IMG/VR virus record: IMGVR_UViG_3300039353_001106
Source: a virus
Direction: 5' to 3' (one strand)
Length of the DNA: 64,000 nucleotides
The notes under the pieces were generated by a model, which did no database searches, was not told the DNA's origin, and was given only the letters and a program-made list of their open reading frames with translations. The translations under genes were made by a program, and so were the position numbers. This document shows positions 1 to 64,000 of the stretch, in pieces. Position 1 is the first letter of the stretch, and each line of letters starts with the position of its first letter.

Positions 1-909
1 CAACATTCTTTCGTTATAGTATTCTTCTAATTTATATAAGAATGCTTCATGACCATAGTCCATTCCAGGAATTACATACTCTGCCATATATTTTCCATGT
101 GGCGAGTTTAAAAAACCTATAGCCTGTTTTTCTGACATTCCTTTATCTTGTAAAACATCTAATGCATCGTTATATGCACTTTGAATATCTCTATCGTTTA
201 GGTCTGACATTTCTTTTAATAGTGCAACATAGCCAAGGTCTTCTCTTGCGTCTCTAATTTTAGCCTCATACATAGGTGTATTTTGGTATTCATACCAAAA
301 TGCCTTTTCCCAATTATCAGTATCAAATTTATAAAAGGCTACAATATCTGCTATTTTATCTTCCTCGGTAGGGTCTGAATTTTCAACTTCTTTTCCTGTA
401 ACGTCTTTATAGTTTTGCATTACGAATTTGGCTACGTCTTTTTCAGAAGGTCTTCTTCCTAATTCCTTTATGACTTTCTTAACTGTGTTATATTTACCAA
501 ATGCCTGATATTCTTCATTTACAAAATTCTTAAAGCTCATGTACAGCATAGATTCGTTTTTCTTTTTCTTAAGCTCTTCTTCACGTTCTTTCTTCTTTTT
601 CTTAAAGTGTTTTTTAGCGTCTCCACTTGGAGAAGATACATCTCCAGATCCTTTAACATTTATTGATGCTCCTGTTCCTGGAAATGAGGTTGCTCCCATT
701 CCTCCTATACTTCCTAAAGTAATATTTTCTTTAACTTTATCAGGAAGATTTTCATGATCTGTCTCTGCGAACTTTTTTAAATCAGCAAGACTCATAGAAT
801 CTGCCAATTCTTTAGCCTTTGCGTTTGCATCTCCAGGTTTCATATCTCCCTTTTTGATGGCGTATGCTAGGCCAAACATTCTCTGTTGTGATTTACTAGT
901 TGCTGGCAT
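1..909 (-). CDS. Putative internal-head protein with DUF3008-like N-terminus (partial, runs off window start)
   Basis: Not in the ORF track. Manual translation from ATG at 909 gives MPATSKSQQRMFGLAYAIKKG...SMSLADLKKFAETDHENLP, then an internal NES-MLYMSFKNFVNEE motif; open for 303 codons to base 1. Confidence 0.8.
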   Translation of the reverse strand, partial: MPATSKSQQRMFGLAYAIKKGDMKPGDANAKAKELADSMSLADLKKFAETDHENLPDKVKENITLGSIGGMGATSFPGTGASINVKGSGDVSSPSGDAKKHFKKKKKEREEELKKKKNESMLYMSFKNFVNEEYQAFGKYNTVKKVIKELGRRPSEKDVAKFVMQNYKDVTGKEVENSDPTEEDKIADIVAFYKFDTDNWEKAFWYEYQNTPMYEAKIRDAREDLGYVALLKEMSDLNDRDIQSAYNDALDVLQDKGMSEKQAIGFLNSPHGKYMAEYVIPGMDYGHEAFLYKLEEYYNERML

Positions 910-924
910 TCTTTTAGTCTTTTT

Positions 925-2985
925 TTACCAAGCAAGATTTCTCTTCTTAAGCTTCTTTAAACGGTCTTTAATGCTTTTAGCGTATTCTAGAGCCTGTTTT
1001 GTATAGTACTTAACTTCCCATTGTCCATCTCCTCTTCTAGAACCTGAGTCATCTCCTTTTTCTATAGCATCTTTTGCACGTTGAATATCCATTTGGTGAC
1101 CAGACCATCTTTCGTAGTCTTGCATCAGGCTACTTGTAAAATTGGTAAGATCGTTTATTCTATAAGGTCTTCCATCTTGGCCTGTTCCCATAATGAGTTC
1201 TCCGTATTTAGATGTCTCTTTCTTTTTAATACCGTCAGACATTAGTTTAGCAATGTCTATAATCGCGTTTTCAACCTCTTTATCTACATCTAAGGTTTCA
1301 GATCTTTGTGTAAGAATCTTTTTGTATCTTGCTAAGTTCGCCTCTTTAAATTCTTTTGGATCGTCAAATGCGATCGCTCCTTCTTTGGCCTTAACTCTTT
1401 GTTCTACTTTATCAATTGAATTTTCAAGACCTTCTGGGTTAATTACGAATGCAGCATCTGCTACGTCTTGAACACGTTTAACACTTCCAAGTCCTGATGC
1501 ATCCCATCCTCTATATTGTTTATTTGTTCCAATATCTGAATTTGAACTCCATCTACTAAAACCTCCTTTAGGGTTTGTTGATAAACTGTGTGTTGTTTTT
1601 CTGCCCTTATAATTAGAAGTTATATACCAAAACTCTTTTCCAGATCCAACTGCTAAAAGACAGTTTGCTGGAAGGTCATTTCCATATCTGCCATCAGAGT
1701 ATGGGTTTTCTTTTTGTTGAGTTGTATAATAGAAAACAAATCCTCTTTGGTTTTGACCATCTTTAGGGTCAATATCTACTATTTGATCGTCTGTTATTTT
1801 ATCTAAAGCCAATTTTGTTTTACCATAAATTGCTTTAAGAATTGACTTAGGAGTCTTTTTCATATCTAAAAGATTTCTAAGTTTAGCACTTTTAAGTTTT
1901 TCGTTTATTGGATCGTAAGTTTCATTAACAAAATCTACAAATGATCTGTGTACCATTTCTTTCATGCTTTTTGCCTGTGTTTTTAGTTGTTTATACTCAT
2001 CTTTGAGGTTCTTTGTATATCTATCAATTCCCCAATTAAATGAAGCCTTAAATATCATTTCAAATGGAAGTCCATTGTATCTTTTACCGTATGACGAAGT
2101 TTGTAACCAATCTAAATATGCCTGAGCCATTTCTTTAGAAAGTTTAATACCTTCAACGTCAGTTGTAAGACCTTTAACAACGTGTTTTAACATTTGAGTT
2201 GCTTTTGCTCTTTCGTTAATTTCTACTGATTCGTCTATTTTATCACCGTTAGGTTTTTTACCGGTCTTAACAGCATAAGAAACTACTTCTTTAGTATTAA
2301 ATGCTGGTTTTGGAGCTTTACCTCCATTATATTCTTTATCCCAGTCTGTGATAGATTTGTCGTCTTCTAAATCAAATTCACCATTCTTATAGGCTTCAAT
2401 TGCGTTCATAGTAAATTGAGAGTCCCAAGATTTTGGTGCCTTAGCCTCATCAAGGTTTATCTGATGAGATGCATCAATTCTTTCAATATCTTTATATGCT
2501 ACTTCGATTTCATCTCCATCTTGGTCAAGAGCAAAAACTGTTTTATCTCCCCACATCTCAGTGTTCTCATCGTTTCCATTATCTGGATTGTAAATAATGT
2601 ATTCCTGTCCTCTATATAAAATCATAGCGTCATCATTCTTTCCGAGTGCTTTAAGAACTGATTTTTTATCGTGGTTTTTTTCATTTACAGGTTGAAGGGT
2701 CTTTGCTATTTTGCTTCCGTATCTAGAAAGAGTAACGTTGTCCTCTTTGATTGTAAAAAATCTCTTGTTTCTTTGAGTCCATTTGTATGCATTTTTTGAA
2801 TGCTTTCCAACTATCTCGTTAAATTCAGAAAGGGTCAATTTCTTGTCCCTTAGTGCTTCAATAATAGAGTTTCTAATGTTTGCTCCCCTTCTTACATTTT
2901 TCTCTGGATGGTTTTCAGTATATCTTCTTTTAATAACTATTTTAGCCTCATCTAAAGATTCTAAGAATTTGTTAAATTTTAACAT
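925..2985 (-). CDS. Putative multi-domain internal-head protein (686 aa)
   Basis: N-terminus MLKFNKFLESLDEA resembles T4 capsid-targeting leaders; repeated V/I/L-x-E sites; late-promoter motif upstream. Confidence 0.65.
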   Translation of the reverse strand: MLKFNKFLESLDEAKIVIKRRYTENHPEKNVRRGANIRNSIIEALRDKKLTLSEFNEIVGKHSKNAYKWTQRNKRFFTIKEDNVTLSRYGSKIAKTLQPVNEKNHDKKSVLKALGKNDDAMILYRGQEYIIYNPDNGNDENTEMWGDKTVFALDQDGDEIEVAYKDIERIDASHQINLDEAKAPKSWDSQFTMNAIEAYKNGEFDLEDDKSITDWDKEYNGGKAPKPAFNTKEVVSYAVKTGKKPNGDKIDESVEINERAKATQMLKHVVKGLTTDVEGIKLSKEMAQAYLDWLQTSSYGKRYNGLPFEMIFKASFNWGIDRYTKNLKDEYKQLKTQAKSMKEMVHRSFVDFVNETYDPINEKLKSAKLRNLLDMKKTPKSILKAIYGKTKLALDKITDDQIVDIDPKDGQNQRGFVFYYTTQQKENPYSDGRYGNDLPANCLLAVGSGKEFWYITSNYKGRKTTHSLSTNPKGGFSRWSSNSDIGTNKQYRGWDASGLGSVKRVQDVADAAFVINPEGLENSIDKVEQRVKAKEGAIAFDDPKEFKEANLARYKKILTQRSETLDVDKEVENAIIDIAKLMSDGIKKKETSKYGELIMGTGQDGRPYRINDLTNFTSSLMQDYERWSGHQMDIQRAKDAIEKGDDSGSRRGDGQWEVKYYTKQALEYAKSIKDRLKKLKKRNLAW

Positions 2986-3013
2986 ATTAGTTTTTTATTT
3001 TTATCTGTTTCTT

Positions 3014-3021
3014 TATATATC
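3014..3021 (-). promoter_or_regulatory. Late-promoter-like motif GATATATA
   Basis: 28 nt upstream of ATG at 2985; one of 15 start-proximal GATAWATA copies. Confidence 0.6.
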
Positions 3022-3025
3022 TTTT

Positions 3026-4651
3026 TTATCTAGACTCTAGTCCTATATTCTTATTAAATGGTTCATTTGCACCGGTTCCTGCACTAAATTGAAACCTTGC
3101 TTCAGCAAAATCTTTAAGTTTAAATTCTAAGCCTGTTGATTTTCCACTTACTAATAAATATAACTGTTGAACTGAACTTACTCTATTTACCATAGAAGAT
3201 AAACCATCAACATACATCTTATTACTATTTATAGTTTTTACTAATTCCATGGATACTGGATAGAAAATAACCCCAAACCTCATAGGGTCTTTTTTCTTCA
3301 TTCTTTTTGTATAATAGGTAGTTGCTGATTTTTCATTTTTACAACCACTAGGTCTAGACCCTGTTCTTTTCCAGAACTCGTCCATTATTTTATACCATTC
3401 TTTTGTATTCTTATTAAAAATTTCATCTACTTTATCATGCAGTTGATTCCTAGATATTTGCATATTGTTTATTCCTAACGTGTCTAAAATATATCGATAT
3501 CCTGTCTTTTTATCATTATATAGAAGACTATTCGCTAAAACGATATTTGTTAGCCACACCATTGATTGTCTTCCAGAATTATCTGGTTCTTTGTCATATC
3601 CTCCATTTAGTTTAGGATCGGCTATTACTTTGATTATATCATCATACGTTTTCTTTTCATATCCATTTAATTCAAAGTCTTTTCCTTTAACCTTTCCTTT
3701 AACTCTATCATTTATTATATTACACATTGCAACTATAGATGGAGTTCCTCCCTTTTTACCTGCTTTTGAAGATATATCCCATCCGTCAAAATGAAAATCA
3801 ACCAATGCTGCATTTGCTCCTTTTGGAAAACTTACTCCCTTTCCAGGGTTTGTAACAACACTAAAGAAAAATATACCGCCTAGTATTTCACCAAAATCAT
3901 TTGCTATTTTTGCTAATGAAACTGAATCTATTCCATATTCTTCTTGTAAATTTTTACCAAAGTCTAAAACAAACTTTTGGGCTCCTTCTTTTAAAAATTT
4001 AGTTAAATTTCCGGAAACGGGTTTAATAGAAGTTTGTTTTTGAGTATTTATTACTAAATCTTTAAGATATTCCATGTAGTTCTTTGGAAAAGTTTGACCA
4101 TATATTGATTCTAAATTTGTTAATGTGGCTCCTACTAATTCATCTGCAGAAGAATATACTCCATTTTCTAAGTTCAAAGCTTTAGGTGTTAATTTTCCAC
4201 CGGAAATAGGAGCTTTTTCTCCATCAGCTGTTTTATTTATATTGCTTACAACACTATACTCCTCTCCTTGTAGGAAATGTTCTGTTCCAATAGTAATATT
4301 TTTAAGAATTATAATTACCACTGTTGGAAACTTTCCAGATAACGCCTTTTCATCTCCCCTTTGATGTATTTCTATTTTAAAAGAATCTTCTGGTAAACCT
4401 GCAGATATTAACATTTCTTTTACATTATCTTCAGGGTCTACTCCTAAATCTGCTCTTAATTGTTCTCCGGTTTTTGGAGATATTGAGGCTCCAGGATAAC
4501 CACTAGAACTCATCCAATTATCGTATGCTGTTTTAAACCATTTTCTTTTATAAACTTGACCTGCTTCATTTAGCACATGTGGAATTCTATCATCAGCCTT
4601 TTGGGCTTCTAATCTATTTAATACTCTTTGAAACTCTACTCTTGTGCTCAT
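3026..4651 (-). CDS. Hypothetical protein, possible PD-(D/E)xK nuclease fold (541 aa)
   Basis: DFGEILG ... FPKGANAALVD-FHFDGWD-ISSK pattern resembles E...PD...(D/E/S)xK nuclease active sites; VLNE site near the N-terminus. Confidence 0.45.
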   Translation of the reverse strand: MSTRVEFQRVLNRLEAQKADDRIPHVLNEAGQVYKRKWFKTAYDNWMSSSGYPGASISPKTGEQLRADLGVDPEDNVKEMLISAGLPEDSFKIEIHQRGDEKALSGKFPTVVIIILKNITIGTEHFLQGEEYSVVSNINKTADGEKAPISGGKLTPKALNLENGVYSSADELVGATLTNLESIYGQTFPKNYMEYLKDLVINTQKQTSIKPVSGNLTKFLKEGAQKFVLDFGKNLQEEYGIDSVSLAKIANDFGEILGGIFFFSVVTNPGKGVSFPKGANAALVDFHFDGWDISSKAGKKGGTPSIVAMCNIINDRVKGKVKGKDFELNGYEKKTYDDIIKVIADPKLNGGYDKEPDNSGRQSMVWLTNIVLANSLLYNDKKTGYRYILDTLGINNMQISRNQLHDKVDEIFNKNTKEWYKIMDEFWKRTGSRPSGCKNEKSATTYYTKRMKKKDPMRFGVIFYPVSMELVKTINSNKMYVDGLSSMVNRVSSVQQLYLLVSGKSTGLEFKLKDFAEARFQFSAGTGANEPFNKNIGLESR

Positions 4652-4654
4652 ACT

Positions 4655-6487
4655 TTATTTTTTAAATTCTGAGAATGTTAATACACTTTCTTCAAGTGCT
4701 CCAACACTCTGTTCTAATTCTGTTTTTAATATTCTAAACATACCATACATCGACTTCGGTACCATTGATCTGTATACCAGCTCTTCTCCATCTAATAATG
4801 AATTTCTTACCTTGGTCGCGCTTATGTTATCATCTGTTCTTGGAATTTCTTCTAGTCTAAAATCATCATCAACTCCTAGGTCTTCTCTGTATTTTGGGTT
4901 ATTTACTTGAAAGCCGTATGTTTTAAGTCTGTCGCTTCCAGTTCCCCAAAGTACTGGTTCGTATTTTGGTCTCAATTCATTAAACATCTTGTCAATAGCT
5001 CCAGTATTTATTACAAATACATTTTCTATTGGATATTCCTTCATGACTTTTTTAATCATAGAAACCTGAAGAGACTCATCAAACGGTCTCTTAAATGCGT
5101 CTTCTTTCTTTTTAGTTTTTGATTTCACTAAGAATATTATAGTAGGAAGTCCATTTTGTTTATGAAGATGCTCAATTACTTTTGCATGTCCTAGGGTAAA
5201 TGGTTGAAACCTCCCAACAAACATATTTACGGGCATTGCTCCTTTCTCTTTATGTCGGACTGAAAGTCCTTCAAGAATAGGACTTGGTTGTCCCTTCAGA
5301 GTATCATTCATTTTAAATTGTCCAAAGTCCATTACATCGGACTCTTCTTTATTTGCAAAAACTTTATTATTGATTTTTTCTACAATTCCATTAAAGGTAT
5401 TTAATAGGTCTAATGTAAAAACATCAGATGGTTTTTGTTTTTCTTTTCTAAAGGTTCCTAAGGTTATTTTATAAAGCTCAGCGACTTCTTTAGAATCGTT
5501 AATATTTTTTATAGTCTGTTGATTATTAATGTATACTGGGTTAAGGTCAAATTCTATTCCTGTTGCAAATTCAGCACTATTAAAATCTAAACCTTTAAAA
5601 GACTCTTCATTTTCTTTTATGAAACCATTAAAACCAGCGCACATCAACTCAATATATCTCTCATCTGTTTTCTTGTCTTCTAGACTTATTCCTTCAAAAT
5701 CAAATTGTTTAAAATATTCTATAAGTTTTACGACTGCTATTTGGTAAGCGTCTGAAGATTTTCTTTCTTCTTTTTGTTCTTTTAAAACAGGTGTTTGAAT
5801 TTTAAAATTCTTTAATGATTTACCTTCTTGGAATGTTATTATAAGACCGTCTATTTCTTTTGTTAGGTCATTATTTAATGTAGTTCTATGGAGATGTTCG
5901 TTAAATACCCTTATAGACCTATATGTAAAACTAAATTCTTCAAAATATTTTTTTGCATTTTCGTTATTAACATATAATAGATTTACAAGCTTTTCTTTTT
6001 GGTGGTCATTTAATGTACCGCTAAAAATAACTTCAGGGCTGTCTACTTCTAATATTTTGCTCCATTTTTCTAGTATAAGTGGGTCTCTAATTACTTTTTT
6101 AACTTTTCCATCTTCAGAAAGTACTTGAATATGGTTTAATATAAGGCTATTTGTAGGAGTCGTATCGTATTCAATATCTACCGTTTTTTCATTAACCATA
6201 TAATCAAACCCAAATTTCCAATCATGGGGCATTTCGGCTATTTTTTCATTTAAAATAGATTCAAAATGTTTTATTCCTTTTTCATAATAGGAGACTATTG
6301 TTCTGTCTACTTTATTTATGGGCTCTTTGTTTCCTGACTTATAATATTCTAAAAGTCCGTTTTTTCTACGAACATGGAAATTACTTGCCTGTATTTTTTC
6401 TGTAACAAGGCAATTTAGATTTAATAAATTTTCAAAGTCTTCTTTAGAACTTTCAATATAATATTTTCTTAAATTTTGTAGTGCCAT
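4655..6487 (-). CDS. Fusion: diverged ATP-dependent ligase-like domain plus HIGH-superfamily (cytidylyltransferase/NMNAT-like) nucleotidyltransferase
   Basis: C-terminal half has MFVGRFQPFTLGH, GSDR and ISATKVR motifs. N-terminal half has EKIQASN, FGFDY, EIDGLII, FKI as diverged ligase motifs I, III, IV, V. Confidence 0.7.
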   Translation of the reverse strand: MALQNLRKYYIESSKEDFENLLNLNCLVTEKIQASNFHVRRKNGLLEYYKSGNKEPINKVDRTIVSYYEKGIKHFESILNEKIAEMPHDWKFGFDYMVNEKTVDIEYDTTPTNSLILNHIQVLSEDGKVKKVIRDPLILEKWSKILEVDSPEVIFSGTLNDHQKEKLVNLLYVNNENAKKYFEEFSFTYRSIRVFNEHLHRTTLNNDLTKEIDGLIITFQEGKSLKNFKIQTPVLKEQKEERKSSDAYQIAVVKLIEYFKQFDFEGISLEDKKTDERYIELMCAGFNGFIKENEESFKGLDFNSAEFATGIEFDLNPVYINNQQTIKNINDSKEVAELYKITLGTFRKEKQKPSDVFTLDLLNTFNGIVEKINNKVFANKEESDVMDFGQFKMNDTLKGQPSPILEGLSVRHKEKGAMPVNMFVGRFQPFTLGHAKVIEHLHKQNGLPTIIFLVKSKTKKKEDAFKRPFDESLQVSMIKKVMKEYPIENVFVINTGAIDKMFNELRPKYEPVLWGTGSDRLKTYGFQVNNPKYREDLGVDDDFRLEEIPRTDDNISATKVRNSLLDGEELVYRSMVPKSMYGMFRILKTELEQSVGALEESVLTFSEFKK

Positions 6488-6497
6488 AATTTTTTTA

Positions 6498-7139
6498 TTA
6501 TCCTATCATTATTCCATTTAACTGATCTGCGAAACCATTAGAAAAACCTAATCTACGGTTTGATAAACCTATTGTAGTATAGTTTGTTCCATAGCTAAAA
6601 TCAAAAGCTATTCCGCCATCGCTACTATTCCATTCTTCAAATACAAAAAATAGCAAATACAATTCTTGCATTATTTTCTCTTTTGTTTTGTTATCAATTC
6701 CACTTCCAATAGTTACTGCTATTATATAACTGTCGCTTCCATTATTAAAATTTACTCTTGGTTGAATATCTCCACTAACTGTCGACCTCATTGTTCCAGA
6801 CCAACCAGCCGCTGCAGGAGTACTAGACTTAGCAACCTCTTCAGGTTTATATTTTGCAATAACCTTTCCTATTTCTGTAGCCAATGACCTTGCATAATTA
6901 GGGTTAAAAAGGTCATAATCATCTCTTTTTGGTGAATATTGTCTTTGGTGATTTTCATAATCAAGTCTATTAGGCTTTATCTTCTCAAGTTCTGCTACGA
7001 TTTTATCATACCAATCTTGTCCACCTGCTAATTGTTCTTTAGCATATTCTAATGACGCTTTGATTTTAGCGGCAATTCCTTTTTTACCAAATTGAATTCC
7101 TTCGTTTAAAAACTGTTCGTATAATTTTGCCTTTTTCAT
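6498..7139 (-). CDS. Putative internal-head protein (213 aa)
   Basis: Leader MKKAKLYEQFLNE-G; late motif 4 nt upstream. Confidence 0.6.
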   Translation of the reverse strand: MKKAKLYEQFLNEGIQFGKKGIAAKIKASLEYAKEQLAGGQDWYDKIVAELEKIKPNRLDYENHQRQYSPKRDDYDLFNPNYARSLATEIGKVIAKYKPEEVAKSSTPAAAGWSGTMRSTVSGDIQPRVNFNNGSDSYIIAVTIGSGIDNKTKEKIMQELYLLFFVFEEWNSSDGGIAFDFSYGTNYTTIGLSNRRLGFSNGFADQLNGIMIG

Positions 7140-7143
7140 AATA

Positions 7144-7151
7144 TATTTATC
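7144..7151 (-). promoter_or_regulatory. Late-promoter-like motif GATAAATA
   Basis: GATAAATA-TATT-ATG; overlaps the TAA of the upstream gene. Confidence 0.6.
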
Positions 7152-8415
7152 TTCCGTATTTTATGATGCCCATGAGCTGATTAATAGCAGCAAATGTTCC
7201 TGTTAATTTCATTATTTTACCTCTGTACTTAAATACAATCCCTTCAGTTGGTACAATACTTTCAATACCTCCGATTCCTTCTAATCTCTGAAGTTCAGCC
7301 TCTATTTTCGCAACCTGTGCAAGATTTCCATTTAACTTAACATCTTGGGCTGCCTTTCTAATTTTAGCATGTAATTTAGTTTTTTCTAATTCTGGGTTTG
7401 CAGCAACAAAATTACTAGCATTCATAAGAACATCTGCTCCTAATTCTAGGAATAGATTTTCAAATGGTAAAATATTTTCTTTATATTTCTTTTGTCTGAT
7501 TTTATCAAACTCTTTAATCTTTTTAAGTTGATCAGCGTCTGCCATCTTTTTTATGGCTACCATATTTAGGGTCTGCTTGTCGCTATATGCCCATCTCAAG
7601 AATAAACCTTCTTTTAGGTCTGCTGTTAAATCACCGAAATTCTCTTCAACTTGATTTCTCCACCAGGCCTCATGATACATTTTAACCTCATCACTTTCAT
7701 CAAGACCGTATTGGTCTCTAAGTTTGTCTATTTTACTAAAATAATATTGTTGTCTTTTTTCAAAGTCTACATTTTTCATTAGCTTAATAACTTGAGGTGG
7801 TATTATATTAAATGTCTTCTGTTGATGTGCGCCAATTTTCTTTAATATTCCTACTAACTCCTTAGCTGGTTTACTGTCTGTATCTGTAATAATTCCTTGA
7901 CCATCTGTATGATTCATATTATGAAATTGAATAACATCTCTATCGTAATTTATTACGTTTGGGTTTTGTGTCCATATTAGTTCCATGTTTATCCATGATG
8001 TTCCATTTCTAAATATCTCTTTTGAATTTTTAATATTTGGAAGTGCCTTATCAAGGTCTTGGGCTGCTAGGGTAAATATTTGTCTGACTTTTTCTACTGC
8101 GTGGTCTGCAAAAGCATCAACTATTCCTGCTAAATCAAGAGGTGCTACTAATTGTCCTTTATTTCTTGAGAACATTGCAATACCATCTTTAACTGTCGCG
8201 AAAAAGTTTTGACCATCTGTTTTTTCAACTGCAACCTCTTCAAAGTTTAATTCTCCTTTAAGGCCTCCAGTAACAATAGTCCTAAAATCAGCAAAAGTAA
8301 GATCGTTATAATCAAAAGGATGGGGCATATGTCCTGCGGCACCACCTTCTAATATTAGGTCTCCTTCTTTTACTTGACTTTTTTCTAATAAAAATTCACC
8401 GTACGTTAATATCAT
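7147..8415 (-). CDS. ATP-dependent RNA/DNA ligase-fold (covalent nucleotidyltransferase) protein with capsid-targeting leader
   Basis: EKTDGQN (motif I), FSRN (Ia), MELI (III), IQFH (IIIa), TEGIV (IV), MKLTG (V); leader MILTYGEFLLE. Confidence 0.7.
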   Translation of the reverse strand: MILTYGEFLLEKSQVKEGDLILEGGAAGHMPHPFDYNDLTFADFRTIVTGGLKGELNFEEVAVEKTDGQNFFATVKDGIAMFSRNKGQLVAPLDLAGIVDAFADHAVEKVRQIFTLAAQDLDKALPNIKNSKEIFRNGTSWINMELIWTQNPNVINYDRDVIQFHNMNHTDGQGIITDTDSKPAKELVGILKKIGAHQQKTFNIIPPQVIKLMKNVDFEKRQQYYFSKIDKLRDQYGLDESDEVKMYHEAWWRNQVEENFGDLTADLKEGLFLRWAYSDKQTLNMVAIKKMADADQLKKIKEFDKIRQKKYKENILPFENLFLELGADVLMNASNFVAANPELEKTKLHAKIRKAAQDVKLNGNLAQVAKIEAELQRLEGIGGIESIVPTEGIVFKYRGKIMKLTGTFAAINQLMGIIKYGR

Positions 8416-8429
8416 AGTTGTGTTTTTTA

Positions 8430-8831
8430 TTATCCGTTGTATAAAAGGTCATTAGTAGATAATACAAATTCAGATATTCCATCCATTGCATCTTCTAAAG
8501 AACCTGTTCCATTGTCATCAACTCCTCCGTCTTCAAGAGAGCTATCAGAACACATCGCCTTCCAAGTGTATTTAGAACCTTTCTTTACAATACTTGCTCC
8601 AATTTTTATATCGCCATTATCTAAATAAAACGACAAACCATCATCACTTACTTCAGAAAATTCAAAGCCTGATTGAGATTCAACATTCTGTGTTAAATAA
8701 TCTACAACTTTTTCTTGTTCTTCGTCACTAATAGGATCGCCTTTTCTTCCAAGACTTCCTAATTCTTTATACCATTTATCGCTTGGTGCCTTTTCATTGA
8801 TAAAATCTTCGAATAGTTTAATGTTTTTCAT
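8430..8831 (-). CDS. Putative internal-head protein (133 aa)
   Basis: Leader MKNIKLFEDFINE-K; acidic C-terminus. Confidence 0.6.
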   Translation of the reverse strand: MKNIKLFEDFINEKAPSDKWYKELGSLGRKGDPISDEEQEKVVDYLTQNVESQSGFEFSEVSDDGLSFYLDNGDIKIGASIVKKGSKYTWKAMCSDSSLEDGGVDDNGTGSLEDAMDGISEFVLSTNDLLYNG

Positions 8832-8856
8832 GATTTTTTTTTATTATTATTTTTTA

Positions 8857-10215
8857 TTATCCCATTGAAGCCTTACACATCCCAACTGCTGCACCATAAT
8901 CTCCGTCTGCTTTCTTAAGCATTCCTTCAGCGGCTTTAGTTGCTTTGTCTTCGTCATAGTCTTCACCAAATGCTTCAGCATATACTGTTTTTACATAATC
9001 AATAAAAGATTCATCGTCTTTTATTTCAGCTTCAAAAATATTTTCAAAATCTATACTTTCATTTATTGCTTTAATCTTTTTAGAAACATCAACTCTAACT
9101 TCTTCTCCTTCAAAATGTGCATTAAACGCCGTAATCATTGCGGTTGCTGTTGCGTCATCTTTGTGGAACTGAGAAATGTAAAGTGCAAAACCTTCTACGA
9201 GTGCTTGACCTCCCCAATCAGCAGCTAAACTGATCTGGCTAACATAATTAAATAAAATATCTTTTACTCTACTACCGCCTATTTTTGCATGGTAACCTCC
9301 AAGTCCTGGAAGTTTAACTTCGATTCCTGGAATACTTGCCTTTCTAATTGATTTAACTACTGATGCTCTTTCTGTGTGAAAGTTAGCATCTTCCATACAT
9401 TCAGATAAAAGATATTTAAGACATCCATAAATTCCAACCTTTCCCATTTGTTGAAGGTCTGGTAATTGTTTTGTAAGTAGTTTATTTAATTGAGTAACTA
9501 CTTTTTTAGCAGATCTTTTTCTTTCTACTTTAATAGCCTCATTTAGACTTTTTTTTTCAACTACAGATTCAAATTTTATTTTGTCGATTGCGATATTCAT
9601 TGCGGCCATTTCGAATGGTTTAGTACCATCTTCATAGTCTACCACTGCCATAGCACCGCCCATTGTAAATCTTAGAATTTTAAATCTACCAGGGAATCTT
9701 ACATTTTCACCATAAACGGTTTCGCCTTTATCAACAGCCTTCATAGCTTTTTTAATTTTAGCATTAACACCTTCATTTAATTCTCTTTCATTAACTATTT
9801 TAGCCTTCTTAACTTTATAAGTCTTTCCATTAAATTCAAAGGTTTTTTCTCCGGCTTCTCTTGCTCTAGCAACAGCAGCAACAAATGCTCTACCTTCGTT
9901 TGTAGATTCAACTTTATATGTTTCTCCATCAACTTCAAATTCGTCTTCTCCGTCTTCTTTGGCTTTTTTAACGGCTGCTCCGAATGCATTTCCTTCTGTT
10001 GCGATATCTTCCTCGCTTAAAAGTGCAGATAAAAACTTTGATCTGTTTTCTTCATCAAGTTCTCTAATATCAGCAACTTCAAACTGTGCTAAAAGTTCAG
10101 CGTATCTTTTACCATTAGCATCTCTTTTACCATTGGCCTCTAATTTAGCCTTGTCTGCTAATAACTGCTTTCTTGTTTCAGCGAAACTAGCAAATGATTT
10201 TAATGTACTTTTCAT
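8857..10215 (-). CDS. Putative internal-head/core polyprotein (452 aa)
   Basis: Leader MKSTLKSFASFAE; many xNE/xTE/xFE sites; tandem AF-x-AAV...G-x3-F-x3-G-x-TYKV module; late motif upstream. Confidence 0.6.
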   Translation of the reverse strand: MKSTLKSFASFAETRKQLLADKAKLEANGKRDANGKRYAELLAQFEVADIRELDEENRSKFLSALLSEEDIATEGNAFGAAVKKAKEDGEDEFEVDGETYKVESTNEGRAFVAAVARAREAGEKTFEFNGKTYKVKKAKIVNERELNEGVNAKIKKAMKAVDKGETVYGENVRFPGRFKILRFTMGGAMAVVDYEDGTKPFEMAAMNIAIDKIKFESVVEKKSLNEAIKVERKRSAKKVVTQLNKLLTKQLPDLQQMGKVGIYGCLKYLLSECMEDANFHTERASVVKSIRKASIPGIEVKLPGLGGYHAKIGGSRVKDILFNYVSQISLAADWGGQALVEGFALYISQFHKDDATATAMITAFNAHFEGEEVRVDVSKKIKAINESIDFENIFEAEIKDDESFIDYVKTVYAEAFGEDYDEDKATKAAEGMLKKADGDYGAAVGMCKASMG

Positions 10216-10248
10216 TTTAATATTGTTTTTTTAGTTTACTTATTTTAT

Positions 10249-10256
10249 TATATATC
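10249..10256 (-). promoter_or_regulatory. Late-promoter-like motif GATATATA
   Basis: 33 nt upstream of ATG at 10215. Confidence 0.6.
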
Positions 10257-10265
10257 ATCGAAATT

Positions 10266-11765
10266 CTACTCGAATTTAACTTTTTTAATACTGTATTCAA
10301 ATCTTTGGTCTTTATAAATTTTCTGACGGGCCTTTGAGTGTCTCATTAGATAATTACTCCACTCCTCGGTAACCAAATCATCTACAAAATCTATAATTAA
10401 AACGCTGCTTTTTGACTTATGCTGTCTCAATCCTCTACCAATACTTTGTCTTATAATTACTTCTGATTTAAAACTTTCAGTAAAAAATATATTGTGTATC
10501 TTTTTTATAGAAATACCTGTAGAAAATGTACCGAAACTTGCGACTATTACAACCTCGTCTCCTGCCTCCATTTTCTTTTTATATTCTTCTCTAACAAATT
10601 TATCCGTACCTCCATCAACATAGTAGACTGATTTATTACTTTCTTGTCTCAGTTTTTCATAAACCTTTTTTCCATGTTCTATTCTATGGAAAAGCACAAG
10701 ACTGTTTTTAGGTACTTTACCTATAACATTACATATAAAATTTAATCTAGGTTCGGACTGTATTATATAGTTTTGCTCTAATTGAAATACGTCTTTATTT
10801 TCATATTTATTAAGGGCCATCTCTGTAAATGCTGTTTTAGCCTTTTCAGGGGCATAGTCCATTTCAATAACTTTAACCTTGCAATTTGCAATGTAGCCTT
10901 CTTGTTGTAAAAAGTGGGCGTTTACTTCACTGATTAACGGTCCAGTATATGACATAAGAGTTAATCTATCAAGAGTTCCCTCTTTTGGAATTGTACCTGA
11001 AAGACCGTATCTGTATTCCGCGTTTATACATTTTGAAAGTATTGTTTTTATAGAAGTTGATTTTGCCTTATGTGTTTCATCAACTATTACCGCGTCAAAT
11101 TGTTCAAAATATTCTTTTCCTTTTTTAACAAGAGATTGATATGTTCCTATAACAACGTTTCTACCTTCTCTTATTTTTTGACCACTATAAATTTGTTGTA
11201 TTTTTATATTTACTCTATTGGCAAAATTATAGTCCATAAAATCTTCTGATGCTTGGACAACAAGCGAAACATTAGGTACTATAAAAAGAATCTTTTTGGC
11301 CTTTTCTTGTTCTAAAAGATAGGCAACTGTAAGAAAGCTTATTAGTGTTTTACCAGCTGATGTCGCAAGCTCACTAAGACACTTTCTAAATTTCAATATG
11401 TTATATGCAGCCTCTATTTGATAGTCTCTAGGGGTTATCTCTGAACCTTTAAATAGTTCTAATGCATATTTTTCAAACCACTCTGCTGTAATGTTTTTAT
11501 CAAAAAGTTCTGTAACACCGTTTATTTTTAATTCAAATCTATATTCTTTACAAACGTTATATACATATCTCCACAGACCAGAAGGGATCCATTTATTATC
11601 TTTAAAATATGAAACATAACCGTCCCATACTCCTCTTTTGACAAGTGGGTTGAACCTCCACGAATCAATTCTTTTTGTAAGTGAAATATTAAGTTGTTCT
11701 AATTCTAGCTCTGTTGCTTCATCAACTCTTAAGTACTGCTTATTTTCTGTAAGGGTTAATTCCAT
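10266..11765 (-). CDS. uvsW: UvsW-like SF2 DNA helicase
   Basis: PRDYQ, LATSAGKT (Walker A), DETH, QSIGRGLR; ~500 aa like T4 UvsW. Confidence 0.92.
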   Translation of the reverse strand: MELTLTENKQYLRVDEATELELEQLNISLTKRIDSWRFNPLVKRGVWDGYVSYFKDNKWIPSGLWRYVYNVCKEYRFELKINGVTELFDKNITAEWFEKYALELFKGSEITPRDYQIEAAYNILKFRKCLSELATSAGKTLISFLTVAYLLEQEKAKKILFIVPNVSLVVQASEDFMDYNFANRVNIKIQQIYSGQKIREGRNVVIGTYQSLVKKGKEYFEQFDAVIVDETHKAKSTSIKTILSKCINAEYRYGLSGTIPKEGTLDRLTLMSYTGPLISEVNAHFLQQEGYIANCKVKVIEMDYAPEKAKTAFTEMALNKYENKDVFQLEQNYIIQSEPRLNFICNVIGKVPKNSLVLFHRIEHGKKVYEKLRQESNKSVYYVDGGTDKFVREEYKKKMEAGDEVVIVASFGTFSTGISIKKIHNIFFTESFKSEVIIRQSIGRGLRQHKSKSSVLIIDFVDDLVTEEWSNYLMRHSKARQKIYKDQRFEYSIKKVKFE

Positions 11766-11786
11766 AAACTATTAATCTATTCTCTA

Positions 11787-12221
11787 TCATACCAGGTCTT
11801 TTATGGCTAACCTGTTACGAACAGCAAAACCCATATTATCTAGAGTTTTTACTGATTCCCTATAGAATTCTATTTGATTATCTAAAAGGGAGTGTATCAT
11901 TTTATCATCTGCTAATTCAGCTTCTAAAAACTGAGCCCTAACCTTGTCGGTTAATTTATAGTCGTATTGGTAATATTTTATCCAAGTCTCTTTCCATTTA
12001 ATATCTATAGATTTCTTTTGCTCTTTAGACTTTATTTGAATATACATTAATTGCTCTACTAATAATTGTCTTGTCTGTAAAATATCTCCAATTACAATTT
12101 CCATGCCGCTTAAGGTTTTTATTCCATTAGCAAGTGCTGTAATTTTTCTTGTCCATTTATCTCTTTGTTCTCCCAGTTTTCTGTCTAACAGGGTGATTCT
12201 ACTTTCTTTTTGTTCTTCCAT
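11787..12221 (-). CDS. uvsY: UvsY-like recombination mediator
   Basis: 144-aa helical protein ending ...SVKTLDNMGFAVRNRL like UvsY C-termini; adjacent to uvsW. Confidence 0.7.
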   Translation of the reverse strand: MEEQKESRITLLDRKLGEQRDKWTRKITALANGIKTLSGMEIVIGDILQTRQLLVEQLMYIQIKSKEQKKSIDIKWKETWIKYYQYDYKLTDKVRAQFLEAELADDKMIHSLLDNQIEFYRESVKTLDNMGFAVRNRLAIKDLV

Positions 12222-12427
12222 TAAAATAGTCCTTTATCTCGATTCTGTGGTCTAACATAGCTAGACCTCTTTAATTTCTTTTTATATTTTGGTTCTGTAA
12301 TTTCAATAGATTTACCATCAAATTCTTCGGCTTCTAACTTAAAGTCCATCATTTTTTTAAGGTTTTTAAACCTATTACGGTCTCTATCAAACTTTTCTAA
12401 TTCTTTGTCCATATCTATATCAAACAT
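12221..12427 (-). CDS. Hypothetical protein (68 aa)
   Basis: Overlaps both neighbours in an operon-like packing. Confidence 0.7.
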   Translation of the reverse strand: MFDIDMDKELEKFDRDRNRFKNLKKMMDFKLEAEEFDGKSIEITEPKYKKKLKRSSYVRPQNRDKGLF

Positions 12428-13499
12428 ATCTCAAATCTAGTTTATTGTTTGTAAAATAATCTTCAAAACTAGACAGCGATATTTTTACGCTATTTTTATA
12501 ACATTCTTTAATAAGGTCGTTTAAGTCCTTTATGTTATATTTATCTAGTTTTTTATCTTTCAAAAACTTGTTCCACATAAATACTTCTTTTCCAGCTTTA
12601 AGTTTTTCTATTGTTTTTTTAAGGCCGGCAGGGTCATTATCTAGCATATATCTGACAGTGTCTATACTGTCGAGTTTTGTAGTGTCTCTTCCAACTGTAC
12701 AGAGCGCTATACTATTTCTCATAAACATAGAGTCCATTGGACCCTCAAATACGGTAGTTGGTTCTCTAAAGTCTATATACAATACTCCAAAAAGCGTTGA
12801 TATATTATTCATTTGACCCAATTCTTCTTCGTCTATTTCAAGAGGCTTATTTAAAACCTGTTCGTAAAGTTTTGATAAATCATAGGTTAAATATCTAGAC
12901 CCTTTTCCTTTCATTCTTCTTGATTGGGCGCCTACAATATTTCCTTCCATTGTTTTGTTTAATATCCACAATCTACCCTCTTTATGGTTATATAAAAACT
13001 TGTCTAATTTTTTATGTAATAGTCTTTCTTTAAGTTTAAACCATATCCAATCTCCTATTTCTATGGGTTTAGCACCTGTAGCTTCCATAAATTCTTTTTG
13101 ATTTATTGAAAGTTCTATTAGTTTTTCATAAATAATAGGGGTAAACTTTTCTCTTTGGTCTGCAACTGTTTTATTTGTTTTAATATAATCTATAATACCA
13201 AGAGTGTCCATATTTTCAGACATTCTAATATCGTGGTCTTTTAAAAGATTATAGACATCTGTGTGGTGGTCGCAATTAAAACAATGGTATTGCAGTGTTG
13301 ACCAATAGAGATTTCCTCTTTTAAGAGTGTCATCTTTTGTAGAGTCTCCGCAATAAGGACATGCACAGGTTAATCTCCCATGCATGTCTTTTATCATTTG
13401 CTTATTGTGATTTGAATGTTCTTTTAGAACTATCTTTTTTAATGCAACTTTAATCTTTTCTTTAAGTTCTAAAGATAGTATATTAGATTTCAAGGTCAT
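12420..13499 (-). CDS. gp61: DNA primase (T4 gp61-like)
   Basis: Zn finger CPYCGDS...YHCFNC; TOPRIM VFEGPMD and YMLDND; KDLND. Confidence 0.9.
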   Translation of the reverse strand: MTLKSNILSLELKEKIKVALKKIVLKEHSNHNKQMIKDMHGRLTCACPYCGDSTKDDTLKRGNLYWSTLQYHCFNCDHHTDVYNLLKDHDIRMSENMDTLGIIDYIKTNKTVADQREKFTPIIYEKLIELSINQKEFMEATGAKPIEIGDWIWFKLKERLLHKKLDKFLYNHKEGRLWILNKTMEGNIVGAQSRRMKGKGSRYLTYDLSKLYEQVLNKPLEIDEEELGQMNNISTLFGVLYIDFREPTTVFEGPMDSMFMRNSIALCTVGRDTTKLDSIDTVRYMLDNDPAGLKKTIEKLKAGKEVFMWNKFLKDKKLDKYNIKDLNDLIKECYKNSVKISLSSFEDYFTNNKLDLRYV

Positions 13500-14409
13500 T
13501 CAAAAACGATTCTAAATCATCACTTCCTGCCGCTACTTCTGCTGGCGCAGTATCTTTCTTCTTTGCTGTAGAATTTGTATTGTTAGAACCTGCTACCGCT
13601 GTTTCAACCTTCTTTGTAGGTGTAGGTGTCTGGTTAACAAGATTATCCATTGATTCTCCAGGGTTAAGATACATTTTAATAACGCTGTTTACGAATTCTC
13701 TAGTTGGTTCGTCCCAAGCATTATACTCGAACGATTTAAGAGAGGGGGCGCCGTCTAATTCTTCTTTAATAGATGCCATGTCTTCTTTTGTTCTTTCTGC
13801 AGTTTTATCTGCTAATTGAACTGGCGATTTTGAAGAAGAGAATTTAGACTTGTCATAATTATTATAATCGTTTTGGCGATTAATAATTAATTCGAAGTTT
13901 TTACCTTCAAAAAGATCGAATACTTGAGTTGGTTCACCAAAATCTGGTTTTAACTCTGCATCGATTTTTTCTTTGATTTTATAACCGAATTTAAAAACCT
14001 TATATGTTCCTTCTAGATCTGGAAACTGTGGGTCTTTAATAATTTTTACAAGAGCAACATATTGTTCTCTTCTTTTTAATTTATCAGATGCTTTACGGTC
14101 TACCGCGCTGTCTGATTTTCTTAACTTCCAAAAAGCGTCTGCTATTGGGCAACTTTCACCAACTGAACTTGGAGAGTCAACCAATTTAGAATCACCATCA
14201 GGTCCTGTTAACCAGTTGACGTATTTCTTAATAAGACTATTTCTTGGGTTTTCAACGTTAGGTACAAAACGAATAAGTGCTTTGTAAGTTCCGTCTTTGC
14301 CGTCATCGGCGGTTGGTTTGTACATGATATTTGAACCAGTACTTTGTTGTTGTTCATGTGTATCGATATCTTCTACACCGATACTAAAAATGTTAAAATC
14401 TTCACTCAT
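13483..14409 (-). CDS. gp32: Single-stranded DNA-binding protein (T4 gp32-like)
   Basis: YKPTADDGKDG...ALIRFVP, CPI, VKIIKDP...EG..KVFKFGYKI, FDLFEGKNF, NYDKSKF, acidic tail DDLESFLNDLEI. Confidence 0.92.
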   Translation of the reverse strand: MSEDFNIFSIGVEDIDTHEQQQSTGSNIMYKPTADDGKDGTYKALIRFVPNVENPRNSLIKKYVNWLTGPDGDSKLVDSPSSVGESCPIADAFWKLRKSDSAVDRKASDKLKRREQYVALVKIIKDPQFPDLEGTYKVFKFGYKIKEKIDAELKPDFGEPTQVFDLFEGKNFELIINRQNDYNNYDKSKFSSSKSPVQLADKTAERTKEDMASIKEELDGAPSLKSFEYNAWDEPTREFVNSVIKMYLNPGESMDNLVNQTPTPTKKVETAVAGSNNTNSTAKKKDTAPAEVAAGSDDLESFLNDLEI

Positions 14410-14410
14410 A

Positions 14411-14460
14411 ACTTTTAATCTTTAATTTTACTTTAATTTCTGTTAATTTACTTAAATAAC
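14411..14460 (-). promoter_or_regulatory. AU-rich gene 32 leader with five TTAA repeats, candidate translational autoregulatory operator
   Basis: Minus strand GTTATTTAAGTAAATTAACAGAAATTAAAGTAAAATTAAAGATTAAAAGT directly upstream of the gp32 start. Confidence 0.45.
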
Positions 14461-14464
14461 TTAT

Positions 14465-14492
14465 ATTATATAAAAAACCTTAAATTTGTTTA
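14465..14492 (-). promoter_or_regulatory. Early/middle-type promoter TAAACAAATT-N10-TATATAAT
   Basis: Same bipartite motif at 14608-14635 and 58106-58134. Confidence 0.55.
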
Positions 14493-14527
14493 TAAAAATA
14501 TGAACTTTATTACATGAGTCTATCCGA

Positions 14528-14602
14528 CTAGAGATTGCTTTTATTAAAGCCTTTTTCGATTTTTAAAGTCCAGTAATTATTGTTAAATTTACTGTTTTCC
14601 AT
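14528..14602 (-). CDS. Possible 24-aa micro-ORF (MENSKFNNNYWTLKIEKGFNKSNL)
   Basis: ATG lies directly below overlapping early-type and late-type motifs; no other support. Confidence 0.25.
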   Translation of the reverse strand: MENSKFNNNYWTLKIEKGFNKSNL

Positions 14603-14607
14603 ATATT

Positions 14608-14635
14608 ATTATATATCTAACTTTAATTTTGTTTA
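14608..14635 (-). promoter_or_regulatory. Overlapping early-type (TAAACAAAAT-N10-TATATAAT) and late-type (GATATATA, 14610-14617) promoter motifs
   Basis: Read directly from the minus strand: TAAACAAAATTAAAGTTAGATATATAAT. Confidence 0.55.
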
Positions 14636-14668
14636 TGTTTAAAAACAACTATTTTTATTTTTACTCCA

Positions 14669-14739
14669 CTTAGACTCTCCTTTCGGTTGTAGGCGTGAGA
14701 TTTGACGCCTCGTTGTTCGGTTATTTAAACCTATCTAAG
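14669..14739 (-). ncRNA. Compact multibranch RNA structure immediately 3' of the tRNA-like element
   Basis: CTTAGA/TCTAAG closing stem enclosing GGTT-TAAAT-AACC, AGGCGT-CAAATCTC-ACGCCT and CC-GAAA-GG hairpins. Confidence 0.5.
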
Positions 14740-14742
14740 AGC

Positions 14743-14876
14743 TGGGGAGTGATGGACTCGAACTATCATCTACTATTCTACACCATTTTCCGTAATAAGT
14801 GATCTGCTTATTCTTCTGGTCTGATCAAGACTTGGTTCAATAAGAATAGTCGCTCTACCAATTGAGCTAACTCCCC
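14743..14876 (-). tRNA. tRNA-like RNA with a 63-nt insert in the anticodon arm (identity uncertain; possible intron-containing tRNA)
   Basis: GGGGAGT/ACTCCCC acceptor stem plus A73; D arm GCTC-AATTGGTA-GAGC; 8-bp ACTATTCT/AGAATAGT stem around the insert; 4-nt variable loop; T arm GATAG-TTCGAGT-CCATC (one mismatch); CCA not encoded. Confidence 0.8.
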
Positions 14877-14892
14877 GTATTTATAAATGGTT

Positions 14893-15012
14893 TTACCTTC
14901 CAACCAGTAAGGCCTTTTGTCTTTCCAACTTAGGTTTAGTCATCGTGGACTTATCACGATATGCCCAGTGTTTTTTACGCACTCTATACAGTCTTCCTAT
15001 TTCAGGAAACAA
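14893..15012 (-). CDS. Possible 39-aa basic small protein (TTG start)
   Basis: MFPEIGRLYRVRKKHWAYRDKSTMTKPKLERQKALLVGR, preceded by AGGTGGAG 5 nt upstream; the region also folds into hairpins, so it may be non-coding. Confidence 0.3.
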   Translation of the reverse strand: MFPEIGRLYRVRKKHWAYRDKSTMTKPKLERQKALLVGR

Positions 15013-15066
15013 TATGTCTCCACCTGTTCGTTTCTTTTATACAACTTTTTGTTTGTTTGTTTATAG

Positions 15067-15104
15067 TTAAATATAATCATTTAAAACGACATAAAAAAAT
15101 CTGG
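15067..15104 (-). repeat. 38-bp exact repeat copy 1, probable promoter
   Basis: CCAGATTTTTTTATGTCGTTTTAAATGATTATATTTAA, identical at 60827-60864. Confidence 0.75.
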
Positions 15105-15174
15105 GTGAATTAATTTTAAAAAAAGTTTATTATTTTTGAAACAAAAGGAGCCTGTGAGCATATAACTTAAGTCT

Positions 15175-15840
15175 TTAAGCAGGAGAGGTAAGATTAGCTG
15201 AAAGGGTTCTAAGCAGAGAATTGAGATAAAAGGCGTCTACTAGGTCATCAAAGGGTTTTGGAACAGACTTTCCAACTTCAAGATTTTTAGAAAAAACCCA
15301 AAATTTGTTCTCCTCCAAAAAACTTTCCCCAGTACGATTCTCAACAAAAACATCCCAAAGAACTCTCTTATTCATATTACCTTTTCCAGCATGTTTCTTA
15401 ATCGTGGCTGGAGCTACAGTTTTAATATCTTCAGGTTTTAAGTGTTTTAAGAGTTTAATTTTAAGAATAGATGCCGCACTCGCCATATCAATTATATTAT
15501 TAGTTCCTCCTTTAGAACCATAAGAGACTCCTTCAAATGCAATTTGATAACCGTCTTCTGGAAAACTGTTTTGAGTAATAAGATTAATAATATCATTTGA
15601 CATTGTATCATACCTCTTTATTTTACCCAACTCAATACTTGAATAGTCTAATTCTTTTTCCCAGTCTGGTTGAAAAACAAGAGTAACCTCATCTAAAAGA
15701 CCCAATTCTTCTTGAAGTTTAATGGCTTTTTTACTTCCATTCTTTTTTACATACGAAATAAAATGGTATTTCTTTTGTTTATCATTAAAGATACAAATTC
15801 CTGGCGAATTTAGTGAAAAATCTATTGTAATAAAGTTCAT
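15175..15840 (-). CDS. ruvC: RuvC-like Holliday junction resolvase
   Basis: ITIDFSLNSPG, IAFEGVSYG, VAPATIKK, DDLVDAF acidic catalytic pattern; likely start MNFITID at 15840 (track gives 15867). Confidence 0.8.
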   Translation of the reverse strand: MNFITIDFSLNSPGICIFNDKQKKYHFISYVKKNGSKKAIKLQEELGLLDEVTLVFQPDWEKELDYSSIELGKIKRYDTMSNDIINLITQNSFPEDGYQIAFEGVSYGSKGGTNNIIDMASAASILKIKLLKHLKPEDIKTVAPATIKKHAGKGNMNKRVLWDVFVENRTGESFLEENKFWVFSKNLEVGKSVPKPFDDLVDAFYLNSLLRTLSANLTSPA

Positions 15841-15841
15841 A

Positions 15842-16210
15842 TTAAAATCTTTTACCGATGGTAGCACCTATTGCGGTACCTACAAGACGTGAGGTTAATA
15901 AATCATAGAGTACTCCTTTTTGTACTCCCAATACTTTAGCAATCATTTTACCCATTGACTTTCCAAGAGCAAAACCTGTTAGACCACCCATAATAGAACC
16001 AAAAAGTCCTTCATTGGTTATTTCAGAATTAAATTTATCTAAGTCTAATTCACCATCTTCATTACGATATTCATTTAAAAACTGATCAACCGCCTGGTCT
16101 ACTTTTTCTTCTAGTTCTGGAGTCCATTCTTGTTGTAAGCCTTCATTTAAGCGTTTTAATTCCTCTGGCGTAACTTTATTTTCTTCTAAATATTCTACAA
16201 ATGTTTTCAT
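15842..16210 (-). CDS. Putative internal-head protein with glycine-zipper hydrophobic C-terminus
   Basis: Leader MKTFVEYLEE; GSIMGGLTGFALGKSMG and LVGTAIGATIG. Confidence 0.65.
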   Translation of the reverse strand: MKTFVEYLEENKVTPEELKRLNEGLQQEWTPELEEKVDQAVDQFLNEYRNEDGELDLDKFNSEITNEGLFGSIMGGLTGFALGKSMGKMIAKVLGVQKGVLYDLLTSRLVGTAIGATIGKRF

Positions 16211-16214
16211 AATT

Positions 16215-16222
16215 TATATATC
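16215..16222 (-). promoter_or_regulatory. Late-promoter-like motif GATATATA
   Basis: GATATATA-AATT-ATG. Confidence 0.6.
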
Positions 16223-16774
16223 CTAATCTAATTCTATTTTTATGCTAAATTTATTATAGACAAAACTAACTTCAAATGTATTAAACTCAGCGACGCTATC
16301 TGCCATACTTAGACTTAATTCATTTATACTTTTCATAATTGGTTTCTCAAAAGAAACGCTAGCAAGTCCTAAACCCTCTGCATCTAAAATTCTTAACTTT
16401 AAATCAGGTGTATATTTTTGCCTGGTCTGATCTGCATAATAATAGAGTAAAGTATCCAAAAGTATCCAATAATTTATATAGCCATCCATTAGTTGAAATT
16501 GAATCGTAAATTCTCTATTTACTAAATTTTGAATAGGTTGTCTTCCCCTATGGTATCTTGTAGTTCCATCATTATCAGCCTGTGTTACGGGTTCAAATTC
16601 AACACCTGGCATATTAATAGCCTGAATTCCATAATTAATATAATCAATTGTATTTTCAACAAGAGTTCCTGGAATTTTTCTTAAGTAGTCAATGTACTTG
16701 TCCTGCACTTCTTGAGGAACAAAGTCTTTCGGCAACCTAAAATCAAATGAATTATTTCTACTATTTAAAATCAT
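16223..16774 (-). CDS. Tail completion / tail-tube-fold protein (T4 gp3-like)
   Basis: QAINMPGV, FTIQFQL..YINYW and FEVSFVYNKF pattern; 183 aa. Confidence 0.65.
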   Translation of the reverse strand: MILNSRNNSFDFRLPKDFVPQEVQDKYIDYLRKIPGTLVENTIDYINYGIQAINMPGVEFEPVTQADNDGTTRYHRGRQPIQNLVNREFTIQFQLMDGYINYWILLDTLLYYYADQTRQKYTPDLKLRILDAEGLGLASVSFEKPIMKSINELSLSMADSVAEFNTFEVSFVYNKFSIKIELD

Positions 16775-18759
16775 ACATTAATAAATCTACCTTGATAAAC
16801 TAAAGTTTCATCACTTCCATTATCTAGAGAGATGTAGTATTTTTTATCTGCTATACCTTGAATTTTAGCAGCATTTGCTTTATCTATTTTAAATAACAAC
16901 TCTCCATTTCCTAAATCAATATCTTTATTTGAAGTTATGCAATTAAAGTACGTTCCGTTAGTAAATTCTAATTTTACATTTTTAGCATTTAAAAAAGAAA
17001 GTGCTTTGAATTCACCGTCTTCTTTTTTAGTAACATCAATTTTTATGTATGAATCATAAGGAGATATTCTTAATAACGAGGTCGGTGTTTCAGAGTTTGT
17101 GTCTTCTTCTAAATTATATTCTCTAACATTTGTTTTTATAGCCAATCTTTCTAAAAATGCTGGAACATATTTTACTTGAGGTTTCGGTAAAGCATTGTTT
17201 ATACTTGCCGCGACAGACCTTGCCGCTTGAAGATTTGGAAGAGTATTATAGATTTTAGTAACGTTGTTACCAGAATTTAGATTTATTTTCATCATCTTTT
17301 TACCGTATACTGCAGGTTTGTTTGAAATTAAACTAGCTGTTTTAAGAATCTGAGTATTTTCCGTTTGGTTATAAATTCTCATTGTAGCATCAATTGAAAA
17401 ACTGGTCGCTATTTCACTGTTTTTAATAATTGGTCTATATTGAATACCTTCTTCAAAATCCTCTATTAAAACAATCTGTTGATAAGATGTTTCTATAAAA
17501 CTTTGTCCTATTTGCTCCTGAACTGAAATATCAAATATTACTGAAATATCATCTGACGTTTCTGTAGTTCTTTGAATAATATAGGCTTCAAAAGCAGATG
17601 CGCTATTATCTTTTTCTCCGTAAATTTTAAAATAATTACCATCTTCAGCCTCTTCAACTACACATGTAAAATCTTGAAACTCATCTTCTCTAGAAACCAT
17701 GAGATTTTTCTCATCACCAGTATATACATAATCTACTGAGGTTAAATTATCTTCTAATAAATCTATTAACTTTAAGCTAACGTCATAGTTTGAAGTAGGG
17801 TCTAAATCAGAAGTACCTGTACCGTCATCATAAAAGAAATTTGCAAAATCTTGATATTGTCCAACAAGAGATGGTATTTTTACTTCTATAAAACTTGAAT
17901 ATAAAAGTTCACCTAAAACAAATGGTTTAGGGTTTTTTATTTCAAAACTAGAAGTGTTTAAATAAACTATTTGTGTTAAAAAATTCTGTATACCTGATGT
18001 TCTATTTGTTTTAACTTCAAATATAAAACCTTCTTTACCTCTTCCTGCAAAACTAAAACCCGTTCTAAGATGTAAACGTACTTTGTCATATCGTACAGAA
18101 GTAACATTGTTAAATGCAAATGCTTGAGATGTATTAACTTCCGCAGTATCAGATCCTGCCCATCCGCTATTTAATAGATTATTAGGAGTATCTAAAAGGG
18201 CGTATTTACCATCACTAATTTCTATACCGTGATATCTCTCTATAGCTCCACTTCCTGTTTTAATGCTATTCCCAGTCTCTTCATCTGGGGTTGCAAATAG
18301 TGGGTTAGCAACATTAGAAACTGTGACCTTTCCTCCTTGAAAACCTGTAAGTTCGTAAACATAGGACCCTGTAACTTGAGGAATATATGAATAAATATTA
18401 CCAACTAAAGGGTTTGACAAACTATTTCCAGAAACTGTAAACAGAGCGGGGTTTTGAAGTGCCGTTAAATTGAATTTATACGTTTTTCCAGTTTCTAACA
18501 AAAGAGACCTACTTGCAAAGTTTTCAATAGCAACATATCCCATATCGGTAGTTACATCGAAATTTACAACATCGCTTCCTAGCTCATGTACAAGATGCCT
18601 TGTTTGAGTAGAATCACCTAAAACAGTGTTTATTATTTTTATCTCACTACCATTATTGTCTACTTCTATGTCATAATCTAAGGGGTTAGCCTGGTCATGC
18701 CAAATAAACTCTAATAATATGTCATCATCTATTTTGTAATATCTTGAACTTTGTGCCAT
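16771..18759 (-). CDS. Putative virion structural protein (662 aa)
   Basis: Long beta-rich ORF in the structural block with a late motif. Confidence 0.6.
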   Translation of the reverse strand: MAQSSRYYKIDDDILLEFIWHDQANPLDYDIEVDNNGSEIKIINTVLGDSTQTRHLVHELGSDVVNFDVTTDMGYVAIENFASRSLLLETGKTYKFNLTALQNPALFTVSGNSLSNPLVGNIYSYIPQVTGSYVYELTGFQGGKVTVSNVANPLFATPDEETGNSIKTGSGAIERYHGIEISDGKYALLDTPNNLLNSGWAGSDTAEVNTSQAFAFNNVTSVRYDKVRLHLRTGFSFAGRGKEGFIFEVKTNRTSGIQNFLTQIVYLNTSSFEIKNPKPFVLGELLYSSFIEVKIPSLVGQYQDFANFFYDDGTGTSDLDPTSNYDVSLKLIDLLEDNLTSVDYVYTGDEKNLMVSREDEFQDFTCVVEEAEDGNYFKIYGEKDNSASAFEAYIIQRTTETSDDISVIFDISVQEQIGQSFIETSYQQIVLIEDFEEGIQYRPIIKNSEIATSFSIDATMRIYNQTENTQILKTASLISNKPAVYGKKMMKINLNSGNNVTKIYNTLPNLQAARSVAASINNALPKPQVKYVPAFLERLAIKTNVREYNLEEDTNSETPTSLLRISPYDSYIKIDVTKKEDGEFKALSFLNAKNVKLEFTNGTYFNCITSNKDIDLGNGELLFKIDKANAAKIQGIADKKYYISLDNGSDETLVYQGRFINV

Positions 18760-18766
18760 TATATAT

Positions 18767-18774
18767 TATTTATC
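18767..18774 (-). promoter_or_regulatory. Late-promoter-like motif GATAAATA
   Basis: 7 nt upstream of ATG at 18759. Confidence 0.6.
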
Positions 18775-18777
18775 TTT

Positions 18778-19563
18778 TTAAAATTGTAACCATTTCGGTG
18801 AGTATATCAAGAACACTCCAATTTGAGGTCCATGATAGACCAAACTTTGTTTTGTAAAAGTTACACCGTATCCACCTCCTACGCCCAAGCATAGTCTTCC
18901 TCTTTTTTGTTTCTTTGCTATATTTATCTCATCTTCTATGAGACTTATTCCTTCTATTTCATTAAACGTTAAACCAGGATATTTTGTTGAGATATTAATC
19001 TTTTTTCTACCGTCTATTGACTGTATACCTGCATATAATTTTATATTTTGACTATAATTAAAAGTACCTAAGCCACCGACAAGTGTACCGTCTCTATGAA
19101 ATATATTTACCTTTGCATCAAACTTCCTCCAATTATTATCACCATAGTGTGTTGAATCTGTAAAAGCAAGCGTTGTATCATTTTCTACCTCAGCAAAAAT
19201 AGTATCTACCTGGACTATATTTACCTCAGCCTTTAAGAGTTGATTAAGTCTTTTAAGTTCGGCAACATTTGATAAAGCATCCTCATAATCTTTTAAAAGG
19301 TCTTTGTTTTCATTTTCCAACTCTGCAACTGTATATTGATAACCGCTAATTTCATTTATATAATAGTTATTATCGTTTATGTACGTAACTATAGTATCAT
19401 TCGCTGCCTCTACATTAGCCTTAACCCTCTCTATTTTATTCTCTAAACCATTATTAATCGCTTTAAGTTTACTCGTCCTATTACATTGGTGCAATAGCAA
19501 GAGCAGTATAACAAGTATTGTTACTATAAAGTGAATTGGTCTTATTTCTAATTTTTTAAACAT
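18778..19563 (-). CDS. Membrane-anchored coiled-coil protein, Rz/spanin-like
   Basis: N-terminal TM helix HFIVTILVILLLLL, coiled coil, C-terminal amphipathic beta strands (LCLGVGGGYG...PQIGVFLIY); probable start MFKKLEIRP at 19563. Confidence 0.5.
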   Translation of the reverse strand: MFKKLEIRPIHFIVTILVILLLLLHQCNRTSKLKAINNGLENKIERVKANVEAANDTIVTYINDNNYYINEISGYQYTVAELENENKDLLKDYEDALSNVAELKRLNQLLKAEVNIVQVDTIFAEVENDTTLAFTDSTHYGDNNWRKFDAKVNIFHRDGTLVGGLGTFNYSQNIKLYAGIQSIDGRKKINISTKYPGLTFNEIEGISLIEDEINIAKKQKRGRLCLGVGGGYGVTFTKQSLVYHGPQIGVFLIYSPKWLQF

Positions 19564-19576
19564 TCTTTTTATTTTT

Positions 19577-22240
19577 TTATCCGCCTCCTGTTTTAGCAGT
19601 GTTTGTATTTGTAGCACCGCTTCCAGTTGTTGCAGTTGTTGATCCTCCTGATGCACCACCCGTGTTTGGCAACCCTACAGTAGAATTAGCACTTGCTATT
19701 ACTATATTAAATGTCTGCATAATAGACTCTCCAGTGTAAGAATTTGTAACAATAACCCTAAACTTGTGGTTTGTGCTGGCTCCTGATTTTACAGGTATTG
19801 TTAGTGTATTTTGAGTAGATGTTCTATCAGCAACAACATTTGCAGTATCTATAATATCGTCTATGTTAAAACCAGATGTAACCAGATTATACTGTGTCGA
19901 ACTTGTTCCTGTACTACTGTATATTATTTTATAGGACCAATCATATTCCGAGGGTCCACTATAATTTATTTTTAACACAAGGTCATTTCCTTTTTCTATA
20001 TTTTTCATTCCACCTCCAGGGTTTGAATAACCTGTATTTCCCCACTGTATGGAGCTTACTCCTCTCGTCTTGTTATATGAATTCCAATCTGATGGCATTT
20101 TAAAACTATATCTAAAAATATATTTATCAGATTCTGTTAACATCGATTGGTAACTGCTATCACTTCTAAAGGTTCCTAAAGTTCTTAAGGTCAATGGATA
20201 TTTTGCCATTGATACTGCATCTATCGCACCTGGTATTTGTCCGACGAATGTATTAATAGTTGAGCTTCTCCATGCTTCTCTCCAACCTTCAACATATAAA
20301 AATATTTTATTTTCACCCGGCGGTATAACTCCTACAATTCCAGAATTATCTCCTAAACCAGTAGTGCTTAAACCAAAAACATATTCAAAACCAGGCGTTC
20401 CTACATTACCCGGACCGCTTTGAAAAGGCGACCACGTTAAGGCTGAATTGGGTTCCATAATAGAATCTATAAAGGCTAGATTAATATCTACCATAATAGG
20501 AACGTTTGATGAATTGACATAAGGAAATTTATCAGGACTTGCTATTTTAAGGGCAATAATATCATCAAGATTTGCGTTATTAATTGGTATTGCAAAATTA
20601 TGAGTATTTACTGGCGGTCCAACAGGTCCGCCTGAATAGTGATTTCCATCGCTTGATTCACCAATAACAAAACCTTGTGCATTTATAAGGTCTCCAGTCT
20701 TTACATAACTTAATTGACTTTTATTTTCAGTGAATTCGTAATATGTTCCAGCACTATTTAAACTTGGCACCTGCCAGTCATTTAGTTTTTCATATACTGG
20801 AGCGATATTAAATATATCTTGTCCTATTCCAAAAACATCTTGTAGGTTATAGTTTGGTGTTCCTTTTAAGAAAAGAAACTCACCTCCTACGCCTTGCGCT
20901 TCTTGACTAACATAAGTGAATGAATCTGCAAGAGTTCTATCTCTTTCTTCTGTTCCAAAATTAGGGGCTGCGTAGTCTACTCCAGGGTCTTCGTCTTCTC
21001 CTTCTTTAAATAAAATTCCATCTCCGGTAGTTAAACCACCGGCAATATTAGGTACTGTATTTCCAGCAGAAAACAAAAGTTGAGTGGACATTGTATTTTC
21101 AAAATCATCCCGGCCTGTATTATCTCCATCTATATCTGAAAATAAAATAGTTTGTGCAGATATTAGGTTGCTAATATTGGAATAAAACTTATTTGTTGAT
21201 ATCGTTACTAAACCCCCTAGAGAATAAATACCAGTGCTTTCTGTAATATTTAAAGAACTTAAAGCATTAGAATCTATTTCAGTTATATTAGAATTTATTT
21301 TTGAGGTATCTGTAAAATTAAAATCAACTATATTACTCGAAGAACGTAAAAGTAATGTCTCTATAAAAACAGTAGAATTTTCTGCTTTTACTAATATTTT
21401 TTTATTATTTGACAAGAGCGTTGCAGAATCTATTCTTATTTCTCCAACGGAATCTATGTATATTGGTCTATTAAAACCTTCTGTTTTATAACTTGAATTT
21501 TCAACAGAGGATGTGATAACATCTCCGCCAGTACTTGTTATGTTATGTTCTCTATCTGCAGAAATGTTTAAATCTGTACTAGCGTTTATTGTAATATTAT
21601 TAGAACCCTCTATAAAAATAGAATCAGAAAGAAATTCAAGTGTTTGAATTCCTTCTATTTTAAAATTTCCACCTCCTGGCGTATTTCTTTGGTCACCTAT
21701 ATTTAAGGTTGTTAACGTTCCTGTCTGGAAAGGATTCGGCGGAGGAGTTCCGTTTCTATAAGATATAACAAAATCACTGTCTATAACCCCATTAGCATCT
21801 ATATAAGGAAATTCTATCATTTTTCCTGTTCCTCCCGGTTGATCTGAGAATATAAAACTTATAAGTGCTTGTGGTTCATAAGAAGGCGGATCAATAGTAC
21901 CACCAAAAACAATTCCAGTTTCTCCCATCAATATTCTTGAAGAAAACTGTCCTAGATTCAGCGGTCTTAATATCCTTTCTAAATCAACCAAATTAGAATC
22001 GAGGACTTTGTCCATATCCCATTTCGTGTTAGTAGTTCCTGCTACTCCCTGAGGTCCAGTAATACCTTGAACACCTTGAACACCTTGAATTCCCTGTGTG
22101 CCTAAAACACCAGGAATTCCGTATATTCCCAAAGGTCCAATAGGTCCTCCACTTTTAAAAACGTCAAAGTTACGATTAAGTTTATCAATCGTTATTTTAT
22201 CTGAATCTTTTGTAAATATTTCTCTAGCTTTTAAAAACAC
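19577..22240 (-). CDS. Tail fibre-like protein with collagen-like repeat (887 aa)
   Basis: IDKLNRNF N-terminal motif, G-X-Y run, Gly/Ser/Thr-rich; paralogous to the next gene. Confidence 0.7.
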   Translation of the reverse strand: MFLKAREIFTKDSDKITIDKLNRNFDVFKSGGPIGPLGIYGIPGVLGTQGIQGVQGVQGITGPQGVAGTTNTKWDMDKVLDSNLVDLERILRPLNLGQFSSRILMGETGIVFGGTIDPPSYEPQALISFIFSDQPGGTGKMIEFPYIDANGVIDSDFVISYRNGTPPPNPFQTGTLTTLNIGDQRNTPGGGNFKIEGIQTLEFLSDSIFIEGSNNITINASTDLNISADREHNITSTGGDVITSSVENSSYKTEGFNRPIYIDSVGEIRIDSATLLSNNKKILVKAENSTVFIETLLLRSSSNIVDFNFTDTSKINSNITEIDSNALSSLNITESTGIYSLGGLVTISTNKFYSNISNLISAQTILFSDIDGDNTGRDDFENTMSTQLLFSAGNTVPNIAGGLTTGDGILFKEGEDEDPGVDYAAPNFGTEERDRTLADSFTYVSQEAQGVGGEFLFLKGTPNYNLQDVFGIGQDIFNIAPVYEKLNDWQVPSLNSAGTYYEFTENKSQLSYVKTGDLINAQGFVIGESSDGNHYSGGPVGPPVNTHNFAIPINNANLDDIIALKIASPDKFPYVNSSNVPIMVDINLAFIDSIMEPNSALTWSPFQSGPGNVGTPGFEYVFGLSTTGLGDNSGIVGVIPPGENKIFLYVEGWREAWRSSTINTFVGQIPGAIDAVSMAKYPLTLRTLGTFRSDSSYQSMLTESDKYIFRYSFKMPSDWNSYNKTRGVSSIQWGNTGYSNPGGGMKNIEKGNDLVLKINYSGPSEYDWSYKIIYSSTGTSSTQYNLVTSGFNIDDIIDTANVVADRTSTQNTLTIPVKSGASTNHKFRVIVTNSYTGESIMQTFNIVIASANSTVGLPNTGGASGGSTTATTGSGATNTNTAKTGGG

Positions 22241-22265
22241 TTTAACTTATTTTTTTTATGGTATA

Positions 22266-25200
22266 TTATTTTATACCACCCGTTGCTTGTGGCGTTGGAG
22301 TAGTTAACCTAATCGTAATTTTCTTGGCCCATCTTTGTGATATTCTATTAAGGTCCTGCCCAAGCGAAAAATTACCATTAGACTGGTCTATTACTCCTCC
22401 TGATTCCTTTCTAGTTGCGGCTATCTGATTCACATAGTACCACTGTTCGTTTAAAGGTTTATTACTAGGAGAACTATACTGCGCTGGGGCGTTTGCTGTA
22501 TTTCCACCAAAACTCCCGCAGTCTATATTTGGGAACCTTCCATTGCCATGATTTGAAGTATAGTTCGGTAATAAAACAATATCAAGGTCTATATATTTGC
22601 TACCACCCATTGCAGCCTCTCCTTCGGTAAAATTAAATTGAAATGTAATAATGGTAGAGTTACCTCCACCTTGCCCTGGAGTTGTTGTTGTTGTACCGTT
22701 AAAAGAAAATAGCATTGGATTGTGACTCCAAAAATTGGAGTAATTTAGGGTAGAATTAGTATTATAACCAACCACTCCCCATTTTAGACCTACCTCTTCG
22801 TGAAATACTATAAAATCTTTCTTATACCATAGGTCACCTCCGTTAACTTGGCTATAGCCATAACTGACCGTACTATTACCGCTTCCAGATTTACCTAAAG
22901 AATATTGACTATTAGCCCATTTTCCACTACTTCTAAAACTGGCCTCGTTTATTCCTCCACCTTGCATTAACATACCATTACCATTATGGTAAAACCTTAT
23001 AGGGTCTTTTTTAAGAATAACTTTTATCTTTTGAGAAGGAACAGTAGCATCTTGTTTATGTTTCCAATGGGTTATTATTTCTTTATCTACATTTGACCAT
23101 GGACCATCTACTGCGTCTGTAAAACCTTGAGAAGTATCAACACCTATCTTATTTGATGAACTTGGAGTATTCCAATTAGGACTTTCTCCTTGAACACTTA
23201 ATATTATTTTAGGGTCTCTAATACCGCTATTACATGTTGATTTAGCACCTAATGGTAAAGGTGCATCAGAACCAATAGTGGCATAATTTTCAGGATATGT
23301 AAACGCCTGAACAATATCATTAGCAGATGTTGTTTGTCCTCCACTTATTTGACCTAAATCTAGGCTTCCTACTTTTATATTTCCAGAAACGTTGGTTTCA
23401 ATTTTCCAACACTCAAACTCTGAAAGACTAATAGAACCACTACTACTGTGAGTTGCTGCATCTATTTCTGCAGGAATTTCAAAAATTTCAGGTACATTTT
23501 GTGTTCCCTGATATGCCCTGTTGGATGTTACATACCATGATGTAAAATGTCCTATAGTAGCAAAAGGTCTGGCATATTCTGCCGAAATGGTAATTTCATT
23601 AGCAACGCTTAAATCAGCTTTGTAATACTCCTTACCTTTATTATCGTAGTCTCCTACCTTGTTACTAATAAGATTAAACGTTGTAAGTCCCGACTGACCC
23701 GAAGAACTATAAACTTTGATTCCTCCCTCTATTGTATCATTCACAGGTGATATATTAGTAGATTCTCCAACTGTAAAAAATGTACTTACGTTAGGGTGAA
23801 TAATATCAACAGACGCTGTAAGGTTTGAATAAGCTGTATTTTTATAAACAAAAGTATCTGTTACATCTGAACCTGTTGTATTAACCCCTCTTATAGGTCT
23901 AATTGTAGAGGTTCCAACAAAACCGGCTCCACCCAAAAGAGGACTTCCACTTGGCGCCCCATCATAAAAATCATTGTTGATTGTGTTATTTGGATCTCCG
24001 TCCCAGGCCCAATCCCCTCCGGCAGATTCAAGGTCTATTGGTATATCTATAGGAACCCAATTAGAAAGAGTATTTATTGTGTTATTAGAACACTGTGCAT
24101 CTATAATAGAATTACTTAATACAGAGGAAGTAGCCTCAAACTGGTTTGCAGATACACTATAGAGTGCGCCGCCTCCAGTAGGTGCCGGATACATTGCAGT
24201 TATCCAGAACTGTCCTGCTGTTTTTGAATAACTTTTTCTACTAGTTGGCATTGAAAAAGAAAAGGTGAACGAAAGAGGTTCGGAGTTATTACTTCCACCG
24301 TATGCAAAATGATCAGGCTGACAAGGAATATTTCTATAACTACTTGCTGCATTTGGGTTTATAGGGTCCCACACTTGCCAAAAAAGATGCATTCTACTAG
24401 AACCTGTTGCTATAACACCTTTAATACCTATAATATCTGCATTAGCTCCTAAGTTTAATGAAGTGTTCCAGTCGTTTATATCTACCGACGTAGAACCACC
24501 TACTGTAACATCTACCAAAACAGGTTGTCCTATATATGTGTCATTAACAGCGTCATACCACCCGTTTTTATACGGAAAAAGAGCATCATTTTCTATCGCC
24601 AAAACAAGTTGGTCAGTCACGTTATCCCAATTATTATCGCTACCCGCATATATTGTTCCCCAAACATTTACAAGGTCACCTATCTTAATGTAAGAAACTG
24701 TATTTTTTCCATTATTAATAGCAATCAACCCTCCAATACCGAACTGGTCACTTAATTCATCTCCAGTGTATTGTAAATTAACATCAAAATTTCCAATATT
24801 AGAAGTATCTTTATAGAAAGTAATATTATCGGTGTATGTCATGTTCAAATAATCTGCAAGTGTTCTATCACTATCGGAAGTTGTATTATTAGGGGCTGGT
24901 AAAAAACCCGATTGGGCCCCACCTCCATCTTTAAACATTATACCAGTATTAGCATTCTCAAAAAATATAGATTGGGTAGAGGTGTTTATGTTTTGTTCTA
25001 CAAAAAACTTATCAACTCCTCCTATTTGTAAAGTGACCTTTTGATCAGAATCTAACGTAGTAGAATTATTACCTTTTATTAAAACAGAATTTAATATATC
25101 AAACGTCATATCTTCTGCATCTGCATTTAATGTTCCTAAACCATTTTCTTGTAATTGAACTATTCCGCTTTCAGCTTTTATATCTACTCCTGCTTCTAAT

Positions 25201-25964
25201 GATTCTATTAATATCGCAGAATTTGTTCCGGAAGCGGCTATTTCTATTTCTCCATTAACACCAGAAGCCTCTAGTCTTAAAACTCCGGTTTCAGATTTAA
25301 CACTTAGATCTTCAAGAGCGGTAATATTTACGTTTCCAGAAGCAGAACTGTTTATATCTAATGCTGCTAAAAAATCGATTTGGGTTCCAGTAGACTCTAT
25401 ATTAATATCATAAGACTCTATTCTAATTTCACCAGGAACATCTACTCCGAATCCTGAGCCTGTGACTCCCGTTGTTGACGTCAGCAATAAAGTTCCATTT
25501 TCATTTCTTAAAATAAATTCTGCGCCGTTAGGATCGCTATTTTTAAATTCTATCGCATTTTCTATATCTCCTGCATTGTGTCTAGCAAGACTTAAAAGGG
25601 CTAAAGGATCGTATGAAGGAATTGCTCCTACCGCAAAACCAACTCCAGTATCTCCTAAAACAACTCTTGATATTTTATCGACTGATTCATTTAACGGCCT
25701 AATAACATTATAACCATTAGTAAGTGTATAAGAGTCCCATCTTTCTGCAACGTTTGCAGCACTACCTGCTCCTCCTTGTTGTCCTTGAACTCCTTGCGGT
25801 CCTTGAATTCCTTGTGGTCCTTGTAAACCAGCCAATCCCTGTTGTCCTTGAAGTCCTTGTGGTCCTCCACCCTGTCCTAAAATCTGGTCAAAATTATAAT
25901 TAATTTTGTCTATTTTATCAAGGTCATTATCAGTAAGATAAATTTCTTTTATATTAATAGGCAT
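22266..25964 (-). CDS. Tail fibre-like protein with collagen-like repeat (1232 aa)
   Basis: IDKINYNF motif, GPQGLQGQQG collagen run, beta-rich body. Confidence 0.7.
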   Translation of the reverse strand: MPINIKEIYLTDNDLDKIDKINYNFDQILGQGGGPQGLQGQQGLAGLQGPQGIQGPQGVQGQQGGAGSAANVAERWDSYTLTNGYNVIRPLNESVDKISRVVLGDTGVGFAVGAIPSYDPLALLSLARHNAGDIENAIEFKNSDPNGAEFILRNENGTLLLTSTTGVTGSGFGVDVPGEIRIESYDINIESTGTQIDFLAALDINSSASGNVNITALEDLSVKSETGVLRLEASGVNGEIEIAASGTNSAILIESLEAGVDIKAESGIVQLQENGLGTLNADAEDMTFDILNSVLIKGNNSTTLDSDQKVTLQIGGVDKFFVEQNINTSTQSIFFENANTGIMFKDGGGAQSGFLPAPNNTTSDSDRTLADYLNMTYTDNITFYKDTSNIGNFDVNLQYTGDELSDQFGIGGLIAINNGKNTVSYIKIGDLVNVWGTIYAGSDNNWDNVTDQLVLAIENDALFPYKNGWYDAVNDTYIGQPVLVDVTVGGSTSVDINDWNTSLNLGANADIIGIKGVIATGSSRMHLFWQVWDPINPNAASSYRNIPCQPDHFAYGGSNNSEPLSFTFSFSMPTSRKSYSKTAGQFWITAMYPAPTGGGALYSVSANQFEATSSVLSNSIIDAQCSNNTINTLSNWVPIDIPIDLESAGGDWAWDGDPNNTINNDFYDGAPSGSPLLGGAGFVGTSTIRPIRGVNTTGSDVTDTFVYKNTAYSNLTASVDIIHPNVSTFFTVGESTNISPVNDTIEGGIKVYSSSGQSGLTTFNLISNKVGDYDNKGKEYYKADLSVANEITISAEYARPFATIGHFTSWYVTSNRAYQGTQNVPEIFEIPAEIDAATHSSSGSISLSEFECWKIETNVSGNIKVGSLDLGQISGGQTTSANDIVQAFTYPENYATIGSDAPLPLGAKSTCNSGIRDPKIILSVQGESPNWNTPSSSNKIGVDTSQGFTDAVDGPWSNVDKEIITHWKHKQDATVPSQKIKVILKKDPIRFYHNGNGMLMQGGGINEASFRSSGKWANSQYSLGKSGSGNSTVSYGYSQVNGGDLWYKKDFIVFHEEVGLKWGVVGYNTNSTLNYSNFWSHNPMLFSFNGTTTTTPGQGGGNSTIITFQFNFTEGEAAMGGSKYIDLDIVLLPNYTSNHGNGRFPNIDCGSFGGNTANAPAQYSSPSNKPLNEQWYYVNQIAATRKESGGVIDQSNGNFSLGQDLNRISQRWAKKITIRLTTPTPQATGGIK

Positions 25965-25965
25965 T

Positions 25966-28900
25966 TTATGATTTTATTTTTATCAAAGGTTTTATTTTAT
26001 AAATAAACCCTTTCTTTTTATTATATATTAGTCTTAAATTCAGTGGGTTTTCCGGATCTAATTTATATGTAAAATCATTTTTGATTTCATAATCATCATC
26101 GTCAACGGAAGATATCGTAGGTGAACTCTCGATCTCACTAAAGTGAGTTGCTGCTCTTTGTTTAAGTTCTTTAACATATAGGTTTATATTTCCAACCGTG
26201 TAAAGCGGTAAAATATTAGATTCAACATATCCTGAAACATCATCGTCTAAAGTGTCTACCCTTCCAAAACTATTTTCTAAAGAAACATATTGCTTTAGTG
26301 TATTTCTAACTCCTAAACTATCCAGTTCTCTAACAGCACTGTTTGTTAAATAAAAGTCTATTGTTATAGAATCTCGTTCTTCAACAAATAAAATTTCATT
26401 TTTTGAATTATTATTAAACTTTATAGCGTCTAGTTCTTCTATATTCTCTATTCTGTTAATAGTAAAATTGTAAACATCGTATGCCTCTCCAAGTTTCATA
26501 GCACTTGAGGAAATAAAGCTTTTATCTTGTTTAATGTTTTTTGTTCCGGGAACTTTAGTAGATTTCCCTTTACCAGAGGCTCTTAAATAAAAATCGCTTT
26601 CCCATCTAGATTTAAAAACATCTAAGTCTTTTTTATCAATTGCAATTTCTCCAGTCAGATTATATTTTGGTAAAAGGTCACTAGATTCAGAAAGCTTTAT
26701 AACTCCCTCCGTGCTAATTTCATTTACTTTATGGAAATAGTAATTTTTAATCTCTCCCCATCGGTCGTTGTAATTAGAATCTACTATTAAACCAATATCA
26801 AATAAAATACCGCATCCATTAAATTTTTTATAAAGAGACTGAGACATTTCTAACTCATCTAAATCTAAAATATTAAAATTGTAATTACCTTGAATCTCTT
26901 GTGACCAGTCAGTATCTATTTTATGCATTGAAAAAGGTTCTCTAAAAGTTACAATAGGTTTAGTGTCTATTGTATAGCTTCCATTATGTCTCTCTAATAT
27001 AGCAAAATATTCATTTCTTTTTTGAATATCATAACCTATAACATCGTTGTTTAAACCAAAAGATTTTGGTTTATTAGTATCAACCTCAACATATAAATCT
27101 GATTTTTTAATAACCTCAACACCAGGGCTCATCGATATAGAAAAATCATTTTCAATAATTGAACCGTCTTCTTTAACCGTAAAGTAGTCGACGTTTTTCC
27201 CATTGTCCAATTCTTCTTTAATGTTATTAACTGATAATTTTTCTAAAAGTTCAGCATGTGCTCCGATTCCACCACCTTCATAGGTGTATGTTGCAGTCAA
27301 CCATTGATTATCTGTATAAAAACCTGGCGTTGCAGAATTCCCAAACTCATCCGTTAAAAGACCTTTTATTTTTATTTTATTATTTGCTTCAACTGAAGCA
27401 ACCTCTAACATTAGGTTATCATTACCTATTGTTATAAATAATTTACCAAAAGTTCCATTTATAGGGTTTCTTAAAACCTGTGATAAAAATTCAGGATCTT
27501 CTCCTGTTAGTATATTTTGAAAACCATCTAATACATGTGAGCTTGTTGAAGTCAATGTTATATTTTGGCTATTTGCTAAATTTATAGCCCCAGAAATAGA
27601 GTTATTAGAATAAATTGTATCTATCTGAGCAGGGTTTATTGAATTGGGAAGAGTATCTATTATATTATCCAGCTCATATAAAAGCTTTCTATTTAAGTAA
27701 TTAACTCCTGTTGTTGGGTCTTCATTTAATTTTAAATCTAAATAAAGTACAAGCGTTTTCCACTTTTCATTTTTACAAACTTTTATAAAAAGTCCATTTG
27801 CTTCAGTAGCACTGTATGTTGTTTTAAGAACTGTAGAAAATTTGTAACCATTAAAATCAGGAGAATTAATAAATTCTTTCGTGAATTTTTCTGAAACGGT
27901 TTGAGCTTTTCTTTTTCTTAATTTAGGTGCAAATCTAATTCCCTTAAAAACAGTAGAAGGGTTAGATACTCCACTTCCTCCAGAAATTAAGGTGTATTTT
28001 TTATTTTTAGAAGTATACCCAAAAAGATTATCGCTTTCTAAAAAATTACCATTACTAACAAAATAATAGTCAAAATAATTAAATGAAATATCTTTAAAGC
28101 TATTAAAATCTAAATCAATATCTTCTGAAACTTTTAAATAACTGTAAAAGTCATTTATGTTCGTAGAGTCGGAATAACTTGGGTATTTATCTATATAAAA
28201 CCAGTCGTGGGTCATTTCTAAAGGGTCTCTGTTCCCGGTAAACATTGGTGAAAAATTGGTTTCTCCAAAAGCCTCATTAACGTTTAAATAGTATGGGTTT
28301 TCTCTAACATTTAAAGAATCTTTTAATTTCCATTTATTTACAAAAGGAACAGTCCTTGAAAATGTTGAAAAATCTTTTGAATCATTTTCTTTTAATCTTT
28401 CAAATTCACTCGATATAATTTCTGCATTTACAGAAGTTTTAGAATCTTCATCAAATAATAAATCTAAAAGTCTAGCATTATACCCATCCGGTTCTGCGTT
28501 TAAAACTCCAAGGTCATTATATGGGTTTATAGCAGGTGTTGCATATATACCTTGACCCTGTTCAGTGTCTAAAACATAATCTGTTCTTTCTTCATGTTGT
28601 AATTCTTTCCATTCTGAATTTGTAGTATCATAAAAATCAAAGTTTAAATCATGAATATCATAAGCAGAAAACATTCCCCATTTTAAATTAAAAGTACTAT
28701 AAACGTTTGTCAACCCGATAAGATTGTCGTTTTTTAAATTTAATATAACTTTCTTGTATTCCGAAACAACCTCTCTTGGATCATCAACTATTTCTAATAT
28801 TCTATTATACTTAACATCCTTTCCTAAAAAATACTCTCCACTTGAAATTGTATTAGCATCCTCCTCTGTTAAATATATTGATTCGTTCGAATAATTACCA

Positions 28901-30819
28901 CCCGAAAGGTGATAAACATCATAAAACTGCAGATAATTAGAAGAAATTTCAAGTTTATTAAGAACGTCTAAATTTTCTAATTCTAAAAAAACATTATTCG
29001 TGTTACTTAAAAATAAACCACAATTAAATTTACGGTATCCCTTTGAAGGGCTTTCTACTAAAACTGTATCACCATCTATTAAAGTTTTAAATCTTGTATT
29101 TTCTTTTATTATAGTATAAATAGAAAAGGCTATATTTTTAAGAGAACCATTACACGAGAAATTACTTCCTGATATTTTTCCTGCAGGAATTGTGCTATCC
29201 GCGAAAAAAGTGTTTTTAGTAACTTCAGTAGCTCCATAAGTTTGTTTGATTTTAACAGAACCTCCAGTACTTATGGTTTGAATAAATTGATGGTCTTCCT
29301 CCATATTAAATTCTTTTTCAGCCAACTCCAAAACCCACTTTCCACTTGCATTTTGTTGAACAATTGAATTATATTTAGTCCAATCTCCAGTCGCTATATC
29401 AATCGAGTTTTTCATAGCAATAAGTGTTAACTCTTCACTTCCAGGACTGGGCACTATTGAAATACCATTTAGGTTTTTATCTTCTATTTTTATATTTCCA
29501 GTAGAACCTAAAGAAGTTATACTAAACACCCATCTTTGTCTTTTAAGCGGGCTTAAATTAAGTATATTACCAGAGTTAGGAACGTCAATAACTTTTATTT
29601 TTAAAAAGTCTCCACCTCCTTCTAAATTTTCAACAACATCTACGGTTGCTTCAGTATTTTTTATACCTAAAAATTTAGAATAATCTACGCCATTAGACTC
29701 GATTGCGGTTTCTAAATTTTGTGAATTCCAATTTGCACCGTTCTTTATATTGTGATACCTATCTTCAGATTTAACCCAACCCAACATTGGCATATTAGAA
29801 AACCAATCGCTGTATGGAAGAGATTTCCAATCAGCTGAAACATCTAAATTGTGCGTTATTGTATCCTGTTTAAAAGTTATTAAATCACCTCCTGAAACTA
29901 TTTTTTTAATAGAATCTACCTCTCCTTCACCTATTTCAAAGTCGTCAACATAAACCCCAAAATATCTGTTTATAGAAAACTCCTCCGCCAAGTCATCATC
30001 GAATAAAAACTCTAGATTCATTATATTAGCACATGCCATCGAGTTTCTAGAAAAACCATCAGTTATAAATTGGTTGTATTCAATTAAGGGCTTATCTGTT
30101 AATGTAGTATCTTTAGTATGGAATTCTCCTTTAGAAACAAAACCACCTTTTATAAGGTCTATTCCATTATAAAAAGATTGGTCACCTTTGTTAAAAGAAT
30201 ATGTAATCGGTGAATTAGGAAATTCTTTAGATTCAACATGCTTTCTAATATATTTTCCTATATCAGATTCTTTTGTTAAATCGAATGATTTAATAAGAGA
30301 AGATCCCGCTAAAAGGATATTTATTTTATCTGACTTAGTAGAAACGCTTTCTATATCATTATCTATCGGCTTGTTAGCTCTATAAATTAAAAACTTTTTA
30401 GGTACATTTTTATCTAACCATATCGGAGCGAGTATTCTTAAACTATAGTCATGTAATTTAGAATAGTTTACAGTCGTTCCGTAACAGTATGTTTTTTCAA
30501 ATTGTTTATCAAAGCTATCTAAAACTGAAAAATCACTATTTTCTTTTTTAACATGGAACGCTAAATCTAAAGGAGTGTTATTTATACTCCAAAAAGAAGA
30601 AACGTCGTAACTATAATCTCCGGAAGGTTTAATTATATATTTTTTGTATCTAGCATCTGCTAACTCTGTCGTAGCGTTAAAGCTCTCTAAATACATGTTG
30701 TCATTTTCAACTACAACTTTTACATTCGAAGAAAGTTTAGGGTTAGTTCTTAAAATAGGTTTAGAAATAAAATCTAACTTACCATTGTTTTCAATATCTG
30801 TTCTTACAACTCTAGGCAT
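25966..30819 (-). CDS. Large virion/baseplate structural protein (1617 aa)
   Basis: Very long ORF in the baseplate block with a late motif upstream; no specific family recognised. Confidence 0.6.
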   Translation of the reverse strand: MPRVVRTDIENNGKLDFISKPILRTNPKLSSNVKVVVENDNMYLESFNATTELADARYKKYIIKPSGDYSYDVSSFWSINNTPLDLAFHVKKENSDFSVLDSFDKQFEKTYCYGTTVNYSKLHDYSLRILAPIWLDKNVPKKFLIYRANKPIDNDIESVSTKSDKINILLAGSSLIKSFDLTKESDIGKYIRKHVESKEFPNSPITYSFNKGDQSFYNGIDLIKGGFVSKGEFHTKDTTLTDKPLIEYNQFITDGFSRNSMACANIMNLEFLFDDDLAEEFSINRYFGVYVDDFEIGEGEVDSIKKIVSGGDLITFKQDTITHNLDVSADWKSLPYSDWFSNMPMLGWVKSEDRYHNIKNGANWNSQNLETAIESNGVDYSKFLGIKNTEATVDVVENLEGGGDFLKIKVIDVPNSGNILNLSPLKRQRWVFSITSLGSTGNIKIEDKNLNGISIVPSPGSEELTLIAMKNSIDIATGDWTKYNSIVQQNASGKWVLELAEKEFNMEEDHQFIQTISTGGSVKIKQTYGATEVTKNTFFADSTIPAGKISGSNFSCNGSLKNIAFSIYTIIKENTRFKTLIDGDTVLVESPSKGYRKFNCGLFLSNTNNVFLELENLDVLNKLEISSNYLQFYDVYHLSGGNYSNESIYLTEEDANTISSGEYFLGKDVKYNRILEIVDDPREVVSEYKKVILNLKNDNLIGLTNVYSTFNLKWGMFSAYDIHDLNFDFYDTTNSEWKELQHEERTDYVLDTEQGQGIYATPAINPYNDLGVLNAEPDGYNARLLDLLFDEDSKTSVNAEIISSEFERLKENDSKDFSTFSRTVPFVNKWKLKDSLNVRENPYYLNVNEAFGETNFSPMFTGNRDPLEMTHDWFYIDKYPSYSDSTNINDFYSYLKVSEDIDLDFNSFKDISFNYFDYYFVSNGNFLESDNLFGYTSKNKKYTLISGGSGVSNPSTVFKGIRFAPKLRKRKAQTVSEKFTKEFINSPDFNGYKFSTVLKTTYSATEANGLFIKVCKNEKWKTLVLYLDLKLNEDPTTGVNYLNRKLLYELDNIIDTLPNSINPAQIDTIYSNNSISGAINLANSQNITLTSTSSHVLDGFQNILTGEDPEFLSQVLRNPINGTFGKLFITIGNDNLMLEVASVEANNKIKIKGLLTDEFGNSATPGFYTDNQWLTATYTYEGGGIGAHAELLEKLSVNNIKEELDNGKNVDYFTVKEDGSIIENDFSISMSPGVEVIKKSDLYVEVDTNKPKSFGLNNDVIGYDIQKRNEYFAILERHNGSYTIDTKPIVTFREPFSMHKIDTDWSQEIQGNYNFNILDLDELEMSQSLYKKFNGCGILFDIGLIVDSNYNDRWGEIKNYYFHKVNEISTEGVIKLSESSDLLPKYNLTGEIAIDKKDLDVFKSRWESDFYLRASGKGKSTKVPGTKNIKQDKSFISSSAMKLGEAYDVYNFTINRIENIEELDAIKFNNNSKNEILFVEERDSITIDFYLTNSAVRELDSLGVRNTLKQYVSLENSFGRVDTLDDDVSGYVESNILPLYTVGNINLYVKELKQRAATHFSEIESSPTISSVDDDDYEIKNDFTYKLDPENPLNLRLIYNKKKGFIYKIKPLIKIKS

Positions 30820-30853
30820 CTACATTATTTTTTTTACGATATATTACTAAGAT

Positions 30854-30861
30854 TATATATC
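30854..30861 (-). promoter_or_regulatory. Late-promoter-like motif GATATATA
   Basis: 34 nt upstream of ATG at 30819. Confidence 0.55.
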
Positions 30862-30877
30862 ATATTTTGTAGAGGTA

Positions 30878-33800
30878 TTAGATAGTATTCTTATTTAATC
30901 TAACGGCTTTTACGTTTTTAAGATTTTTTCCTTTTGGTTTATACTTAGCGAACACCTCTAAATCAAAAGAAAACTGATTATCATTTGAATCAAAAATATC
31001 AAGTCCTATTGTTTTTGAATAGGTTAAATTATTTAACGGTACGTTTTTTCTACCACCAACAAGGCCATTATTGTTATCTACAAAAACTTGATTCTGTCCA
31101 TCACCTTCCGTGACTCCAAAATAATCTGTCATTCTGTATTGAAAAACAACATCAACAGAAAGTTTAGCTGATTTCTTTTTGACATTACCAACCTCTTTTG
31201 AACTTATTGTACCTAAAGTCTTTTTACCAAATTTATTATCAGCATCAACTTTTAAGCTCTGTGTATTTGTTGGAGAAAGAAAAAGATAACTTCCACACGA
31301 TGCTCCTCCTAAAAGGTATTGATCGTTTTCTTCAAACCCCATTTTAACACCTCTTGACCAAGTTGCTGTTGTATAACCACATTGCATATATCCATAATCT
31401 TCAGAAGCTCTTAAGTTTGCCCATCTTGATTGTGCATTTCCTCCAGCACTCCACCAGTTAGGTGTTGTTCCTCTTAAATATGGGTGATCGGCATGAACAT
31501 ATATGTTTGTGTCATAATCATAAGATGTTTCATCTAAATCTGAAGTTGCAATAACATCAGGTACAGATCCGGAAGATTGACCACTATCAAAAGTTCCTTC
31601 CCAAATAAAATCAGTTGCTAAAGCTCCAGAATTACCTGAAAGTGAGGTACCGTCAACTCCATATATTTCATAATCAGCTGGAGTACTAGTGGTTGTTTGT
31701 GTAGTTCCCATCGAATAGTCGAAATTTCCTTCTGAATATAATGCCTTTTCACCTGAAACATTCATAAATCTACTGTATATCCACTGTCCTTTTAATTGAG
31801 TAGACTGAAATGGGTTTTGGTGAAAATGATTATTAGATTGATATTGTATCGTTAAAAGGTTTTGATACTGTACAGGTACCATATCATACCTTCCTTCAAC
31901 AGTGTAGTATGTATCGTTTATTACTCTTGCATTAATTACAGGGTTAGGTATATTTGCATAATCATTTGTTCCCATAAGAGAATCAATTATATTTTGTGCA
32001 TTTGATGATTGGTATACAGGGTCCTGTCTATCTCCTATAATTCTAGCTATTAATTCTAGTTCAGTTGATTTGCTATTTTCTAGAAGAAGCTTATATGTTT
32101 TTGTAACGATGTGACCTTTTCTAATATTAAGATCTGCAACCTCATCTGTATAATAACCTGCAAAAAGTTTGTTAGTCGTATTAGCCTCTATTTCAGTTAC
32201 AATTCCTTCATCATCTACAATACTTACCGCTAATTCTCCAACGGCATTTAATAATTTCTCTCTCAAAAATGTTATTTCATTTTGCAAGTCTATTAATTTA
32301 TCAAAAAGACTTATTGGAGACTGTTCATCACTTAAAAAACCTGAAGCAATGTTCGTAGCTCCATGTGTATAATATTTTTCATTAGCAGTAAAGCTATCTG
32401 ATATATGTGTATATAACCCTTTAGAGTCTAATTCTTCTACAAGCTGTACGTATGTTGTTTCTTTAGAATTCTCTTCTATAAGATTTACAGTTTTGCTTGT
32501 ATCTAATAAGCCCTCTGGAAAGTCAATTTTAATTATATCGCTCCAATCAGACTCTACTGGATTCGCTGGGTACCCTGCCTCAGAAATAGCCTTCATTCTG
32601 ATTTCCACATTTTCACCAAGATTTATCGGCAGGTCTAATTGATTAAAGTTTACCTCTTGTCCGTCTTCAACACTAGTTGTAGACCAAATATATTTACCAG
32701 TTATAGAATCTCTTTTTCTTTCTCTAGCAGGCGTTTCGTATGCTATCCAATTAGAAAAACTGGCTGTAGTCTTTTTAGTTTTACCACCTCTTTTTTGTTT
32801 AAATGGAATTTGAGCAATATTACTAGCCTTTCCACTTGAAGAAACATATCTATATTGAATTCTAAATTTAACAATTTCTTGAGGTAGGGTGTCTGCATTT
32901 GTTTTAGCATCTGGAATATTCCAAAAACCTCTTGCCCTAAATTTAGGTTTTAAATCAGTTATGTTTTGGTCTTTATTAATACTTTGTATCTGATTGACTA
33001 TTGAAGAATAGAGCTTGGCTTCACTGCTTCTTTTTTCTACAAGATTGTTTAAAGTATTTTTATCTTTATTTTTCTCAATATCAGATTTATACGTCTTTGT
33101 AGCTATTTCGCTTCTTTTAGAAACAATAGTTCCGTCTAATTTTTTAATATTTTCAGCAACTGATATTTTATCGTTAGATAATTTCTTAATAGAATCAAAT
33201 GCATCATTTTCTGTTAAGTGAGTATTTATTTGTATAACTTTAAAATTATCAACATCTAATTCAACAGCATCTGGCTCTATACCAACGGTTGCCGGTGGAA
33301 TAAAATCTTCCTTTAGTGATTTAATAAATTGTCCGAAGTCAGCAACTGTATTTCTATAATATGTTGCTAAATTTTCTTCTAGTCCATCATCTTTTTTAAT
33401 TGTTAAATCGTTAGAGTAAAACCCAACACCAGGTGACCAGTCTTCTGCTAATATCTTAGAATCTGGATCGATAGGTTTAAAGAATACAACTTGTCTCTCA
33501 TCAAATGCAACATTTATAGATAAATTAACTTTCTCTTCCAATGACTTGTATATACATAATTGCTCTGCTCCTATTTTAATAGAATCAAAACCTTCTAATA
33601 ATTTTAATTCTAATTGAAGAGTTCCAGAATATATGTTTACAATTTCATAAAGAGTAGAGTTATTACCTGAGTTTACAATAAGTTTATCACCTATGCTTAA
33701 AAATTCAGTTTCTTTTAATTCTTTATTAGAATCAGTGTATGTTAATTTATTAACAGTATATAATTTTTTTGTAACTTTAGTAGCTTGACCTTTTACAATC

Positions 33801-34495
33801 ACTTCTTTTTTAGCACTTTCAACTCCTGTTATATCAAACTTGCCGTAGTATTGTGTACTTCTATATGGTAGGTCTCTTACCTGTTCGTCAATAGTAACAT
33901 TAACACCATCTGTTATTATAGAATTCATAACAGTTTGGTAATTCAGTTCTGAAGAACCTAGATAATTATCTTCAAAATAAGTTTGTGCAAACGCGTCATC
34001 AGTTGGAAATAAAACCCTTTTTACTAAAACTCTTTCAGTGTCTGATGGAATTTGACCACTAACATCAAAATTAACATTTAATAATGGGTTTAAGTAGTCT
34101 TCAAAAAAGTCGTTACTTTTTGATTCAAAATAAGAAGGTGAGTTCAAAGAAGTTATATTTGCTCCTGCACTTTTAAATTTTTTAGCTACTATTTTTTTGT
34201 AAGAACCGTTAGGCATCTTAATACTAGCATCTGCAGATCCTAAACCTGTAAGGGCTTTTAAATTTCTTTCTAGTCTTTTAATTTCTCTATCTAAATAACT
34301 AAATGAAGGTATTTGATATGTTTGTAAAGTTTCTTCTCCTTCTGGAGTATCTTTACCAAAAAGGTCTATCTTAATAGTAACGTTGTCTTCTTCACTACTA
34401 ACCGCCCTATTAATACCCTCAAAAATCTCAAGTGAATTTGTGTTCAATTGAGAAAATCTCTTAATTACTTCTGAAAACGAGTTAAATGTATCCAT
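30878..34495 (-). CDS. Large structural protein (1205 aa) with central coiled coil
   Basis: Long ORF; context; FN3-like segment (IRMKAISEAG..SDWSD). Confidence 0.55.
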   Translation of the reverse strand: MDTFNSFSEVIKRFSQLNTNSLEIFEGINRAVSSEEDNVTIKIDLFGKDTPEGEETLQTYQIPSFSYLDREIKRLERNLKALTGLGSADASIKMPNGSYKKIVAKKFKSAGANITSLNSPSYFESKSNDFFEDYLNPLLNVNFDVSGQIPSDTERVLVKRVLFPTDDAFAQTYFEDNYLGSSELNYQTVMNSIITDGVNVTIDEQVRDLPYRSTQYYGKFDITGVESAKKEVIVKGQATKVTKKLYTVNKLTYTDSNKELKETEFLSIGDKLIVNSGNNSTLYEIVNIYSGTLQLELKLLEGFDSIKIGAEQLCIYKSLEEKVNLSINVAFDERQVVFFKPIDPDSKILAEDWSPGVGFYSNDLTIKKDDGLEENLATYYRNTVADFGQFIKSLKEDFIPPATVGIEPDAVELDVDNFKVIQINTHLTENDAFDSIKKLSNDKISVAENIKKLDGTIVSKRSEIATKTYKSDIEKNKDKNTLNNLVEKRSSEAKLYSSIVNQIQSINKDQNITDLKPKFRARGFWNIPDAKTNADTLPQEIVKFRIQYRYVSSSGKASNIAQIPFKQKRGGKTKKTTASFSNWIAYETPARERKRDSITGKYIWSTTSVEDGQEVNFNQLDLPINLGENVEIRMKAISEAGYPANPVESDWSDIIKIDFPEGLLDTSKTVNLIEENSKETTYVQLVEELDSKGLYTHISDSFTANEKYYTHGATNIASGFLSDEQSPISLFDKLIDLQNEITFLREKLLNAVGELAVSIVDDEGIVTEIEANTTNKLFAGYYTDEVADLNIRKGHIVTKTYKLLLENSKSTELELIARIIGDRQDPVYQSSNAQNIIDSLMGTNDYANIPNPVINARVINDTYYTVEGRYDMVPVQYQNLLTIQYQSNNHFHQNPFQSTQLKGQWIYSRFMNVSGEKALYSEGNFDYSMGTTQTTTSTPADYEIYGVDGTSLSGNSGALATDFIWEGTFDSGQSSGSVPDVIATSDLDETSYDYDTNIYVHADHPYLRGTTPNWWSAGGNAQSRWANLRASEDYGYMQCGYTTATWSRGVKMGFEENDQYLLGGASCGSYLFLSPTNTQSLKVDADNKFGKKTLGTISSKEVGNVKKKSAKLSVDVVFQYRMTDYFGVTEGDGQNQVFVDNNNGLVGGRKNVPLNNLTYSKTIGLDIFDSNDNQFSFDLEVFAKYKPKGKNLKNVKAVRLNKNTI

Positions 34496-34502
34496 CTATT
34501 TT

Positions 34503-36464
34503 TTATCTTATTATGTCTATTTCAAATTGATAATTTGCAGCACTTGTACAAACTATTTCAAAATAAGGACTTCCACTCAATTCTGAAGAACTTAAAGTGT
34601 CTATCAAAATATCGAAATTCCCATGAAAGTTCGTATAAATGCTTATATTATTTCCATTTAGGTTTAAATCTTCGAAAACAACCTTAAAAGATTGACCATC
34701 TTGCCACTTTATAAGTTTGTCATCTATGTATATATTAATATTATTATCAGCCTCGGTTTGGGCTGTTTTACCAGCTAATCTAAGCTGATTTGTAAATTCT
34801 TTTAATCTAGTCCAAATTCCCCATGATGTAGCAAATTGCGGATCATAAGGACTCGAATCAGATATTTCTGTTCCAACAGAAAGCGTACTTTCATTCCAAT
34901 TAAATGGCTTATTGAAAGTATATGTCTTCATGTTGTTTTTAATTTTAATTTTATTAGGTATTGTTTTGTCAACTAATATCCCAGAGTCGGCAAACAAAAC
35001 ATCGGTATTGTATTGAACCTCTGTCGGTATAGTACCGTCAATAAGACTAGAAATTCTAGAGTTTGCATTAGAAATTAAACTCAGTAGAGAATTAGAATCA
35101 GAAAGATTTAAACTTGTGTTTTCAAAACTTTCTTCTAATTCTAAAATTCTGGTTTCTAAATTATCAGAGTCTGTTAAACCACTAATAAGATTCTCCATAT
35201 CTATTAATCTAGTTTCTAAACCAGTATATCTTTTATTCGCTTTTAATAATAGACTTGTAGCGTTTACTAACGAACTTGTAGTGTCCATAAACATATCCAT
35301 AGAAAACGTGGTAAAATCATTAATATTAATTTCTGTTCCCACATTATCTAGTGAGGAATTAAATTTAAGATTTACCTTTAAACCAAAGGCGTTACCATTA
35401 AGACCAGTAATTTCATTTGGTTTATATTTCTTTAATCTTGGAATAGTATAATCACCAGAAGGTCCTGAAACATTCTGAGGGTTGTCCAATATTAAAACAC
35501 CGTATAAATTTCTTGCTGAATTAGCAGGGTTTGATTGGCTAAAAATATCATAGTATAATAGAATAGCATTAAAACTAAAATCTCCACCGTTTTCAGCAAA
35601 GTCTTGTAAAGTATCTATTTTAGAATTACTCGCTATTTGGTGATAATTACCAATAGACCAATCAATTCCCATAGGTAGAGTAGAATTAGAATCAATATCA
35701 TAATATCCTCTAGTATTGTTTAAGGGGTCTTCAGGAATATCTATTAAAGTCTCTAAATGCATCTTAGGATCTGGATGTGTTTGACCACTTCTACCATTGA
35801 TATCAGAGTCTGCGTATATTTTATTACCACTATTATTATAATTAGTAGTTTCAAATAGAATAGTTGGAGTATATCCAACCCCTGAAGGAACGTTAACAAA
35901 AACCTCGTGGTATGTTTGTCCCTTAAAGTGAATATCATTATTAGCATCTATTGTACCTAAAAATTTTACAACTCTTTCATAGTCCGCGGCAGTTTGCGAT
36001 GCTTCTGAATTTTCTGTAAATTTTCCAGTAGACGTTGATTCATTTGAATCAGCAGGTTTAAACCTAACTGCTCCAGATTTATCTAAATATTTAAAGAATA
36101 TTTTTTCAGCATCTGATTCTAATAATGTACTATCAAAATCATCGTCCTGTAATAATAGTTCTTCTAAATTTAACGCGTAATTTTGGAAAGTATTAGCAAA
36201 AGAAACTGCTTTATTTCCACTATCCATTGCCGCAATATCATACGACCCTCCGCTATAATCTAAAAACTGTTCAAAGTCTAATGTATTTTCATTATGGCTC
36301 TGATCTGGTATTTTTAGTTCCGGTAAATTTATAAGTGCATAATTGCTAAAATCAAACTGAAGATCGGGATTATTAAAAGCCCTTGTAATATCTCTTGTTC
36401 CACTAGCAAAGGCGTATAAAGTTCCTCCCTGTATTTGTGGTATTCTAATTAATGGTGCTGCCAT
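34503..36464 (-). CDS. Structural protein (653 aa)
   Basis: Context; coiled-coil linker near residues 410-470. Confidence 0.55.
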   Translation of the reverse strand: MAAPLIRIPQIQGGTLYAFASGTRDITRAFNNPDLQFDFSNYALINLPELKIPDQSHNENTLDFEQFLDYSGGSYDIAAMDSGNKAVSFANTFQNYALNLEELLLQDDDFDSTLLESDAEKIFFKYLDKSGAVRFKPADSNESTSTGKFTENSEASQTAADYERVVKFLGTIDANNDIHFKGQTYHEVFVNVPSGVGYTPTILFETTNYNNSGNKIYADSDINGRSGQTHPDPKMHLETLIDIPEDPLNNTRGYYDIDSNSTLPMGIDWSIGNYHQIASNSKIDTLQDFAENGGDFSFNAILLYYDIFSQSNPANSARNLYGVLILDNPQNVSGPSGDYTIPRLKKYKPNEITGLNGNAFGLKVNLKFNSSLDNVGTEININDFTTFSMDMFMDTTSSLVNATSLLLKANKRYTGLETRLIDMENLISGLTDSDNLETRILELEESFENTSLNLSDSNSLLSLISNANSRISSLIDGTIPTEVQYNTDVLFADSGILVDKTIPNKIKIKNNMKTYTFNKPFNWNESTLSVGTEISDSSPYDPQFATSWGIWTRLKEFTNQLRLAGKTAQTEADNNINIYIDDKLIKWQDGQSFKVVFEDLNLNGNNISIYTNFHGNFDILIDTLSSSELSGSPYFEIVCTSAANYQFEIDIIR

Positions 36465-36483
36465 TTACTCCTATTTATTTTTA

Positions 36484-37041
36484 TTAACTAAATTGTGCTC
36501 CACCTGATTTCCCTACACAATACCACCAAACATTACCATTTCCACTGTCAATAGCTCTTAATTCAACAGCATCTCCCGTATTTGGTAATTCAGCCGTGTT
36601 GATTCCAGATATTGTTGAAGGATCTAATATAACATTTCCGCCCGTATCTGCTATTAACATTATTTCTTGACCATGTTGGCCAGCTGGTAATGTTATAGGA
36701 GTTCCAGTGTCTTGTACAAAATAAGTGTGAGAGCTGAATGTTGTAGCGAAAGAAGTAACTCCCGATGCCATTGAACCTTCAACTGCTGTTTTGAAAACCG
36801 TACCTTGAAAATCTGCTGATCCAGAAAGTGTAATATCACTTGCTGTAACGTTTATCAATGTTGAACCTCCGGAAACACTAAGTTGTGTCGCGGTAATAGC
36901 AACTCCTGTTATTGTAGCCGCTGTTGTGTCTAAATAAGTAGATATGTCATCTACCCTATCTTGTAATTCTACAAAATTATCATTAAGTGTAATTCTCGAT
37001 GATGAGAGTGAATCTGTTCCTAAAATTTCTATAACTGCCAT
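36484..37041 (-). CDS. Short fibre/baseplate protein (185 aa) with gp9/gp10-like N-terminal motif
   Basis: VIEILGTDSLSSSRITLNDNFVEL resembles the KINxNF trimer-anchoring motif. Confidence 0.55.
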   Translation of the reverse strand: MAVIEILGTDSLSSSRITLNDNFVELQDRVDDISTYLDTTAATITGVAITATQLSVSGGSTLINVTASDITLSGSADFQGTVFKTAVEGSMASGVTSFATTFSSHTYFVQDTGTPITLPAGQHGQEIMLIADTGGNVILDPSTISGINTAELPNTGDAVELRAIDSGNGNVWWYCVGKSGGAQFS

Positions 37042-37054
37042 GTTTTAATTTTTT

Positions 37055-40036
37055 TTATTTTACAATTACCATATTTCTTTCGGCAATATTTTTATTACCA
37101 TTTGTATCTTCTACCTCGATGCTTATTTTATAGGCTCCGGGGTTTTTAAAGATATATGTTAACCACATATTATCATAATATATATCATCAAAATTCGGGT
37201 TAGTATCGTTATATATCCTCCACGTTGGTTTTCTCATTCCTGCCATTTGGCTTTTATCTAATGAAAACGTAATATGTGTCGACCTTTCTACCTCCGCACT
37301 TCCATTAATAATTTTAGAAGTATCGAATGTGGGGTTATAACCAACGTAATGAACTTCTCCTATTACATTTCCATTTGTTAAACTAACACTTTCAAAGTCA
37401 TACGTCTTTGAATATCCTTTACCAACACATAAGATAAATGGACATTCATCTACAATTCCAATAGGTGCACTATTATCTAAAAATAAAGGATTGAAATTAA
37501 ATTTATTTATGATAGGGTCTGTTGATTGATTCAACTCATCAACAATTAATTGCCAACCTGAAATATCATTACTACCCGTCGGAGTTGGAGATGTTATGGT
37601 ATGCGAACCAATTTCTATGTTTTTAGTTACTGGGTTTTTATGCGTTATTTTAAGAATTGATCCATTTTGAATAGCCTCTATTTTAAAACTTGGAGTCAAA
37701 TCTGGCCCAACTCTGGTAGCATTCCACCAATTATGTTCACCATCTACCCATCTTACTGGGTCCATTTCATCCCAAACATACGGTCCGGTAGTTTCTAAAT
37801 AACCAGTAGGGTTACTAATATCAGTGTCTTTAAATCTTCTAACCATTGAGAATCTTTTACCTTGGTCTTCATGGTGTAAATAATTTGCCCTATCCATAGT
37901 GAGATAAAGCTTTTCATAATTATTGTTTATTGTTTGTAGCGATTCAGTAGGTAGGTCCCAAATTCCGCCAGTTTGTCCCCATCCAGTCTTCCAGTCTGCC
38001 CATCTTTTATCTTCTTTCCACTGATATATGCCATACACCTCAACTGGTTTTACTTTGACATTTACAATATCATTTTTCTTATAATAGCTTACAACATTCT
38101 GTAAGTCATAAAGCCTTAGCTCAACAGAATAATCGCCAGCAAATGGAAGAACTAGTGCTATTTTTTGGAATTCAGGGTGCCATATTAATTCTTCAACCGA
38201 TGTTGTTATAGACTCCCAATATCCTATAGGTCCTCTCCACGTTTGTTCATATCCATTAGGCCCTGTAATTAGCCATTCTATTTCATAAATATCCTGTTTC
38301 CACCAATTATTCCAATCAATGTGTAATGGGTCTACAGTCGCTATCCATTGAGATCCATCCCATTTTACAAAACCATCAACAGGTCCCCATGGAAGGTTTG
38401 TAACAAACGCTACATCACCTGTATTTGGAGATACTATATTAAGATTAAGATCAGCATAGGTCATGCCAGAAAACTTATAAGTTCCAGCATCGTCCCATAC
38501 AAAGTTGGCGTCGTCCCATGCTTGATTTATTGTAGTACATTCTAAGGTTAAAGGACTTCCGACAGGAATGTCATGATATCCCTGTAAATTATTATTATGA
38601 GTATCCTTATTTATTATATAGTAGTTTTCATAAAAAGTTTCAAAATCTTCTAATAAAGTTTCACTATCTTTTTTATCTAGACCTAACGTATTTTGAGTAT
38701 ATAAATCTCCAAAACCAGAAATATCTATGGGTAAATATGTTGGGTTAGTATTCGTCTGATTAACAACATCGTCTATCAATATACTATTATTGGATATTAA
38801 AGAATAGTCCTCTATATAAAGCTGTCTACCTTCAGGAAGTACTCTAAAATCAACTTCTTTTCCTTCGTTAAAAACCGAAATAGGCTGTTGATTATTCCAT
38901 ACATTAAAATTCTTTTGGTCAAAAAAGTCTCCTTCTCCAACAATGTCTACTATTTTTGCATGTAACGGTAAATATCTTTCTTGTAGAATATTTTTAAGTC
39001 CGTATAATTTTATTAATACTTCTTCAGGAGTAAAGTCAAATGTTTCTTCTACTTCAGGAATATCCCAATAATCAAATTTACCAGTAGGTTCGTTTAGTTT
39101 ATAAACAAGAGAAAGTCTGCTTGTTTTTTTCATATTTGAAGAAGGTAAATTAATACTTTTCCTCTTTTTATATGAAAAACCCTTTGAAGTATCTAAAACT
39201 GGAATAGCTTTTAATTTTCCAAAGGTAGAAGACTCTTGATTAATATTTAACCAATATTCTTTAAGTGTTATATTATTATAACCGAAAAACTTAATAGCGT
39301 TTAGAACCGCCTTATAAGTCCCAACAAAGGGTTTTATATTACTTAATTCTAATAATAGCTCTTTTCTTTTTTGATTAATTAATTTCCAGTTTAAACCCTG
39401 TTCATCAATATCATGCTCTTTAAAAAACATAAAATCAGAATCTTTAAAAGAACCACCTAGGTTACCTAATAAAATTCTAAGTCTATCATCTTCTTTTTCT
39501 ATTTCTCCATAAAATTTTATGATAGCAACGACATGATCTTCTGAATCTTTTATTCTTAATGTTCTATAATGTGGTTTGTCATCAACTGAAGAAATTGCAA
39601 CATTTATTTGAAGTGCCTCATTTATATAATTAGTTACATTTTTAATATTAGTTGTAGGGTCTATTGAGTTTACAAATGTAGAAGGGTCCTCAACCTCTAA
39701 TTTTAGACTATCAATTTTTCTTATTTTAAAAACATCATTTTCTAAAAAACTATCATATAAAAAAATATCTCCGCTTGCCCATCTATCATCTACCCATTCA
39801 AATGTAAAATCATAAGTAGAAAGAGAGGTATTTTCAGTTGAAGGTTTACCAAAAACATGGTAACCTAAACCATCATTATTAAATTTTTCTAATATAAAAA
39901 GGTTTATAGATTCATATAAACCTGCTGAAACCTCTGGAATATGAACAACTCCTGACCATTTCTCAGTAGTTTCATCATAAGAAAGATTCAACTCATTTTC
40001 AACCCCATTAAAAAACTTTAAATGCGAATATTTCAT
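37055..40036 (-). CDS. Baseplate wedge protein, gp7-like (993 aa)
   Basis: FVGTYKAVLNAIKFFGY and YLPLHAKIVDI segments, Trp-rich repeats, C-terminal Ig/PKD-like domain; adjacent to gp6. Confidence 0.55.
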   Translation of the reverse strand: MKYSHLKFFNGVENELNLSYDETTEKWSGVVHIPEVSAGLYESINLFILEKFNNDGLGYHVFGKPSTENTSLSTYDFTFEWVDDRWASGDIFLYDSFLENDVFKIRKIDSLKLEVEDPSTFVNSIDPTTNIKNVTNYINEALQINVAISSVDDKPHYRTLRIKDSEDHVVAIIKFYGEIEKEDDRLRILLGNLGGSFKDSDFMFFKEHDIDEQGLNWKLINQKRKELLLELSNIKPFVGTYKAVLNAIKFFGYNNITLKEYWLNINQESSTFGKLKAIPVLDTSKGFSYKKRKSINLPSSNMKKTSRLSLVYKLNEPTGKFDYWDIPEVEETFDFTPEEVLIKLYGLKNILQERYLPLHAKIVDIVGEGDFFDQKNFNVWNNQQPISVFNEGKEVDFRVLPEGRQLYIEDYSLISNNSILIDDVVNQTNTNPTYLPIDISGFGDLYTQNTLGLDKKDSETLLEDFETFYENYYIINKDTHNNNLQGYHDIPVGSPLTLECTTINQAWDDANFVWDDAGTYKFSGMTYADLNLNIVSPNTGDVAFVTNLPWGPVDGFVKWDGSQWIATVDPLHIDWNNWWKQDIYEIEWLITGPNGYEQTWRGPIGYWESITTSVEELIWHPEFQKIALVLPFAGDYSVELRLYDLQNVVSYYKKNDIVNVKVKPVEVYGIYQWKEDKRWADWKTGWGQTGGIWDLPTESLQTINNNYEKLYLTMDRANYLHHEDQGKRFSMVRRFKDTDISNPTGYLETTGPYVWDEMDPVRWVDGEHNWWNATRVGPDLTPSFKIEAIQNGSILKITHKNPVTKNIEIGSHTITSPTPTGSNDISGWQLIVDELNQSTDPIINKFNFNPLFLDNSAPIGIVDECPFILCVGKGYSKTYDFESVSLTNGNVIGEVHYVGYNPTFDTSKIINGSAEVERSTHITFSLDKSQMAGMRKPTWRIYNDTNPNFDDIYYDNMWLTYIFKNPGAYKISIEVEDTNGNKNIAERNMVIVK

Positions 40037-40329
40037 TATCTTCTATTATTATCTTTTGGTTTAACTGTAAAATTTTTAAAATTATCAAAATATTTAACAT
40101 GTTCTATAATGTTAAAGAAATAATCTGTTAAAAATTCAACAAAATAAGAAACAACTACATTTCTGTAAATATGCTCTGATAACATATTTTCAAATATTAA
40201 ATCACTATAATCAAAACCAGTGTTTAAGCGTTCATCGTTCTTAGACTTATAAACATCATATCGTTTAATTCTCTTATATCGTTGTAGGTCTTTAAATAAA
40301 CCCTCTTCTAATTTTGGTGTATTGCTCAT
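40036..40329 (-). CDS. Hypothetical baseplate-associated protein (97 aa)
   Basis: Translationally coupled between gp6-like and gp7-like genes. Confidence 0.6.
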   Translation of the reverse strand: MSNTPKLEEGLFKDLQRYKRIKRYDVYKSKNDERLNTGFDYSDLIFENMLSEHIYRNVVVSYFVEFLTDYFFNIIEHVKYFDNFKNFTVKPKDNNRR

Positions 40330-42182
40330 ATCGCTCTTCTATTTCCTGCTTGTATTCTTGAAAAAACAGTGTTAGGTACTGGAGGGTTATCGAAATAAAC
40401 GGATAGTGAGGCCATCTCGCCTATTGTAGGCTCATCCTTGACTAAATCTCCATTTCTATCTTCCCAACCTCCTCTAAAAACTGCAACCTCTTGTTTGTCT
40501 AAAATAATATCTCCATATTTATCTAAACCTATTTTGTTATACCAGTCCTCTATAGCTTTATCACCACCACTAATTGGTATCAACATGTCTGGGTTTGTTA
40601 ATAAAACTTTCTTTTCCTCTACAATTCTTTTAAAGAATACTAATCTTTTTTGTTCTCCTTCTCCTCCTTCTAATTCGGGTGTTGTAGGAACGGTAGTTAC
40701 TTGATTGTAAGTATAGTAACCGTCTCTTCTTGCCTGTTCTTCTACACTTGAAACAAATTGAATATTTACGGCATCTACTCCTTCAACTGTTTCTAAAAGA
40801 GCAATTAAATCACTCTTAGGTAACTTGTCTCTTCTTATTATATTTGTTAAATAATTACTTATTTTGCTTCTAATATCGTTAAATACTTCCTCCTGTTTAA
40901 ACCCTTCAAAATATCGTATAGACACATCCATCCTGTATTTAACTGCCTCAGGTTTAACGAAAATAGCCTCACTTGTAACCATCTGTCTTCCACTATCTTC
41001 TATAACTCCTAACATTCTATCAGTTTCATCTTTTCCAAAAAAGAACTCGCTTTCATCTAGTGAGAAATAATCTGTCCCTTTTAATAGTCTTTTATTCAAA
41101 TCTGGAATTGCAAAAATATACATTACGTTATCATCATCTAAATACCCATCATCAGTTGTATTGTAAACATCTAAATAACTAAATTGCGAATATCTACTTA
41201 AAAAATATTCATAGCTTTCTGGGTTTGCTAACACATAACTCCTACTTGAAACAGGTGTCATCATTTTTGTAAATTCCGGGTTTTCTGCATCTGCTCCCAT
41301 AAACGGGGCTACTGTAACTTCTCCAATTAACAATTCATTTAGGTCATGTGTTTCTTCCATAGAGTCTCTACCCTCGTCAACCCACTTAAATGTTAAATCT
41401 CCTGACTGGTTTAAATTACCCTGTCCACCTTCACATTTAATATATGTAACTTCAATGACCGCTCCAGGAGTTGGAATTACTCCAAAGTTACTTGTCCCAA
41501 AATAAATATCTAAACCTCCTGAAATTCCAGTTTTTAAAACATAACCTTTAGAAGTATCTAACATATCATATAATGATTCGTATTTAGTCCACTTTTCACC
41601 ATTAATAGTAACTGAAACTAGGGAATGGTCTGTTGTTCCTCCTGTTTGTATATTAAAACTTTGAAAACTTTCTCCACTTCCCGTAAGTGTTTGTGATTCT
41701 TGCTTTCCTTGTATTATATTAGCCCTCATCCATTGCTTAGAACCTTTAGGCAATAAAAACTGATCTTTATTTGTTTGTAAAAAATATTTTAGTCCATTAT
41801 TTTCAAACTGAAGTACAGCATTAGGTTCTATTATTAAATTATTACCAGCAACATCATCTCCCTCGCCAGGTTTCCACCTAAACCGTATTTCACCAGTTGC
41901 TGCAAATCCTCTGGTCGCGTCATGTCCTGTAAGTCTTGATAAACCATATATAGATTCAGGTTGCTGAGCAGTATAGATATTTTGTTCTACCGTAACATCC
42001 TCTATATAGAACATTATTAATTCTCCTATGTACGACATAACCTCTAATATCTGTGAATATGGAGAGGCAGCTGTAAAAAAGTTATTTGATCGCTTATATA
42101 CTCTCGACAAGTATGTTCTAGAGTCTTCAAATATTTGTTTACCTGTTATCCTAGCAGAATCTAAAAAATTAAAACTAGCCAT
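40326..42182 (-). CDS. gp6: Baseplate wedge protein gp6 (baseplate J-like)
   Basis: AQQPESIYGLSRLTGH, IYFGTSNFGVIP, GGADxE-like (GADAE), DYE-like (ESYEY) motifs. Confidence 0.85.
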   Translation of the reverse strand: MASFNFLDSARITGKQIFEDSRTYLSRVYKRSNNFFTAASPYSQILEVMSYIGELIMFYIEDVTVEQNIYTAQQPESIYGLSRLTGHDATRGFAATGEIRFRWKPGEGDDVAGNNLIIEPNAVLQFENNGLKYFLQTNKDQFLLPKGSKQWMRANIIQGKQESQTLTGSGESFQSFNIQTGGTTDHSLVSVTINGEKWTKYESLYDMLDTSKGYVLKTGISGGLDIYFGTSNFGVIPTPGAVIEVTYIKCEGGQGNLNQSGDLTFKWVDEGRDSMEETHDLNELLIGEVTVAPFMGADAENPEFTKMMTPVSSRSYVLANPESYEYFLSRYSQFSYLDVYNTTDDGYLDDDNVMYIFAIPDLNKRLLKGTDYFSLDESEFFFGKDETDRMLGVIEDSGRQMVTSEAIFVKPEAVKYRMDVSIRYFEGFKQEEVFNDIRSKISNYLTNIIRRDKLPKSDLIALLETVEGVDAVNIQFVSSVEEQARRDGYYTYNQVTTVPTTPELEGGEGEQKRLVFFKRIVEEKKVLLTNPDMLIPISGGDKAIEDWYNKIGLDKYGDIILDKQEVAVFRGGWEDRNGDLVKDEPTIGEMASLSVYFDNPPVPNTVFSRIQAGNRRAI

Positions 42183-42188
42183 TTATTT

Positions 42189-42545
42189 TTATTCTATTTT
42201 TACACCAACTGCATATCTGTTATCTATTGTCAAAGATAAAACAGCAGCGTCTCTATATTCTCCTTTTGAGAATTCTATATCGACATCCACGCTGTATTTA
42301 CCAGCTAACGGACAATAATCTCTAAGTTGGTCGTTAATTATTCTTTTTATTTCATATTCATTAAAATTAAAACTATATATTAGATCTTCTAAATTTACTC
42401 CAAAACCAGGCTGTCCTAAAACAGATTGTTTATTTGTAAACAAAATAGTCTCTAATTGAGTAATTAATTGTTGAATCTCATTTTCGGTATCAACCGATAA
42501 CGGATCAAAATTAGGGTCCTCTCCTGTTTTAATATATAGTTCCAT
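42189..42545 (-). CDS. gp25: Baseplate protein gp25 (sheath initiator)
   Basis: QLETILFTNK...QPGFGVNLEDLIY...LRDYCP pattern; 118 aa next to gp6. Confidence 0.85.
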   Translation of the reverse strand: MELYIKTGEDPNFDPLSVDTENEIQQLITQLETILFTNKQSVLGQPGFGVNLEDLIYSFNFNEYEIKRIINDQLRDYCPLAGKYSVDVDIEFSKGEYRDAAVLSLTIDNRYAVGVKIE

Positions 42546-42549
42546 TAAT

Positions 42550-42557
42550 TATTTATC
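42550..42557 (-). promoter_or_regulatory. Late-promoter-like motif GATAAATA
   Basis: GATAAATA-ATTA-ATG. Confidence 0.6.
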
Positions 42558-42564
42558 ACATTTT

Positions 42565-43428
42565 TTAGGAGTGCATCATCCAATCGACGCCTTCATCTCC
42601 TTTTATTTCTTCTAATATTTTATCCATTTCCTCAGTACCCATGTCTCTAATTCCATCATAATCTATTTCAACACCACCCGGTAAAGAGAATTTAAAGACA
42701 GAAAGTTTTGAACCTACTGAAATTTTTACTTTAGCACAAACGTATCTAAAGAAAATCTCATCTTCAAATAGCGCGCAATTTTCAATACTCTCATAACATT
42801 CTAAAATTACATCTCCTTTAGGAGTATCTCCCATAAACTTAAGTCTACCGGTTAATTGAGAATAACTGTACGATATTGGGTTTTCTAATATTTGTCGAGC
42901 AAGATCAAAATAGCTTTGATTAATTACATAATATTGTAGGTCTTCTGCTCCTTCTGCCGGCCCCATTCCATCGAATGAATTTCTAAATAACATTTTTTCT
43001 ATTGAAAAATCAGAACCTCCTTGAAACCTGTGGTCTAACCCTCCTGCTGCACTATTCCAACCTGATAAAAGGTCATAAACTCCATATACTGAAAATATTT
43101 CACCAGCTCCGGTGATAGGGTTTTCCTTTGGAAAATGTAAACACCTGTCTTGTTTAAATTCGGGTGTTTTAAAAACGCTATTAGGGATGTGAACATAATT
43201 TTCTACAACAGCATATTCATAATTTTTTCTGAACCATTTAATAGCTCTTTTAATAATATTTTCCACCTCTGGTCTTGGTAAGTTTAAAGGAACCATACAT
43301 GCTCCTGTTATTTCAGAACCTACTTCATTAATAAATGAGTCATAACACTCTTTTTCATACTTTCTTTTCTCGTTGTTAAAGCCCATATTATAAGGTTCTT
43401 GACCTCCCATACTTCTTATGTCACTCAT
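42565..43428 (-). CDS. gp13: Neck protein (T4 gp13-like)
   Basis: IIKRAIKWF..NY, YVCAKVKI..G.KLS.F..SLPGGVEIDYD C-terminal signature. Confidence 0.8.
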   Translation of the reverse strand: MSDIRSMGGQEPYNMGFNNEKRKYEKECYDSFINEVGSEITGACMVPLNLPRPEVENIIKRAIKWFRKNYEYAVVENYVHIPNSVFKTPEFKQDRCLHFPKENPITGAGEIFSVYGVYDLLSGWNSAAGGLDHRFQGGSDFSIEKMLFRNSFDGMGPAEGAEDLQYYVINQSYFDLARQILENPISYSYSQLTGRLKFMGDTPKGDVILECYESIENCALFEDEIFFRYVCAKVKISVGSKLSVFKFSLPGGVEIDYDGIRDMGTEEMDKILEEIKGDEGVDWMMHS

Positions 43429-43430
43429 AA

Positions 43431-44744
43431 TTATTTTATTTTTTTACTTTGTACTATTTCAACGTTATCAAATGTCGCTTCTTTTCCTATTTTCCCATGT
43501 CTAAATATACCTCCGATCATTTTACCTTTAAACACTGAGTCCCAGGCCATAACATAACTGTTTTTAACTTCAACGCTGTGGTTTATATAGCATGCGTCTA
43601 TTTTTGAATCTATTGCAGAAGTTCCCTGGTATAGGTTACATCGGGTTAGATATGTAGATTCTAATTGACTTCTAAAAAAATCACAAAAACTTAATAGACC
43701 TCCTACTTTACAGTCTATAAAATCATAATTTTCTAAATTGAAACATAATAAAAGTTCTCCCTCTTTAACTTGCACTCTACCAATATCACTATCATAATTA
43801 ATTACCCCGGACTCTAAACCACCATGTGTTAAAAGCCTTACAACGCCTTGTTTAATTTTAGGCCATTGCAAATCAATTATTTTTTCATTGTTTTTTAAAT
43901 CAACAAAAAGATCTATATCTTTAAAGTGTTTTTTAATATTTCTCCAGTCTTTTAAAATCTCTACAAATTTAAAATTTCTAGCAAGGATCTTTTTTAACTC
44001 TACCAAGTTTAAATCTGTATACTCTTCTTCGTTTGCAGCATACCATAATTGAACAAAAAACCTATCTAGCAAATAAAGTATATTGGACGTCTTTTTTTCA
44101 TAGTCCTTTCCACCAAGGTATCTAAATTCTAAATAACCCTTCTGTAGTTTTTCAAAATTAACACCATAATATTTCTCTTTTCCAAAATCAAAAATATGCG
44201 GGTTAACATGCTGCCCGTTAAAATAATTAGCCTCCGTTCTGGGCATTATCCACTTAATAGACTTCGCATATACACTATTTTTTCTATTTGGAAATAGTTT
44301 ATAAACCTCTCCTTCATTAAAATTTAAAACAAATTTTAACGGGTCCATTTGTGAAATAAGACCGGGTTTTTGTGTTAGCTCAGTATCAAAAGAAACGTTT
44401 AAATGAATAGAGCATTTAGATGTTGTATATCCATTTTCCTCTATCCATTTTAAAACATCTATAATAACCTTTCTAGAAGATTTATATTTTACAGGCCCTG
44501 TAACTAACTCTAAAAGTCCGGCACCTCCACTCATATCTTTTTCTAGTTTCCATTCTTTATCTGTTGGAACAAAATCACTATGCGCCTCGTCTTCAACTCT
44601 TATTTTCTTATCAGTAAGTTTTTCAAAAGCCTTTCCGGTTTTTTCAGGAGATAGGTTCGAGTAAAACTCAAACTCTATTCCTACAAGTCCATAAGACAGA
44701 ATCTCTTCTTTAGTATTTTCTTTAATAGATTGATATGTTAACAT
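43431..44744 (-). CDS. Putative amidoligase (COOH-NH2 ligase fold) with C-terminal beta-helix-like repeats
   Basis: GIEFEF, WKLEKDMS, LELVTGP, CSIHLNVS, KYYGVN, LEFRYLGG. Confidence 0.8.
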   Translation of the reverse strand: MLTYQSIKENTKEEILSYGLVGIEFEFYSNLSPEKTGKAFEKLTDKKIRVEDEAHSDFVPTDKEWKLEKDMSGGAGLLELVTGPVKYKSSRKVIIDVLKWIEENGYTTSKCSIHLNVSFDTELTQKPGLISQMDPLKFVLNFNEGEVYKLFPNRKNSVYAKSIKWIMPRTEANYFNGQHVNPHIFDFGKEKYYGVNFEKLQKGYLEFRYLGGKDYEKKTSNILYLLDRFFVQLWYAANEEEYTDLNLVELKKILARNFKFVEILKDWRNIKKHFKDIDLFVDLKNNEKIIDLQWPKIKQGVVRLLTHGGLESGVINYDSDIGRVQVKEGELLLCFNLENYDFIDCKVGGLLSFCDFFRSQLESTYLTRCNLYQGTSAIDSKIDACYINHSVEVKNSYVMAWDSVFKGKMIGGIFRHGKIGKEATFDNVEIVQSKKIK

Positions 44745-44767
44745 GCGATATTAAAACTTAATTTCTT

Positions 44768-44775
44768 TATATATC
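44768..44775 (-). promoter_or_regulatory. Late-promoter-like motif GATATATA
   Basis: 23 nt upstream of ATG at 44744; overlaps the S1 gene stop. Confidence 0.6.
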
Positions 44776-45991
44776 ACGTATTATTATAATCTATTTTTTT
44801 AAGTTTTAAGAATACTTTTTTAGTTTCAGATTCTATTCTGGTTATCGTGACCTCTATGTTATCTTTTGGCTTATACTTTTTAATATTTTCTTCGCCAACT
44901 TCACTAACATGTAATAAACCAACAACACCTTGTTCTATCTCAATAAAAAGTCCATATTCTTTACAAGATTTGACAACTGCTTCTACAGTTGATGGAACTT
45001 TATATTTTTTATGAATATCAAACCAAGGGTTAACAACGACATCATCCCTTTGGGTTAATGTTATTTTAGTATCAGAAACTATATCTTTAACCTTAAATTT
45101 AATTTCATCTCCAGGTTTAATTTCTCTATTTTTATGCATTGCTAAATGGTCTCCATCCAAATCGTTTACATGTATCATTCCAGTAAGACATTGATTAAAT
45201 TCACAGAATACTCCATATTTGGCGCTACCAGTAACGAACCCTGTTATTTCCTCTTCGTGGTTTTCTTTAAGGCTTTCAATAGCCGCAGGAATTAAAGTTT
45301 TTAAATAAGCCCTGTGCGAAACTACGATCGTGCCTCTTTCTTTTGAATAACTAACGGGTACGACATACATTTCTGAATTTAAAACACTTTCAAAATTATG
45401 TAGCTTATTTATACCAGCAAGGCTTCCTGGCATAAAACAATTTATACCTTTAATGTTAATCATATATCCAGCCTCTTCCATCATTTTAGTAACTACACCA
45501 ACCCATGCTGTATCTTGGGTTTCTATCGTATTGTGCAACTCTGTAAATGTTTGTTGTCTCATCCCCTCAGAGATAGAACCTGTAATATGTCTACTATCAT
45601 TTTCAAGATCAGAAGTTATAATAACCGAAGCCTCTTCTCCAGGTTTAAGATTTCTATATTCAACATCCTCCTTTTCTAAGTTTACAAATATAAGTTGTCT
45701 GTATCCTATATCAAGTGTCATTGTTTTATCATTTACTGAATAAACTTTACCAGAATAACTTTGGCCATAAGTGATGTGAGTAATTTTATCAAACTCCTCC
45801 ATGTGCCCAATAAGCTTATTGTACATTTCCTGTGCATAGGGTTCTCTACAAAATACGCGATGGTTTGGGTCTTTTACTTTAACGTGGGGGTTTGGTTTTC
45901 TTAGAACTTTTGGACAGGTTGCTTCATAACCTTCCCAATCGAAATTACCTTTTGAATCGAAGAAGTCTTCGTTTGATTTTAATTCAATCAT
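44774..45991 (-). CDS. rpsA: Ribosomal protein bS1 homolog, four S1 domains
   Basis: CFMPGS, VVSHRA, YGVFCE..GMIHVNDL, NPW, YGLFIE..GLLHVSEV; N-terminal FDWEGYE like Bacteroidota bS1. Confidence 0.85.
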   Translation of the reverse strand: MIELKSNEDFFDSKGNFDWEGYEATCPKVLRKPNPHVKVKDPNHRVFCREPYAQEMYNKLIGHMEEFDKITHITYGQSYSGKVYSVNDKTMTLDIGYRQLIFVNLEKEDVEYRNLKPGEEASVIITSDLENDSRHITGSISEGMRQQTFTELHNTIETQDTAWVGVVTKMMEEAGYMINIKGINCFMPGSLAGINKLHNFESVLNSEMYVVPVSYSKERGTIVVSHRAYLKTLIPAAIESLKENHEEEITGFVTGSAKYGVFCEFNQCLTGMIHVNDLDGDHLAMHKNREIKPGDEIKFKVKDIVSDTKITLTQRDDVVVNPWFDIHKKYKVPSTVEAVVKSCKEYGLFIEIEQGVVGLLHVSEVGEENIKKYKPKDNIEVTITRIESETKKVFLKLKKIDYNNT

Positions 45992-46017
45992 TTTTATTTT
46001 TTTAAGTGTTAATAAGT

Positions 46018-46025
46018 TATATATC
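46018..46025 (-). promoter_or_regulatory. Late-promoter-like motif GATATATA
   Basis: 26 nt upstream of the bS1 start. Confidence 0.6.
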
Positions 46026-46061
46026 TTTTTAAATAGGGTATTATATTATATTATTATGTTA

Positions 46062-46565
46062 TTATGAAATATCAATTTCAGGTGGCTTTTCTATTCCGAC
46101 AACCTGTATTGTTTCAGTAGTAAAATGTATTTCAGTAGCATTCGTGTAGCCTGCACAATTAATAGCTGCTACAGGAATTTCTATATTAATTTCCGCTTTT
46201 TTGATTTGATTATTAATAATAATTGAAAGCTCTAACATAACGTCATCTTTTAACCAGTTTGTAAGCTGTTTAGAAATTTCTTTTGACATTTCATCAGAGT
46301 GTTTTTTCCAAACCTTTTTCTTTATCTCATCTGGATCCATTCCTGGTGCTGAAACATTCTTTTTAACCCACTCTTCCATTTCTTTATTTACTTTATATAA
46401 ACCAGCAGGGGGAGATATTAATTCTTCATTTTTAAAATCATTTGTTAAAAAATCTTCGTTTCTTATTGTAGATAGCCCGCCTTCTAACCTTTCTTTTAAT
46501 AATGGTTCTTTAAGCGTAATTAGCGCCTGTAATGTCTCGTTTAATATTATGTTACTTAATGCCAT
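46062..46565 (-). CDS. Hypothetical protein (167 aa)
   Basis: ORF directly downstream of the spike gene. Confidence 0.7.
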   Translation of the reverse strand: MALSNIILNETLQALITLKEPLLKERLEGGLSTIRNEDFLTNDFKNEELISPPAGLYKVNKEMEEWVKKNVSAPGMDPDEIKKKVWKKHSDEMSKEISKQLTNWLKDDVMLELSIIINNQIKKAEINIEIPVAAINCAGYTNATEIHFTTETIQVVGIEKPPEIDIS

Positions 46566-46574
46566 ATCTTTATT

Positions 46575-47333
46575 TTATTGTGTTTTACTTACTTGACTTA
46601 ACTCCTGTCCTGTTAAAGGAACTATAGGTGGTGAAGTTGGCAAACCAAAACCTATCGCAGTATGGGTATGTGTATTAAATAACGCCTGAAATATATTTCC
46701 TTTTATCAATTGCTGGGCTGCCATCTCACCTAACTCTACTGCAGGACTATTAACATGAACTTTATTTGCTATTATTTCTACATCAGCAGGAGTTTCTACT
46801 GTAATATCAGATTCTGAATTTATATAAATAGTATCCGTTGCTTTTATTTCTACTTGATTCTCAGTATAAAGATAAATTTTATCTGCTGAATCTAATTGAA
46901 TAAGAGGAGATTCTTGGTCTCCGGAACCTGTTGTAATTACTAGCCCATTTTCAGGACTCCAATACGCTCTTAAATTTCTTACAGAATCATATACAAGAGA
47001 AATAACATTTTGTGGTTCTCCACTAGATTCTAAAATATCTGCTTTTAAATCATCGTTTTGATTTACTTGAAATTCATACTCTGGATGGTATATGTCTCCG
47101 TTATCAAACCTTATTGAAACAATATCTCCTATTCTAGGAACAGCATGGGAACCTGGTAACATTCTGTTTTGAGGAGTAGCCCATGGAATATTTTCTGTAG
47201 ATATATTATCAAACTTACCAAATACTTTAATTTTACATCTTCCATTTAAAAGAGGGTCTTCGTTATCCATGACCTCTCCTAACCAGTGAGTATCCCTTAT
47301 GTTATCATTATAGATTTCTTTAATGTCTTTCAT
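46575..47333 (-). CDS. gp5: Baseplate central spike, gp5-like OB-fold plus beta-helix, no lysozyme domain
   Basis: WLGEVMDNEDPLLNGRCKIKVFG, IPWATP, PRIGDIV; beta-helix repeats; C-terminal HTH (His-x-His) tip motif. Confidence 0.8.
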   Translation of the reverse strand: MKDIKEIYNDNIRDTHWLGEVMDNEDPLLNGRCKIKVFGKFDNISTENIPWATPQNRMLPGSHAVPRIGDIVSIRFDNGDIYHPEYEFQVNQNDDLKADILESSGEPQNVISLVYDSVRNLRAYWSPENGLVITTGSGDQESPLIQLDSADKIYLYTENQVEIKATDTIYINSESDITVETPADVEIIANKVHVNSPAVELGEMAAQQLIKGNIFQALFNTHTHTAIGFGLPTSPPIVPLTGQELSQVSKTQ

Positions 47334-47342
47334 AATATAATA

Positions 47343-47350
47343 TATTTATC
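47343..47350 (-). promoter_or_regulatory. Late-promoter-like motif GATAAATA
   Basis: 9 nt upstream of ATG at 47333. Confidence 0.6.
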
Positions 47351-47354
47351 TGTT

Positions 47355-48980
47355 TTAATTAACATTGCCCAGATCGTTACCATCTGGTGTAGAATCAACC
47401 CCATCAGGATGAACGTTACCGCTTAATCTACCATCTGGTGTAGAATCAACCCCTGGTGGGTGAATATTTTCTGGTTCTGCTCCAGGCGATCTAAGCATGG
47501 ATGGGTGAATATTCATAGCACTTAAACGATCTCGCATAGTCATTTTTACTTCTGCAGCCTCAGACGACTCTTTAAAAATGTCTCCTAATGTAGAACCTAT
47601 TATCGATCCAACGTCTAAGCCTATAGAGTCCGCTATATGTAAAGCCCCGTTGATTCCTCCTGCACTTAATGCATCCATTGCATTTCCAATTCCAAATCCA
47701 CCATGAACATTTCCTAATAAACCTGCCCCTATTATGTCTGCTTGTGCTCCTTCAACTCTTGCCTCAGCAGCCTCTTTAAGACTGTTAGGAAAACTTTCTA
47801 TTGCGGCTTCCGCTCTGGCTTCAACTTTATCTTTTAGTCTTCTAAACAGGTTAGGGTCTACGTTATTTCCTAGATTTCCAGGAGCCATGTCTTTTTCAGC
47901 TTCAGCATCGGGCATCATATCTTGTCCCATTCCTGGAACCTGATCTCCATAGTCAGGTCTTTCATTTGCAGGTTTTCCGTAACTAAGATCCGGATCACCT
48001 TGTATATCATAAGTATAGACGTCTCCTTCCTTTCTTACATAATTAGGACCCGAACCTGTAAGAAACTCATTATCAACATATCTTCCTCTTGCTCTATGTA
48101 GGTTATGTCTTGATAAACCCTGTAAATATCTAACCTCTATGTCCTCTATCTTTTCATATTTAATAACCAATTTAGCGGTAGCCTGTGATGGCGGTTCTCC
48201 TGCATTTAATGTTCCTAAAACATCAGCCATAGATTCGTCAACGTCTATTTCGCATCCATGTAAATGAAACGAAAATCTAGGGACATATTCTCCCGTTATA
48301 TTATGATTAATGTTTTTCTTTTTTCTAATAGATTTATTTGGACCATCAGTTCTATCAGCCTCATCCGTAACATCTAATTGACTTGTTAAAAATCTAGCAT
48401 CTCCAACTGTTATAATCATACTAAATTTTCTTAAATTAGCAGGAACCATTTCTACCCATCGTTGGGTATCATATATCGCATGCCTATACATATCTAAAAT
48501 ACCATTCATCATTAAATCATAGGTTTCTAAACACTCTATTGTTATTTTAGATTCACCTCCACCTGAATAGGGTTCTAGCATTTTATTCAATTTATATGCA
48601 CCATCCAATCCTGTCATCGATTGCCAAACCCAAGGCATTGCTAAATTAACTCTATTTAATTGTATCATAGATTCAGCAAGCGAAGCCGCCCTGTCTCTAT
48701 CTTTAGCAAAAGATTCTAAATAGGCGATTGCTGATCCGTTCATTAGAGGGCTAGCTCCAAGATTTGCTTCAGGTCTTATATTATATAAATGACTTGGTTC
48801 ATCTTTTAAAAATGCTATAGTAAAAGACAGAAAGGTAGGATCGTCATACGGGTTTATATTTCCCGGAGCAGCTCCCTTTTGATAAACATATTTACCCTTT
48901 CTAAACTTTTTAGGGCTTATAGAGTTCATGCTGTAAGATGCTTTCCATTTTTCTGCTTCGTGGTTGTCTTGACTACTCAT
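47355..48980 (-). CDS. Tail-tube-fold baseplate protein (gp48/gp54-like) with Gly-rich repetitive C-terminus
   Basis: WVWQSMTGLD, ITIECLET.DL, VPANLRKFSM.I.V pattern; context. Confidence 0.45.
   Translation of the reverse strand: MSSQDNHEAEKWKASYSMNSISPKKFRKGKYVYQKGAAPGNINPYDDPTFLSFTIAFLKDEPSHLYNIRPEANLGASPLMNGSAIAYLESFAKDRDRAASLAESMIQLNRVNLAMPWVWQSMTGLDGAYKLNKMLEPYSGGGESKITIECLETYDLMMNGILDMYRHAIYDTQRWVEMVPANLRKFSMIITVGDARFLTSQLDVTDEADRTDGPNKSIRKKKNINHNITGEYVPRFSFHLHGCEIDVDESMADVLGTLNAGEPPSQATAKLVIKYEKIEDIEVRYLQGLSRHNLHRARGRYVDNEFLTGSGPNYVRKEGDVYTYDIQGDPDLSYGKPANERPDYGDQVPGMGQDMMPDAEAEKDMAPGNLGNNVDPNLFRRLKDKVEARAEAAIESFPNSLKEAAEARVEGAQADIIGAGLLGNVHGGFGIGNAMDALSAGGINGALHIADSIGLDVGSIIGSTLGDIFKESSEAAEVKMTMRDRLSAMNIHPSMLRSPGAEPENIHPPGVDSTPDGRLSGNVHPDGVDSTPDGNDLGNVN
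47379..47453. repeat. Two identical 24-bp units at 51-bp period encoding GVDSTPDG repeats
   Basis: accatctggtgtagaatcaacccc at 47379-47402 and 47430-47453. Confidence 0.85.
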
Positions 48981-48983
48981 ATG

Positions 48984-50477
48984 TTATATATCATTCGATC
49001 TTAAAGGCCATTCTCTTCTTTGTAGAGATAATTTTTGGCCAAGTTGGTTTTGTCCTGCTCTAAAGGTATACTCAATAGAGCTTATTATGTAATGTCCAGA
49101 AATAAATTCATCTAAAACATGTGGAGTTTCTTTGTCTTCCTTGTCTTTTTCAAAAGTATTATCTTCAGTTTTAACTCCTTTTTCTTTTAACCTTTCCCCA
49201 TCTTTACGTATTGCATCAGATTTTGGACCGTCTGTAACATAAATCATTATTGGAACCTTTTGAAATAGGTATAATTGCGCATTGAATTGACTTAACTCTA
49301 CACTTAATTTTAGTTTATTTAATTCTTGTATATTTTGAAGGTTGTTTAGTACAGAATACTTATGATTTGAATGTACATTTCCTTCTAAAAGAAAATCTTG
49401 AATTCTACCAACATACTTATGTTTTAAATGTCTCCCTTCAACGTCTTCACTTGTTCTACCCTGTAAAGGTCCTTCTCCGTCTCTTAAATTTGTACTCAAA
49501 AAGGATTGTATATCAAATTCAGTTAATCGTTCTGACTCTAAATCATCATACATTTGTAAAACCCGTTTATATCCATTTTTCTGAGATATATTATTAGAAT
49601 TATTTTGAAGTGAATATTTAGAAATATAATTACCCCCGTTGGTGTGTTTAGGGTGGTTTGTTAACATTAATTTTGTTTGAGTATCATCAGAATCATTTTC
49701 ATCTGCGCCTTTATCAACAGTAGTAGCCCTATCAGTACTCATTATAGAGTCTTGTAATTCTTCTAATGTTCTAACGTTTTTAGAATTTATTAATTTATTA
49801 ACCTCTATAAAATTAAGGTAATAATATGCGTCAATGTAAAATTTTTGGAAGCTTTCTTCTCCAACGTACGACGTTTTAACAACATCCTTTATAAAATCTA
49901 AAGTTTTTATATAAGGTTGTATTCTTGGTTGAGTATCATCCGTACCGTCAATATTTGTAGCAAGTCCTAATTCTAATTCTTGGGCTATTTGTTCTATATG
50001 AGATAGACTCGTATCTTCAGGGTATTCCTTACATTCTTCAGTGTACATACCAGGAACTTTTATTCTTCCTCTTATATGATATGTTGGTTCTCTAGTTTCT
50101 CCACTCGAAGGAGGCGAGGATATACTAAGAATATTAAAGTCCATGTGTATGCTTTTAAAAGTCTCTTGGTTTTTTGAGTTTATTAAAACAGTAACTACAT
50201 CACCGTCTCTTGGATATTGCGCAGCATCAAAAACTCCGGAAGTATCTCTTAAAGTTAAGTTTAACAGAGGCATCATACCTCCAATTGTTAAACTAAAATT
50301 TTGAATGTCTTCGTCTCTGAATTGATGGCCATTAATATCAATATATGGGATCATTCCTCCGACGCTTTTACTCTGTTTAGCATCGCCATCTTCTTCACCG
50401 TTAGATTTTAATTCTATTTCTGTGGGTAAAATAGCAGGTTCTAGAACGGCTAATATGTTATTATCTAACTCTGCCAT
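48984..50477 (-). CDS. Baseplate hub protein (gp27-like)
   Basis: LTLRDTSGVF, HIEQIAQEL, IQPY...FIKDVV, FYIDAYYYLNF, LYLFQKVPI..SGHYIISSIEYTF hub-like layout. Confidence 0.6.
   Translation of the reverse strand: MAELDNNILAVLEPAILPTEIELKSNGEEDGDAKQSKSVGGMIPYIDINGHQFRDEDIQNFSLTIGGMMPLLNLTLRDTSGVFDAAQYPRDGDVVTVLINSKNQETFKSIHMDFNILSISSPPSSGETREPTYHIRGRIKVPGMYTEECKEYPEDTSLSHIEQIAQELELGLATNIDGTDDTQPRIQPYIKTLDFIKDVVKTSYVGEESFQKFYIDAYYYLNFIEVNKLINSKNVRTLEELQDSIMSTDRATTVDKGADENDSDDTQTKLMLTNHPKHTNGGNYISKYSLQNNSNNISQKNGYKRVLQMYDDLESERLTEFDIQSFLSTNLRDGEGPLQGRTSEDVEGRHLKHKYVGRIQDFLLEGNVHSNHKYSVLNNLQNIQELNKLKLSVELSQFNAQLYLFQKVPIMIYVTDGPKSDAIRKDGERLKEKGVKTEDNTFEKDKEDKETPHVLDEFISGHYIISSIEYTFRAGQNQLGQKLSLQRREWPLRSNDI
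48985..48992 (-). promoter_or_regulatory. Late-promoter-like motif GATATATA
   Basis: GATATATA-ACAT-ATG. Confidence 0.6.
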
Positions 50478-50479
50478 AA

Positions 50480-51448
50480 TTAATCTTTATCTGGTATTTC
50501 TCCGAATGAATCTGTTTTTGTATACCTAGTCGTTTGTTCAGTTTCTACAGTTCCATCAGGTTTAACTAAAGTTTTAGTTATTGTTATAGTCATTTTATCG
50601 TCATCAACATTTAATGCTTCTAAAATAGATTCAGTACCTATATAATTTCCAGCATCATCATATACTTTTTGAACGCTTTTTTGAACATCTGCTTCCGAAA
50701 TGTTTTTACCTTTATAGTTTATTCCACTAGTATTTATTCTAGGGGTTTTCTGTTTTCTGTTTAACTTACTAAATTCTTTTGCTTTATTAATTTTATCATT
50801 TATACTATCTGACATTGATTTTAATTTTTCAGCTAATTCAACGTCATTATCTTTTATAGCATTATCATATTCTGCTGCTAACTCATCTAAGTTAGTGTCT
50901 ACTGGTTTCTTTGTTTTTGAAAAAGTGTTAGGTTCGGGGTTCTGTGCATGCGCTCCCATAATAGTTGAAGGTACCCCTTCTTTTTCACTAAATTTAAAAG
51001 TTTTAAACCCAGTTTTAAGTACGTTTGGAGGTAAAACCTCTTTGATATTATATTTCTTTTGAAGAAATTCTGATCTTCTCTTATCTTTTGGTTTTAATTT
51101 CTTTTTATCTAAAAATTCCTGTCTAACAACATTGTCTATTTTATCTTTAGGTCGTTCAAGCACCTTCATATTGGCTCCTAAGTTAGGTATTTTTAGTACA
51201 TCTAAATAGTCTATAGAAAAGGGGTTAGAAATATTATTATATTTTAATAAGTAGTCTATATGCTCCATACTACCATAAACCTCTAAACAAATAAGATCTA
51301 CCCTTCCAATATAATCTATTGGAACAACATATTCATAATCTTTTAAACCCTTTATATTAGCGAATAATAGAGTTGGTTGAACTAAAACTAATTTACCTTT
51401 CTCAATTATTTTACCTAATAAACTTTTTAAACCAAATCCGTTTGCCAT
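50480..51448 (-). CDS. gp53: Baseplate wedge gp53-like (LysM-like) protein
   Basis: GRVDLICLEVYGS...LLKYNNISNPF..LKIP. Confidence 0.75.
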   Translation of the reverse strand: MANGFGLKSLLGKIIEKGKLVLVQPTLLFANIKGLKDYEYVVPIDYIGRVDLICLEVYGSMEHIDYLLKYNNISNPFSIDYLDVLKIPNLGANMKVLERPKDKIDNVVRQEFLDKKKLKPKDKRRSEFLQKKYNIKEVLPPNVLKTGFKTFKFSEKEGVPSTIMGAHAQNPEPNTFSKTKKPVDTNLDELAAEYDNAIKDNDVELAEKLKSMSDSINDKINKAKEFSKLNRKQKTPRINTSGINYKGKNISEADVQKSVQKVYDDAGNYIGTESILEALNVDDDKMTITITKTLVKPDGTVETEQTTRYTKTDSFGEIPDKD

Positions 51449-53259
51449 TATCCGTTTGCTTGTTTTATCATTTTTTCTTTACCGGCTCTACTAACTTCTG
51501 GGTGACCGTATGCGTTAACATCCATTGTTTTATCTGTATCGAAGCCACTTCCATCAGCAACATATAGTCTACCTTTACCTGCGTTAAACATAGATTCTAT
51601 ATCTGCTTTATCTCTAGGTCGGTTAGGCTTTAATTTTATAGTTACTTTTAATTTTGAAGGAAAATCTTCAAAACCTAAAGGACCTTCTAATTCAAAATCA
51701 GCCCCAGTACATCCTAAGTTTCCAACAACTGCAATTGGGTTTAGAGGGTTTCCTATAGTTAAATGCCACTGTCCGGTCGCATCACCTGTTAAAAAGGCCG
51801 CAGCTATTTGACCACCTTGTGGGCCTCCTAAGAGTTTCATAAGTCCACCACCAATAACGTTATTTAATATTTTACTATCTCCACCTTTTAAAAGGTCATC
51901 AACTGCTCCAGTCAAGGCTCCTTTTAAATCTTTAACAACACTTCCTAAAAACCCTTTAACATCTCCATTTTGTAGTTTTTGTAAATCTCCAAAGGGTTTA
52001 CCAACTTTTCCTCCACCAGTATATCTAGTAGCACCTCCCCAGAAAGGAGCATTATTATATGTTAATACTAACATATTAGAAATAACATCTAAAAGTGCAA
52101 GTTTAGGACTTGTATGTGGATATCCTTTAAGGTCGTATTTAAAAACAAGACTAAATTCTTGACTAAATTCTAAACCCGGTTTTCTAACCTGTACTTCTTT
52201 AATTATATTTAAAGGTTCTCCCAAGTTATGGTTAGGATAGGTATCTTTTAAAGGGTCAAAGCCTCCACCCTGTTCTGTCCTTAGTTTGGTTTGGGTTGCA
52301 GTTTCACCATTAGCACCACCTTTAATATTTTGTGCCATTGGCATAGAATCTAAAAAACCACCTAACATACCAGTATCTCTTTTTTGAGCCTGTATTGTTT
52401 GCATTTGAGATTCTGCTTTATCCCATTTAAAAGCAACACTAAATTTTAAAATCTCTTTAATATCATTTCCAACTTTAGGGCTCATCCATGTTATGGCCTG
52501 AGCAATTGGAGGCTGCATCGTATTATATACCTTTCCATCCGGTCCGTATTTAACAGGTGCAATTATATTATCTTCAACAGGGGCTGGAAACCTTCTAAGA
52601 GTTAATAAATGGTTATTAGGTATTTCACCATAATGTTCACATGGTAAAAAATCTCTATATGAATATCTATATCCTGGAGAATCTCCAACAGCGTCGCATA
52701 TTTCTATTAAGTTAGCAGCAGTCGGGTTTGTTAATGGTTTACCATCTTTTTCATATAGCTGATGAACCTTATATTGGTTTTTTGCTGTTTCCATTTCAAA
52801 ACCTGTAACGGGTTTTAGTGGAGTACCTCTATATTTAAGAAGAGACCATGCATTTACTTCTGAATGTGGTGCTCTACCGTCCTGTGCTGTAAGAGGCGCT
52901 GTATCCATTCCATAAGTCGCAGCATCTGCGAATCTACTTGTTTGATAAAGCCCATAATCATATTTTCTAGACATATCGTCAGTACTAACAAAACCAGCTT
53001 GGGCTGCAGCAACTGCTTGTCTATTTCTAATTTCCTGTGAACTTGCCTTTGCATTAGCAACAGGCTCTTTATGAACTTCAAAACTATCGGTCTTAGTATT
53101 ATAATAATGATAGTTACCATCCCCGTCTATAAAAGAAAGTTGCAAGTGACTAGCAGGCGTAGGTTTCTTCTTAGGTCTACTAGATTTCTTTTTAGGAGGA
53201 GTGGGTTGTTTCTTCTCTATAACATTTCTTTTCTTTATCGCAACGGGTTTCCTAGCCAT
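51448..53259 (-). CDS. Baseplate/tail-tube-associated structural protein (603 aa)
   Basis: Context; FSQEFSLVFKY, WHLTIGNP...LKVTIKLKPNRP pattern; late motif upstream. Confidence 0.5.
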   Translation of the reverse strand: MARKPVAIKKRNVIEKKQPTPPKKKSSRPKKKPTPASHLQLSFIDGDGNYHYYNTKTDSFEVHKEPVANAKASSQEIRNRQAVAAAQAGFVSTDDMSRKYDYGLYQTSRFADAATYGMDTAPLTAQDGRAPHSEVNAWSLLKYRGTPLKPVTGFEMETAKNQYKVHQLYEKDGKPLTNPTAANLIEICDAVGDSPGYRYSYRDFLPCEHYGEIPNNHLLTLRRFPAPVEDNIIAPVKYGPDGKVYNTMQPPIAQAITWMSPKVGNDIKEILKFSVAFKWDKAESQMQTIQAQKRDTGMLGGFLDSMPMAQNIKGGANGETATQTKLRTEQGGGFDPLKDTYPNHNLGEPLNIIKEVQVRKPGLEFSQEFSLVFKYDLKGYPHTSPKLALLDVISNMLVLTYNNAPFWGGATRYTGGGKVGKPFGDLQKLQNGDVKGFLGSVVKDLKGALTGAVDDLLKGGDSKILNNVIGGGLMKLLGGPQGGQIAAAFLTGDATGQWHLTIGNPLNPIAVVGNLGCTGADFELEGPLGFEDFPSKLKVTIKLKPNRPRDKADIESMFNAGKGRLYVADGSGFDTDKTMDVNAYGHPEVSRAGKEKMIKQANG

Positions 53260-53278
53260 GAATGTACTTGTTTTTTAC

Positions 53279-53286
53279 TATATATC
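53279..53286 (-). promoter_or_regulatory. Late-promoter-like motif GATATATA
   Basis: 19 nt upstream of ATG at 53259; marks the start of the structural operon. Confidence 0.6.
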
Positions 53287-53294
53287 AAAGAAAA

Positions 53295-53888
53295 TTAGAC
53301 GTGTTTGTCTAGGTCTTTAACATCGGGATTGGCTAAAAAGTCTTTATACCATTTATCTTCTTTTGGGGCTCTTTCTCCGAAAAACTTTTTAATTGAATTT
53401 TTAAACTCATTAATAGTATGATAGTAAAACCTACCAGTCCTGTATTCTTTTCTGGTTGTCATATCAAAGACTTCTTTTAGGTGCTTTTGAACAAGGAATG
53501 TTTGTATCTTATTAAAAAAATCTATCTGTTCTTTACGGGTTTTGCAGCAATATACACTATCAACAACAGTCAAATACATTTTCCAATTATCTCCATTATA
53601 GATTTTATCTACAAATTCGTCAATTGTTTTAAAAGAACCTCTGTTAAATTTATAACGAGTATCTTTACCTGTAAAATCTCTTATAGTTCTACCCTTCACA
53701 AGGTACCTTTTAATAAATGCAATATCATCATACATTTTAGTTATTTTAATTTGATATTGTGGATTGTACTCATCAAATTTAATATCGTAAATAGTTCCTT
53801 TTACAGGGAATAGAATATTTGGGTTGGTTGTTGAGGAGATTAAGGCATGTATTGATTCACCTTTTGAAAATAATCTATGTCTTATCAT
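53295..53888 (-). CDS. Hypothetical protein (197 aa)
   Basis: ORF in a coupled run; SH3-like N-terminus possible. Confidence 0.75.
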   Translation of the reverse strand: MIRHRLFSKGESIHALISSTTNPNILFPVKGTIYDIKFDEYNPQYQIKITKMYDDIAFIKRYLVKGRTIRDFTGKDTRYKFNRGSFKTIDEFVDKIYNGDNWKMYLTVVDSVYCCKTRKEQIDFFNKIQTFLVQKHLKEVFDMTTRKEYRTGRFYYHTINEFKNSIKKFFGERAPKEDKWYKDFLANPDVKDLDKHV

Positions 53889-54321
53889 TGTCTAAAAACT
53901 TGACATTGTCAAATTTACTTAAAACACCAGGATCTAGACCTTCTTCTCTATTAATAACTACTAAGTCAAATTCAACTCCTCCTGAGATTTCACCTAGAAA
54001 GTTTTTAAAGTTTACAACATTCTCTTTATTTAGATTCTTTAAAAGATATGTTATATTAGCAGTGTCGTCTACTGTATAGTCTTCTAAATTTTTATTTTTG
54101 TTTATAAGGTTTTTAATAAGTTTTTGTATATGTAATGCTACAATAGTTTCAGAAGGTTCTGCGCCATAAGGATCGCTTTTAGATAACCTATCAGAAATAT
54201 CATTATAAGAAATTATCTGAGTTTTTGATTTATCATAATCTTCTTGTGATTTTGTAAATTTAGCAAATCTATTAAATTCGGTTTTTGTTTTACACCATAT
54301 ACATTCTACCTTAAGTTTCAT
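53875..54321 (-). CDS. Hypothetical protein (148 aa)
   Basis: Coupled ORF. Confidence 0.75.
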   Translation of the reverse strand: MKLKVECIWCKTKTEFNRFAKFTKSQEDYDKSKTQIISYNDISDRLSKSDPYGAEPSETIVALHIQKLIKNLINKNKNLEDYTVDDTANITYLLKNLNKENVVNFKNFLGEISGGVEFDLVVINREEGLDPGVLSKFDNVKFLDNDKT

Positions 54322-54643
54322 AATCTTCTAATTGTTTTTTATACTTGGCAACAAGAGATTCACAAGCATTTATTTTTGATATTAGCTCTTGTTTTGTAGG
54401 CTTATATTTAAGACCGCTGCCAACCGATATATTCAATTTCTTTTTGTCAATATCGTTTCCTAATTGAAGACCAATATCTAAACATAGTTCTTTTAAAAAC
54501 TTTATTCTATTTTTAAAATCAGAATCGCTTCCAAAATCATATATTACTTTAGAAATAAAACTTTCTCCAGCTCCGTTTATGTTATCATCTTCTAAGACTT
54601 TTACTACTCCATTATCCGCGATATCTAGTACTATCGTTACCAT
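54311..54643 (-). CDS. Hypothetical protein (110 aa)
   Basis: Coupled ORF. Confidence 0.75.
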   Translation of the reverse strand: MVTIVLDIADNGVVKVLEDDNINGAGESFISKVIYDFGSDSDFKNRIKFLKELCLDIGLQLGNDIDKKKLNISVGSGLKYKPTKQELISKINACESLVAKYKKQLEDYET

Positions 54644-54668
54644 ATTATTATATTATATTATTATGATA

Positions 54669-55034
54669 TTATGATAATCTACTAGCTTTAGATTTAATAG
54701 CAGCTCTTTTTAATTCTTTTCTTCGCTTTTTATCAGCTTGCCAAGTTTCTTTGTCTTTAACACATTCAAGTGCATGTGCCTCCAAAAGCATATCAACCTC
54801 TTCTTGGTTATAACCTTCCGATTTTAATTTCTTTTCATATTCAGCAGCACCATGCTCTAACCTTTCGTATCTTTCTTTTTCTAGTTCTTCTAACATTGCA
54901 TTATGCTTTGCTTCTCCTTGCTCTCTATTTCTTCTACGAAATTCAATTCTATCAGGGTGATTCCATGCTAATTGACTCATAGCTTTAAGGATACCCATAT
55001 TTTTATACGCTCTTCTTCTTTCTTGTCTGTTCAT
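54669..55034 (-). CDS. Hypothetical basic helical protein (121 aa)
   Basis: MNRQERRRA start, charged coiled coil. Confidence 0.75.
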   Translation of the reverse strand: MNRQERRRAYKNMGILKAMSQLAWNHPDRIEFRRRNREQGEAKHNAMLEELEKERYERLEHGAAEYEKKLKSEGYNQEEVDMLLEAHALECVKDKETWQADKKRRKELKRAAIKSKASRLS

Positions 55035-55638
55035 AATAATAATTTTGAATAAATTGTTTAACTTGACTTTGTAATTGTTCTTCTATATTATTTATCTGAT
55101 TTTTTACGAGCTTCTCTAGCCCTCTTCTAAGTTCGTCATCATCAACATCTTGTTGAAGCGCTTTAAATATTGTCTTGCTCGGTAAACGAATTCCAACACT
55201 AACATCTAGGTTAGTCCTATTCTTTTTACTCAGTTTTTCTAGTATACCTACCATTAAATCATCCTCATCAAATACAGGAGTATCGTTAGATTTTGGAGTA
55301 TCTTTACTTGTTATAGAAACAGTCGGCTTTTCTTTTTGAGGTTCGTTTATAGGAGTAATATTTTCAGGACTTGCTAAAGATAGTATTCTACTCCTCTCTT
55401 CTGCGACATCCATGGTAGGACACCAATCTAAAAATTCATTTATCAGTTTAGGGTTTATCTTACTTCCATCAGTAAAATGTAACCAACCATCTTTAGTCTC
55501 TTTTTCTACTACTATTTTACCTAATCGCTCAGATTTTATCCAAACGTATATTTTATCAGATTCTTCTGCCATTTTACTATTTTTAATATTATATGTCTTC
55601 TTTTTAAAAAGTTTCTTTAAATTCCACATGATGGTCAC
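55003..55638 (-). CDS. Hypothetical protein (true start may be MAEES at 55572)
   Basis: ORF track; two domains with a Pro/Thr linker. Confidence 0.7.
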   Translation of the reverse strand: MTIMWNLKKLFKKKTYNIKNSKMAEESDKIYVWIKSERLGKIVVEKETKDGWLHFTDGSKINPKLINEFLDWCPTMDVAEERSRILSLASPENITPINEPQKEKPTVSITSKDTPKSNDTPVFDEDDLMVGILEKLSKKNRTNLDVSVGIRLPSKTIFKALQQDVDDDELRRGLEKLVKNQINNIEEQLQSQVKQFIQNYYYEQTRKKKSV

Positions 55639-55655
55639 CGGTTACTGGGAGCTAC

Positions 55656-55838
55656 TTACTGTATTTTCTGAACTTTCTTTCCTTCTTTTAATTTCTCTTG
55701 TATAAAGTCTACTCCACCAGGACTTCCTATAAATATTTCTACCTTTTCGTATCTTTTAACAAAATCATTATGTCCCAACATAATATACTGTTTTTTTATT
55801 TGTTCTAATTCTGGAATGTGTGATTTTCTTATACTCAT
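55656..55838 (-). CDS. Hypothetical protein (60 aa)
   Basis: Packed directly after the helicase. Confidence 0.6.
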   Translation of the reverse strand: MSIRKSHIPELEQIKKQYIMLGHNDFVKRYEKVEIFIGSPGGVDFIQEKLKEGKKVQKIQ

Positions 55839-55840
55839 AA

Positions 55841-57667
55841 TTATTTTAATTTTTTTATACGTTGTTTAAAGTTTTCAGGAAAGAACTCTGATTTATTTAT
55901 CAAGTTATTAAAACATGCGTCTAGGATATATGTAACTGCCCAGTCATTTTCATTTCTAATACTCCTTCCTGCCCCTTGCTGTAGTGTAATTCCTGTTTTC
56001 CAATCATACCAGCCTGGAGATTGTTTTATTTTTTCTTTAGTTAATGGGTCTCCTAATGAAGGGTAAGGTACTTTAAAAAATATTTGAAACCTACATGTTT
56101 CATCAGCAAAATCTAAACCCTCAAGAATTGAAGGACCCATAATTACTCCATTAACTCCATTTTTAAATTTAAGAATAGCCTCTTCTTTTTCTGAAGACTT
56201 ATTATATTCTATAATTCTTCGAATATGAGAGGAGTGCTGTTTAATATATTTTGAAAACTCGTAACTTCCTGTATGAATTAAACCCCTGTGTCCTTTATGT
56301 TTCTCTAATATTTGGTCTAACATTCTTATAGCCTTTGGAAGACTTTCATGTTTATGGCTTAAAGACATTTTCCATCTATTTACAAATATAATCGGTGACT
56401 TTTTATAGTCAAAGCCATTTGATAGTCTAATGAATTTTGCCTTCTCTATCCCCATTACTTTTATAAAAGTTTTAGGTTCTCCAATTGTTGCGCTCATAAA
56501 GACTTTAAAACCAGCCCTTTGGTGTAGGTGTTTTTTAATCATTCCTGATTCACTTAAACACATGAGCTTTATTTCACCATCAACCAGATTTTGGGTCCAC
56601 AACATGGTCTCTAAACCTTCCTTCTCTATTATTTCTAAATAGTCTTCAACTTTACAATGAATGTCTTTTAAAGTGTCTAGTTGACCAAATGCCTTTTTCC
56701 ATTTTCTAGGAAGTTTTGAATCTACACCTCTTCCAAATTTAAACTTTGCCCTCTTTTGCAAGTCTCTTCTTGTGCTTAAAACTCTGCCTAATAGACCTTT
56801 CAACTTTCCAAGATGAAACACCATTTTATCTTTAGACTGTTCAGTCAAGATCGATTGAATTAGACTTTCCATGTAGGACTTAGAGATGTTTGGAGTTTCG
56901 ATTCCTTCCCCAACTAGAAATTCAATCAAAGTTACCGTCGAAAAAAGGGAAATTTTTTTGAAAAATGGAGAAAAATGTTCTTGAACTATTTCGTCTACCT
57001 TGTGAGCCTCATCAAAGAAACAAAAGTCCCGTTTCTTAAATGGAAAAAAATTATCAAATTGATCCAAATCAAGCTCAGCATTAAGGGCCATGGGCCCTCC
57101 TATTTGAGGAATATCATTGTCCTTTTCTGACTGTTTCTGCGCCAATCTGCGGTTAACATAATTCTGTTGAATTAACCAAAAGCTGTAGTTTAAGAGAGTA
57201 ACAGGTCGGTCTATAGCCTTTTTACGGGCATTTAGATAGTCGCATGTTCGGGCACATGGAAGAGATTCAGATTGGGCATGGGAGTAACCTCGCATTTTAC
57301 ATTCACCCACTGAAAATGGTAGACCATTAACATCGCACTCGTAGTTGTCAACGCCTTTCACCGACGGCCAGTCCAATTTGTAGGTCATAAAGTCCTTTTC
57401 GTACTGTGATTGTAACATTTTATCTGAGGTAATAATATAACCTTGATTTCCAAGATGCTTGAGGATATAGGAACACCACATAGCAATGATTGACTTTCCT
57501 GTTCCGGTCGGAGCATCTATAACTACGGTACCGTTAGGGTCTTCTAAGTAGTGGTTACAAATATTTTCAACTGTTTCTCTTTGATTGGGTCTAAATTTAA
57601 AATCTTTACCAAAGGTTTGGTCTTTTAATATAGAGTCTACGAGAGTTGTTATATTTGTCTTAGTCAT
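55841..57667 (-). CDS. DinG/Rad3/XPD-family Fe-S helicase
   Basis: FRPNQ, APTGTGKS, four Cys cluster (YEC..GEC..PC..TC), FDEAH, MSAT, QQGAGRSIRNEND. Confidence 0.88.
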   Translation of the reverse strand: MTKTNITTLVDSILKDQTFGKDFKFRPNQRETVENICNHYLEDPNGTVVIDAPTGTGKSIIAMWCSYILKHLGNQGYIITSDKMLQSQYEKDFMTYKLDWPSVKGVDNYECDVNGLPFSVGECKMRGYSHAQSESLPCARTCDYLNARKKAIDRPVTLLNYSFWLIQQNYVNRRLAQKQSEKDNDIPQIGGPMALNAELDLDQFDNFFPFKKRDFCFFDEAHKVDEIVQEHFSPFFKKISLFSTVTLIEFLVGEGIETPNISKSYMESLIQSILTEQSKDKMVFHLGKLKGLLGRVLSTRRDLQKRAKFKFGRGVDSKLPRKWKKAFGQLDTLKDIHCKVEDYLEIIEKEGLETMLWTQNLVDGEIKLMCLSESGMIKKHLHQRAGFKVFMSATIGEPKTFIKVMGIEKAKFIRLSNGFDYKKSPIIFVNRWKMSLSHKHESLPKAIRMLDQILEKHKGHRGLIHTGSYEFSKYIKQHSSHIRRIIEYNKSSEKEEAILKFKNGVNGVIMGPSILEGLDFADETCRFQIFFKVPYPSLGDPLTKEKIKQSPGWYDWKTGITLQQGAGRSIRNENDWAVTYILDACFNNLINKSEFFPENFKQRIKKLK

Positions 57668-58076
57668 TTATTATTATTCTTTCTACGTTAATATTAGCTT
57701 TCTTTAAGAGTTCTATACCTCTTAGGTCTCTATATGTTTCTGAATAGTAAACCTTTTTAATTCCTGATTGTATTATAAGTTTCGAACAGTCGAAACAGGG
57801 TGCGGTGGTGGTATATAGTGTCGCCCCGCCACAGCCGATTGTTGATTGTGCAACTTTAGTTATAGCATTCGATTCGGCATGTAAGACTTCTGGTTTGGTA
57901 GTGTTATCATGTTCACAACAATTATTAAAACCATTTGGTGTACCGTTATAGCCAAAACTAATTACCTGTTTGTCTTTAACAATAATACACCCAACCTTTC
58001 TCCTTTCGGCATAGGATAGTTCTGCAAATTGATATGCAACTTTCATATATGTCTTTTTTATTTCTAGTCTTGGCAT
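57660..58076 (-). CDS. dCMP deaminase
   Basis: GYNGTP, HAESNAI, PCFDC. Confidence 0.93.
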   Translation of the reverse strand: MPRLEIKKTYMKVAYQFAELSYAERRKVGCIIVKDKQVISFGYNGTPNGFNNCCEHDNTTKPEVLHAESNAITKVAQSTIGCGGATLYTTTAPCFDCSKLIIQSGIKKVYYSETYRDLRGIELLKKANINVERIIIND

Positions 58077-58092
58077 ATTGTTTATATTAAAA

Positions 58093-58121
58093 AGGCTAAC
58101 TATAGATTATATAGGTAGCCT
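58093..58121 (-). terminator. Intrinsic terminator-like hairpin
   Basis: AGGCTACCTATA-TAATC-TATAGTTAGCCT (12-bp stem, one non-Watson-Crick position) followed by a T run on the minus strand. Confidence 0.6.
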
Positions 58122-58134
58122 CTTAATTTGTTTA
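58106..58134 (-). promoter_or_regulatory. Early/middle-type promoter TAAACAAATT-N11-TATATAAT overlapping the terminator
   Basis: Third copy of the bipartite motif, upstream of dCMP deaminase and helicase. Confidence 0.55.
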
Positions 58135-58145
58135 AGTTTTTTAGA

Positions 58146-58301
58146 TTATTTTTTAAATGCTAAAAAGAATTCTCTAGCACCAAATCCTGCCGCAAAAAAG
58201 GCATAATTGGTACTTCCATTAATAAATAGTGCTATTGCGATTCCTCCACAACAAGCGGCCTTAAACCATGATTTATTAACAATGTCTATTACTTTATTCA
58301 T
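58146..58301 (-). CDS. Small membrane protein (51 aa)
   Basis: Not in track; MNKVIDIVNKSWFKAACCGGIAIALFINGSTNYAFFAAGFGAREFFLAFKK fills the gap exactly. Confidence 0.7.
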   Translation of the reverse strand: MNKVIDIVNKSWFKAACCGGIAIALFINGSTNYAFFAAGFGAREFFLAFKK

Positions 58302-58314
58302 AATTAAGTTTTTT

Positions 58315-58893
58315 TTATTTTAAAGGTTCAGCAATAACTGCCCCTTCAGGTGATGCTGATCCACCAATTGTAGGTTTTTGAAGATGTTGTTCATCTCCTC
58401 CAAAAGATTCGCACATCTCGTCAATTTTCTTAATATATGCTTCTTTAATATCTGAACAGGCTGCTTCATAAGCCTCTTTAGTGTACGATTCATCAATTGA
58501 TTTACAAGATTCAAGTGCTGAACATAGCATTTTTGCGTTCATTGACGCGTTTTCTTTCATATATGATTCAACAGTATGTTCATCATATTCGTCAGCCTCG
58601 TATGTTTTAGCTTCACTTTCAACAGCCTCTTTCATATTCTCATACATTTCAGCAACTGTTTTTGGTTCTTCTTCAACAACCTCTTCTTCAGATTCTTCTA
58701 CCTCTTCAGTATTCTCAACCTCTTCGGTGTTTTCTACTTCTTCAGTATCTGTATATAATTCAGTAGAATCTGTAGGTGTATTGTCAGTTGACGTTGTACT
58801 TGTAGGTGTATCAACTGTAGCGGTACTTGTAGCATTCGCCGTAGCGTTATTACTAGAGTACTCTTCAAATGATAAAATTTTATTAGTATCCAT
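58315..58893 (-). CDS. Acidic low-complexity protein, putative prohead core/internal protein
   Basis: Leader KILSFEEY, Thr-rich linker, EEVENT repeats, late motif upstream. Confidence 0.55.
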   Translation of the reverse strand: MDTNKILSFEEYSSNNATANATSTATVDTPTSTTSTDNTPTDSTELYTDTEEVENTEEVENTEEVEESEEEVVEEEPKTVAEMYENMKEAVESEAKTYEADEYDEHTVESYMKENASMNAKMLCSALESCKSIDESYTKEAYEAACSDIKEAYIKKIDEMCESFGGDEQHLQKPTIGGSASPEGAVIAEPLK

Positions 58894-58920
58894 TTCTTTT
58901 AATTTTTTTATGGGTTATAT

Positions 58921-58928
58921 TATATATC
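58921..58928 (-). promoter_or_regulatory. Late-promoter-like motif GATATATA
   Basis: 27 nt upstream of ATG at 58893. Confidence 0.6.
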
Positions 58929-58948
58929 ATTATATTATTATAATATTT

Positions 58949-59893
58949 TTAAACGCATGAAAATGCCTCTAGCGCAACCCTATCAAACATATCCTTTTTA
59001 TATTTAAGAACTGCCAGTTCTTTGGCCTTTGCTTCCAATTCTACGTCAACTTCATATCCAAATGTAGGGATAGGTTCATAAATATAATCAGCATGTGCAC
59101 GATTCATAACACTGGAGTCTTCATGTAGTTTTCTACAAGAACTGTAATGTGTACATTGTCTGATTCCTTCAGGCCATGTAGATCTGGCAAGTTCAAATGC
59201 TTCTTGTACTGGCATTGGGTCTTCATAACACCAGTGGTGGTGATAGTCGAACATTACTGGACAGCCAATAATATCACTAACACCTTCTTTAAGGTCTTTT
59301 ACAGAGTATTGCGCTTTTTTATCGTCGTTTTCGACAACAAGTCTACTTTTAACAGATTCGTCAAGAGTAGGAAATATTTTACAAAATCTTTGCATCGCAT
59401 CCTCTTTACCGCCCTGTGCTGTGTTTACATGTATATTAATTGGTGACCAATGATTTCTTGGTAAACCAATAATGTCCATGATTTCACCATGTTGATTTAA
59501 TTCTTTAATAGAATTCGTAACAACTCTAGGGTTTAAACTGGCTAGTACACAGAATGCACCTGGATGAAACGTAAGTCTGTGGTTGTGTTTCTTTACAAAG
59601 TGACCTATTCCTTCTAACAGGGTTTTAATTCTATGATATGTTGGAAGGTCTTTAAGTTCGTATTCACTCATCCATGGAAACATATTACCCGATAAACGAT
59701 AGAGTCTAATATCATTTGCTTCATTCCATTTAATAATATCAACAAGGTCTCTAATATTTTGAAGAGCCAATTCTCCAGAACGTTCAATTCCATGTTCTTG
59801 AAATGTTTTCTTTTTAATATTTCTAGTTACTCTTATGCCTTTATCAGCAGAGAGTGTTCTGTTTATACAACAATATCCGTATCTTACTTTCAT
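58949..59893 (-). CDS. uvsE: UV damage endonuclease UvsE/UvdE
   Basis: RYGYCCIN, LYRLSGNMFP, TFHPG..CVLAS, NIHV, LVVENDD, FDYHHH, HADYI, ELEAKAKE. Confidence 0.93.
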   Translation of the reverse strand: MKVRYGYCCINRTLSADKGIRVTRNIKKKTFQEHGIERSGELALQNIRDLVDIIKWNEANDIRLYRLSGNMFPWMSEYELKDLPTYHRIKTLLEGIGHFVKKHNHRLTFHPGAFCVLASLNPRVVTNSIKELNQHGEIMDIIGLPRNHWSPINIHVNTAQGGKEDAMQRFCKIFPTLDESVKSRLVVENDDKKAQYSVKDLKEGVSDIIGCPVMFDYHHHWCYEDPMPVQEAFELARSTWPEGIRQCTHYSSCRKLHEDSSVMNRAHADYIYEPIPTFGYEVDVELEAKAKELAVLKYKKDMFDRVALEAFSCV

Positions 59894-60093
59894 TTTGTGT
59901 GATGTTTAATTGCTACAACCGCTATAAATATAATAGCAAGTGGCCATAACAGGGTTGTTAAAATTTTTGTAAATAAATCGAATCGCATAGCATCTGTGTT
60001 TTCGATATCGTGTTTTTCGAAATAGTCTACTAATAGGTCCATTAGTAAATTAAAGAATATTCCAATAGATAAATATGCCAATATCCAATTCAT
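59890..60093 (-). CDS. Small two-TM membrane protein
   Basis: Two hydrophobic helices; LLWP motif. Confidence 0.7.
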   Translation of the reverse strand: MNWILAYLSIGIFFNLLMDLLVDYFEKHDIENTDAMRFDLFTKILTTLLWPLAIIFIAVVAIKHHTK

Positions 60094-60389
60094 TCGAAAG
60101 ATAATCTTTTAGCGTTAACAAACTTTCTTTTTTGTTCTAGTGTTTTTACAACATGTCTAAGTCTTTCTTCTATACGCTTTATTTCTTTAGCTTCTTCACC
60201 TTTAGGGTTTCTTTCTAGATGGTCTTTAAGTCTTTGTTGACCTTCTTTTAAAGAACCTTTTCTTCTAAATCTTTTTTCTAAAGATTGAATATATTTTAAT
60301 TTTTTATCTTTAAGTTCTTCTACGTTTTTTTCCATTTCTTCCATGACACGGTATTCATGGGTTAGATACTTAATATCACTTTCTTTCAT
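60090..60389 (-). CDS. Hypothetical basic coiled-coil protein
   Basis: Likely start MKESDIK at 60389 (track 60440). Confidence 0.65.
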   Translation of the reverse strand: MKESDIKYLTHEYRVMEEMEKNVEELKDKKLKYIQSLEKRFRRKGSLKEGQQRLKDHLERNPKGEEAKEIKRIEERLRHVVKTLEQKRKFVNAKRLSFE

Positions 60390-60591
60390 TATCTTCTTGT
60401 TTTTTAGGTAATTTAATGTCTCTAAATACACAGTCTCCAAACCACTTTAAGTAAATTCCCTGAAGCCATGTTATTTCATTAGCCTCTGGAAAAAGTTCTG
60501 GTATTGTTTGATTATATGTTAACATAACTGCAATTCCAAAAATGGCAGAAGCAGCTAAAAAGGATAAAAATCCATAAATAAAGTTTTTCAT
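60376..60591 (-). CDS. Small membrane protein (71 aa)
   Basis: N-terminal TM helix; LFPE...ITWLQG motif. Confidence 0.7.
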   Translation of the reverse strand: MKNFIYGFLSFLAASAIFGIAVMLTYNQTIPELFPEANEITWLQGIYLKWFGDCVFRDIKLPKKQEDNERK

Positions 60592-60812
60592 ATTGTATTA
60601 TATTTATTAAGTTTGTATTTGTTTCTATATTCTTCAATAAAAGAAGAACCTACACCAACCTCATCTAAAATATACTCATTGGGTATTAGTGGTTTTCTTT
60701 TTTCCATAATAATATCATCTACTTTAATGTCATTAAATACGGTCATATATCTTTTTTTAGATCTAGTTGATTTTCTATAAACAACTACTATTTGTGGTTT
60801 TGGTTCTGGCAT
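60588..60812 (-). CDS. Hypothetical protein (74 aa)
   Basis: First gene downstream of 38-bp repeat copy 2. Confidence 0.7.
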   Translation of the reverse strand: MPEPKPQIVVVYRKSTRSKKRYMTVFNDIKVDDIIMEKRKPLIPNEYILDEVGVGSSFIEEYRNKYKLNKYNTI

Positions 60813-60826
60813 ATTACTTTGTTTTA

Positions 60827-60864
60827 TTAAATATAATCATTTAAAACGACATAAAAAAATCTGG
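60827..60864 (-). repeat. 38-bp exact repeat copy 2, probable promoter
   Basis: Identical to 15067-15104; ends 14 nt upstream of ATG at 60812. Confidence 0.75.
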
Positions 60865-60870
60865 AGTGAT

Positions 60871-61212
60871 TTATTTCCAAAATAACTGAATTAATATTAA
60901 TACTAAAGCCAATAATAGACTCACTGCAGTTTTCAAATTAATACCTTCACTCAAATGAGCCCATGTTAAAATAGCAAATATAAGAGTTCCTATAGCAAAC
61001 CCAATAAATCTACCAGGCCATAACACTCCAAAATGTGCTTGAACATATTTAGTCCCCATTATGAACATGTATGTTGTAAAACTTCCGAAAATTAATGCGA
61101 TTAACATAGGATATTTTCTGGTCCATGGCCAAATAAATTGACTATTTGTTTGGTACCAAACCAGTAGTTGTGCTCCAAAATATAATAAACATCCTATTAA
61201 TAAATTTCTCAA
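60871..61212 (-). CDS. Four-TM small membrane protein (SMR/DMT-like size and topology)
   Basis: Four hydrophobic segments; EGINLK before the last helix. Confidence 0.55.
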   Translation of the reverse strand: MRNLLIGCLLYFGAQLLVWYQTNSQFIWPWTRKYPMLIALIFGSFTTYMFIMGTKYVQAHFGVLWPGRFIGFAIGTLIFAILTWAHLSEGINLKTAVSLLLALVLILIQLFWK

Positions 61213-61838
61213 AACAGACTTTCAGTTTTTGTCATCATGTGACTTATGAAACTTGCCCTATGATTTTCAGTAGGTCCTAATTCTTTAATTGCTTTTATAT
61301 GAGATGCGGTACCATAGCCTTTATTTGAATTCCAGCCATACGGTTCATTACCTTCATTTAAGACTTTCATTATTCTATCTCTTCCTGTTTTAGCAAGAAT
61401 AGAAGCTGCAGCTATTGAAGTATATTTGTTATCTCCTCCTGTAATAGTTTGGAATGGAACTCCATTAAACCCTTTAAACTGATCTCCATCAACAAGTATA
61501 AAATCAAATTTAAAATTATTATCAATTGTATATAAACACTGTTTCATTCCCTCCATTGTGGCTCTTAAAATATTCATCTCTTCTATTTTATCAACACCAA
61601 TCGCGACGGTTGTATGTGCAATTGCATGTGTTAATACAAGTTCTCTAGCCTCTTGTCTTTGCTTCTCATTTAAGAGTTTACTATCTTTAATTAAAGGGTG
61701 ATTAAAATCTTTTGGCATTATAACAGCCGAAGTAACAACTGGGCCTGCTAATGCTCCGCGACCAGCTTCATCTAAACCTACTTCTATAAGGTTTTCATTT
61801 AAAAAAGTTTTTAATCTAATGTGTTTTTTCTCATTCAT
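61209..61838 (-). CDS. rnhB: Ribonuclease HII
   Basis: GLDEAGRG.LAGPV, IKDSK.L, LVDG, IAAASILAKT.RD, NKGYGT..H, HRASF; likely start 61838 (track 61913). Confidence 0.93.
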   Translation of the reverse strand: MNEKKHIRLKTFLNENLIEVGLDEAGRGALAGPVVTSAVIMPKDFNHPLIKDSKLLNEKQRQEARELVLTHAIAHTTVAIGVDKIEEMNILRATMEGMKQCLYTIDNNFKFDFILVDGDQFKGFNGVPFQTITGGDNKYTSIAAASILAKTGRDRIMKVLNEGNEPYGWNSNKGYGTASHIKAIKELGPTENHRASFISHMMTKTESLF

Positions 61839-61869
61839 ATAGTTATTATATGAAAAAATATAGAAAAGT

Positions 61870-62565
61870 TTATTTTTCGTTGCTTCTTTTCCAAGCGTCG
61901 TATTTTTTGACAATATCTTTTAAAATTTTAGCACGGACAATATCTTCTTCTGTGAATAGGTGAATTCCCACGCCTTTTACATTTTCTATTAATTCTATAA
62001 ATTTAGGTAGACTAACTTTGCTTTTTTGTATGTCATATTGATTAATATCTCCGGCTACAACGCATTTAGAATTTTTACCCATTCGAGTTACAAATAACAT
62101 AAGTGCTTTCATTTCTGCGTTTTGTGCCTCATCAAGAATCATAAGAGAATCATCATAAGTATCTCCTCTCATATATGCTAGAGGTTCGAATGTAATAAGA
62201 TTCTTTTCAAACATAAGTTCTGTCTTTTCATGTCCTATGATTTTTTCTATATTTGATTTATAAGATTTAAGGTAAGGTGCAACTTTGTCATCAACATCTC
62301 CTGGAATAAACCCTAAACTTCTTCCACTGTCTTCTAATGGTTTACATAAAACAATTTTTTGAATATCGCCAGCTGCGAACATTTTAAGTCCTATATAACA
62401 TGCTGTAAAGGTTTTTGAAGTTCCAGCAGGTCCATGACAAAAGATAATTTGGTTTTCATTTACATTCCTTACATAAGCCTTTTGTGATTGTCTTAATTGT
62501 ATTAATTTAAGAGAATTACTTATGTGGTTTTTTAGAGAAACCCCTCTTTTGTTATTTTCTGCCAT
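61870..62565 (-). CDS. phoH: PhoH-family ATPase
   Basis: GPAGTSKT, LGFIPG, PLAYMRG, ILDEAQN, GDINQYD. Confidence 0.92.
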   Translation of the reverse strand: MAENNKRGVSLKNHISNSLKLIQLRQSQKAYVRNVNENQIIFCHGPAGTSKTFTACYIGLKMFAAGDIQKIVLCKPLEDSGRSLGFIPGDVDDKVAPYLKSYKSNIEKIIGHEKTELMFEKNLITFEPLAYMRGDTYDDSLMILDEAQNAEMKALMLFVTRMGKNSKCVVAGDINQYDIQKSKVSLPKFIELIENVKGVGIHLFTEEDIVRAKILKDIVKKYDAWKRSNEK

Positions 62566-62578
62566 TCATTATAGTTTT

Positions 62579-62839
62579 TTAGTCTCCTGCCATTATGACA
62601 AGTTCTCTGAGTTCTTGAAGTGTAGAACATTTTTCGTACTCTTCACATTCTGTAAAGTGATTAATTAAAAGGTCAATGTATTTAGATCTTTGTCCTATTC
62701 CATGAGGGAGCTCTATATTTTGTGAACCTTCTTTGTAAACAATAAACCTATTTACAGTTTTTGTAAAATTTTTTGTAAGAATTTCAAAGGAGGTTCTCAT
62801 TAGAGAATCTTTATTTTCGCTTGAGTAATGCAATTCCAT
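62579..62839 (-). CDS. Hypothetical protein with UVR-like C-terminal helix (EEYEKC)
   Basis: LINHFTECEEYEKCSTLQEL. Confidence 0.65.
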   Translation of the reverse strand: MELHYSSENKDSLMRTSFEILTKNFTKTVNRFIVYKEGSQNIELPHGIGQRSKYIDLLINHFTECEEYEKCSTLQELRELVIMAGD

Positions 62840-62929
62840 TCTTATTAAACTTTTTAATTTAGTTTATATATTTAAGTTTGCTTACTGATGGTGTATTCTG
62901 GAGCAAGTTTATTATATTAAGATATTATA

Positions 62930-63115
62930 CTAATTTTTATCTCCAAACTTGTTTTGAACGTATTTAGCCTTACCTATCTCAGCTCTTCTTTTAACAGACT
63001 TTTTGGTAAAGTATTTTTTTTCGTTTAATTTTCTATTTTGCTTTGTTCTTATAACCTTACCTTTGAGTTGCTTAAGAGCCCTCTCTATATTCTTCGTATC
63101 TTTTATTATTAACAT
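62930..63115 (-). CDS. rpsU: Ribosomal protein bS21, Bacteroidota type
   Basis: MLII..KNIERALK..K.K.......FTKKSVKRRAEI.KA.Y matches the Bacteroidota bS21 pattern; 61 aa, very basic. Confidence 0.9.
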   Translation of the reverse strand: MLIIKDTKNIERALKQLKGKVIRTKQNRKLNEKKYFTKKSVKRRAEIGKAKYVQNKFGDKN

Positions 63116-63369
63116 AGTTTATTTATCAATTTTTTTATTTCACTACATTTCTCGTATTCTTCTGTTAAAGTATACCAATTTAATAAAGATTCAAGAGCTT
63201 TTATTTTTAATTTTTTAGGAAACTCTCCATATAGGGCATAACTAGGGTCTTTCATTATAGCCTTATAAACCGTATCATATATATGACCAGGGTGTATTTC
63301 TTTATTTAACAACATATTAAAAAAATCTTCATAATCATTATAACCACTATAAATATTATCTTCCACCAC
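63109..63369 (-). CDS. Hypothetical protein with UVR-like C-terminal helix (EEYEKC)
   Basis: LLNWYTLTEEYEKCSEIKKL. Confidence 0.65.
   Translation of the reverse strand: MVEDNIYSGYNDYEDFFNMLLNKEIHPGHIYDTVYKAIMKDPSYALYGEFPKKLKIKALESLLNWYTLTEEYEKCSEIKKLINKLC
63120..63127 (-). promoter_or_regulatory. Late-promoter-like motif GATAAATA
   Basis: GATAAATA-AACT-ATG of bS21, embedded in the upstream gene's 3' end. Confidence 0.6.
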
Positions 63370-64000
63370 TATCCTTTATTTTTTCTACAAAACTTAATTG
63401 TTTTTCATTTAACTTAGGATATTTAGCTATCAATTTAACCATTAAATTTCCCTTGTCATTTGTATTATATATCGGAAAACCTTTGTTAACTATTCTTAAC
63501 ACCTTATTTGGAAAAGAATTTCTAGGAATTTTCACAACTATATTTCCTTCAGGGGTTTCTACTTCTATCTTACAACCTGTCATAATATCATACCAATCAA
63601 TAGACCACTCTATCCATAGGTCACTTCCCTGTATAATATAATTATGATTGTGTAAAACTGTAACATATATTACAACATCACCTCTAGGGGCTTCTGAGTT
63701 ATATCGGTTATATCCTCCTTTTCCTGTTATTCTAAACTGTTGACCTGTTCTAAGACCTTGTTTAAAATTCATAGCAATTCTCTCACCATTAACACTAAAT
63801 TCTTTTCTACAACCAAAGTATGCCTCTTCAAAAGATACAGTTAAGTCTAATCTAAAGTCATCTCCCTTTTTATTTCTTACATCTCCTTTTTTACCAAAAA
63901 ACTGTTCAAACATATCTCCAAATGCTCCGTCTCCAAATGGGTTTTTTCCACCAAAGGGGTTTCCTCCCATAGGGTTACCATCAGCACTTCCAAACCGGTC
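63356..64000 (-). CDS. dnaJ: DnaJ/CbpA-type co-chaperone (partial, J domain beyond window end)
   Basis: In-frame DRFG (end of J domain) at the window edge, G/F-rich linker, DnaJ C-terminal domain, no Zn finger. Confidence 0.88.
   Translation of the reverse strand, partial: DRFGSADGNPMGGNPFGGKNPFGDGAFGDMFEQFFGKKGDVRNKKGDDFRLDLTVSFEEAYFGCRKEFSVNGERIAMNFKQGLRTGQQFRITGKGGYNRYNSEAPRGDVVIYVTVLHNHNYIIQGSDLWIEWSIDWYDIMTGCKIEVETPEGNIVVKIPRNSFPNKVLRIVNKGFPIYNTNDKGNLMVKLIAKYPKLNEKQLSFVEKIKDSGGR

Follow-up and report, generated by a model that had tools for sequence, protein, structure and literature searches.

The window analysed here, a stretch of 64,000 nucleotides of viral DNA (IMG/VR record IMGVR_UViG_3300039353_001106), carries a gene for a homologue of ribosomal protein bS1 with four OB folds (phage S1), an identification based on rpsA models, solved structures and an AF2 model. 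The reading that we prefer, with a probability of about 0.6, is that the protein would be a phage version of bS1, fitted to the ribosome of a Bacteroidia host and docking at the bS1 site. Docking is proposed because domains D1 and D2, both N-terminal helices and an arginine (Arg98) at the position of E. coli Lys43 are conserved. Phage S1 proteins were already known, and what is added here is evidence from sequence and structure prediction which suggests that they may dock on the ribosome. The open reading frame lies on the minus strand exactly at 44774-45991 (405 aa, ATG to stop, the stop codon being counted in the coordinates), amid phage baseplate genes, as the initial annotation of this DNA had placed it; the interpretation which that annotation built on the gene is, as a whole, partly supported by our results.

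Twelve rpsA models aligned to phage S1 in a single collinear stretch, and over the whole length of the protein the rpsA models scored 100-153 bits, whereas models of non-ribosomal S1-domain proteins (GSP13/CvfD, PNPase, RNase II/R, Tex, NusA and Rrp5) reached at most 65 bits and covered one domain only. All scores lie far below the curated NCBIfam rpsA cut-offs of 368-918 bits; for the best score, 153 bits, the comparison is with 524 bits or more. E. coli bS1 was matched at E 2e-38 with the single sequence and at 5.5e-76 with the family profile, and bS1 of F. johnsoniae (9zcd_A) was matched by the family profile at E 1.7e-69. The AF2 model had a pLDDT of 89.3, and its best Foldseek and VIA matches were all ribosome-bound bS1 (9gut_B, E 1.5e-27; 9guq_B, Z 12.0, with model residues 58-231). 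By models, structures and profile alike, ribosomal bS1 is a closer match to phage S1 than is any S1-domain protein from outside the ribosome. When only the N-terminal 75 or 160 residues were searched as a single sequence, no solved structure was matched; the N-terminal matches to bS1 described below were reached with the family profile and hhalign only.

In the AF2 model the four OB folds lie at about residues 78-139, 163-225, 249-313 and 334-397. Pfam S1 matched the protein (E 1.3e-22) in two stretches, in OB domains 3 and 4, and called neither D1 nor D2. Profiles specific for each domain were built from 25 Bacteroidia bS1 and scored on 67 members of the phage clade. OB domain 1 (45572-45766, minus strand; residues 76-140, with Asp94, Tyr97 and Arg98 invariant) is of the host D1 type, the host D1 profile being the best in 57/67 members with a mean of just 11.6 bits. 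OB domain 2 (45308-45514, minus strand; residues 160-228) is of the host D2 type (best in 61 of the 67, mean 31.8 bits), and D1-D2 of the model overlie the same pair in ribosome-bound E. coli bS1 (Z 12.0, rmsd 4.9, 169 residues). Both remaining domains are canonical RNA-binding S1 repeats. OB domain 3 (45044-45256, minus strand; residues 246-316) is nearest to host D5, which was the best profile in 63/67 members (28.0 bits, versus 21.2 for D4 and 13.0 for D3); for OB domain 4 (44795-45001, minus strand; residues 331-399), which holds the best Pfam S1 stretch (residues 335-397), the host D4 and D5 profiles tie at a mean of 31.6 bits each.

The protein of the window stops 6 residues past OB domain 4, and at most 5 residues follow this domain in 19/19 aligned relatives. 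No D6-like domain was found among the four phage repeats with the per-domain profiles, and six Pfam S1 repeats were counted in each of three Bacteroidia bS1. The count given in the initial annotation, four domains against six in the host, was therefore right. Its description of the protein as D1-D4 only holds for the number four and for D1-D2; because the last two repeats resemble host D4/D5, the wording "D1-D4, truncated" is valid for domain number only. A collinear D1-D4 assignment, obtained with HMMER, was dropped for the last two domains, for which MAFFT and the per-domain profiles gave D4/D5. Truncation in the proper sense is not supported either: the four-domain form is itself conserved and under purifying selection (median dN/dS 0.07 over 128 pairs). 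Location of D5-D6 on a separate reading frame was considered, and no second S1-domain frame occurs anywhere in the window.

N-terminal to D1 lies an aromatic helix of the Bacteroidia type (45920-45964, minus strand; residues 10-24, with Phe17, Trp19 and Tyr22). It contains the motif Asn16-Phe17-Asp-Trp19-Glu-Gly-Tyr22-Glu23, in which Phe17 and Trp19 are invariant, and Tyr22 and Glu23 at least 90% conserved, among 20 family members. Of 31 Bacteroidia bS1 sampled, 23 have a [D/N]-F-[D/N]-W motif ahead of D1; none of 30 bS1 from the remaining classes of Bacteroidota has it, nor do 25 further long bS1 or the bS1 of Acinetobacter and Staphylococcus. When the helix was compared by hhalign with the N-termini of Bacteroidia bS1, P was 1.3e-6 for motif-selected sets and 3.9e-5 for unselected ones, versus 0.025 and 0.44 for other bS1 groups. 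The FDW..YE segment that had been called Bacteroidota-like is thus present, and its profile match is specific to Bacteroidia. Residues Asn16-Tyr22 (NFDWEGY) match residues 14-20 (NFNWHNF) of F. johnsoniae bS1, in which a helix of residues 11-20 was modelled docked on the 30S in 2026 (PMC13000457). The aromatic helix is carried by just about 20 of 55 clade members and is therefore dispensable for the function of the clade.

Two further elements separate this helix from D1. The first is a conserved basic insert between the N-terminal helices (45848-45919, minus strand; residues 25-48), which cellular bS1 lack and at which hhalign opens a gap of some 15 residues against Bacteroidia bS1; Cys26, Asn34 and Lys38 are invariant in it, and Pro27, Arg31, Pro35 and His36 are at least 90% conserved. 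The second is a helix (45791-45847, minus strand; residues 49-67, with Tyr52-Ala53-Gln54 and Tyr57 invariant) that is the putative counterpart of the uS2-binding helix of bS1. AF2 places the helix at residues 53-67; the family profile aligns it with residues 33-40 of F. johnsoniae bS1, and in the structural superposition model residues 56-67 fall on residues 1-13 of E. coli bS1. Tyr52-Ala-Gln and Tyr57, all invariant, belong to the helix that corresponds to E. coli Phe5-Ala-Gln-Leu-Phe9. Sequence and structure differ in register: by superposition, the E. coli helix is matched by residues 58-67, which are not conserved, and the conserved stretch is 49-57, so that the candidate uS2-contacting residues are ambiguous. 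Within D1, E. coli Asp39/Gly41/Lys43 align with phage Asp94/Gly96/Arg98, of which Asp94 and Arg98 are invariant in the family. Lys43, in loop 2 of E. coli D1, enters a pocket of uS2 (PMC10123108).

These anchor elements also bear on a different explanation, namely that phage S1 is an RNA-binding factor that works off the ribosome and not on the 30S: it would chaperone RNA as a free protein, protect mRNA, or assist a phage nuclease or polymerase as cofactor. S1 domains are common in non-ribosomal proteins; host S1 is documented to work with phages off the ribosome (PMC13157829), and it serves T4 RegB and Q-beta replicase; in the latter D1-D2 anchor S1 to the polymerase, and the entries 4q7j and 4r71 are among the structure and sequence matches of phage S1. 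The scores below the rpsA cut-offs are in line with such a factor as well. Nevertheless, we think it unlikely, since the aromatic helix, the putative counterpart of the uS2 helix and the basic residue in place of Lys43 are conserved and have no known role off the ribosome, and since the Pfam scan found no domain besides S1, hence no fused catalytic or partner domain. Previous authors did not call viral S1 ribosomal (Mizuno 2019, PMC6375957; Al-Shayeb 2020, PMC7162821), because S1 domains occur in many unrelated proteins.

Phage S1 belongs to a phage-only clade of 543 IMG/VR contigs that includes Lak and Mahaphage-type genomes and LR756500; the DNA of relatives was drawn from IMG/VR. That S1 homologues occur in huge phages, as the initial annotation stated, is borne out by the published genomes with a "possible rpS1" (Al-Shayeb 2020, PMC7162821): their S1 and that of the window group together in a single clade (SH-aLRT 100 in both trees), and tblastn of the window protein against the S1 of LR756500-504 and Lak gave 26-38% identity, 38% for the nearest. 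In the ML trees this clade stands separate on a long stem, neither within nor next to Bacteroidia bS1, and a tree in which it was held with Bacteroidia bS1 was not rejected by the AU test (p 0.53). Matches labelled as phage from Acinetobacter and Staphylococcus were set aside; the Acinetobacter record has a chromosomal rpsA between cmk and himD, and that of Staphylococcus is flagged UNVERIFIED_ORG. This check of records covered Acinetobacter and Staphylococcus; the same list also had matches from Escherichia, Listeria and Enterococcus. PHROGs contained no family matching phage S1, and megablast of 10 kb of the window against phage records gave no match.

A promoter-like element, GATATATAA, lies at 46017-46025 on the minus strand, 25 nt upstream of the S1 start codon. 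It occurs 12 times in the window, always on the coding strand (3.5 copies are expected over both strands; 57 of 57 counted genes are on the minus strand), and in 54 of the 79 viral loci that are orthologous a copy precedes the S1 ATG by 22-32 nt. One-mismatch variants were seen at the same spot in the non-matching loci inspected (12/25). A second copy (44767-44775, minus strand) overlaps the S1 stop codon, lies 22 nt upstream of the next gene, and is found at the same place in 42 of 80 related loci. The motif behind the promoter claimed earlier is thus real, conserved and strand-specific. As for the claim that the promoter is a late one, we infer late expression of S1 only from the motif and the baseplate context: since S1, within the baseplate module, has a conserved promoter-like element to itself, it is probably produced along with virion genes. 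Late production, if real, rules out help by S1 in early takeover.

Between the element and the start codon, the S1 leader (45992-46016, minus strand), as read from the sequence, is short, G-free, A-rich and without a Shine-Dalgarno (SD) sequence. These properties are conserved over 80 loci, with G at 0-3% at each position from -20 to -1. Leaders across the window are likewise A-rich and lack SD sequences. In Bacteroidia, translation is initiated without SD pairing, and reliance on bS1 and upstream adenines is thought likely. The window comes from a giant marine phage that probably infects Bacteroidia of the marine Flavobacteriaceae; the nearest phages infect Bacteroidota, and one relative was binned in a Flavobacteriaceae MAG.

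The window also encodes a bS21 of 61 aa (62930-63115, minus strand; Pfam Ribosomal_S21, 35.1 bits, cut-off 27) with the Bacteroidia-specific Tyr52. Its best solved match is F. johnsoniae bS21 (7jil_z), whose Tyr54 is aligned with Tyr52, and by this alignment phage bS21 keeps the tyrosine that sequesters the anti-SD. The initial annotation took bS21 to be a partner of S1. It is indeed located in the same window, but the two are no obligate pair, because they are separated by about 17 kb, with different genes around each, and because bS21 is absent from the S1-carrying relatives LR756500 and Lak-A2; bS21 accompanies S1 in some lineages only. In F. johnsoniae, bS21 is required for the N-terminus of bS1 to be stably visible on the 30S (PMC13000457), which makes a joint role of S1 and bS21 plausible.

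If phage S1 is a version of bS1 fitted to the host ribosome, it would dock on the host 30S at the usual bS1 site, where attachment of bS1 is weak and exchanging, and host bS1 would be supplemented or displaced. The basic insert between the helices may give extra contacts that aid this competition. The two RNA-binding repeats would catch the short, A-rich, SD-less phage leaders, and phage bS21, in which the residue that keeps the anti-SD out of play is retained, would maintain the platform under bS1. [quoted passage not shown] Without two of the four C-terminal repeats, phage S1 may retain initiation and lose accessory functions. It was reported that D1-D3 of E. coli S1 keep 30S binding, mRNA docking and unfolding, D5-D6 being dispensable (PMC3858243). 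The proposal of the initial annotation that the phage thereby favours its late mRNAs is conjectural. An extension of this scheme, which we put forward tentatively and consider rather improbable, is that phage S1, with bS21 where present, makes a specialised 30S that would favour very short leaders rich in A and free of G and, for want of two C-terminal repeats, be uncoupled from host mRNA decay and regulation; the invariably adjacent amidoligase-like enzyme could join this cassette.

The same anchor evidence would serve a protein of opposite effect, a ribosome-bound inhibitor or specificity switch that blocks host mRNAs in need of full-length bS1, while very short phage leaders still initiate. 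Phage S1 has two RNA-binding repeats versus four in the host, and phage leaders behind the promoter-like motif are short, with 18-33 nt from motif to ATG. We nonetheless hold such inhibition to be quite improbable, because E. coli S1 without D5-D6 supports growth (PMC3858243) and a four-domain S1 therefore need not inhibit.

The genes flanking S1 are a gp25-like gene, an injector OB-domain hub and a gp6-like wedge, and the position of S1 between the baseplate hub and wedge genes is constant (73/74 and 79/79 loci). This constancy might indicate that S1 is virion cargo, which is packaged, injected and acts on ribosomes at the onset of the next infection; that is very improbable, since in Lak and Mahaphage-type genomes over 100 kb separate S1 from the gp6-like gene, and since the N-termini are variable, with [L/I]-x-E within the first 16 residues in just 25 of 120 family members. 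No T4-type capsid-targeting leader was consistent across the family. Directly 3' of S1, on the same strand in 79/79 loci, is an amidoligase-like gene (43431-44744, minus strand; Pfam Amidoligase_2, E 1.5e-4, at the cut-off); in LR756500, too, such a gene follows S1 in the same orientation, at a distance of about 1.3 kb.

Taken as a bS1 that may dock on the ribosome, phage S1 has a wider meaning. An abundant clade of phages, with hosts assigned or predicted as Bacteroidia, keeps features that would be superfluous in a generic RNA binder, namely D1/D2, the putative counterpart of the uS2 helix, the basic residue at the position of the uS2 pocket and, in part of the clade, the aromatic helix. Our survey of the literature found no test of the incorporation of a viral S1 into host ribosomes. 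Because initiation can already be studied in a purified system from F. johnsoniae in which bS1 and bS21 are separable, it is directly testable whether phages re-equip ribosomes to bias initiation.

Among known systems, bS1 of F. johnsoniae and other Bacteroidia (9zcd chain A; PMC13000457) shares with phage S1 the D1-D2 type, the Asn-Phe-x-Trp-x-x-aromatic helix, the second helix before D1, the canonical RNA-binding repeats and the setting of SD-less, A-rich leaders. Phage S1 differs in having four OB domains instead of six, no D6-like domain and a basic insert of about 15 residues, and, at 25-27% identity, it forms a separate long-stemmed clade. With E. coli bS1 it has in common the collinear domain order, superposing D1-D2, the basic residue at the Lys43 position and the aromatic-Ala-Gln helix motif; in contrast, the E. 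coli protein, with six domains, lacks an upstream aromatic helix and works with SD pairing. The four-domain S1 of Firmicutes (NCBIfam PRK06676) likewise has four repeats and a similar length and aligns to residues 64-401, but the 118 bits of phage S1 are far under its cut-off of 368; Staphylococcus S1 lacks both N-terminal helices and falls outside the phage clade. Phage bS21 (Mizuno 2019, PMC6375957; Chen 2022, PMC9723584) likewise copies, in a phage, a protein located at the 30S mRNA exit/platform, although a different one, and viral ribosomal proteins, which were not specified, are reported to have been incorporated experimentally into host ribosomes (PMC13157829). The "possible rpS1" of huge phages (PMC7162821; LR756500-LR756504, Lak) is of the same clade and four-domain size as the protein of the window and, in LR756500, at the same position in the baseplate module. 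The account of Al-Shayeb 2020 gave no domain assignment or anchor analysis and called a true rpS1 hard to confirm; the link which it drew between S1 and SD-less genomes holds for the window too.

The reading frame at 44774-45991 was recovered exactly as first called, on the minus strand, with an ATG start and a product of 405 aa (phage S1). All 57 counted genes of the window (GC about 32%) lie on the minus strand, and S1 has baseplate genes as neighbours there: a gp6-like wedge gene (40326-42182), a gp25-like gene (42189-42545) and an injector OB-domain hub (46575-47333). A UvsW-like helicase, a primase and a gp32-like SSB are found elsewhere in the window, together with PhoH, RNase HII, UvdE, a DnaJ C-terminal domain protein and a 61-aa bS21; ARAGORN found no tRNA in it. 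The baseplate wedge protein is 40% identical to that of the 462-kb uncultured phage LR756500, with more distant relatives in Lak phages and in jumbo phages of Tenacibaculum, Flavobacterium and Chryseobacterium, and related contigs reach 205-215 kb. Therefore, the window is jumbo-phage DNA, and the host is probably a member of Bacteroidia. At least two contigs (C26, C33) of a related jumbo phage occur in the Flavobacteriaceae MAG SAT1509, which has its own 634-aa bS1 and bS21. One carries an S1 with 53% identity to that of the window, and the other a bS21 with 52% identity, again in the order DnaJ-bS21-PhoH. These contigs represent either a host link or contamination of the bin by phage.

Phage S1 is a homologue of bS1 and not merely a protein with S1 domains. 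It aligned collinearly to twelve NCBIfam rpsA models, in a single stretch over almost its full length, with scores of up to 153 bits, as against at most 65 bits for single-domain S1 families, although all NCBIfam scores were far under the curated cut-offs. Among solved structures, E. coli bS1 was matched with an E value of 2e-38 from the single sequence and 5.5e-76 from the 67-member family profile, and F. johnsoniae bS1 (9zcd_A) with 1.7e-69. A confident AlphaFold2 model built on the family alignment (mean pLDDT 89.3, pTM 0.68) contains four OB folds at approximately 78-139, 163-225, 249-313 and 334-397, and its top structural matches were, without exception, ribosome-bound bS1. The D1-D2 part superposed on E. 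coli D1-D2 of the 30S pre-initiation complex with a Z score of 12.0 and an rmsd of 4.9 over 169 residues.

The initial annotation had described a truncated protein retaining D1-D4 only of a six-domain host bS1. Host Bacteroidia bS1 does contain six Pfam S1 repeats, and the four domains and the host-type D1 and D2 were borne out; the last two repeats, however, match host D5 and D4/D5. Six per-domain profiles made from 25 Bacteroidia bS1 were scored on each phage domain in 67 members of the clade. Phage D1 and D2 best matched host D1 (57/67 members) and D2 (61/67), respectively, and phage D3 best matched host D5 in 63 of the 67 (28.0 bits, versus 21.2 for D4 and 13.0 for D3), while phage D4 was tied between host D4 and D5 (31.6 bits each). 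The profiles detected no D6-like domain among these members, and MAFFT also paired phage D3/D4 with host D4/D5. In view of this resemblance, phage S1 is most accurately described, as judged from its sequence, as a D1-D2 anchor followed by two canonical RNA-binding repeats, and the data do not support a plain C-terminal cut behind D4. In all 19 aligned relatives the C-terminal end lies no more than 5 residues past the last domain, and there is no second S1-domain reading frame within the window; thus the four-domain form is a stable architecture.

The N-terminal 75 residues of the family are conserved and comprise two modules. The first is an aromatic helix, Asn16-Phe17-Asp-Trp19-Glu-Gly-Tyr22, and its likeness to Bacteroidota, proposed at the outset, can be narrowed to one class: [D/N]-F-[D/N]-W precedes D1 in 23 of 31 sampled Bacteroidia bS1 and in none of 30 bS1 from other Bacteroidota classes or 25 other long bS1, and it is lacking in Acinetobacter and Staphylococcus bS1. 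Profile-profile comparison of unselected N-termini gave P values of 3.9e-5 for Bacteroidia, 0.025 for other Bacteroidota classes and 0.44 for other bS1; motif-selected sets gave 1.3e-6, a value biased upward by the selection. It was demonstrated by cryo-EM of the F. johnsoniae 30S subunit (2026) that bS1 residues 4-40 form a helix-loop-helix, stable on uS2 and uS8, whose first helix (residues 11-20) is aromatic (residues 14-20, Asn-Phe-Asn-Trp-His-Asn-Phe), and that the density of residues 4-40 disappears without bS21 (PMC13000457). The aromatic helix occurs in about 20 of 55 clade members, spread across subclades, so that it is either ancestral with repeated loss or non-essential. The subclade of LR756500 (S1 at 14863-16032 of that genome; also P0133, P0135, P0136, P0138, P0140, P0141, P0147 and P0155) has no Phe-x-Trp helix; conserved Asp/Asn-Pro-Phe-Asp/Glu and then Pro-Lys/Arg-Gly-x-Lys-Ile-Leu-Ser are present instead, which may form an alternative anchor.

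The second module, almost universal across the clade, is a helix at 53-67 that is preceded by invariant Tyr52-Ala-Gln and has Tyr57 inside. It corresponds to F. johnsoniae bS1 residues 33-40 in the family profile alignment and to E. coli bS1 residues 1-13 in the superposition of the model. In that E. coli helix, Phe5 and Phe9 stack on uS2 (PMC10123108). The predicted uS2-contact register is ambiguous, because the conserved residues 49-57 sit just ahead of the stretch superposing on the E. coli helix. The two modules are separated by an insert (about 15 residues, conserved and basic) that cellular bS1 lacks. Two invariant residues of D1, Asp94 and Arg98, line up with Asp39 and Lys43 of E. coli bS1, and it is Lys43 that enters the uS2 pocket (PMC10123108).

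A word-indexed search returned more than 120 clusters with 54-86% identity to phage S1, many of them marine, mostly of 395-439 aa with a few shorter, partial ones. When 1.8 billion representatives were searched exhaustively, single-stretch proteins of 340-460 aa ranked highest (30-52% identity), while long cellular bS1 reached only 25-30%. Relatives were present on 543 viral contigs of IMG/VR, and of three similar viral proteins in BFVD (373-385 aa), two carry the name '30S ribosomal protein S1' and the third is entered as 'S1 motif domain-containing protein'. Two 'phage' records, one under Acinetobacter (CAKLQH020000011.1) and one under Staphylococcus (OR844988.1), encode full-length bacterial-type rpsA, flanked in the former by cmk and himD, and the latter is flagged UNVERIFIED_ORG; both look like host DNA, were set aside, and would falsely raise counts of phage S1. 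In two ML trees built on 330 shared columns, 54 of 55 short proteins formed a single clade on a long stem (SH-aLRT 100), including Lak-A2, LR756501, LR756504 and LR756500. Bacteroidia bS1 formed a separate clade (support 100), and in neither tree was the phage clade nested within it; a tree holding the two together was not rejected by the AU test (p 0.53) and had a likelihood 1.6 units above the free tree. The simplest reading would be that the phage gene came from a Bacteroidia host and then diverged rapidly, because the N-terminal helix is common to both; the alternative is convergence on the host docking site.

S1 is under strong purifying selection, with a median dN/dS of 0.07 (range 0.024-0.131; 128 pairs of 85-98.5% protein identity). 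An amidoligase-like gene (43431-44744, minus strand; weak Pfam Amidoligase_2) lies directly 3' of S1 in 79/79 loci, and the hub gene upstream in 73/74. LR756500 has the same gene order, amidoligase-like gene included, at 30-42% protein identity; in Lak and Mahaphage-type genomes, over 100 kb separate S1 from the wedge gene.

The promoter proposed ahead of S1 proved to be a conserved, strand-specific element. The window has 12 copies of GATATATA[A/G], on the coding strand only, compared with 3.5 expected on both strands, and 7 of them lie 18-33 nt ahead of start codons, mostly in the structural module and never before replication genes or bS21. One copy (14609-14617) falls in a 765-nt region (14410-15174) that contains no long ORF. 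The motif was found 22-32 nt upstream of the S1 ATG in 54/79 orthologous loci (background, 0.018 per 120 nt), and one-mismatch variants occupy the same position in 12 inspected non-matching loci. Of 103 exact copies across related loci, 55 precede S1 and 42 sit at its stop, just ahead of the amidoligase-like gene, whose own copy in the window overlaps the S1 stop codon; only 2 are on the opposite strand. The motif thus distributed supports a dedicated promoter-type element, and its context suggests a late promoter.

The S1 leader is conserved and nearly G-free. Across the 57 window genes, A makes up 47-68% of positions -18 to -3, against a background of 39%, and G 2-21%; an SD-like core is present in only 5. 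The initiation regions of the window are of Bacteroidia style. The bS21 noted in the initial annotation is present at 62930-63115 (minus strand), above the Pfam cut-off. F. johnsoniae bS21 is its top match among solved structures; there, the Bacteroidia-specific Tyr54 stacks on A1534 and helps sequester the anti-SD (PMC7797042), and phage Tyr52 aligns with this residue. bS21 was also found in LR756501 and LR756504, and was looked for and absent in LR756500 and Lak-A2. Within 62930-63127, a one-mismatch motif variant, GATAAATAA, precedes the bS21 ATG by only about 4 nt, and bS21 and the gene upstream of it share 7 nt; the transcription context of bS21 is therefore unlike that of S1.

Beside the bS1 homology, domain make-up, host-class-specific anchor features, purifying selection, promoter-like element and companion bS21 of the lineage seen here stands its probable function: phage S1 would dock on host 30S subunits at the site used by bS1, its two RNA-binding repeats would recruit short A-rich leaders, and it would supplement or replace host bS1. 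Such docking and recruitment are reasonable because E. coli S1 cut down to D1-D3 still binds the 30S and still docks and unfolds mRNA, and growth does not require D5-D6 (PMC3858243); when E. coli S1 lacks D5-D6, it is specifically 16S maturation and the mRNA decay linked to the degradosome that are impaired (bioRxiv 10.1101/2021.10.20.465233). Less probable readings of phage S1 are an off-ribosome RNA factor, a protein that inhibits by filling the bS1 site, and virion cargo; the conserved anchor features, which have no obvious off-ribosome purpose, and the lack of a consistent capsid-targeting leader in the S1 family count against this group of readings.

Phage S1 as such is already known. Al-Shayeb et al. 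reported S1 genes in huge phages, tied them to genomes without SD sequences and found a true rpS1 hard to confirm (PMC7162821), Mizuno et al. left S1 out on the same ground (PMC6375957), and a bS1 of a jumbo cyanophage has been described (PMC13157829); a literature phrase search found one distinct paper that names phage-encoded S1, and just in passing. Three things are added here: sequence and structure-prediction evidence that the clade retains the ribosome anchor, including an element otherwise confined to Bacteroidia; a revised assignment of the domains; and conservation of both the promoter-like element and the gene order. One subfamily (P0055, P0095, P0121 and others; about 425-439 aa) carries an extra N-terminal extension of 30-45 residues beginning with a conserved basic Lys-Asn-Lys-Arg-x-Arg, reminiscent of the basic extensions that have been reported at the N-terminus of phage bS21.
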